This document shows, piece by piece, positions 1 to 29,122 of a DNA stretch of 29,122 bases. Origin of the DNA: an uncultured virus (IMG/VR IMGVR_UViG_3300042861_002400) (taxonomy: Duplodnaviria > Heunggongvirae > Uroviricota > Caudoviricetes); the IMG/VR virus record IMGVR_UViG_3300042861_002400; one strand, written 5' to 3'. Made by a program: the position numbers and the translations under genes. The notes beneath the pieces were generated by a model. That model saw nothing but the letters and a program-made list of their open reading frames with translations. It ran no database searches and was not told where the DNA came from. Position 1 is the stretch's first letter. Every line of letters begins with the position of its first letter.

Positions 1-29
1 TATGGGTTTCGAACAGTGTAAAATGAATG

Positions 30-222
30 AGTATATGTATACCCGTATTTTTGGTCCTAAGGATCTGTGGATCTTAGAACCTTGTTTTCGGCCAATAATC
101 GGGGTGTAAGATCGGCCTCCGGCGTCTAAGCCTAATTCTCATAAATGCGAGTCCGAAATTACGGACTTAATCGGTTTGTCATATATACTAAAAGTGTTCT
201 AAAAAAGATAGTATATGTATAC
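30..222. repeat. 13-bp direct repeat AGTATATGTATAC (30-42 and 210-222) in AT-rich region
   Basis: Read directly. Confidence 0.8.
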
Positions 223-306
223 TCTTATGGTATTAGTATAAGTATACGCTCTTTTCTAGAGCAAATTTTTGACCCCGTACAAATCGGTTGTGTCCGAAAT
301 TTTAAA

Positions 307-388
307 AAGTGGGACATTTTGTCACAGTCTAATCATCATGGTCATTATAATAACTATAGTGACTTAAGTGGGACATTTTGTCACAGTC
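307..388. repeat. Perfect 23-bp direct repeat AAGTGGGACATTTTGTCACAGTC (307-329 and 366-388), each copy an imperfect palindrome
   Basis: Read directly; core GACA-TTT-TGTC. It is followed by a TGACAAA...TTTGTCA inverted pair at 392-414. Confidence 0.9.
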
Positions 389-699
389 AGCTGACAAATA
401 CCGATCTTTTGTCAAACTGACAGAGCCAATGAACCGATCTGCCCTCGAATGCACGTGTCAATAGCCCAGAATCCAAGGCTCAAAGACCCCTCATTGGCCG
501 CCTTGGCGAGATGGGAATCCATGAATCTTTGGATCAATGAATTAAATGGATGCCCGTGCGGGAGGCATGGGCTCGACGGGTTATGCCGCCGCTCCCGCAC
601 AGGACTGCCCGTTGGGTCTTTGCGGACGGGTGGCCGCGAATCTCTTTGAATCAATGAACCAATGGCTCACAGAGCCGATGTCGACTACCGTTTAATGAG

Positions 700-729
700 G
701 CCCCGCCACCCATGGCTGGGTGACGGGGC
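700..729 (-). terminator. GC-rich hairpin just downstream of the minus-strand gene; possible terminator
   Basis: GCCCCGCCACCCA-TGGC-TGGGTGACGGGGC stem (one mismatch) 12 nt after the stop codon; the U-tract is weak. Confidence 0.45.
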
Positions 730-741
730 TGCGGCCTGCGC

Positions 742-1113
742 CTAGGCCAGGAACTCTTCCACGCTGGTCCCCAGGGCCAGGTTCCAGCGGGGCGCGTAGT
801 CGTCCGACTCTTCGAGGACGACGGGCACCTGCACGCCCTTCAGCGCGCCGGAGTCAACCTTGTGCGCCAGGTCGGCCAGATCCTTCGCGCCCAGCATGGC
901 CAGGCGGCGGCCGAACAGCCGCTTGTTGGTCTCGGCCTTCTCGCCGACGAGGCCCATCTGGGCGGGCGTGCATCCGACGATCACTTCGATCGGCTGATCG
1001 GCGGCGGTCGGGCAGTCTCCGGTCAACCGAACGTATCGGCTGGCGGCGCGTTCTGCCGTCGCGGCGAAGCGGTGCAGGGACGCAGTGGTCACGGTCATGA
1101 TGTATGCGGACAT
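742..1113 (-). CDS. Hypothetical phage protein (123 aa), divergent from the main operon
   Basis: GGAGG RBS 7 nt before ATG on the minus strand; GC-rich third positions; natural protein composition. Confidence 0.8.
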   Translation of the reverse strand: MSAYIMTVTTASLHRFAATAERAASRYVRLTGDCPTAADQPIEVIVGCTPAQMGLVGEKAETNKRLFGRRLAMLGAKDLADLAHKVDSGALKGVQVPVVLEESDDYAPRWNLALGTSVEEFLA

Positions 1114-1355
1114 AGTGTAGCCTCCAATGCGCGGCCCTGGTCCCCTTGCTCCCCGTCATGGGGTGGCATAGGGGAAAGGATTCTTTGCCGCGCCCAACAC
1201 TCGTCCCTCTTTGCTTGGGGATTTAACGCCCTGCGAAGCAGGGGGTGATGTTTCTTTCCCCGACCAGCCACGTATGCACGCAGGCACATTTTTGCCTAGG
1301 CGATCAGGCCGGCACCCTGTCAGGACAGCCATGAAAAAATATTGCGAAATTCCTG

Positions 1356-1384
1356 TGGACACCCTTCGAAAATTCTTATATGTT
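1356..1384 (+). promoter_or_regulatory. Sigma70-like promoter TGGACA-N17-TATGTT with upstream A-tract
   Basis: Near-consensus -35/-10 with 17-bp spacing; AAAAAATATT upstream; precedes the plus-strand gene chain. Confidence 0.6.
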
Positions 1385-1532
1385 TTCCCTTGACTCAGCC
1401 ACGAGGTACCCACCCGGCACCTCCGACAAGGAGCGGTAGACCCAGATAGGAGGGGTCAGGTATGCGGGTCTGGGCCCGCGGGTACCTCCTGGCGGTCTTA
1501 CGAAGAACCAACGAACCAAAGGAGACAAAGCA

Positions 1533-1715
1533 ATGAACGAGACCGAAAGCAAAGTAGTACGGACACTGATCATCGCTATAGCGGGCGTCATCGTATCAGG
1601 TGTCCTGATCCTATCGATCAGACACATGATCGTCGGGAGGATCGCCATCCAGAACGGCTACGAGCAGGTGCAGCTTGCCGGGACCGAAGGCGTTATGTGG
1701 CAAAAATCAAAGTAA
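1533..1715 (+). CDS. Small single-pass membrane protein (60 aa)
   Basis: AAAGGAGA RBS; hydrophobic stretch TLIIAIAGVIVSGVLILSI. Confidence 0.75.
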   Translation: MNETESKVVRTLIIAIAGVIVSGVLILSIRHMIVGRIAIQNGYEQVQLAGTEGVMWQKSK

Positions 1716-1733
1716 ACGGAGACCGCACAACAT

Positions 1734-2147
1734 ATGCTACCGACCATCCGCGAGCTCATGACGACCCTCACACTTCCCGACCCGGCGGCAATGGCCTGGT
1801 CCTTTGATCCGACCGTCCGGCAGAAAGGCTTCCAGGGAATCGCCATCCCGCGGTTCGTCGATGCATTCGATCGGCCGACCTGCCACCGCTGTCCACTTTA
1901 CTACACGTGCCCGGCCCAGCTGATCGGCGGGCCCAAGCAGGCACCGCGGGCCGGCAGGCTGCGCCGCCTCCTGCTGCGACTGCTGAGGGCGCGCCCTGAG
2001 GAGGCCACTCCCATCAGTTACCGGAACGTCGTCCCAAGTGACGCGTGCCCCGTCTGGTACGACCCGACCCAGCAGATACCCCGCAATGATATTTCCGTTT
2101 ACATTCAACAAGAACAATCATTGAAGAAGGAGACCATTCACATATGA
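1734..2147 (+). CDS. Hypothetical Cys-containing protein (137 aa)
   Basis: GGAG upstream; CHRCPLYYTC and distal ACP motifs; ATGA overlap with the next gene. Confidence 0.6.
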   Translation: MLPTIRELMTTLTLPDPAAMAWSFDPTVRQKGFQGIAIPRFVDAFDRPTCHRCPLYYTCPAQLIGGPKQAPRAGRLRRLLLRLLRARPEEATPISYRNVVPSDACPVWYDPTQQIPRNDISVYIQQEQSLKKETIHI

Positions 2148-3253
2148 TATCGACAACCGTCGCCCTCATCCTCTGCCTCCCCGTCCTCGTCGCTCTAGGC
2201 GCCGCCTGCTGGATCGACAAGCTGCGCCGCCGTCTCGCCGATGAGCATACCCGGCACACCAGCCTGCTGAACTGGATCGACTCGCTGCGGCGTCGTCTCG
2301 CCAATGAGCACGCCACCCACACCAGCCTGCTGAATCAGGTCGCCCTCCTCGGCAAAGAGAACGACAAGCTCAAGGCTGACGCCGGGCGCCACGCCGGCCT
2401 GCGCAACCTGATCCGCGGGATGAACGGCACCGAGATGGCCGATCTCGTCTCCTGGCGCACAAGGAAGTGCGAACTCGAGCAACAGGTCCTAGACCTCTAT
2501 ACGCATATCTCCCTCTACCAGTCGGGCGAGCTCTCGATCCCGGTCAAGGATCTCCTGCAGCCATTGCATCTGGTGGGCGGGAGCCGCCAGGATGTCATGG
2601 AGCTGCTGGTCCACCGCCTCGCCGAACGCGACAAGCTCCTCACCGAGTCCTTCCAGAACACGGAATGCGCGGCGGGATGGCGCCGGACGGCCGAGAAATG
2701 CGAGGAAGAGAAGCAGGAACTGATGCGAGAGATCAAGCGCCTCGTTGAGCACGCTACCGCGCTCGAAAAGAACCTGGCGGCCGCCGCTGACTGGGACCGG
2801 GGTAAGTTCACGGCTCTCGCGAAAGCAGAGCAGGAGCTCGAGGTGCTGCGGCAGGCGCTCAACGGTGAGAAGCTGTACAGCGGGCGAATGAAGTTGCAGT
2901 TCGACGGTAGTCAAGAGGTGCACCGGGATCTCCTCAGGAAAATACAGCGGTTCGACCGCGCCATTCTCGACGCCCTGGGGCTGCCGTGGGACACCGACGA
3001 GGCAGAGGTGATCCGCGAGATCAACCGGCTCGTGAAAGACGTGCAGGGGTTGACAGACGAGGAAGAGGCGCCGGAGTCTGGCATCGTAGCGAGCGCGATT
3101 CCGCCAACACCAAAAACCTACCGCTGCCCCGGCGCCGCGGGCTGTGGGATAGAGCAGTGCTCACACTTCAACGAGCACGATCATGTCGGCGCTCCGATTG
3201 GCAACTGGGGTTGCGAACACGCCGCGGGTCCCTGCGAAGAGGTGGAGTCATGA
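2144..3253 (+). CDS. Membrane-anchored coiled-coil protein with Cys/His-rich C-terminus (369 aa)
   Basis: AAGGAG RBS; N-terminal hydrophobic helix; heptad-rich E/K/L/R body; terminal CPGAAGC..C.H..H.H..C.H..C segment. Confidence 0.85.
   Translation: MISTTVALILCLPVLVALGAACWIDKLRRRLADEHTRHTSLLNWIDSLRRRLANEHATHTSLLNQVALLGKENDKLKADAGRHAGLRNLIRGMNGTEMADLVSWRTRKCELEQQVLDLYTHISLYQSGELSIPVKDLLQPLHLVGGSRQDVMELLVHRLAERDKLLTESFQNTECAAGWRRTAEKCEEEKQELMREIKRLVEHATALEKNLAAAADWDRGKFTALAKAEQELEVLRQALNGEKLYSGRMKLQFDGSQEVHRDLLRKIQRFDRAILDALGLPWDTDEAEVIREINRLVKDVQGLTDEEEAPESGIVASAIPPTPKTYRCPGAAGCGIEQCSHFNEHDHVGAPIGNWGCEHAAGPCEEVES
2210..2335 (+). repeat. In-frame 63-bp tandem duplication (2 x 21 aa)
   Basis: WIDKLRRRLADEHTRHTSLLN / WIDSLRRRLANEHATHTSLLN. 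Confidence 0.9.
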
Positions 3254-3771
3254 AACTGTACCTAGCCACGAACGAATACCAGCATCCGTTTCCGGAGACC
3301 GCGGACTTAACCGTCGAAGGCGCGAAGGCAAAGGCTGTCGCCATATTCGGCACGGACTGCATCGCAAAGAGGGGCGTCTGCATTGCCCTGCTGGAATGTG
3401 AACCGGTTTGGGTCGTGGGATTCAGGGCGAAAAGGGAAGGGACTATGAGCGAAACCACCGATCTACAAGCCATCGTCATCGAGAGCCATGAGCGCAAGCT
3501 CAGGATATTGGAACTCGATAAGGAGATCACTGCGCTCAAGACAGCCGCGGCGATCGGGCCGCGTGGGGCGGCGGTCAACATCAACCGCGACCCCATGACC
3601 AATCTCGTTACCGTGAATCTGTCGGCCCACGTGGACCTCAATCCCTCGGACCTCGAAGGGCCGGGGGCGCGCGAAGCCGTCCGCCGGGCGATGGAAAAGC
3701 TGACGGAGTCCTGCTTCAGCCAGGTCATCGAGGGTCTCTCAGCAAACCGACGCCCGCGGAGGCCCTCGTGA
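3250..3771 (+). CDS. Hypothetical protein (173 aa; start re-assigned to ATG 3250), possible internal start at 3445
   Basis: ATGA overlap with the upstream stop; GGAG/GAGG upstream; purine-rich tract before in-frame ATG 3445. Confidence 0.75.
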   Translation: MKLYLATNEYQHPFPETADLTVEGAKAKAVAIFGTDCIAKRGVCIALLECEPVWVVGFRAKREGTMSETTDLQAIVIESHERKLRILELDKEITALKTAAAIGPRGAAVNINRDPMTNLVTVNLSAHVDLNPSDLEGPGAREAVRRAMEKLTESCFSQVIEGLSANRRPRRPS

Positions 3772-3986
3772 AAACCGTCACATTTATTGAAACCCCCGCC
3801 GAATTGCTCAAGCTGGTCCGCGCCGGAAAGGCTAGGCTGAGCTTTCACGATCGGTCGGTCAGTGCCTCGTTGCCGCCGGATACGAAGATCGAGGCGGACG
3901 ATGGTGGGCGCACGTTCTCGGTCATCGACCTGGTCCGGGAACTCATGGACGAGTCCGGGTACCCTACGAATTGGGAGCAGAAATAA
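3768..3986 (+). CDS. Small hypothetical protein (72 aa), paralogue of the next gene
   Basis: GGAGG RBS; GTGA overlap; shares IET..ELL..V..G and LVRELM...NWE.K with 3986-4228. Confidence 0.8.
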   Translation: MKTVTFIETPAELLKLVRAGKARLSFHDRSVSASLPPDTKIEADDGGRTFSVIDLVRELMDESGYPTNWEQK

Positions 3987-4228
3987 TGAGGAACATCACC
4001 GTTATTGAAACCGTCACCGAGCTCCTGGAGTTCGTGAAGGTCGGTCGACTCCAGATCGAGTTTGATCCTGACAGCAACCGGTTCGACGTTCCAGATGTTC
4101 CGGAAGACCTCCAACTCCCCGTTAAATGTCATGACCCGAACTTCTATTCACTTTCGGGCCTTGTGCGCGAGCTGATGTCGGGCTGCACCGTGAACTGGGA
4201 GAAGAAGATGCCAGGGGCGAAGGCGTGA
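3986..4228 (+). CDS. Small hypothetical protein (80 aa), paralogue of the previous gene
   Basis: TAATG overlap; GGAG RBS; shared motifs with 3768-3986. Confidence 0.8.
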   Translation: MRNITVIETVTELLEFVKVGRLQIEFDPDSNRFDVPDVPEDLQLPVKCHDPNFYSLSGLVRELMSGCTVNWEKKMPGAKA

Positions 4229-4416
4229 ACCTCAGCTTCCTACACGCTACTGGCCTGCTTAAGCCGCGTAAACCGTCCGAGTACGACAGGTGCGGAACTT
4301 CCAAGCCGGTTATTCCGCGCCGGGAGAGCAGCCCGCGCGATATGAAAGTCTACACCTGGGCGATGGAGACACACCTGTTTGGTAGACAGAAACCTCAATC
4401 AAAGGAGTCCCTATAA
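4225..4416 (+). CDS. Small basic hypothetical protein (63 aa)
   Basis: GTGA overlap at the start and TAATG overlap at the end; fills the operon gap exactly. Confidence 0.55.
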   Translation: MNLSFLHATGLLKPRKPSEYDRCGTSKPVIPRRESSPRDMKVYTWAMETHLFGRQKPQSKESL

Positions 4417-4643
4417 TGGCAACTGGAAATCAAGTGTTACGGGCCTACAACCGCGCGGCGAAGAGCGTCGCCAAAGATCAGGCCATGTCAAGCACCGCCG
4501 TATCGGCGGGCTACATCATCATCCCGAACGGGCAGAGGCGCGGGCAGCGCGAGGGCTACCAGGTCTTCGTCAAGCTGGTGAAGTTCAGCGAAATGAAACT
4601 GAAACTTGACCCGGAGTCGGGCGGACTGATGGGGGCGCTATGA
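4416..4643 (+). CDS. Small hypothetical protein (75 aa)
   Basis: AAAGGAG RBS; coupled to neighbours at both ends. Confidence 0.75.
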   Translation: MATGNQVLRAYNRAAKSVAKDQAMSSTAVSAGYIIIPNGQRRGQREGYQVFVKLVKFSEMKLKLDPESGGLMGAL

Positions 4644-5422
4644 ACCTGTTCAACATCTTCAAACCGAAACCCGTCTGGCCCGTTACGAACGCCCACACCA
4701 TGGGCGTCACCTGCGGCTTGACCCGCGTGAATCCCGACTACTATTACGGCTGGGACGGGAGATGCCCGGGATGCAGCCTGGACGCAGTCAACGTATCGCA
4801 CCAGTTGCGCCAGCGCAGCTTCGAGGTCAAGAACTTCACCGATGGCGAGGTCCGGTACCGGCCCGTCTTCGATGCCCTGCTGCAGTCATTCGACATACTC
4901 AAGGGCGACGATGACCTGCTGGTCTACTATTTCAGCGGACACGGTGGACAGGAGCCCGACCAGGACGGCGACGAGATCGACGGCCAGGACGAGACCCAGT
5001 GCTTCTTCGACGGGCCTGTCAAGGACGACAGCTTCCGCAGGCTCTGGCTCAAGGCGCCCCCGAAGCTGCGCATCGTCTTCATCAGCGATTCCTGCAACAG
5101 CGGCACCATGTCGCGGGTTTACCGCAGGGGCCGGCGTGGTGACCGGGTGCTCATGCTTCGACAACGCCCGAAGTCCCTGCGCAGGGCCCTGCCCGACGGC
5201 TTCAAGGGCCGGCTGCTGCATATCGCAGGCTGCCCCGACGGTATGTCCAGCTACGGCGGACTTACCGGCGGCGTCTTCACGACGGAGCTGCTCAAGGCGC
5301 TGCGTCCGGGCATCACCTACACCGACTGGTTCAATGAGGCAACCTCCCGGATGCCCCGGAATCAGGTGCCGCTGATGGAGTCATTCGGCGAGAGCTTCGC
5401 CAATCGGGTGGCGCTGACATGA
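4640..5422 (+). CDS. Metacaspase / caspase-family cysteine peptidase (Peptidase C14)
   Basis: GC..DA N-terminal motif, catalytic YFSGHG and ISDSCNSG motifs, acidic DQDGDEIDGQDET loop, p10-like GGVFT...QVP C-terminal part. Confidence 0.93.
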   Translation: MNLFNIFKPKPVWPVTNAHTMGVTCGLTRVNPDYYYGWDGRCPGCSLDAVNVSHQLRQRSFEVKNFTDGEVRYRPVFDALLQSFDILKGDDDLLVYYFSGHGGQEPDQDGDEIDGQDETQCFFDGPVKDDSFRRLWLKAPPKLRIVFISDSCNSGTMSRVYRRGRRGDRVLMLRQRPKSLRRALPDGFKGRLLHIAGCPDGMSSYGGLTGGVFTTELLKALRPGITYTDWFNEATSRMPRNQVPLMESFGESFANRVALT

Positions 5423-5541
5423 TGAGCCGCCTGATCGGCTGGATCCTTGCTGCCGGCGCCGTCTTCGTCGTCGGGCTATGCGCGCTCGGCCTCTGGCTCT
5501 CTGGTGGCAATAACAACGAAGACCCTTGGAAGCCCGCATAA
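5419..5541 (+). CDS. 40-aa single-TM membrane peptide (not in ORF track)
   Basis: MMSRLIGWILAAGAVFVVGLCALGLWLSGGNNNEDPWKPA; ATGA overlap with the metacaspase stop; ends 1 nt before the next ATG. Confidence 0.65.
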   Translation: MMSRLIGWILAAGAVFVVGLCALGLWLSGGNNNEDPWKPA

Positions 5542-5542
5542 A

Positions 5543-5740
5543 ATGAAAGCAATCGTCCGAGATACCGGTCAGACGTTCCACGGCTTGCGCAAGCTACACC
5601 TCGAGTATGCGGGGTTCGTTGTGGCGAGCTCCGTCATCTGGGTGCCCGAGGCCATCACGGCCTCTATGCTGGAGGATCACTTGAACGGCGTCATTGAAGA
5701 AGAGGAGCGTAAGGTATGGATGGCGGAACCCACTATGTAG
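5543..5740 (+). CDS. Small hypothetical protein (65 aa; start re-assigned to ATG 5543)
   Basis: MKAIVRDTGQ...; tight packing with the preceding ORF. Confidence 0.55.
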   Translation: MKAIVRDTGQTFHGLRKLHLEYAGFVVASSVIWVPEAITASMLEDHLNGVIEEEERKVWMAEPTM

Positions 5741-6048
5741 ACGGTCCCGGCGGGATGACCGAGGAGGAATACCGGCGGGAGACCGTCCCGGAGCACCACA
5801 CCGTCGTGGTGGTCGCCCGGAAAGAGGAATACACCAGCGGCCACGGGATGCGGGATACGCACCTCGTCTTCGATACGCGCATCCCGGCTTTCACGAACAA
5901 GACCGCGGCGAGCATGTGGCTCAACCGGCGGATCCAGGCATCGATGGTGGGAAGAGGAGATTACTTCTCCAAGGAGGGGCTCACCCTGCTCGAGGTCCCG
6001 GTCGCGGAGACCGGCCTCGCCATTTGGAAACAGAGTTTAGGAGAGTAG
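5716..6048 (+). CDS. Hypothetical protein (up to 110 aa; start could be 5755)
   Basis: GAGGAG upstream; GC3-rich codons; lies directly before the terminase. Confidence 0.65.
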   Translation: MDGGTHYVDGPGGMTEEEYRRETVPEHHTVVVVARKEEYTSGHGMRDTHLVFDTRIPAFTNKTAASMWLNRRIQASMVGRGDYFSKEGLTLLEVPVAETGLAIWKQSLGE

Positions 6049-6054
6049 GACGAC

Positions 6055-7857
6055 ATGCCCCAGACCTTTAAACGTAAATACGGTCTTGACTTTCCCGCGG
6101 ACTGGACCGACGTCCAGATCGAGCTCAAATGCTGGAAGCACTGGCGCGAGCCCACCTACAAAGCGGGGACGTTGAGGGACCCGCATGAGTGCTTCTTCCG
6201 GGCCATGCGCTCGGAGTACCAGCCCGGGCGTCGTGTCCTCGAGGCCGATGAGTGGATCGTCTCGCGCTGGTCGGAGGAGCACGTCTTCGACTGGACGATG
6301 GAGAGCGGCATCATCGTCTGGGGCTGCGCAGCCTCGTCGAAGTCGTGGGAATACGGCCTGCTGGCCGATGTCGATTGGTATGTCGACCCGAACAATACGA
6401 TCACACTCATGGCGTCGACCTCGAAGGACGCCCTGCTCAAACGTACTTTCGCCTCTGTCGTCCATTACCACCAGCTCTTCAAGATGAAGGGCGGACTGTT
6501 TCCCGGGCGCTATGTGCCATCGAAGTTCGCGGTCGTCCTCAGCGAGGATGACATCGAGGCCGCCTCCACAAAGACGGGTGTATGGGGCATCGCTGTCACG
6601 GACGGTCCCGTCGCCGAGGCGGTCGGCCGTATCCGCGGCATGCACGACGACTACGTCCGGCTTATCGTCGACGAACTGTCGGCGATGCCGCCGGCCGTCT
6701 GGGACAAGAAGCTGCGCCACAACCTGCGCGTCGGCGCGAACGACCTCAAGGTGATCGGCCTCACCAACATCGATGCAATAGACGACCTAGCCGGTCGTAA
6801 TTCGGAGCCGATCGGCGGCTGGGGCACGGTGAACATGGACACCGAGCTGTGGCGAACCCACCAGGGCATCGTCCGTCGCCATGACGGGTTCAAGTCTCCC
6901 GCCATCGTCGAACCCGATGGGGCGAAACGGTTCCCCCACCTGCTGACGCAGTCTGCTCTTGACGAGGCGATTAAGGAAGAGGGCGGCAATGCGGACGCAC
7001 CCGCCATTATTTCGATGTACAGGGCGTGGCCTCCGGACGTCTCCTCGAGGCCGGTGATCGTCACGCCCTCGCAGGCGACCAAGTGGGGCATGCGACCCGT
7101 CGCCGACCAGCGACCGAACTGGTTGTACCCGCCGATGGTGCTGGCCGGGCTCGACGGCTCGGGTGGCGGCGACAACATCGCCTTGCAGTTCCTGCTCTTC
7201 GGCATCGTCGCCAATGGAGAGCGATGGCTGTGGTTCGAACCCGAGGAGATCATCCCGATCAAGGCCGGAGCCGGCGAGATGCCGGTCACCGATCAGGTGG
7301 TCGCTTACTGCCTGCCGCGCTTCTCGACCATGAATCTGCAGCCGCAATACCTGGGCGTGGACGACACTGGCCCCCAGGGCCTCGCTGACGCGCTCTGCAG
7401 AGCCTGGTCGGCGGGCCTTCAGCGGTATTCTTTCAGCTCCTCAGCGACCGATATGGCGGTGTCGGCGTTCAACAAGAAGCCCGCCAAGGACAAGTACGCC
7501 GATCTAGTGACCGAGATATGCTACCTATACCACGAATACGGCCAGTATTCGCAACTTAAGAACGTCGGCCCCGCCATTCTCAGCCAGGTCACGACGCGCG
7601 AGGTGATCAGCCGCGGTAAGAAACTGGCGCTCATCGACAAGAAGACCTACAAGAAAAACACAGGCCGGCGTTCGCCCGACCAGATGGACGCGGGCGCAAT
7701 GGCGCTGGGTGTGGCGCGGCATATACTGGGCTTCGCACCCGGGTCGAAGGAGTTCTCACCAGACGGCCCGCCCGAACAGTTCACGACACCGGGCGTCGAG
7801 TTCGATCAGTCGGTCGTCGCGGCGATGAACAACCTCAAGAGCGATTACGGGTCCTAA
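6055..7857 (+). CDS. terL: Terminase large subunit
   Basis: Walker A-like WGCAASSKS, Walker B RLIVDE, nuclease motifs LAGLDGSGGGD and RSPDQMDA; 600 aa; upstream of the portal. Confidence 0.9.
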   Translation: MPQTFKRKYGLDFPADWTDVQIELKCWKHWREPTYKAGTLRDPHECFFRAMRSEYQPGRRVLEADEWIVSRWSEEHVFDWTMESGIIVWGCAASSKSWEYGLLADVDWYVDPNNTITLMASTSKDALLKRTFASVVHYHQLFKMKGGLFPGRYVPSKFAVVLSEDDIEAASTKTGVWGIAVTDGPVAEAVGRIRGMHDDYVRLIVDELSAMPPAVWDKKLRHNLRVGANDLKVIGLTNIDAIDDLAGRNSEPIGGWGTVNMDTELWRTHQGIVRRHDGFKSPAIVEPDGAKRFPHLLTQSALDEAIKEEGGNADAPAIISMYRAWPPDVSSRPVIVTPSQATKWGMRPVADQRPNWLYPPMVLAGLDGSGGGDNIALQFLLFGIVANGERWLWFEPEEIIPIKAGAGEMPVTDQVVAYCLPRFSTMNLQPQYLGVDDTGPQGLADALCRAWSAGLQRYSFSSSATDMAVSAFNKKPAKDKYADLVTEICYLYHEYGQYSQLKNVGPAILSQVTTREVISRGKKLALIDKKTYKKNTGRRSPDQMDAGAMALGVARHILGFAPGSKEFSPDGPPEQFTTPGVEFDQSVVAAMNNLKSDYGS

Positions 7858-7860
7858 ATG

Positions 7861-7915
7861 CAATGATATTTTTATGAATAATGCTATTGACATATCATTG
7901 ACTCCCTGCGATATT
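7861..7915 (+). promoter_or_regulatory. Probable late promoter TTGACA-N17-GATATT (TG extended -10) with a 9-bp inverted repeat around the -35
   Basis: AT-rich intergenic island; TTGACA at 7887-7892; CAATGATAT (7861-7869) and ATATCATTG (7892-7900). Confidence 0.55.
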
Positions 7916-7983
7916 TTGAAGCTGAAACTCGGGACTTTTAGGTATTGACTTTTTGTTCAACTCACAACGCGGAGACACTGACC

Positions 7984-8256
7984 ATGGCGGAGACACAACT
8001 GAAAGTGCTGGAGGGCGAGAGCCCGGCGATGCAGCGGACCCATCTGTTTTGCGCAGAGGTGATGCCGCATCTCGACTCGGCTCGGGAAGCCTTCGAGAAG
8101 TTTGCGATCGACAACGGGATCGCGGGCCAGCAGAACGTGAAGAACTACCTCTACGAATTCGATCTGAAGCTGCGCGAAGCCTGGCACCGCGTCCAGGATC
8201 TCTGCTCGGCCTCGCTGCAGTCGCCCCGTGCGGCGGCTGAGAAGACGGAAGGGTAG
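7984..8256 (+). CDS. Hypothetical helical protein (90 aa; start ATG 7984)
   Basis: GGAGA RBS; typical codon usage. Confidence 0.75.
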   Translation: MAETQLKVLEGESPAMQRTHLFCAEVMPHLDSAREAFEKFAIDNGIAGQQNVKNYLYEFDLKLREAWHRVQDLCSASLQSPRAAAEKTEG

Positions 8257-8260
8257 AAAT

Positions 8261-8884
8261 ATGGGCTGGGAAGGGGTCAACATCGGCATACCCTGCCCCT
8301 TCACCGGGCGGCCGATCCTCGCCTGCCTGGCGGGATCCGCCTGGGTCGCTGTGAGCGAGGGGCCTGGCGGCGGGTGGGTGTCGACCCCGTTCCGGTCGCA
8401 GTCCGAGCTCAGGGATTTCTTCGTGGCGATGCCGCGGCGCGCTCCAGGCGAGCCGAGAGCCAAAGTGGACCGGACGTGCCCGATGATGGGGGCTCCGATC
8501 GTGGCGCGCCAGACGGGTAATTTTAACTGGGTGGCCTCGTGTATCGACGGGCGCGGCCGTGGCTACACCACGACAGCCTTCTATAGCGAACGCCACCTGG
8601 ACTATTTCTTGTCAACGCGGGCGGGAGTACCGCCCCTGTTCAACACGGACGATGTACAGGTCCGCGAGCGGAAGCCGCCGCGCCCGGACTTGGTGTTAGC
8701 GGAAGCGAAGTCTCGGCAGCAGGAGGTTGCGGGTCATGTCGAAGAGATCATTGACAAAGTCGGGCTTGCCAACGGTATTCTTGTTCCTAAGTCTATTGTC
8801 GGCCCCGCTACTCACACAGGCCGGGGACGTGGGGTTTCTAGCCCGCGGCACAAACGCGGTGCTGGTGCTCCCTCCGGCGGGTGA
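8261..8884 (+). CDS. Hypothetical protein with two tandem CP..G.PI...WVA...G.G....F.S...L..F repeats (207 aa)
   Basis: GGAAGGG upstream; internal duplication visible in the translation. Confidence 0.75.
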   Translation: MGWEGVNIGIPCPFTGRPILACLAGSAWVAVSEGPGGGWVSTPFRSQSELRDFFVAMPRRAPGEPRAKVDRTCPMMGAPIVARQTGNFNWVASCIDGRGRGYTTTAFYSERHLDYFLSTRAGVPPLFNTDDVQVRERKPPRPDLVLAEAKSRQQEVAGHVEEIIDKVGLANGILVPKSIVGPATHTGRGRGVSSPRHKRGAGAPSGG

Positions 8885-9269
8885 TGTCTCGGGCGCCCCG
8901 ACGTGGGCGACCGGTCGGGTCTACACCGCCGGGGCCAAGGTCCTGGCCGGCGTCGAAAATAAGCTGTATATCTGCTTATCACCCGGAATCTCCGGCACCA
9001 ACTCTGCGGTTTTCGGCGGTGGCACGGTTACTGACGGGACGGTCTTATGGAGGAGACCCCTCGGTCGGGCCCGAACCGGACTCGCGATCACGGTCGACGT
9101 GGCTGGCGATGCCTATGTCAGCATGGATGGCTTGGCCACGACGAACGCGGGCATCTGGTTGAAGGCGGGCTTTGGACCCTTCCAACTGTCCCCGTTCGGA
9201 GCGCCCCAGGGCGGGATCAGCGTGATCTCGACCTCGGCTACTTACACGGTCACCGGAGCGGAGTGGTAA
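8736..9269 (+). CDS. Signal-peptide protein with a CBM5/12-like carbohydrate-binding motif (177 aa)
   Basis: AGGAGG RBS; MSKRSLTK + hydrophobic core + TQA; W..G..Y..G..V......Y.C...G.SG......DGTVLW pattern. Confidence 0.75.
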   Translation: MSKRSLTKSGLPTVFLFLSLLSAPLLTQAGDVGFLARGTNAVLVLPPAGDVSGAPTWATGRVYTAGAKVLAGVENKLYICLSPGISGTNSAVFGGGTVTDGTVLWRRPLGRARTGLAITVDVAGDAYVSMDGLATTNAGIWLKAGFGPFQLSPFGAPQGGISVISTSATYTVTGAEW

Positions 9270-9277
9270 ACGCGATC

Positions 9278-9856
9278 ATGATGACGTTCCGCAGACCTCA
9301 ATATGCGCCGCCCGGGGGAGTCTACTTCTACGACGTCCCCGAGACGAAACGTCATTTCCAGCGCCTCAATATGCTTGACCTCGAGCGCGAGGTGGTTGCG
9401 CACCTCGTGGCATCTGGCATCAAGGTTCCGATCAACCTGCGGGCGGTCATCGAGCACTATATGTGCGAGCGCCTCCCAGAGGGCCTGTGTGACGGGAGCG
9501 GATCCGCCGCCCTGCGTCATCTGCGTCAGCCCAACTATTTCGAGGTCCTGAATGCGCTACCCGCCCAACTAGGGGGCGGTAAGTTCGTTGATGCGCGCAC
9601 CGCGGAGAGCCGTGCGACTACCTGCCGGACCTGTCCCTTCAACAATCTCTCGCTCTGCACCTCCTGTAACGACCTCCAGCAGCAGACGACTCGTTACGTC
9701 GGCGGCCGGGAAGTCATGCAGCTTCGCTATATGGGCGTGTGCGCCGGCCTGCGCGTCCCGACTTACGGTCTCGTCTGGATCGCCCAGCCGAAGGCTGTCG
9801 AGGGCCTCCCCGCCGAGTGCTGGATAACCGCCAAAGGAGCCCCCACCCATGCCTGA
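9278..9856 (+). CDS. Cys-rich, probably metal-binding protein preceding the portal (192 aa; start ATG 9278)
   Basis: RATTCRTCPFN..CTSC plus MC..C, VC and ECW motifs. Confidence 0.75.
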   Translation: MMTFRRPQYAPPGGVYFYDVPETKRHFQRLNMLDLEREVVAHLVASGIKVPINLRAVIEHYMCERLPEGLCDGSGSAALRHLRQPNYFEVLNALPAQLGGGKFVDARTAESRATTCRTCPFNNLSLCTSCNDLQQQTTRYVGGREVMQLRYMGVCAGLRVPTYGLVWIAQPKAVEGLPAECWITAKGAPTHA

Positions 9857-12284
9857 TTTCACACAGCCCGCCGCCGACGGCAACCGCCAGATCGTGGACC
9901 GTTCCGGGATGCCGGTCTCGCGCAGTTTGCCGACAATCGAGGTCGCCCGGGCCGTCGTCCAGGAGATGGAGAAGGTTGAAGAGCCGACCGCCATCCGTCA
10001 TGCGCGCCTGCGTGGGCTGGCCGATCGCAATCCCCCGTATAACCAGAAGAAACTTGACGATCTCAATATGGGGAACATCACCAATATTGACTTCGGCGAA
10101 GCGCAGGCGGCCATCCGGAAGCGCTCTGGCCAGCACTTCGAATTATTCCAGGAGGTCCCCACCCTGGCTGACTTCGAGCTGGTCGAGCCGCCCGATGAGG
10201 CGAAGAATGGGCAGGACGTCCAACCGCGGGCGGCCCTCGAGTCAATCGTCGGCGAAGAGTTTACCCGGACGCTGACCGGCTGGTCCGGCTTCCTCCCGCT
10301 CATGGATTTCCTGCGGCAGGAGGCGGACACGGTCGACGTCGGTGTATGCGGCTGGCGCGACCAGTGGGACTGGCGTCCGGTGCAGACCAGCCGCGGCGCG
10401 TTCTTCCCGTCCCCATACGCCAAGATCGACGTGACCACCTGGGACATCGCCATGGTCGCGGACACCTATGAGACCAGCGTCCTCCTGGCCATCGCAAGCG
10501 ACCCCGAGTCGGCGACCGCGGAGGGCTGGAACGTCACCATGCTCAAGCGGGTGCTGGCTGACGTCTTCTTTGGTGGCGTTACGCAGGACACTCAGAACGG
10601 CGTCGACACCGGCTACGCGACAGTGTCCCGTTGGGAACAGTTGCAGATGAAGTTGCGCAACAACGACCCGTCTTGTATGGCCAATATGTTTTCGCTCGTC
10701 AAGGTCCGGCACATGTTCGTCCGGGAGCCAATGAGCGGCCGTATCTCCCATCAGATCCTCCCGACGGTCGTGTGCGGCGAGGGTGACGGTTTCCTCTGCG
10801 AGCGATTCGGCATTTACAAGGATATGTCCGAGGCGATTTTCATCCTCCCGTCCAATTACGGGAACGGATACGTCCGTAGCGTCCGCGGGCTGCTCTCCTC
10901 GATCGAGGCTCACTGCGATCTGTCCAACCGGTTCCTCGGCCGCATCATGGACGCAGGATTCCTGTCCGGCACCCTCATGCTCAAGAACAACGCGGAGTAT
11001 AGCGACCCGCGCAAGCTCCAGTTGGTCCGTGCCGGTTCTGTTACTTTACTGCCCCGTGGCTGCGAGGCGCTGCAGGCGTCGAGTTTCGCCCCGCCGCTCG
11101 CCCCCATGGTCCAGGTCCGTCAGCTCTCGACGGCGATCATGCAGAACAACAACGGCGTCGATAAGGTCGTTACCGAGAACTGGGTCGAGAACCAGGCTCA
11201 GCGGACCGCCCGCGAAGTTTCCGAGCAGTCGACGAAGGAAGCCCGGGTCGAGAAGTCCGGCGTCGCCTTCGACCAGCAGCAGCTGCAGCTTCTCTACCGC
11301 CAAATGTATCGCCGGTTGATCGGCGAGGATGTGCAGTCCGACAAGACCCTGCCCGGCGCCGAGGAGGCCCAGGACTTTGTTCGTCGCTGCGTCCGCCGCG
11401 GCGTCCCGCGCACGTGGCTGAAGCCAGGCAAGCTGCAGCTCAACATCACCCGTACGATCGGTTTCGGCAGCTGGGGCGTGCGCCTCGACATCAGCAATCA
11501 AGTGATCGGCATGCGCGGGCTCATGGACGAAGCAGGCCGGCACAACGCCATCCGCGATCGCCTGGCCGCCCTCGTCGGTTACCGCAACGTCAACCGCTAC
11601 CTCCCGCCCGCCACCCGCGATACGATCCCCTCGAATGAGAAGTCGATCGCCCGGCTTGAGAACAATGATATGGCCGCTGGCGAGCCCTGCGAGGCCGGAT
11701 CGGATCAGAATCAGGTCCTCCACTTCGAGACCCACCTTGAGCCGATGAAAATGATTTCCGATGCCGTTGCGAACGGCGAGCAGGTGGATGTGCAGATCGC
11801 GCTTCCCGCAATCGAGCAGATGATCAATCACGAGACGCAGCATCTGCAGTTCCTCGCGATGGACCCGGCCCGGGCGGCTTATGTGAAGCAGGCGGAAGAG
11901 CAGATCAAAGCGGCCATCAAGGCGCGGGACGAGCTTGTCCGTATCGCCGAGCAGATGGCCGAGGAGCAGCAGCAGATGCAGGCCGACCAAGAGGGCCGTC
12001 TGGCGAAGGCCGACGAGATCATCCAGGGTCAGGAGGCAAACCTCGAGGCCCAGAAGGCCGCGGGCAAGCTGCAGATCGAGGCCGACAAGAACTTGAGCAT
12101 CATGAATATGCGCCAGTCGCGCCAGGAGCACGGCGAGGCGATGGCCGAGCGGGACCTCAATGCGCGGATCGTTCGTCAGGACCGCGAATCAGCCGCCCGG
12201 ATCGAACTCGAGCGGCAGAACCTCGCCCTCAAAGCCGAGATCGAGCGGATGAAGGCGGCGCAGGGAGGCGGCAGCAATGGATAA
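9849..12284 (+). CDS. Portal protein, P22-like with a long C-terminal coiled-coil
   Basis: 811 aa; AAAGGAG RBS; position between terminase and scaffold/capsid; Q/E/A-rich helical C-terminal ~150 aa. Assigned by size, synteny and architecture. Confidence 0.8.
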   Translation: MPDFTQPAADGNRQIVDRSGMPVSRSLPTIEVARAVVQEMEKVEEPTAIRHARLRGLADRNPPYNQKKLDDLNMGNITNIDFGEAQAAIRKRSGQHFELFQEVPTLADFELVEPPDEAKNGQDVQPRAALESIVGEEFTRTLTGWSGFLPLMDFLRQEADTVDVGVCGWRDQWDWRPVQTSRGAFFPSPYAKIDVTTWDIAMVADTYETSVLLAIASDPESATAEGWNVTMLKRVLADVFFGGVTQDTQNGVDTGYATVSRWEQLQMKLRNNDPSCMANMFSLVKVRHMFVREPMSGRISHQILPTVVCGEGDGFLCERFGIYKDMSEAIFILPSNYGNGYVRSVRGLLSSIEAHCDLSNRFLGRIMDAGFLSGTLMLKNNAEYSDPRKLQLVRAGSVTLLPRGCEALQASSFAPPLAPMVQVRQLSTAIMQNNNGVDKVVTENWVENQAQRTAREVSEQSTKEARVEKSGVAFDQQQLQLLYRQMYRRLIGEDVQSDKTLPGAEEAQDFVRRCVRRGVPRTWLKPGKLQLNITRTIGFGSWGVRLDISNQVIGMRGLMDEAGRHNAIRDRLAALVGYRNVNRYLPPATRDTIPSNEKSIARLENNDMAAGEPCEAGSDQNQVLHFETHLEPMKMISDAVANGEQVDVQIALPAIEQMINHETQHLQFLAMDPARAAYVKQAEEQIKAAIKARDELVRIAEQMAEEQQQMQADQEGRLAKADEIIQGQEANLEAQKAAGKLQIEADKNLSIMNMRQSRQEHGEAMAERDLNARIVRQDRESAARIELERQNLALKAEIERMKAAQGGGSNG

Positions 12285-14421
12285 GGTCATTACCGAATAC
12301 TGTCCGCTCTGCGCGATCAAGCATATCGCTCGCGCGAAGGCGCGCCTGGCCGAGTCAAAGCTGGGCTATCCGCACGAGTTTTGGAGTGCGCTGGGGGAGA
12401 TCAGTCTAGCCGAGGATCACCTCGTCGAGCAGCAACCCGCCCTCGCCGAGGCGATCCGGGAGCATCGTAAGAAGCTTGAGAGCGCACCACTGTACCGGTT
12501 CCCCGCAAACAACTTGATGCTGGCGGTCGCTGATGTGACCGGGTACGCACTCCCCGCCGCGGCGACCAGCTGGCTGCAGAAGATCCGATCACGCTGGTTG
12601 GCCAGTCTGCTTGCGATCGTCACGGCCGTCGGGGCCCAGGCCGGCGGGATGTCGGTCACCCACCATGGCGCCACGGCTGGGTGGTTCTCGATGGTCCGTC
12701 CGTATATCAGCTCGGCCCTGAGTCTGGCTGAAACTCCAGACCTCGTGGCCTGGTTCAAGATGGACGACAATGCCAATGACTATGTGCTGACGGACTCGTC
12801 CTGGTACAACTACCCAGGAGCCTTGTCTATCGCTTATACCGCCTGGCTAACTGTCGACGGTGTTTCCGGAACAGCGCTTGCTTTCAATGATGTCGGGGGA
12901 TCATCGGTGGCAGTAGCATCAGGTCCCGCACTGCTTGCGGCACTCTCCGGCACAGGGGACTACACGATAAACATGTTCGCGAAACGGGCGAACAATTCAG
13001 AGCATGCTTCGCTTTTCATAATAGACGGACACCCTTTTAATGTAAGCTACTACAACAAGGACGTGGGCCAATTGTTGTGGTACGGACATGAGGCGACAGC
13101 GACTGCAGTAGTCGATCTTGAAGTCGACGAATGGTACATGATTACCTATGTAAAATCAGGGTCGTCATCCAGGGTGTATGTTGATAATGAAGTAGGGGTT
13201 ACAGTAGGGTCGCCTACCCTTACTCCTCTCACGGCCACATCATTTACTTTTGGCGGGGCCCCAGAAAGCCCTGGGAATACACGGACCATTGATGACGTCA
13301 AAGTGTTCAAGAGAGCGCTCTCCCCCAGCGAGATCATGTCGTATGGGTACGGGCTTGTGGCTCGGTACCCAATGGACGACAATGCCGCCAACAGGATCAT
13401 GACGGACACGACAGTATATTCGAACAACGCTGTACTTGGCACCGGAAACACCGATGCAAAGGCCGCGCCAGGCATTATCGGGACGGCTTTTTCTTTTGCT
13501 GCCTCTGATTATACTTTGATAACGAATCGGATGGTCACATCGCTCGTAAGCAGCAATGACTCCGAATACACTATTTCCTATTTCTTCAAGTTGCTTGACG
13601 ACGGGCATGTTGATATGGGTGGTCTCGAAGGAATGTACTTCGACCTGTGGTTCTATGACGATAACGAGAGTGTAATTAGCCTATTTCCTGGCGGAGCCGT
13701 TGACGTCGCAAAGGCTCCCCTGACGGCACAGCTTGACACGTGGTATCATCTGGCGATCGTGCGAAAAGGAGAGACGGCTACAGTGTATGTCAATGGTCAA
13801 GCCGGGACTGACACGGGAACATATGAGGCACTGGTATCTCCTGCCACATCTGTCAGGCTCGGCTACCTCGGGTACCAGGACGGCGCCCAGGTTGTCGATG
13901 ATCTCCGTATCTATAATCGCGCCCTCACGGCCCGGCAGATCGGCTTGATCTGCGCCGAGGGCGGGATCTCTCCTACGGCGCCCACGGTTGAGTACGTGGT
14001 GGATCCGACTTGCGCGAACGGCCTTTGGAATACGTACTCCTATTACGACCCAGAGGATCCCAACGGCGACCCCGGGTTCTGGTTCTACCCGGGCTCTCCT
14101 AGCGGACTTGCTTTCTGGTGTGCTAACTATGAGTACCCTCCGTACGCGAGTCCTATCATAGCGAGCATCACGCCGGATATCAAGTTATCCGACATGCAGC
14201 CTGGAAGCACATATACAATCGTGATCAACATCGCCGGCATCTACAGTACAGAATCGGCCTCTGTATATGTCGGAGGGAATAGTTACTCGCTCGTCGAAGG
14301 GAACAACGTCATTCAGTTTATTCATGACGGTTACACTCCCAATCTCACGTTCTATTCGTTTAGTCCTTCGATATATGCGAGCATCAGTTCCATCAACATT
14401 TACGCGGGGGTGCCACAATGA
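12277..14421 (+). CDS. Tandem LamG/concanavalin A-like domain protein with an N-terminal CxxCxxKH helical domain and an internal signal-like segment
   Basis: LVAWFKMDD...WYMITYV...IDDVKVFKRALSPSEI and LVARYPMDD...WYHLAIV...VDDLRIYNRALTARQI. Confidence 0.88.
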   Translation: MDKVITEYCPLCAIKHIARAKARLAESKLGYPHEFWSALGEISLAEDHLVEQQPALAEAIREHRKKLESAPLYRFPANNLMLAVADVTGYALPAAATSWLQKIRSRWLASLLAIVTAVGAQAGGMSVTHHGATAGWFSMVRPYISSALSLAETPDLVAWFKMDDNANDYVLTDSSWYNYPGALSIAYTAWLTVDGVSGTALAFNDVGGSSVAVASGPALLAALSGTGDYTINMFAKRANNSEHASLFIIDGHPFNVSYYNKDVGQLLWYGHEATATAVVDLEVDEWYMITYVKSGSSSRVYVDNEVGVTVGSPTLTPLTATSFTFGGAPESPGNTRTIDDVKVFKRALSPSEIMSYGYGLVARYPMDDNAANRIMTDTTVYSNNAVLGTGNTDAKAAPGIIGTAFSFAASDYTLITNRMVTSLVSSNDSEYTISYFFKLLDDGHVDMGGLEGMYFDLWFYDDNESVISLFPGGAVDVAKAPLTAQLDTWYHLAIVRKGETATVYVNGQAGTDTGTYEALVSPATSVRLGYLGYQDGAQVVDDLRIYNRALTARQIGLICAEGGISPTAPTVEYVVDPTCANGLWNTYSYYDPEDPNGDPGFWFYPGSPSGLAFWCANYEYPPYASPIIASITPDIKLSDMQPGSTYTIVINIAGIYSTESASVYVGGNSYSLVEGNNVIQFIHDGYTPNLTFYSFSPSIYASISSINIYAGVPQ

Positions 14422-14432
14422 GGAGTCTGCCT

Positions 14433-14912
14433 GTGAAAAAAATTATCGCCATGTTGGTTCTCGGAATTTCTATTTCGGCTTTCGCCCAGCTGCCGGTAAT
14501 CCCTCTGGAGGAACCTGCGCATGGCGAGTTTAACCGGCTCTGGATCCAGCGGCTCCACATGACGACGAACACAGCAATCTACACGATGAAACCGTATGAC
14601 GGCATCCGGACGATCATGGAGAATCCGGTGTCTAATATGACGGTCGGCCTCGCAGAAGAGCCCGCACTGAAGGGGGTCATTTCAAATGTGTTTGTTTTCG
14701 TAGCGGCCTACTTCAACACCAACGTCATGCCCAACTCCGTCACAATGACCGCGCCACTTCCTAGCCAGGATGCAACCATCACAGCCTGGTACGTCGGACC
14801 GGGCCAACTGCCGCAGCGGAAGGTTCTGAACAACCTGTTCTCTGTGGCTGCCACCAACGCGACTCTCGGTGCGCTGATGTATCAGATGGTGGACTGGGTT
14901 TCAAAACAGTAG
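14433..14912 (+). CDS. Signal-peptide protein of unknown function (GTG 14433 preferred; ATG 14418 possible)
   Basis: GAGGAG 7 nt before GTG; MKKIIAMLVLGISISAFA|Q. Confidence 0.8.
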   Translation: MKKIIAMLVLGISISAFAQLPVIPLEEPAHGEFNRLWIQRLHMTTNTAIYTMKPYDGIRTIMENPVSNMTVGLAEEPALKGVISNVFVFVAAYFNTNVMPNSVTMTAPLPSQDATITAWYVGPGQLPQRKVLNNLFSVAATNATLGALMYQMVDWVSKQ

Positions 14913-14922
14913 AAGGGCCCCG

Positions 14923-15171
14923 ATGAAGCATGTTTTCATAACGACGCTGTTGTTTCTCCTGGGGCTTGCTATTTCCGGTTGCGCAACTGGCGAGGGCACG
15001 AAGCAGTACAATTTTGGCGATAACTATTTCATGACCTTCGTGAGCTCGACCAATACACCGGTCGAACTCTTGATCGACATGTATAACCAGACCGCGGAGT
15101 CCGCGACTGGACGGGATCGCACAACGAAACCGAGCGCGGAGCTCACAGTGCCGGTATCGGCGCTGCCATAA
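14923..15171 (+). CDS. Small lipoprotein (82 aa), possible o-spanin-like or exclusion protein
   Basis: MKH + hydrophobic core + lipobox ISG|C. Confidence 0.75.
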   Translation: MKHVFITTLLFLLGLAISGCATGEGTKQYNFGDNYFMTFVSSTNTPVELLIDMYNQTAESATGRDRTTKPSAELTVPVSALP

Positions 15172-15185
15172 AGGAGACAAGGGTC

Positions 15186-15527
15186 ATGACTGCAAAAGCA
15201 GCAATGGGAGGGGCGGTGTCGAAACTATCCTTGTGGGTTACCATACTGTTGGGGGTCGCCTCGTGGACGTATGCACAGAATGTCAGCGACGTGATCAAGG
15301 TCGCTGATTCGGTGACCTCGGCCAGCGCGGACGATCCTCTGCTCGCGGTCATCAAGATCCTCGCCGTCGTCGACATTGTGTCGTTGGCGTTCAACTATGT
15401 GCTGGTGCGCAGTCTGGTGAAGGCTACGGAGAGCACGACTTCGATGGCGGCAAAGCCTTGCGTGCTGGCCCACGCCAACCCGCAACTATTCGCCAAGATT
15501 CTGGAAGGAGCGAACCGGCATGAGTAG
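15186..15527 (+). CDS. Holin-like membrane protein (signal/TM plus second TM)
   Basis: AAAGGAGA RBS; two hydrophobic segments; adjacent to a peptidase and a lipoprotein. Confidence 0.55.
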   Translation: MTAKAAMGGAVSKLSLWVTILLGVASWTYAQNVSDVIKVADSVTSASADDPLLAVIKILAVVDIVSLAFNYVLVRSLVKATESTTSMAAKPCVLAHANPQLFAKILEGANRHE

Positions 15528-16137
15528 TGAGTCTAAATTCTATCTGAAGCTGGGCTTTACCGACGACGCCTCGACAATGATCTCGAAGGCCATTCGGCGG
15601 GTGACGCAGGGACCGAGCCATGTCTTAATCGAGGTCTTTGAGATCGACACGGCGGGCCGGCACCACCGGTACTATTTTGAATCGATCTGGAAGACCGACC
15701 CCGCCACGCACAAGAACGGCGTCCGAGGCCCGATCCCTCTCGAAAAACTTGTCGAGTGGGTAACAGCGGGCAGTCCTGCCTGTTCGTTGGTTGAGATTCC
15801 TGAAACCGGCTATCTTCCGCTCACGCAGAAGGAGGCCGCCGCAGCGGTTCAGTTGCTGCGGGACGCGACCCACACGATCCATTACGCCCCGCAGCAGCTG
15901 CTCCGGAACTTCATTTCGAAGACCGGCCTGCGCATCGGGCTTGGCGCGGGGTCAGAGAAGCGGTGGACCTGTTGCGAGACGCCCCTGCGGTGCCGCGTCC
16001 TCCCACCCCGCCTTTGGGATTTGGTTGGAGCGGGTGACGTTCTGTGGGACGAGCTCTGGCCGGGCGGGACCTCCCGTTATTCCCTTATGGAGGCCGCCCA
16101 GCGGATTGTTCGCACTTATGGGACGATCAGTCCGTGA
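15520..16137 (+). CDS. Permuted papain-like amidase/peptidase (YiiX/YaeF, C92-like NlpC/P60 superfamily)
   Basis: ISKAIRRVTQGPSHV (His), YFES...GVR, downstream Y and WTCCE (Cys) in the His-before-Cys order. Confidence 0.72.
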   Translation: MSSESKFYLKLGFTDDASTMISKAIRRVTQGPSHVLIEVFEIDTAGRHHRYYFESIWKTDPATHKNGVRGPIPLEKLVEWVTAGSPACSLVEIPETGYLPLTQKEAAAAVQLLRDATHTIHYAPQQLLRNFISKTGLRIGLGAGSEKRWTCCETPLRCRVLPPRLWDLVGAGDVLWDELWPGGTSRYSLMEAAQRIVRTYGTISP

Positions 16138-16174
16138 GCGAACGAGGAGCATAGTTTCTAAAAAGGAGACAAGC

Positions 16175-16507
16175 ATGACTAAATTGATGACCATCAAGGA
16201 ATTCGTGAGCGCCGCTCGCCCCAGCGCGAGCCAGGTGCAGGCGTGGCAGCAGGACCCTTGTACCGCGCTCCTCGTCAATAACCTGTTCCATGTGCTAGAC
16301 GGGGCCGACCTGGCGGATCCCGCCCGCCGCCTCGGGTTCATGGAGTGCCGGGACGCCGTGCTCCGACTCGTCTCGGACGCGGAGAACCTCTTCGCCCCGC
16401 CGGACCAACCTCCGGCCGTCGAATCCACCTACAACAGCGAAGCCTATTTGGAGACGCGCCGCCGAGAACTCGGTCTGGCGCCCCGTAACCCACAACCGCA
16501 ACGTTAA
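16175..16507 (+). CDS. Small head-module protein preceding the scaffold (110 aa; start ATG 16175)
   Basis: AAAAGGAGA RBS; position typical of the small portal-scaffold intervening gene of podoviruses. Confidence 0.75.
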   Translation: MTKLMTIKEFVSAARPSASQVQAWQQDPCTALLVNNLFHVLDGADLADPARRLGFMECRDAVLRLVSDAENLFAPPDQPPAVESTYNSEAYLETRRRELGLAPRNPQPQR

Positions 16508-16525
16508 CGAAGGAGACACCCCACC

Positions 16526-17893
16526 ATGCTCGACACCACGATCCCGCCCTCTGCTACGCCACCCGCCGCCGCACCCGCGTCGGCTCCTCCGCCGGTCCTT
16601 GCGGCCGACGCCCCCAGCGACGCCCAGATCTCGAACGACGTCGGCGCCTTCCTGGCGTCGCGCCCGCTGAATCCGAATCCCCCGCCGGCGGTTGCACCCG
16701 CACCAACTCCCGCGGCCCCGCCGGCCGCCCCCTCTGTCGCCTCGCTGACCCCGCCCGAGCTGCGCCCGCCGCAGCCCGGCCAAACTACGCAGGTTCCGAC
16801 CGAGTCAATGATGCCGGACCTGCTGCGGGCGGCGACGCCGTCTCCTGCCGCCCCGGAAAATACCCCCGCTGAACCCGCCATCAGCGAAGGGGACGAGGAT
16901 CTCGAGGGGGCTCCCCCGGAAGCCCTGAAAGAGGGCGCCCCGCGGAATGCGTGGACCCTGATCAAGCGCGAGACCAAGCAGCAGAAGGCCGAGATTGCCC
17001 GGCTCACCGCCGAGTTGACCGCGGCCAAGGCTCAGTCGGCGCCCCAGGCGGATCCAAAGACTGTAGCCGAACTCGAGACCCTCCGTCAGCAAGTGGCCGA
17101 CTATGAGACGCAGATCGGCCAAATCGAAATCACTCGATCGAAGTCGTTCCAGGAACGCTACGACTCCCCTGTCCTGCGCGCCCGTGCGAAGGCCGCCCGG
17201 GATCTGTCGACGCTGACCGAGCAGCCGGTCGAGGAGACGATGAAGATCGTCCAGCAGCTCGAGCAGGTGGGGAGCATGGCCGAGGCCAAGCAGATGCTGA
17301 GCGGCGAGGCACCCGAGGTCCGCGCGGCGGCCCTGCTGGCCCTCACGGAGATCCGCGAGGCGATGGATACCCGCTCGAAAGCGATCGAGGACTGGCGCAA
17401 CACGCAGCCCCTGCTCGAAACGGAAGCGGACCGGATGAATGAAAGTGAGAAGCTGCGCCAGGTGGTTGACGCCACCTCGGAGGCGGTGAAGGTGCTCGCC
17501 CGGCCTCCGGAAGAGCAGGGCGAGGGGAGCTGGATCTACATGGACGTCCCGGACGATCCCGAGTGGGCGACCCGTCGGCAGGATCTGGTGCGGTCGGCCC
17601 GCGCCGTTCTGCGAGATGCGGGCGTCGTCCCGTCACCCGAACTGGCCCGCGTTGTCATGGAGGGCGTGGCCGCCCGCGTCTATCGTGATTTCGGCCAGAA
17701 GCAGTTCCAGCGCGCGCAGGAGCTGCAGGCCGCTCTCGACCGGCGCAACCGCGCAATGCCCCGACTGAACGGCGGCGACCCGGGCGATCGGACGCCGACC
17801 CCGCACCAGCCGATCGAGATCAAGCCGATGGACCCGGAGGTCGGCCTCACCAACATGCTGAACAACTTCAAGGCCCAGCACGGGGGCCGGTAA
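16526..17893 (+). CDS. Probable capsid scaffolding protein
   Basis: AAGGAGA RBS; Pro/Ala-rich disordered N-terminus, then acidic coiled-coil; just upstream of the capsid gene. Confidence 0.72.
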   Translation: MLDTTIPPSATPPAAAPASAPPPVLAADAPSDAQISNDVGAFLASRPLNPNPPPAVAPAPTPAAPPAAPSVASLTPPELRPPQPGQTTQVPTESMMPDLLRAATPSPAAPENTPAEPAISEGDEDLEGAPPEALKEGAPRNAWTLIKRETKQQKAEIARLTAELTAAKAQSAPQADPKTVAELETLRQQVADYETQIGQIEITRSKSFQERYDSPVLRARAKAARDLSTLTEQPVEETMKIVQQLEQVGSMAEAKQMLSGEAPEVRAAALLALTEIREAMDTRSKAIEDWRNTQPLLETEADRMNESEKLRQVVDATSEAVKVLARPPEEQGEGSWIYMDVPDDPEWATRRQDLVRSARAVLRDAGVVPSPELARVVMEGVAARVYRDFGQKQFQRAQELQAALDRRNRAMPRLNGGDPGDRTPTPHQPIEIKPMDPEVGLTNMLNNFKAQHGGR

Positions 17894-17920
17894 GACCGTT
17901 TAACCAAGGAGACCACTGAG

Positions 17921-18181
17921 ATGAAGATTAGACCGCTGGGAGACAGGGTGCTCGTCCAACCCAAGAAGGACGTTGAAGTGAGTCGGGGAGGGATCTACAT
18001 CCCCGACAACGCCAAGGAGAAACCGCAGGAAGGGAAAGTCTTTGCCGTGGGCGCCAAGGCGCTCAGCGTTAAGCCAGGCGACCGGGTGCTCCTGCCGAAA
18101 TACGGCGGGTCCGAGGTCCGCGTGGAGGACGTCACCTACCTGCTCGTCAAGGAAGAGGACATCCTCGGGATCCTCGATTGA
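17921..18181 (+). CDS. groES: Co-chaperonin GroES (Cpn10), short 86-aa form
   Basis: MKIRPLGDRVLV, mobile loop SRGGIYIPDNAKEKPQEG, VKPGDRVL..KYGG.EV, LVKEEDILGIL. Confidence 0.97.
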   Translation: MKIRPLGDRVLVQPKKDVEVSRGGIYIPDNAKEKPQEGKVFAVGAKALSVKPGDRVLLPKYGGSEVRVEDVTYLLVKEEDILGILD

Positions 18182-18194
18182 TCGTATCCTTCTC

Positions 18195-18229
18195 AAAGGG
18201 CCGGAGTTTAAACCACTCCGGCCCTTTTT
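18195..18229 (+). terminator. Rho-independent terminator after groES
   Basis: AAAGGGCCGGAGT-TTAAACC-ACTCCGGCCCTTT followed by TTATTT. Confidence 0.88.
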
Positions 18230-18260
18230 ATTTAAGCAAATGATAAAATTGTAAAATTAT

Positions 18261-18289
18261 TTGACAAACAAATCATAATATCATAGTCT
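18261..18289 (+). promoter_or_regulatory. Sigma70-like promoter of the capsid gene, TTGACA-N17-TAGTCT
   Basis: Perfect -35, 17-bp spacer, TAnnnT -10 and AT-rich UP-like tract. Confidence 0.75.
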
Positions 18290-18445
18290 CCACGTCATCA
18301 GGTTAATTACTTCGTTCGCCTGAGCGAAGCCGAGCCAGGGTCTGGCAAGGCGTTAAGAAGGCCGTTAGCGCCGACGGTGGTTGAAGATCGTGCTACGTGT
18401 TGTTCCCTTTTTGTACCAACCCACTTCCCACCGGAGGTTTCATCC

Positions 18446-20086
18446 ATGCCCGCTATCAACGGCACCAGTCTCGAAGTTCAGAACCGGATTATCCAGGCCG
18501 ACGGCCTGATGGTCCAGATGCAGGAGCATTTCGACCCGTTCATCCTGAACTGGCAGCTCAAGCATCCGTCCATGTTCCGCGATCGTATTCCCATGGCCAA
18601 GTATCCGGCCTTCTCCGGAGTCAGCCAGGAATCCTTCATTTTCCGCGGCTCCAATGACGCCGATCAGGCGGGTCTTGCCGACTGGCGTGATGTGACGCCC
18701 TCCGCGAAGGCCAATGGGGCCAACCCGGCGAACGACCGCTGCACCTACCTGCCCAAGACCTATTCCTGGTCCTGGGACAAGATCGGCTACTCCGGCAAGC
18801 GCCGGGAGTGGAAGAGCCCCGTCTTTTGCGTGATGGATCTCTACACGCAGGACGCGGCCAAGGAGCAGCTGTCCATGATCATCACGGCAGGCGCCGAGGT
18901 GGTCGACCAGACCCGCGAAGTGTATAACCGCGAGATGTATATGGATCTCGCGACCAAGGCCGGCAAGTTCGTGGTCCTGGCTGAAGGCATGGGCCTGAGC
19001 TACCTCGACACCGCCCTCACCCGCGTGTCCTACAACCCCGCCGCCCTCGACGCGGAGAACGATACCTACATCGAGTTCGATGCGGCCCTGTTCAATCGCA
19101 TCTCGACCTTGAACTGGTCCCCCTTCAACCTGATCCGCGCCTACATGGCCGACGCCGCCCCCGACGCCGCCCAGGGCATGGATTCCGGCATGCCGGTGTT
19201 CACCCTCCTGATCGATCTGCTCGACTTCGAAGAGATGATCTTCAACGACCCGAAGGTCCGCGAAGACATGCGCTATGCCGATGCCAAGCAGCTGATCAGC
19301 GGCTACAACATGGGCTTCAAGATCTATCGCGGCATGGGCATTGTCCATGACGTGCGCCAGGCCCGCTATGACGGCGGCAAGATTGGCACTGGTCTGAACG
19401 TAGGCCCCCTGCAGGGCCAGCCCGTGGTGCGCTGCAAACGCATCAAGCCCCGGCGCGCGGTGCGCCCCGGCGTGGTCGGCATGATCCCCGAAACCAATCC
19501 CGAATACATCACGGCGCCCTATGGCACCGCGGTGCTGTTCCTGAACAACGTGGCCCAGGTGCTGGTGCCCGATCCGATCAACAACCTCGGTTCTGGCCTG
19601 ACCTTCGGCCCCGCCCCGGGCTTCAACGGCCAGTGGCAGTGGGTGAACAACAAGGGCCCGGACAACCCGATCGGCGAAGTCGGATACTTCTTCAGCCGCT
19701 TCGAGTATCACCTGCGCGCGATGCGTTATGCTGAGCACGCGATGGTGATCCTGTACAAGCGCTGCCAGCAGGTCATCGCGACCAACTGCCCGATCGACAC
19801 CGCGCTCAACGCCAAGAACAGCGCGACGCTGTCCGCGGCGCCCGTCGCGGCCGACTTCAGCGCAGCGGCCTGCACGGTCGAGCTGAAGCTCACCAACCTG
19901 CTCGCGGCCGGCGTGGGCAAGAAGGTCACGATCAAGAAGGACGACGCGGCTACCTTCGAAGCGTTCATCATGGACGCCTCGACCGCCCCCGTCTACACCT
20001 TCGGGTGGACCTCTGGTGGCACGAACGCCCCCACGGCGGTGGGCGAGATCAACGACACCGCCATCGTCACCGTGACGGTGGCCTAA
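18446..20086 (+). CDS. Major capsid protein (546 aa; start ATG 18446) with a ~90-aa C-terminal beta-rich extension
   Basis: GGAGG RBS; own promoter and downstream hairpin; very strong codon bias; follows the scaffold. Assigned by synteny and expression signals. Confidence 0.82.
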   Translation: MPAINGTSLEVQNRIIQADGLMVQMQEHFDPFILNWQLKHPSMFRDRIPMAKYPAFSGVSQESFIFRGSNDADQAGLADWRDVTPSAKANGANPANDRCTYLPKTYSWSWDKIGYSGKRREWKSPVFCVMDLYTQDAAKEQLSMIITAGAEVVDQTREVYNREMYMDLATKAGKFVVLAEGMGLSYLDTALTRVSYNPAALDAENDTYIEFDAALFNRISTLNWSPFNLIRAYMADAAPDAAQGMDSGMPVFTLLIDLLDFEEMIFNDPKVREDMRYADAKQLISGYNMGFKIYRGMGIVHDVRQARYDGGKIGTGLNVGPLQGQPVVRCKRIKPRRAVRPGVVGMIPETNPEYITAPYGTAVLFLNNVAQVLVPDPINNLGSGLTFGPAPGFNGQWQWVNNKGPDNPIGEVGYFFSRFEYHLRAMRYAEHAMVILYKRCQQVIATNCPIDTALNAKNSATLSAAPVAADFSAAACTVELKLTNLLAAGVGKKVTIKKDDAATFEAFIMDASTAPVYTFGWTSGGTNAPTAVGEINDTAIVTVTVA

Positions 20087-20101
20087 CCGAACCGACAACC
20101 C

Positions 20102-20134
20102 GCGGGTCGGAGTTAATCCTCCGACCCGCTGTTT
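20102..20134 (+). terminator. Terminator-like hairpin after the capsid gene
   Basis: GCGGGTCGGAG-TTAATC-CTCCGACCCGC followed by TGTTT. Confidence 0.75.
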
Positions 20135-20157
20135 AAAAACTCACAGGAGTCCCGTTC

Positions 20158-20499
20158 ATGAAGAAGTTTCTCGCTCTGTTCCTCGTCGCCCTCCTGGGCC
20201 TGACCTTCGTTGCCGCCGCCGACACGACCACGGTCGTCACCAATGCCCTCGGCATGGTGATTACCAAGGTCACCAAGGCCGACGGTTCCTTCACGACCAC
20301 GATCAGCACTGGGACGTCAGTCGCCGTGCCGGTCACCTATCGTGAGGGCATCTCGGTGTTCACCGATACCAACGCCTATCCGGTCACTGCCTCGGCAACC
20401 TACTCGAATGCGGCTTCCATCGGCGACATGCTGATCGGCACCTTTTCGAACAAGGTCTGGGTGCTGACCCGTAAGGGCGTGTTCACCCTCGTCAACTAA
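20158..20499 (+). CDS. Thr-rich signal-peptide protein (113 aa) in head-decoration position
   Basis: AGGAG RBS; MKKFLALFLVALLGLTFVAAA|D; strong codon bias. Confidence 0.85.
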   Translation: MKKFLALFLVALLGLTFVAAADTTTVVTNALGMVITKVTKADGSFTTTISTGTSVAVPVTYREGISVFTDTNAYPVTASATYSNAASIGDMLIGTFSNKVWVLTRKGVFTLVN

Positions 20500-20512
20500 A
20501 TTGGAGGCCGAC

Positions 20513-21025
20513 ATGCGCAAGTTCCCGGTTATCATGAGCGCGTTGTTCCTCGTTCTCGGCAGCTTCGTGGCTGCCGCGGCCGACTACGACGCCAAGGCGG
20601 TTGACGATGCGATCCGGCTCGGCAAGGACGGCCCGTACGCGATCCAGGATCTCCTGGTGACGCGCACGGTCACCCTTCCGGCGAGTTCGGTCCCGCAGAC
20701 TGCGCTGGCGGGAATGCCCGTCGGGGCCTCCTGGCTGGCCGTGACCAATGGGCAGGTCCTCACGCTCACTCCCGGGCAGATTCTCTACGTTAACGCGGTA
20801 GGGAGCGCCCAGGATGCGACGAATACCGTTACGATCAATACCGACTTCGCCGCCTCGTTGCTGGGGAAGCCGATCCTGCTGGTCAATCACTTCTATGCGA
20901 CCAATGATATTGCGATCGATATCGATGGGAATCTGTACGGGGCGGAGAACCTCGTATTGAGGGACGGCGGATCTGCGCTGTTCATCCCGGTCGCGACGAA
21001 TGCGCTGTATCTTTTCGGGCGGTAA
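20513..21025 (+). CDS. Beta-rich signal-peptide protein (170 aa; start ATG 20513)
   Basis: GGAGG RBS; MRKFPVIMSALFLVLGSFVAAAA|D. Confidence 0.85.
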   Translation: MRKFPVIMSALFLVLGSFVAAAADYDAKAVDDAIRLGKDGPYAIQDLLVTRTVTLPASSVPQTALAGMPVGASWLAVTNGQVLTLTPGQILYVNAVGSAQDATNTVTINTDFAASLLGKPILLVNHFYATNDIAIDIDGNLYGAENLVLRDGGSALFIPVATNALYLFGR

Positions 21026-21044
21026 CGCCAGTTGAGTTTTGAAT

Positions 21045-21114
21045 GGGTGCCTCGGTAGGGGCCGGGCGTGTCTCCCGCCGTGGCAGTACTACCGAGGCGC
21101 CCTTTCTCTTTCTT
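21045..21114 (+). terminator. Long hairpin with nested inner stem and pyrimidine tail
   Basis: GGGTGCCTCGGTAG (21045-21058) pairs with CTACCGAGGCGCCC (21089-21102), followed by TTTCTCTTTCTT. Confidence 0.6.
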
Positions 21115-21128
21115 AGGAGGATCGATCG

Positions 21129-21485
21129 ATGGACTGCCCGAACTGCTATGTCAACGCCTCACCCGAGAGCGTCCCCGTCCAGGTGACGAACCTGGCGGTC
21201 GCGACGTCCCTCGGCGACGAGCTCGTGAAATGGGTTAATCTCACCTTCCATTTGGCGGACTCGGCAAGTACTGACGGGCGCACCTTCCTACTGGCCGACG
21301 GGGCCGAAGAGTATGAGATCGCCGACGTCAAGGAGGTCGAGGTCATCATCAACAACATCACCCAGCCGCCGACGGTCTACGCGATCTCGGGTGACGTGAC
21401 CCAGGTGATTCTCGCGGCCGAGCACGCGATCACGGCCGACGACGTTGTCCGGGTCAAGGCGCTGGTCCGGGTGGTCGCAGTATAA
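21129..21485 (+). CDS. Small virion/tail beta-domain protein (118 aa), no signal peptide
   Basis: AGGAGG RBS; DG.TF.L...V.IN.I.Q.P..Y.I.G....I.......DDVV pattern resembling phage tail/baseplate repeat domains; N-terminal CPNC. Confidence 0.7.
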   Translation: MDCPNCYVNASPESVPVQVTNLAVATSLGDELVKWVNLTFHLADSASTDGRTFLLADGAEEYEIADVKEVEVIINNITQPPTVYAISGDVTQVILAAEHAITADDVVRVKALVRVVAV

Positions 21486-21498
21486 GGAGACGTTCTTC

Positions 21499-22389
21499 AT
21501 GAAGCACCGTTTTGTTTCCCTGATTCTCGTTCTGGCCGCCTCCGCCGGCCTGGCCGCAGAACTCGTCCCCTCCCGGATGGTTTCGCATACGAACGGGATC
21601 CCCAACCTGTCCACCAATCGCAATGTCGAACTGATCCTGCGGGACGTCAATGCGAAGTGGCCGGTCAACATCAACCCAGCGCTCGTTTATGTTGACACGA
21701 ACTTCCTAGCCGGGTTCGGCTATGCGACGACGGGGGCGGTCCAGCAGGCGACCGGAGCCCTGGCCGCAGCCACGGCGTCCAGTCTTGCTGCCCGCATGCC
21801 CGGCACCAATCTGGCTGATGCGACTTACACTGCCTTGAACCAGACGTGGAACATCAACTGGGGCGGCAAGACCGGCGTCTGGCAGGTCATCGAGTACGCG
21901 GTCTACACGAATCCAGTCGCCATGACTAAATATACGAACTCAGCATTCACGGTATTGAACACGGCATCGAACTGGGTCCTGCAATCGGGAAATCAGAATG
22001 GCAACCTATCCTTGACCGATGGTGGTAGTCAACTTGTAGTTCCTGCGCGCACCGTTGCGATCATGTATACAGCCGGGACTGTATTCACGAAATGGACAAA
22101 CTCGGTAGATGTGACAGCCTACTTGATCCGGGGCAGTGGAACCAGTGTCGGCACTGTGTTTGCCCACGACAAGGAAGCAGATGACTATGGTGATCCCATA
22201 ATCAAACGGTGGAGCAGCGTGAACGGCATGGTCATGTGCCGACCGACCGCAGCTGACAGAAAATATTCTCTTCGCGCAAGTCTGTGGGCCGAGGCTCACT
22301 CGACGAATACCATTCAAAAGATGGGTGTAGCTTGGAAGCAGTGGCAGATAATGTTGTTCCAACTCAACACTGATGATCCCGCAGAGTAA
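21499..22389 (+). CDS. Signal-peptide, TN-rich fibre/adhesin-like protein (296 aa; start ATG 21499)
   Basis: AAGGAGA RBS; MKHRFVSLILVLAASAGLA|A; beta-rich C-terminal half. Confidence 0.8.
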   Translation: MKHRFVSLILVLAASAGLAAELVPSRMVSHTNGIPNLSTNRNVELILRDVNAKWPVNINPALVYVDTNFLAGFGYATTGAVQQATGALAAATASSLAARMPGTNLADATYTALNQTWNINWGGKTGVWQVIEYAVYTNPVAMTKYTNSAFTVLNTASNWVLQSGNQNGNLSLTDGGSQLVVPARTVAIMYTAGTVFTKWTNSVDVTAYLIRGSGTSVGTVFAHDKEADDYGDPIIKRWSSVNGMVMCRPTAADRKYSLRASLWAEAHSTNTIQKMGVAWKQWQIMLFQLNTDDPAE

Positions 22390-22399
22390 GGAGATGGCC

Positions 22400-23041
22400 A
22401 TGTTCAGATTGATTCTCACACTGGTTTCTTTTGTCCTCGCCGTATCTGCTTTGGCCGATGATGCCGGCATGAACTTGCGTATCCGCAAGTATGCTCTGGA
22501 CAGCGGGGCCCCGCCGAGCCAGATCGGTCGTTTCGCGTGCCTCGATGGAGTCATCGTCGAGTGGCGGGTTCCAGGCGTACCTGTACCTACTATGCAGCAA
22601 CTCATGGACGTCACAAACCCGGAACTCGGCGGCTATGATGTTGCTGACTTAGTCAAGGATGCTGGAGGCAAGTATAGGGCCAAGACTCAGGCCGAGAAGA
22701 CGGCAGAACAGGATGTGGCCCAGGCGGCCGCGCAGGCCGCGAAGGTCGCAGCCGCGGCTGCCGCGCAGGCCGCGAAACCACTGTCTCAGAAGAAACTCGA
22801 GAACCGGTATATCCGGATCTGCAATGATGTGATGGTGGTCGCCGGGGACCCGCGTGCTGGAACAGGGGCGCTGATTTCAATCGAGGAGTTGTATAACATC
22901 ACGGAAACAGCGGACACGAAGAAGGCTGACAAAGAGCTCGCTAAAGCAACGCGGCAACTCGTGATGACCATTAACCTTTTGGACAGGGCCGATCCGGCCT
23001 GGTTCAGCACACTCAAGTACGATCCTGCAGCGGGGGAGTAA
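22400..23041 (+). CDS. Signal-peptide protein with an XkdW/fibre-assembly-like motif (213 aa; start ATG 22400)
   Basis: AAGGAGA RBS; MFRLILTLVSFVLAVSALA|D; IVEWRVPGVPVPTMQQL; Ala-rich helix. Confidence 0.7.
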   Translation: MFRLILTLVSFVLAVSALADDAGMNLRIRKYALDSGAPPSQIGRFACLDGVIVEWRVPGVPVPTMQQLMDVTNPELGGYDVADLVKDAGGKYRAKTQAEKTAEQDVAQAAAQAAKVAAAAAAQAAKPLSQKKLENRYIRICNDVMVVAGDPRAGTGALISIEELYNITETADTKKADKELAKATRQLVMTINLLDRADPAWFSTLKYDPAAGE

Positions 23042-23047
23042 CAACCC

Positions 23048-23797
23048 GTGAAGATCACAGCCAGGCTCCATGCCGATCTGAAGAGGCGGTTTGTCAAGAC
23101 GCCGTTGCCTTCTTCGGCTACTCCCGAGCAGGGCGCGAAGGCGGATACAGCGATTCAACCCGGCCAGGCGGCCACTCCCGAGCAGGGCGCCCGGGCGGAT
23201 GCGGCGTATGGGTGGGGAGATCATGCGACCGGCGTTGCGGCGGCGCAGGCCTCCGCAAACGCTGCGCAGGCTGCGGCGGGCGTCGCCCAGGCCGGCGTCG
23301 ACGCGGTACCCGCGCTGATCGTAGCTGCCAGGGGTCAGATCGCCATGTTCTCGCATACAGAGGCCTCCGGGACGCATGGTGGTACACGGGATGCAGGAGC
23401 CACAATCGACATCCCGCTGAACACCACGGGTTACAACAACATCGCGGGCATGTCGTTGCTACCGGAGGGTCTCGTCTCGATACCGGCGGGCACCTATTTC
23501 ATTGCTGGTGACGTCCCGGCATTCCGTGTCGACCAGCATCGGGCCTGCCTTTTCTCACCGGCCAGCCTATTTTCTACTGTCCAGGTTTACGGGACGTCTG
23601 AATATTCGTCAAAGACTGCAGCGTATGCAGTCAGCAGATCATTCGTCAGCACCGTGTTGACCTTCGCCGCAGCGACGACGATATCCCTTTCTCAATACAC
23701 AAAGACGGATCAGGCCACGAATGGTGGCGGATCTGCCTCGGCTATCGCGGGGGTCCGTGAAGTGTATGGGCGTCTGATGATTGTGAGGCTAGCATAA
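23048..23797 (+). CDS. Short tail fibre / receptor-binding protein
   Basis: GGGGAG RBS + GTG; duplicated ATPEQGA(K/R)AD shaft motif, AYGWGDHA motif, C-terminal jelly-roll-like region (PLNT...IPAGTYFI). Confidence 0.72.
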   Translation: MKITARLHADLKRRFVKTPLPSSATPEQGAKADTAIQPGQAATPEQGARADAAYGWGDHATGVAAAQASANAAQAAAGVAQAGVDAVPALIVAARGQIAMFSHTEASGTHGGTRDAGATIDIPLNTTGYNNIAGMSLLPEGLVSIPAGTYFIAGDVPAFRVDQHRACLFSPASLFSTVQVYGTSEYSSKTAAYAVSRSFVSTVLTFAAATTISLSQYTKTDQATNGGGSASAIAGVREVYGRLMIVRLA

Positions 23798-25503
23798 TGA
23801 CAGACCAGCAGGAACAGTCCCAACCTATCGGCGGATTCGTCTCGTTGATGGGCGGCGCCCATGCGGGTATCGCCCCCGAGATCCTGACCGAGACGGCCTA
23901 TAGCCGGGGCATCAACGTGAGTTCGCGTGAGGGCCTGGTCAAGACCCGCCCCGGGTTCACTCCCGAGGCGGTAGGGCTGCCGGCGGGCGTTTTCCAGGGC
24001 ATGCTGGCCTGGCACCTCCATTCCGGTTCCCGATTGGTGATCGGGCTTAGTGGTAAACTTGCGGTTTACCTGCCGGACACGGGCGCCCTCCAGACCTTCG
24101 ATACCGATCTGGACCCGACCCAGCCTTTCTATTTCTGCCAAGCCGAACGTTACTTCGTCGTCCAGGACGGGATCCACACCGCCGTCGTTCTGGAGGAGAA
24201 GAACGGGGCGATCCAGCTTCGCCCGGAGCCGCATTCGATCCCGATCGGGACCGCGATGGCCTTCGCCGACGGGCGCCTCCATGTCACCCCGCTCAAGGTC
24301 GGAGAGGAGAATGGCCGCCCGTACCTGCAGAGCGGCGACGTCTTTGACGCGGCCGAACCCTACCGGTGCCTCAACTTCACTGAAGACGGCTACCTCAATG
24401 AGGGCGGCGCCCACGGCGTCCCGGTCGAGAGCGGATACATCTACGCATTCGCGCCCCTGCGGAATGCAGGGACCGGTACCGGCTACGGCAACCTGATCGT
24501 CTTCAGCAAGCGTGGGGTCAGCGCCTACGACATGAGTACCTCGCGGGACGAATGGAAGGACGGCCAGCTGGCCCAAGTGCTCTACTTCGGCCCTGGAACG
24601 AAGAGCCCATGGTCTGTCGTCCCGGTCAATGGCACCCTCCTCTACCGGTCGCTCGACGGCCTGCGCCTGCTGTCCTACGCGGTGACCTCCGCGCAGGATA
24701 CCGGCGGGAACGCTCTCGCCAACGTCCCGCAATCCTCCGAGGTCGGCCCGTACATGACCCGGGACGACCGGTCCTACCTGCCGCGAGTGTCATCTGCGGT
24801 GGCGGACAACCGGGCCTTCATGACCTGCGGCGGCGAGGACGGCGTCTGGTTTAAAGCGGTCATCGTGGCTGATTTCGCGCGCATCTCCTCGATGCAGTCC
24901 CCAGGTACCGAAGCGGCCTACGACGGGATCTGGCAGATCGAGGGACGGCGGTTCGGCGGCGTGTGCGCCTGCCTGCGCGAGGACGAGGAAGCCCTCTACG
25001 CCTACATGGACGACGGCAAGCTGTGGCGCCTCGACCCGGATGCGACCACCGACAACGGGGCGCCCATCCGCAGTCGTCTAATCACCCGGACCCTCCTCCT
25101 GGACTCGCCGAACAACAAACGCCTTTCCCAACTGCAGCTGTGGCTGCGCGGGTTGCTCCATAACACGACCGTGCAGATGTATAGCCGCCCGATGGGCTAC
25201 CCGCTCTGGCAGAACCTGGGGTCGCTCGCCATCAAAATCAAGGAGGGTTCCCTGCCCCAGCGGCGCCGTGCCCTGACGATCAATGTCCCCCGTATGGAGG
25301 CGGCCGCGGATGCGGTGACCGGAGAGTATCTGTCGACTGGCCAGGGGCATCAGTTTGCACTTGAGTGGACGGGTACAGCTGTGGTAGAAATGTTCCGAGT
25401 TCTAGCGGAGTTCGTTGAGGAGCCGGCGTCCAGTCCGTGCGATGAGGAAGAAGCTTTGGCAGTCACCGCCGCGGATGGCGTCACTTTGGGGGAATACCTG
25501 TGA
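23797..25503 (+). CDS. Tail nozzle/stabilisation protein (T7 gp12 / P22 gp10-like, beta-propeller)
   Basis: 568 aa; NV..REG.VKTRPG N-terminal motif; LIVFS, GTKSPWSVV.VNG.LLYRS.DGLR beta-blade motifs; TAATG coupling. Confidence 0.7.
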   Translation: MTDQQEQSQPIGGFVSLMGGAHAGIAPEILTETAYSRGINVSSREGLVKTRPGFTPEAVGLPAGVFQGMLAWHLHSGSRLVIGLSGKLAVYLPDTGALQTFDTDLDPTQPFYFCQAERYFVVQDGIHTAVVLEEKNGAIQLRPEPHSIPIGTAMAFADGRLHVTPLKVGEENGRPYLQSGDVFDAAEPYRCLNFTEDGYLNEGGAHGVPVESGYIYAFAPLRNAGTGTGYGNLIVFSKRGVSAYDMSTSRDEWKDGQLAQVLYFGPGTKSPWSVVPVNGTLLYRSLDGLRLLSYAVTSAQDTGGNALANVPQSSEVGPYMTRDDRSYLPRVSSAVADNRAFMTCGGEDGVWFKAVIVADFARISSMQSPGTEAAYDGIWQIEGRRFGGVCACLREDEEALYAYMDDGKLWRLDPDATTDNGAPIRSRLITRTLLLDSPNNKRLSQLQLWLRGLLHNTTVQMYSRPMGYPLWQNLGSLAIKIKEGSLPQRRRALTINVPRMEAAADAVTGEYLSTGQGHQFALEWTGTAVVEMFRVLAEFVEEPASSPCDEEEALAVTAADGVTLGEYL

Positions 25504-26561
25504 ATCTGATCACCCTCGCCGATGCGCGCACTTTCCTGAAGCCGTTCGTCGATAACGGCTCCTGCAGCATTCCCCTCATTGACTCGCGCATCGCGGAGAT
25601 CGAGGAGCGCCTCTGGCAGGAAGCCGACTGGCGCATGAGCATGCGTCGCTTGCGCGTGCTCGCCCGTAATAATGTGGTCGTCCTCCCGCACAACGTGCTG
25701 CGCGTCTGCGCCGTGAACGTCGACGGTACCCCTGCATCGCTCGCCTCGCAGGCCTATGAGTTCTCCAGCGCAGGACCTGGCGACTTGGACTTCGCAAATA
25801 ATGCCACGATCAATCTCGTCGACCAGGGCGAGTTCCCGACGCAGTTCGACGTCCCCGTCACCCGCGTGAGCGACACCGCCTGGAGCGACGGGCTGTATCT
25901 GATTGCATTCTCCAAGGAGAATGACGACTCTGCCCTTTCGCTCACCGCTTATGGACACGGTTCACTAGGCGACGAGATCCGGACGGGCTCCGACCCGGGC
26001 GAGACAGTCAAGATCAACCGCTGGGCGCACGGTGTCGAGGGAAACATTCTGAACCTCGCGAACCTGCCCCGGTCGGCTTCCAAGTTCCTGTCCGTCTCCC
26101 GCATCATCAAGCCGGTCACCAAGGGGGCAGTCACCCTTTACGCGTACAACCCGACCACCAGCGAGATGTTCCTGCTTTCGAAAATGGAGCCAGAGATCAC
26201 GATCCCCAGCTACCGGCGCTACCGGCTGACCGGGGTCGACGCTCCGTATACGGACAGCACGGGCGTCATCCAGAAGCCTTGCGTCTCCCTGCTGCTCCTC
26301 GTCAAGATGGGCTGGGAGCGCGCCACGCGGCCGGCGGACGTCCTGTTCATCCAGTCGCTGACCGCTCTCAAGCTGATGGCGAAGGCGATCACCGCCGAGA
26401 ACGACGGCCAGGCGCAGAAGGCGCTCGACCTCGAAACCCTCGCCATTCGTAACCTCCAAAAACAGTCCCAGGACCGCGACCAGCAGGTGACCCTGCCGGT
26501 GATCTGGGATGTCAACATCGACACGAGCCTGCGCTCGGTCAACCACGGGTACCTGATCTAA
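25500..26561 (+). CDS. Probable head-tail adaptor / tail tubular protein A-like
   Basis: GTGA overlap; helix-beta-helix layout (MNLITLADAR...ERLWQEADW; C-terminal ALKLMAKA...KAL); synteny. Confidence 0.55.
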   Translation: MNLITLADARTFLKPFVDNGSCSIPLIDSRIAEIEERLWQEADWRMSMRRLRVLARNNVVVLPHNVLRVCAVNVDGTPASLASQAYEFSSAGPGDLDFANNATINLVDQGEFPTQFDVPVTRVSDTAWSDGLYLIAFSKENDDSALSLTAYGHGSLGDEIRTGSDPGETVKINRWAHGVEGNILNLANLPRSASKFLSVSRIIKPVTKGAVTLYAYNPTTSEMFLLSKMEPEITIPSYRRYRLTGVDAPYTDSTGVIQKPCVSLLLLVKMGWERATRPADVLFIQSLTALKLMAKAITAENDGQAQKALDLETLAIRNLQKQSQDRDQQVTLPVIWDVNIDTSLRSVNHGYLI

Positions 26562-26564
26562 GCC

Positions 26565-28208
26565 ATGGGTAAACAGCTATCCAAGGAAGAGATTGCAAAA
26601 GCCGCTCAGGACTTACTGGGCCGGAAGGGCAAGGCTGCGTCCGACGAGACCCTGTACAACATGTACAAGGACATGGACCTCGAGGAGGTCCAGCGCACCT
26701 TCGCCGGATCCGCCGAGGCCCAGCGCGCCGGGATTGATGGCTCCAAGTATGGCGTCAAGTATGTCGACGCGAGCACCCTCGATGATGATGGTAAGAAGCT
26801 GGTCTCCACCTACCAGAAGGTCTACGGCAAGGGCAAGAAGATCCAGATGTCCGAGACCGATTATCGGAACTGGCGCGAGAACGGGTCCGCCGAGCTGATG
26901 GAAGCCGAGGCGAACGGGGATGTCAAGACCCGGATGCAGGATGGGCGGCGCGTCCTGGAGGTCTCGAAGGACGCCTACAAGAAGTACGGCACCAATTTAT
27001 TCACGGGTCTCCACAAGAACGAAGCAGTTCTCGTCGAGAAGGGCGCGGGCTCTGATCTCGAGGGCGTCGACAAGCGATGGCGCCAGAATCCCCGCGGCGT
27101 TGACGCGCAGACCCTCGAGAAATACGAGGTCTGGACGAAGGATCCGAAGGCGCATAGCGGAGCGCTCGGCAGCGTGGTCAAACCGGTGTTCGGAAAGAAG
27201 GCGGCGAATAGTGTCGATCGGGCGGCGGGAACGGTTGCCGCACTGAATCCCGTCAACCCGCTCGCTGATGAGGCCGCGATGATTGGCGGAGGTACTCGGG
27301 GCCAGCAGGAGCGGAGTAAGCGTTTAGTCTCCGGCCTGAAGTCACTCGGTCTCAATGACAAAGACGCGGCTAATGTCCTCCAATACGGGGACATGACTGG
27401 GGACGTCGTCACCTCGATCGGGGCGGCTGTCGGCGATGCTACTTTCTTTGGAGGGATGCCGGTTCTTTCTTCGGTGAACCAGGCCGCGCAAGTTGCGAAG
27501 CGGTCCCAGGTCGGCGATGAAGTCGAGTGGGATAAAGTCGGCCGGGACTTGGCCATCAGTTGGGCAGCAGCGGGCGTTGGGTACGGGCTACAGGAAGCAG
27601 GCACCGCCGCAGCGAACGCACCGAATGCAGCGCGCACCGCGACCGCTCTCAGGGTGGCATCGGGGGCCTGGCGCTTCGGTGGCAGCCAACTTGCTACGTC
27701 TATCGCGCAAGGCGGTAACACTGAGGATCACCTTGTGGCGGCGGGCCGGGGTCTCGTGCTGTCCGCCCTGCCGGACTCTCGTGGTTGGCAGGGCGGGGCG
27801 AGCTTCGCCCTTTCCTACGCTGACGCGAAACGGCGGGGCCTGAGCGATGAAGACGCTGCGATCGGGGCGTCCGCGCAGGCGGCTTCGGCAGCGGTCATGG
27901 CGAGAGGGAAGGCCCCGACGATCGGCCGGCGGGTTGCCGGAATGAAGGCGGGCCTCGCGGGACTGCGCCAGGGATGGGCCGGAAATGTTCCTGACGCCTG
28001 GACTGCGGATCGGCAGGGCGTTACTCGCTCGATGCGGCTTCAGCAGGCCCGAAAGGTACTGGACAAGACTCCGGCGGCGTGGAAAGCATCCCTGCTGCCT
28101 GAGGGTCGTCCTTCACCCGTCGAGAATCTTCTCCGCGGAGGGGTCCCGGTCCCCGCCGATCGAACTGGATACACGGACCGGCTTCGGCCGAGACAAGGAG
28201 CAGCATGA
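26565..28208 (+). CDS. Probable internal virion (ejection) protein
   Basis: 547 aa; Gly/Ala-rich amphipathic helices; position after the tail tube genes. Confidence 0.55.
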   Translation: MGKQLSKEEIAKAAQDLLGRKGKAASDETLYNMYKDMDLEEVQRTFAGSAEAQRAGIDGSKYGVKYVDASTLDDDGKKLVSTYQKVYGKGKKIQMSETDYRNWRENGSAELMEAEANGDVKTRMQDGRRVLEVSKDAYKKYGTNLFTGLHKNEAVLVEKGAGSDLEGVDKRWRQNPRGVDAQTLEKYEVWTKDPKAHSGALGSVVKPVFGKKAANSVDRAAGTVAALNPVNPLADEAAMIGGGTRGQQERSKRLVSGLKSLGLNDKDAANVLQYGDMTGDVVTSIGAAVGDATFFGGMPVLSSVNQAAQVAKRSQVGDEVEWDKVGRDLAISWAAAGVGYGLQEAGTAAANAPNAARTATALRVASGAWRFGGSQLATSIAQGGNTEDHLVAAGRGLVLSALPDSRGWQGGASFALSYADAKRRGLSDEDAAIGASAQAASAAVMARGKAPTIGRRVAGMKAGLAGLRQGWAGNVPDAWTADRQGVTRSMRLQQARKVLDKTPAAWKASLLPEGRPSPVENLLRGGVPVPADRTGYTDRLRPRQGAA

Positions 28209-29122
28209 GCACAAATTCAGACCTCTCGGTGGATCGCTACTACGACGACATGTACACCCCTCCGGGTTACGTCCCCCCGCCGAGTCACGTTCCTCCTTCT
28301 GTGGCGGCGACCTTTTCAGCCCCGCCCCCGATCCCGGCGGCCGAGGTCCCCAAGATCGCGGCTCCAGCGACTCCCGCTGCCGCGGCCCCCGCCGCTGCCC
28401 CCACGTTTGTCGGGGGAGGCTCTCTCTTCGATACCCTGGGCGGGGCCTGGAACTCGGTCTCGAACTGGTTCGGATCTACTGCCCCGGCCAGCGATAATCC
28501 GGGCGCCCTCCCGAGCTATGCGGGCACTGAGATGCGGCTGGGGTTGAACGCTGACCAGACCCTGTCTACGGGCAGCCTATTCAAGTCGTCGTACGGTGGC
28601 GCCGCTTCCCTCGGGATTCGGGGCCTGGATGCCACTGGCATCGCAGACGGCAGCTACAGTGTGGACGCCGTGCGCGAGAATAGCCAGCTCGTTCTGAGGT
28701 CCCCGACCAAACTTTCCGACGGGCAGATCCAATCGAACGGGGTCCTTCGGGTAGTCGGCGGGAAAGCCGAGTTCCTGGCGGGGGCTGGTAATGGCACGAC
28801 CCTTCTGGGCGATCTCAAGTCGACAACCCCTCTTCCGAGCAGCTATACCCTGCCCGGGATGGGCCGAAACGTGGACGGATCGGTCGCAGCCTCTCTGTAC
28901 GAGGCGGGGGCGACAATGGAGTCAACGACCGGCCTGAAGTCAATCAAGCTGGACAAGGTCGACATGCCCTCTGGATGGGTCCGCGATGCATACGACCCGA
29001 AGACGGGCGACGGGATCTTCACGTCCGCCGATTCCAAGACCCCCGGTGCCAAGTACTGGGACAACTCTTCGAAGCTGCTCACAACGAACGAGACCGGCGA
29101 GGACTCCTGGGGCAAGGACGAC
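28205..29122 (+). CDS. Partial CDS running off the window (>306 aa), probable internal virion protein
   Basis: AAGGAG RBS; ATGA overlap; open frame MSTNSDLSVDRYYDDMYTPPGY... to the end of the window; Pro/Ala-rich N-terminus. Confidence 0.75.
   Translation, partial: MSTNSDLSVDRYYDDMYTPPGYVPPPSHVPPSVAATFSAPPPIPAAEVPKIAAPATPAAAAPAAAPTFVGGGSLFDTLGGAWNSVSNWFGSTAPASDNPGALPSYAGTEMRLGLNADQTLSTGSLFKSSYGGAASLGIRGLDATGIADGSYSVDAVRENSQLVLRSPTKLSDGQIQSNGVLRVVGGKAEFLAGAGNGTTLLGDLKSTTPLPSSYTLPGMGRNVDGSVAASLYEAGATMESTTGLKSIKLDKVDMPSGWVRDAYDPKTGDGIFTSADSKTPGAKYWDNSSKLLTTNETGEDSWGKDD

Follow-up and report, generated by a model that had tools for sequence, protein, structure and literature searches.

Introduction

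Among the described systems that modify proteins at short motifs, the general O-glycosylation of Bacteroidota acts at D-(S/T)-(hydrophobic), and its transferase is still unknown according to a review (PMC12871550). It resembles the pattern reported here, Thr followed directly by Asn (TN, or the T-N unit), in its short, three-residue motif, its confinement to non-cytoplasmic proteins and its hydrophobic residue downstream of the acceptor. The two differ in several respects. The Bacteroidota motif, D-(S/T)-(A/I/L/V/M/T), places a hydrophobic or methyl-bearing residue right after the acceptor, whereas here Asn comes next, the hydrophobic preference lies three residues past Thr, Asp is not enriched at position -1 of TN (0.9-fold background), Ser is not used and the phylum is another one. 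Furthermore, T-N, a pattern known from sequences alone, is enriched three-fold in a protein class rather than merely present.

A second comparison is offered by the metazoan O-mannosylation carried out by TMEM260 (and TMTC1-4). In a preprint, human TMEM260 is described as a Thr-preferring O-mannosyltransferase of the secretory pathway that acts on β-strands of Ig-like domains and recognises its acceptor through the primary sequence (bioRxiv 10.64898/2026.09.21.753134). The likeness lies in the enzyme, as the TN-rich genomes considered below encode a homologous GT-C enzyme with TPR repeats; the human motif, Px6Px3Px2GGx3T, is not T-N, and the bacterial homologues are likened to it by sequence. 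Of bacteria, a further paper states only that they possess distant TMEM260 homologues (PNAS 2023, PMC10214176).

The crowding of N-x-S/T on viral and archaeal surface glycoproteins shares with the present case the dense short sites, the exposed, attachment-type proteins and the export pathway. The difference is that the sequon is not enriched here: in 140 signal-peptide (SP) ORFs of related phage loci, N-x-T occurs 183 times against 182.0 expected (1.01-fold) and N-x-S 113 times against 138.0 (0.82-fold). Mycobacteriophage structural proteins reportedly carry glycans added by phage-encoded cytoplasmic glycosyltransferases, in work attributed to Freeman et al. in 2023; unlike the proteins studied here, they involve neither export nor a T-N unit. 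Finally, PglL, PglS and TfpO target Ser, either within disordered stretches rich in Ala and Pro or at the C-terminal end (PMC12645811), whereas the context found here is β-like and Ser is not used. A literature search, beyond whose reach most subscription journals lay, returned no publication on a T-N tag, on such leader-bearing tail fibres or on what TMEM260-like proteins do in bacteria.

Thr-Asn Pairs in the Window

The window, i.e. the whole 29,122-nt stretch of DNA analysed, encodes eight proteins with a Sec-type leader, recognised from the sequence by a basic n-region, an h-region of at least 10 hydrophobic residues and small residues at -3/-1 (Table 1). Leaders were called with a heuristic of our own rather than a trained predictor, and it recovers seven of these eight. 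None of the eight has a Pfam match above the cut-off, and the major capsid protein matches neither Pfam nor PHROG.

Table 1. Window features referred to in the text, with positions in the 29,122-nt stretch.
Feature	Position	Strand	Description
Caspase-like protein	4640-5422		Peptidase_C14, E=9e-17; without leader
SP8736	8736..9269	+	177-aa exported protein; 3 TN among 4 Asn
SP14418	14418..14912	+	164-aa exported protein; 3 TN and 2 SN among 11 Asn
Lipoprotein-type leader protein	14923-15171	+	lipobox LAISG↓C read from sequence; without TN excess
Leader or anchor protein	15186-15527	+	without TN excess
Major capsid protein	18446..20086	+	marker for gathering relatives; 4 TN vs 1.9 expected, not significant
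SP20158	20158..20499	+	113-aa exported protein, first gene past capsid gene; leader with n-, h- and c-regions ending AAA↓D
SP20513	20513..21025	+	170-aa exported protein; conserved N-terminal adaptor, variable C-terminal part
118-aa leaderless protein	21129..21485	+	between exported genes; 1 TN vs 0.45 expected
SP21499	21499..22389	+	296-aa exported protein; 8 TN among 23 Asn; strongest window case
SP22373	22373..23041	+	222-aa exported protein, Ala/Lys-rich; 1 TN, without excess

A preliminary description of this DNA had counted by hand the Asn residues preceded by Thr or Ser in five of these proteins and proposed a T/S-N bias. Its counts are reproduced (4 of 5 Asn in SP20158, 4 of 9 in SP20513, all TN, 9 of 23 in SP21499, 3 of 4 in SP8736 and 5 of 11 in SP14418), as is the single TN each of the terminase and the portal. 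The mature parts of the eight SP proteins contain 22 TN where 6.9 are expected, roughly three-fold over chance, and none of 100,000 composition-preserving shuffles reaches 22. The enrichment therefore survives correction for Thr and Asn content, a point on which the description had urged caution. The five proteins that it listed give 20 against 5.7 (0 of 100,000 shuffles reach 20), and the eight-protein test also includes the three SP proteins absent from that list, which show no excess individually (one TN at 14923, none at 15186, one at 22373). The three SP proteins within 20158-22389 hold 14 TN against 4.3 expected (1 of 100,000 shuffles). The 24 remaining proteins of the window behave as chance predicts, with 18 TN against 16.0 and 6,696 of 20,000 shuffles reaching 18.

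TN ranks first of the 223 dipeptides tested in the window SP set (Poisson p=1e-6), and the reverse pairs are at expectation (NT 8 against 6.4, NS 4 against 4.15). The Ser half of the proposed bias does not hold: SN is not enriched (5 against 4.15), so that the bias is T-N rather than T/S-N. The codons at the TN sites vary (ACC, ACG or ACA for Thr, AAC or AAT for Asn), which places the signal in the protein and rules out a DNA-level motif.

Individually, SP21499 (8 TN against 2.3 expected, p=0.0012) and SP8736 (3 against 0.43, p=0.003) stand out. SP21499 has no homologue but itself among 5.8 billion clusters; its structural neighbours in the Atlas are TNF/C1q/BclA-C-like at TM <0.5, a lead only. 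SP8736 belongs to a family of 8 members and weakly matches the PHROG 'head decoration' (E=2.7e-5). The TN pairs of SP20158 lie at residues 28 (20239-20244) and 71 (20368-20373), with SN at residues 83 and 97; those of SP20513 lie at residues 78, 103, 130 and 162.

Related Phage Loci

The capsid protein has 55 homologues, 27-92% identical, besides the window's own protein, and 82 related loci were gathered with it as marker. It finds no match in 50,697 phage records that would reveal a cultured relative, and a single-protein scan of viral contigs gave no match. Small leaderless ORFs like the 118-aa protein occupy the same position in two related contigs.

In the 140 non-redundant SP ORFs of these loci, TN occurs 526 times against 182.8 expected (2.88-fold, z=25.4). 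It is the top of 1,600 residue pairs at gaps 0-3, the runner-up being SG with z=7.4. The 242 non-SP ORFs reach 1.17-fold, and the median fraction of Asn with Thr directly before it is 0.33 in SP against 0.05 in non-SP ORFs. Equal enrichment in non-exported β-rich proteins had been named as evidence against the earlier proposal; compositionally similar non-exported proteins do not match the enrichment. The sole non-SP ORF with a strong TN excess runs off the end of its contig, where a leader may have been lost, and in the low-charge non-SP class 13 of 16 TN come from one 5'-truncated ORF. SP ORFs show the bias whichever of the three charge classes they belong to (2.4- to 3.0-fold), and it spans several domain types, namely Laminin_G_3, phage tail collar and pectate-lyase-like. 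Laminin_G_3 is found in 5 and the phage tail collar domain in 3 of the 60 largest SP ORFs, and one collar domain matches a solved short tail fibre. A fold-matched LamG comparison, which is underpowered, gives 18 TN against 11.8 in 6 proteins and 1 against 2.3 in 2 proteins.

The bias also replicates in an independent global sample. A profile of the SP20513 adaptor matches 182 cluster representatives. Of the 150 listed, nearly all have the adaptor beginning around residues 19-31, and 145 are SP-like by the heuristic. These matches contain 444 TN against 190 expected. No leaderless homologue usable as a natural control was found.

Verrucomicrobiota and Control Proteomes

The preliminary description had further suggested a similar bias in exported proteins of PVC bacteria. 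This holds for a giant secreted protein family, present in 30 of the 301 genomes of the phylum to which a Verrucomicrobia-labelled MAG (G001) belongs, but it does not extend to exported proteins in general: across a sample of 40 of its genomes, exported ORFs contain 153 TN against 182.2 expected, and the exported proteome of G001 itself 32 against 30.2. The T-N signature of the family is clear, as 23 giant secreted ORFs give TN 2.38, SN 1.20, NT 0.80, TD 1.05 and TG 1.07, with 12 of the 23 at p<0.01. The giant proteins of one TN-rich genome, G006, are not similar in sequence to the phage ORFs.

The bias is absent from the controls tested. The E. coli adhesins YeeJ (11 TN against 19.7) and Ag43 (4 against 8.3) have no excess, and two Bacillota-labelled MAGs are unbiased (0.94 and 1.10).

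Residue Specificity and Conservation

The pair is specific in both residues. Among xN pairs of the 140 SP ORFs, T stands at 2.88 and S at 1.27, with all others below 1; among Tx pairs, N at 2.88 is accompanied by D at 0.80 and G at 0.90. NT, TxN and NxT are all at expectation, which rules out local T/N-rich patches as the cause. Across 168 orthologue pairs, 59% of the Asn residues in TN are conserved, compared with 28% of the others, and T and N tend to be retained together: the odds ratio is 20.2, the highest of 92 dipeptides, whereas all dipeptides give 1.5. The aligned orthologues thus indicate that the TN pair is under purifying selection as a unit. The SP20158 family comprises 31 ORFs adjoining the capsid gene in related loci; besides M1, the only near-invariant residues of a 26-sequence alignment are T28, N29 and G32.

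The main rival to a modification tag is a lineage-specific structural habit, in which Thr would close a β-strand and Asn open a tight turn or arc in one recombining pool of fibre and lectin modules, with no enzyme involved. The AF2 model of SP20158 (pLDDT 70.9) agrees with it, as T28 is predicted to end strand 23-28 and N29 to open the loop NALGM; a Foldseek search of this model against the PDB gave nothing at E<=0.001, and the SP20513 model is unusably poor (pLDDT 59.9). This sole well-modelled site, at a predicted strand-to-loop junction, is not visibly buried, and the burial that had been named as counting against a modification is not apparent. Relative to the Thr, β-branched residues are enriched at -2 and hydrophobic ones at +3, +5 and +6, as expected for strand-turn-strand; neighbouring TN closer than 4 residues are avoided (2 against 21 expected), with spacings of 10-20 slightly favoured; and a strong preference of Thr over Ser is likewise expected of a strand residue. 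However, Asp and Gly also open turns, and a plain turn preference, which would favour TD and TG as well, is disfavoured because neither is raised; nor do the data follow the β-hairpin Asx-turn, where the first loop position should accept Asn, Asp and Gly alike. The bias is missing from non-exported proteins of similar composition in these phages and from the Ig-like and β-helix adhesins of E. coli, several unrelated domain types carry it, and the co-retention is far above that of any other dipeptide. Taken together, the structural habit is a serious but rather unlikely explanation.

Alternative Explanations

A distributed sorting code is improbable. Patches of T-N would here be read by a host system, of the type II secretion or pilus-like kind, that moves folded periplasmic proteins to the cell surface or into the medium, or anchors them there. 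In line with this, two of the TN-rich proteins of G006, a secreted one of 2,072 aa and a pseudopilin-K-like one of 742 aa, lie within a cluster of prepilin-type genes and a PilM-like gene, and the ordinary periplasmic ORFs of this genome show no TN bias. The argument nevertheless concerns one genome and one cluster, whose pilin and PilM readings were made by eye, and to our knowledge no secretion system reads a dispersed dipeptide.

It is very doubtful that an Asn-specific clan-CD peptidase, possibly the caspase-like protein encoded by the window (Table 1), cleaves or ligates at the T-N units. In plant legumains, Asn is required at P1 and Leu or Ile preferred at P2', which resembles N-x-hydrophobic, but P2 is broad and not Thr-specific (PMC13052201). 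With one site per 60 residues, the proteins would be cut to pieces, and the C14 peptidase of the window has no leader. Moreover, no C14 match occurs among the 19 ORFs scanned on the replication side of a 57-kb relative, although its exported proteins are TN-rich.

Chance, composition or a gene-calling artefact, for which the Thr-rich proteins, the choice of the first five after the pattern had been seen and the crude leader caller and ORF picker might speak, is rejected with near certainty by the shuffles, which include three unselected SP proteins, by NT, TxN and NxT at expectation and by the global replication.

Candidate Enzyme and Proposed Process

The reading we favour, tentatively and at somewhat less than even confidence, is that T-N tags Thr for modification by the host outside the cytoplasm. 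The pair, usually within T-N-x-hydrophobic, is selected as a unit and characterises the Sec-exported, fibre- or lectin-like proteins of this uncultured phage clade, as it does the giant secreted surface protein family of Verrucomicrobiota; it would be recognised by a lineage-specific process of the host envelope outside the cytoplasm. The likeliest such process may be O-glycosylation of Thr by a periplasm-facing GT-C enzyme, for which a TMEM260-like O-mannosyltransferase homologue, with a GT-C domain and TPR repeats, is the named candidate. The phage would export its fibre-like proteins to have the host decorate them in the same way as its own surface proteins.

The one lead to an enzyme is phyletic: the candidate gene co-occurs with the T-N signature. 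PF11028, the TMEM260-like domain, is found in 26 of the 30 genomes with the giant secreted family against 83 of the 271 others (Fisher p=3e-9, uncorrected for phylogeny). Family homologues in 25 PF11028-positive genomes, the query genome excluded, contain 226 TN against 89.5 expected (2.52-fold), whereas those in the only 4 PF11028-negative genomes contain 13 against 12.2 (1.06-fold; P=2e-4 under equal enrichment). The presence of the gene does not extend the bias to SP ORFs at large, which in the PF11028-positive genomes of the 40-genome sample other than G006 give about 45 against 43 by hand sum. The bacterial proteins, of about 1,000 aa, combine a TMEM260-like domain with TPR repeats and match the sequence of the human TMEM260 structure (E=5.5e-15).

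All 5 TN-rich Verrucomicrobiota genomes carry the gene, as do 109 of 301 genomes of the phylum. It is also found (E=1e-12) in the MAG that holds a capsid-gene fragment. The sole Verrucomicrobia-labelled link of the phage clade is a 2.7-kb contig, and two related phage contigs lie in Bacillota-labelled MAGs without PF11028. Of 14 control genomes, only that of B. thetaiotaomicron has a TMEM260-like gene. PMT_2 and Wzy_C occur in 5 of 5 TN-rich genomes yet in 9 of the 14 control genomes each, and, being so common in controls, carry no information.

The host glycosylation proposed in the preliminary description thus emerges with mixed results: composition, non-exported proteins and burial do not speak against it, but STT3 (PF02516) is not found in G006, a possibly incomplete genome, no glycosyltransferase is present among the 19 replication-side ORFs of the 57-kb relative scanned against Pfam, and Ser is unsupported. 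That an enzyme reads the tag, which one it would be, the residue modified, the modification and the role of the exported proteins are inferred. The most specific version, in which T-N(-x-hydrophobic) would be the acceptor tag of an undescribed PVC O-mannosylation by TMEM260-like GT-C/TPR enzymes, with the phage proteins Sec-routed for it as host-mimicking decoys or as parts that join the virions after lysis, is possible, though rather unlikely.

Implications

If an enzyme reads the tag, T-N would make protein glycosylation in Verrucomicrobiota accessible from sequence, a first function would be assigned to bacterial homologues of human TMEM260, and tailed phages would be seen to use a host export and modification pathway for fibre-like proteins. 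Such export, if true, goes against the common picture of virion parts being produced and put together within the cytoplasm. If the O-mannosylation reading is true, it would be the second sequence-motif O-glycosylation system known in bacteria. Were the unit merely a structural habit, it is still the strongest export-linked dipeptide bias among the sets tested and a useful marker of this protein class. The T-N signature could, furthermore, serve as a host-prediction marker for uncultured phages.

Thr-Asn bias of the exported proteins

The 20158-22389 stretch of the window encodes three proteins with canonical cleavable leaders (Sec-type signal peptides), named SP20158, SP20513 and SP21499 after their start coordinates, and one leaderless 118-aa protein. 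The preliminary description had reported a T/S-N bias in five leader proteins, and every one of its Asn and Thr-Asn (TN) counts is reproduced exactly. In composition-preserving shuffles of the mature protein parts, the bias goes beyond composition: these five proteins contain 20 TN against 5.7 expected, a value reached by 0 of 100,000 shuffles. Because they had been selected after the pattern was seen, the three omitted leader proteins were added to the test; all eight together contain 22 TN against 6.9 expected (0/100,000 shuffles), and the 24 other window proteins 18 against 16.0. No other of the 223 testable dipeptides is as enriched as TN in the window leader set. The S-N part of the claim does not hold (SN 5 vs 4.15 expected), and Asn-Thr and Asn-Ser show no departure from expectation in this set; the signal is therefore T-N alone and directional. 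Since the codons of both residues vary, a DNA word is ruled out as its origin. Chance or a composition artefact is excluded as the source of the bias.

The pattern recurs in relatives, for which 82 related loci were fetched with the capsid alignment (capsid identity 26-50%). ORFs were taken from the + strand of the 51 loci of at least 4 kb that gave ORFs, leaders were assigned by a simple heuristic that recovers 7 of the 8 window leaders, and near-duplicates (at least 50% identity) were removed. The 140 leader ORFs contain 526 TN against 182.8 expected (2.88-fold, z = 25.4), the runner-up among 1,600 residue pairs (gaps 0-3) being SG with z = 7.4; enrichment in the 242 leaderless ORFs is 1.17-fold. 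The median share of Asn preceded by Thr is 33% in leader ORFs versus 5% in the others, and individual significance (p < 0.05) is reached by 53/140 versus 9/242. The bias is seen in nearly every related locus over a GC range of 45-67%, and leader ORFs of each of the three charge classes show a 2.4- to 3.0-fold excess. Only one leaderless ORF has a strong excess, accounting for 13 of the 16 TN in the low-charge leaderless class; as it begins at contig base 14, it may have lost its leader. A second, independent sample was obtained with a profile built on 48 residues of the SP20513 adaptor, leader excluded, and searched against 1.84 billion cluster representatives. Among the best 150 of the 182 proteins found, the adaptor starts at about residue 19-31 in nearly all and 145 pass the leader heuristic; TN occurs 444 times in this sample against 190 expected, SN 108 against 115 and NT 137 against 190.

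Anatomy and conservation of the T-N unit

The sites follow the pattern T-N-x-hydrophobic: at the third position after T, W, I, L, F and V jointly account for 48% of residues, versus a background of 26%. The surroundings of the sites are poor in Lys, Glu and Arg, and Pro immediately after Asn occurs at 0.4-fold. Of the xN pairs, TN (2.88) and, weakly, SN (1.27) are the only ones above 1; of the Tx pairs, TN alone is (TD 0.80, TG 0.90). Sites are evenly distributed along the proteins, and spacings below 4 residues are avoided. In 168 pairwise, non-independent alignments of orthologous leader ORFs (30-85% identity), Asn is conserved in 59% of cases inside TN versus 28% elsewhere, and Thr in 73% versus 51%. 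Both residues are kept in 406 cases, T only in 127, N only in 27 and neither in 174; the odds ratio for joint retention is 20.2, whereas the runner-up among 92 dipeptides reaches 8.7 and adjacent pairs overall 1.5. Apart from the start Met, near-invariance in the SP20158 family (26 aligned sequences) is confined to T28, N29 and G32, where the mature protein begins. In the AF2 model of SP20158 (pLDDT 70.9; ~90 locally), the strand 23-28 closes with T28 and the loop opens with N29.

Gene content and nature of the exported proteins

The 29-kb window is a tailed-phage contig of high GC (~60%) with its genes on the + strand; the contig containing it is ~91 kb according to the collection records.

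Features of the window
Feature	Coordinates	Strand	Remarks
Caspase-like Peptidase_C14 protein	4640-5422	+	E=9e-17; leaderless; 5' of terminase
Terminase (preliminary assignment)	6055-7857	+	
Five further leader-bearing proteins	8736, 14418, 14923 (lipobox), 15186, 22373 (starts)	+	
192-aa Cys-rich protein	9278-9856	+	just 5' of portal
Portal (preliminary assignment)	9849-12284	+	
714-aa protein	12277-14421	+	two Laminin_G_3 domains; after portal
Lipoprotein-leader gene and adjacent leader- or anchor-bearing gene	14923-15527	+	between LamG gene and scaffold-like gene
GroES co-chaperonin	17921-18181	+	PHROG 3188, E=5e-21; immediately 5' of capsid gene
Capsid gene	18446-20086	+	20158-22389 stretch directly 3'
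Leaderless 118-aa protein	21129-21485	+	within 20158-22389

The terminase, portal and capsid proteins have no match in Pfam or PHROG; public data contain 55 homologues of the capsid protein, itself not counted. The Cys-rich protein is among the best-conserved of the clade, with matches to 22 ORFs in related loci and no family assignment. None of the ORFs called in related loci, which end short of that upstream region, is a homologue of the Peptidase_C14 protein. At the left end (1-1700) GC drops to 0.56 and no ORFs form a convincing chain; an ORF at 145-420 is unusually rich in Tyr, Ile and Ser. The gene pair at 14923-15527 may be a spanin-like lysis pair, and neither member is TN-rich. The 714-aa LamG protein shares a conserved, Cys-containing N-terminal module with related locus L008 and contig G003:C12 and has an internal hydrophobic segment near residues 105-125; in contrast to the leader-bearing LamG proteins of relatives, it has 1 TN among 33 Asn.

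Leader proteins evolve much faster than core genes. Among the 60 largest leader ORFs of relatives, Laminin_G_3 is found in 5 and a phage tail collar domain in 3, one of which matches a solved short tail fibre, with single weaker matches to pectate-lyase-like, Gly_rich_2 and GLUG models. In SP20513-type proteins, a conserved adaptor at the N-terminus is joined to distal parts that vary, as is usual for receptor-binding proteins. On these domain matches and this build, the leader proteins look like fibre- or lectin-like modules, yet they are predicted to be exported. Two related phage contigs (G003:C12 and G002:C4; loci L106-L110) each have one giant ORF, of 5,681 and 3,995 aa, 3' of the tail-side genes; on the opposite strand, the 57-kb contig of this set encodes a family A DNA polymerase, helicases and a PD-(D/E)XK nuclease.

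Host side and candidate enzyme

No cultured relative was found in the phage collection. Capsid relatives occur in three MAGs, on a 2.7-kb contig of the Verrucomicrobia-labelled G001 and on phage-sized contigs of G002 and G003 (Eubacteriales- and Oscillospiraceae-labelled), the binning of phage contigs being weak host evidence. The preliminary description named a similar TN bias in exported proteins of Verrucomicrobiota/Kiritimatiellota, which is wrong for the general exported proteome, whose leader ORFs are flat, and right for one class of surface proteins, a giant secreted family that is enriched. General leader ORFs contain 32 TN against 30.2 expected in G001, 23 against 24.4 in G002, 32 against 29.1 in G003, and 153 against 182.2 in 40 genomes of the G001 phylum (at most 20 kb sampled each). 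One genome of the phylum, G006, stands out (113 vs 68.2 in 418 kb); a small number of giant secreted proteins account for its excess (29 vs 7.2, 17 vs 5.7, 15 vs 4.2, 12 vs 3.3), and its ordinary periplasmic ORFs are flat.

The N-terminal 330 residues of one such giant match 30 of 301 genomes of the phylum. In 23 family ORFs with at least 15 Asn (longest per locus, truncated by the ~3.5-kb loci), TN is enriched 2.38-fold, against 1.20 for SN, 0.80 for NT, 1.05 for TD and 1.07 for TG; 12 of the 23 are individually significant at p < 0.01, and the third position after T again favours hydrophobic residues. The TN pattern of this family is the phage signature, and no sequence similarity between the G006 giants and the phage ORFs is detectable. 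Two exported adhesins of E. coli with a similar build lack the signature, with 11 TN against 19.7 (YeeJ) and 4 against 8.3 (Ag43). In G006, one cluster (L164, G006:C3:1-20000) holds TN-rich proteins of 2,072 and 742 aa, four small prepilin-type genes (FTLIELLVV-like N-termini), which also lean TN-rich (3 vs 1.1, 3 vs 0.7), and one PilM-like-looking gene. The SecY match of this genome (G006:C22:10577-11630) is interrupted by one in-frame TAA, which may reflect gene breakage, misassembly or stop-codon recoding.

STT3 was not found in G006, and PMT_2 and Wzy_C occur in 5/5 of the strongest genomes, yet each also in 9/14 controls. PF11028 (TMEM260-like) is present in 5/5 versus 1/14, and in 109 of the 301 genomes of the phylum. 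Side-by-side reading of the two presence tables places it in 26/30 giant-family-positive genomes versus 83/271 others (Fisher p = 3e-9, uncorrected for shared ancestry). Homologues in 25 PF11028-positive genomes (query genome excluded) contain 226 TN against 89.5 (2.52-fold), and those in the small base of four negative genomes 13 against 12.2 (1.06-fold); under equal enrichment a count that low has P = 2e-4, again from only four genomes and uncorrected for shared ancestry. G001 has a PF11028 match (E = 1e-12), and G002 and G003 have none. The bacterial proteins (~1,000 aa) consist of a TMEM260-like domain followed by TPR repeats and match the solved human TMEM260 sequence (E = 5.5e-15). The human enzyme is described as a Thr-preferring protein O-mannosyltransferase that targets the first beta-strands of Ig-like IPT domains via a degenerate sequence motif, with "distant homologs in bacteria" (bioRxiv 10.64898/2026.09.21.753134; PMC10214176).

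Weighing the readings

Among described systems, the motif-driven O-glycosylation of Bacteroidota comes closest; according to a 2025 review it is the only bacterial O-glycosylation known with a sequence motif, and its transferase is undiscovered (PMC12871550). The T-N unit has neither of that motif's two defining features and differs from the N-x-S/T sequon, and none of the O-oligosaccharyltransferase families in Table 1 of PMC12645811 uses T-N. Judged by its sequence, the unit is outside every described sequon family. The literature searched, with subscription journals mostly outside its coverage, yielded no account of a T-N tag or of the function of bacterial TMEM260-like proteins.

With chance and composition excluded, two main readings compete: T-N as a tag that an extracytoplasmic host factor would read, or T-N as a structural habit. 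A structural habit with no reader factor is somewhat unlikely; the strand-turn-strand sequence context and the single modelled site (T28/N29), at a strand end and loop start, speak for it. A surface-sorting code is improbable, and Asn-peptidase sites can be set aside as most improbable.

Several observations argue for the tag reading: the bias follows the leader strictly, whatever the charge class or domain type; Asp, Gly and Ser do not serve as replacements; the T-N pair is selected as a unit and restricted to a lineage; and it is associated with the TMEM260-like enzyme gene. That this enzyme specifically reads the tag is rather doubtful. No glycosyltransferase was found among the 19 replication-side ORFs of the 57-kb phage relative scanned against Pfam; a modifying enzyme, if any, would be the host's. 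Tentatively, and only somewhat ahead of the structural habit, T-N could be a tag on exported phage proteins that would be recognised by a host factor acting outside the cytoplasm.
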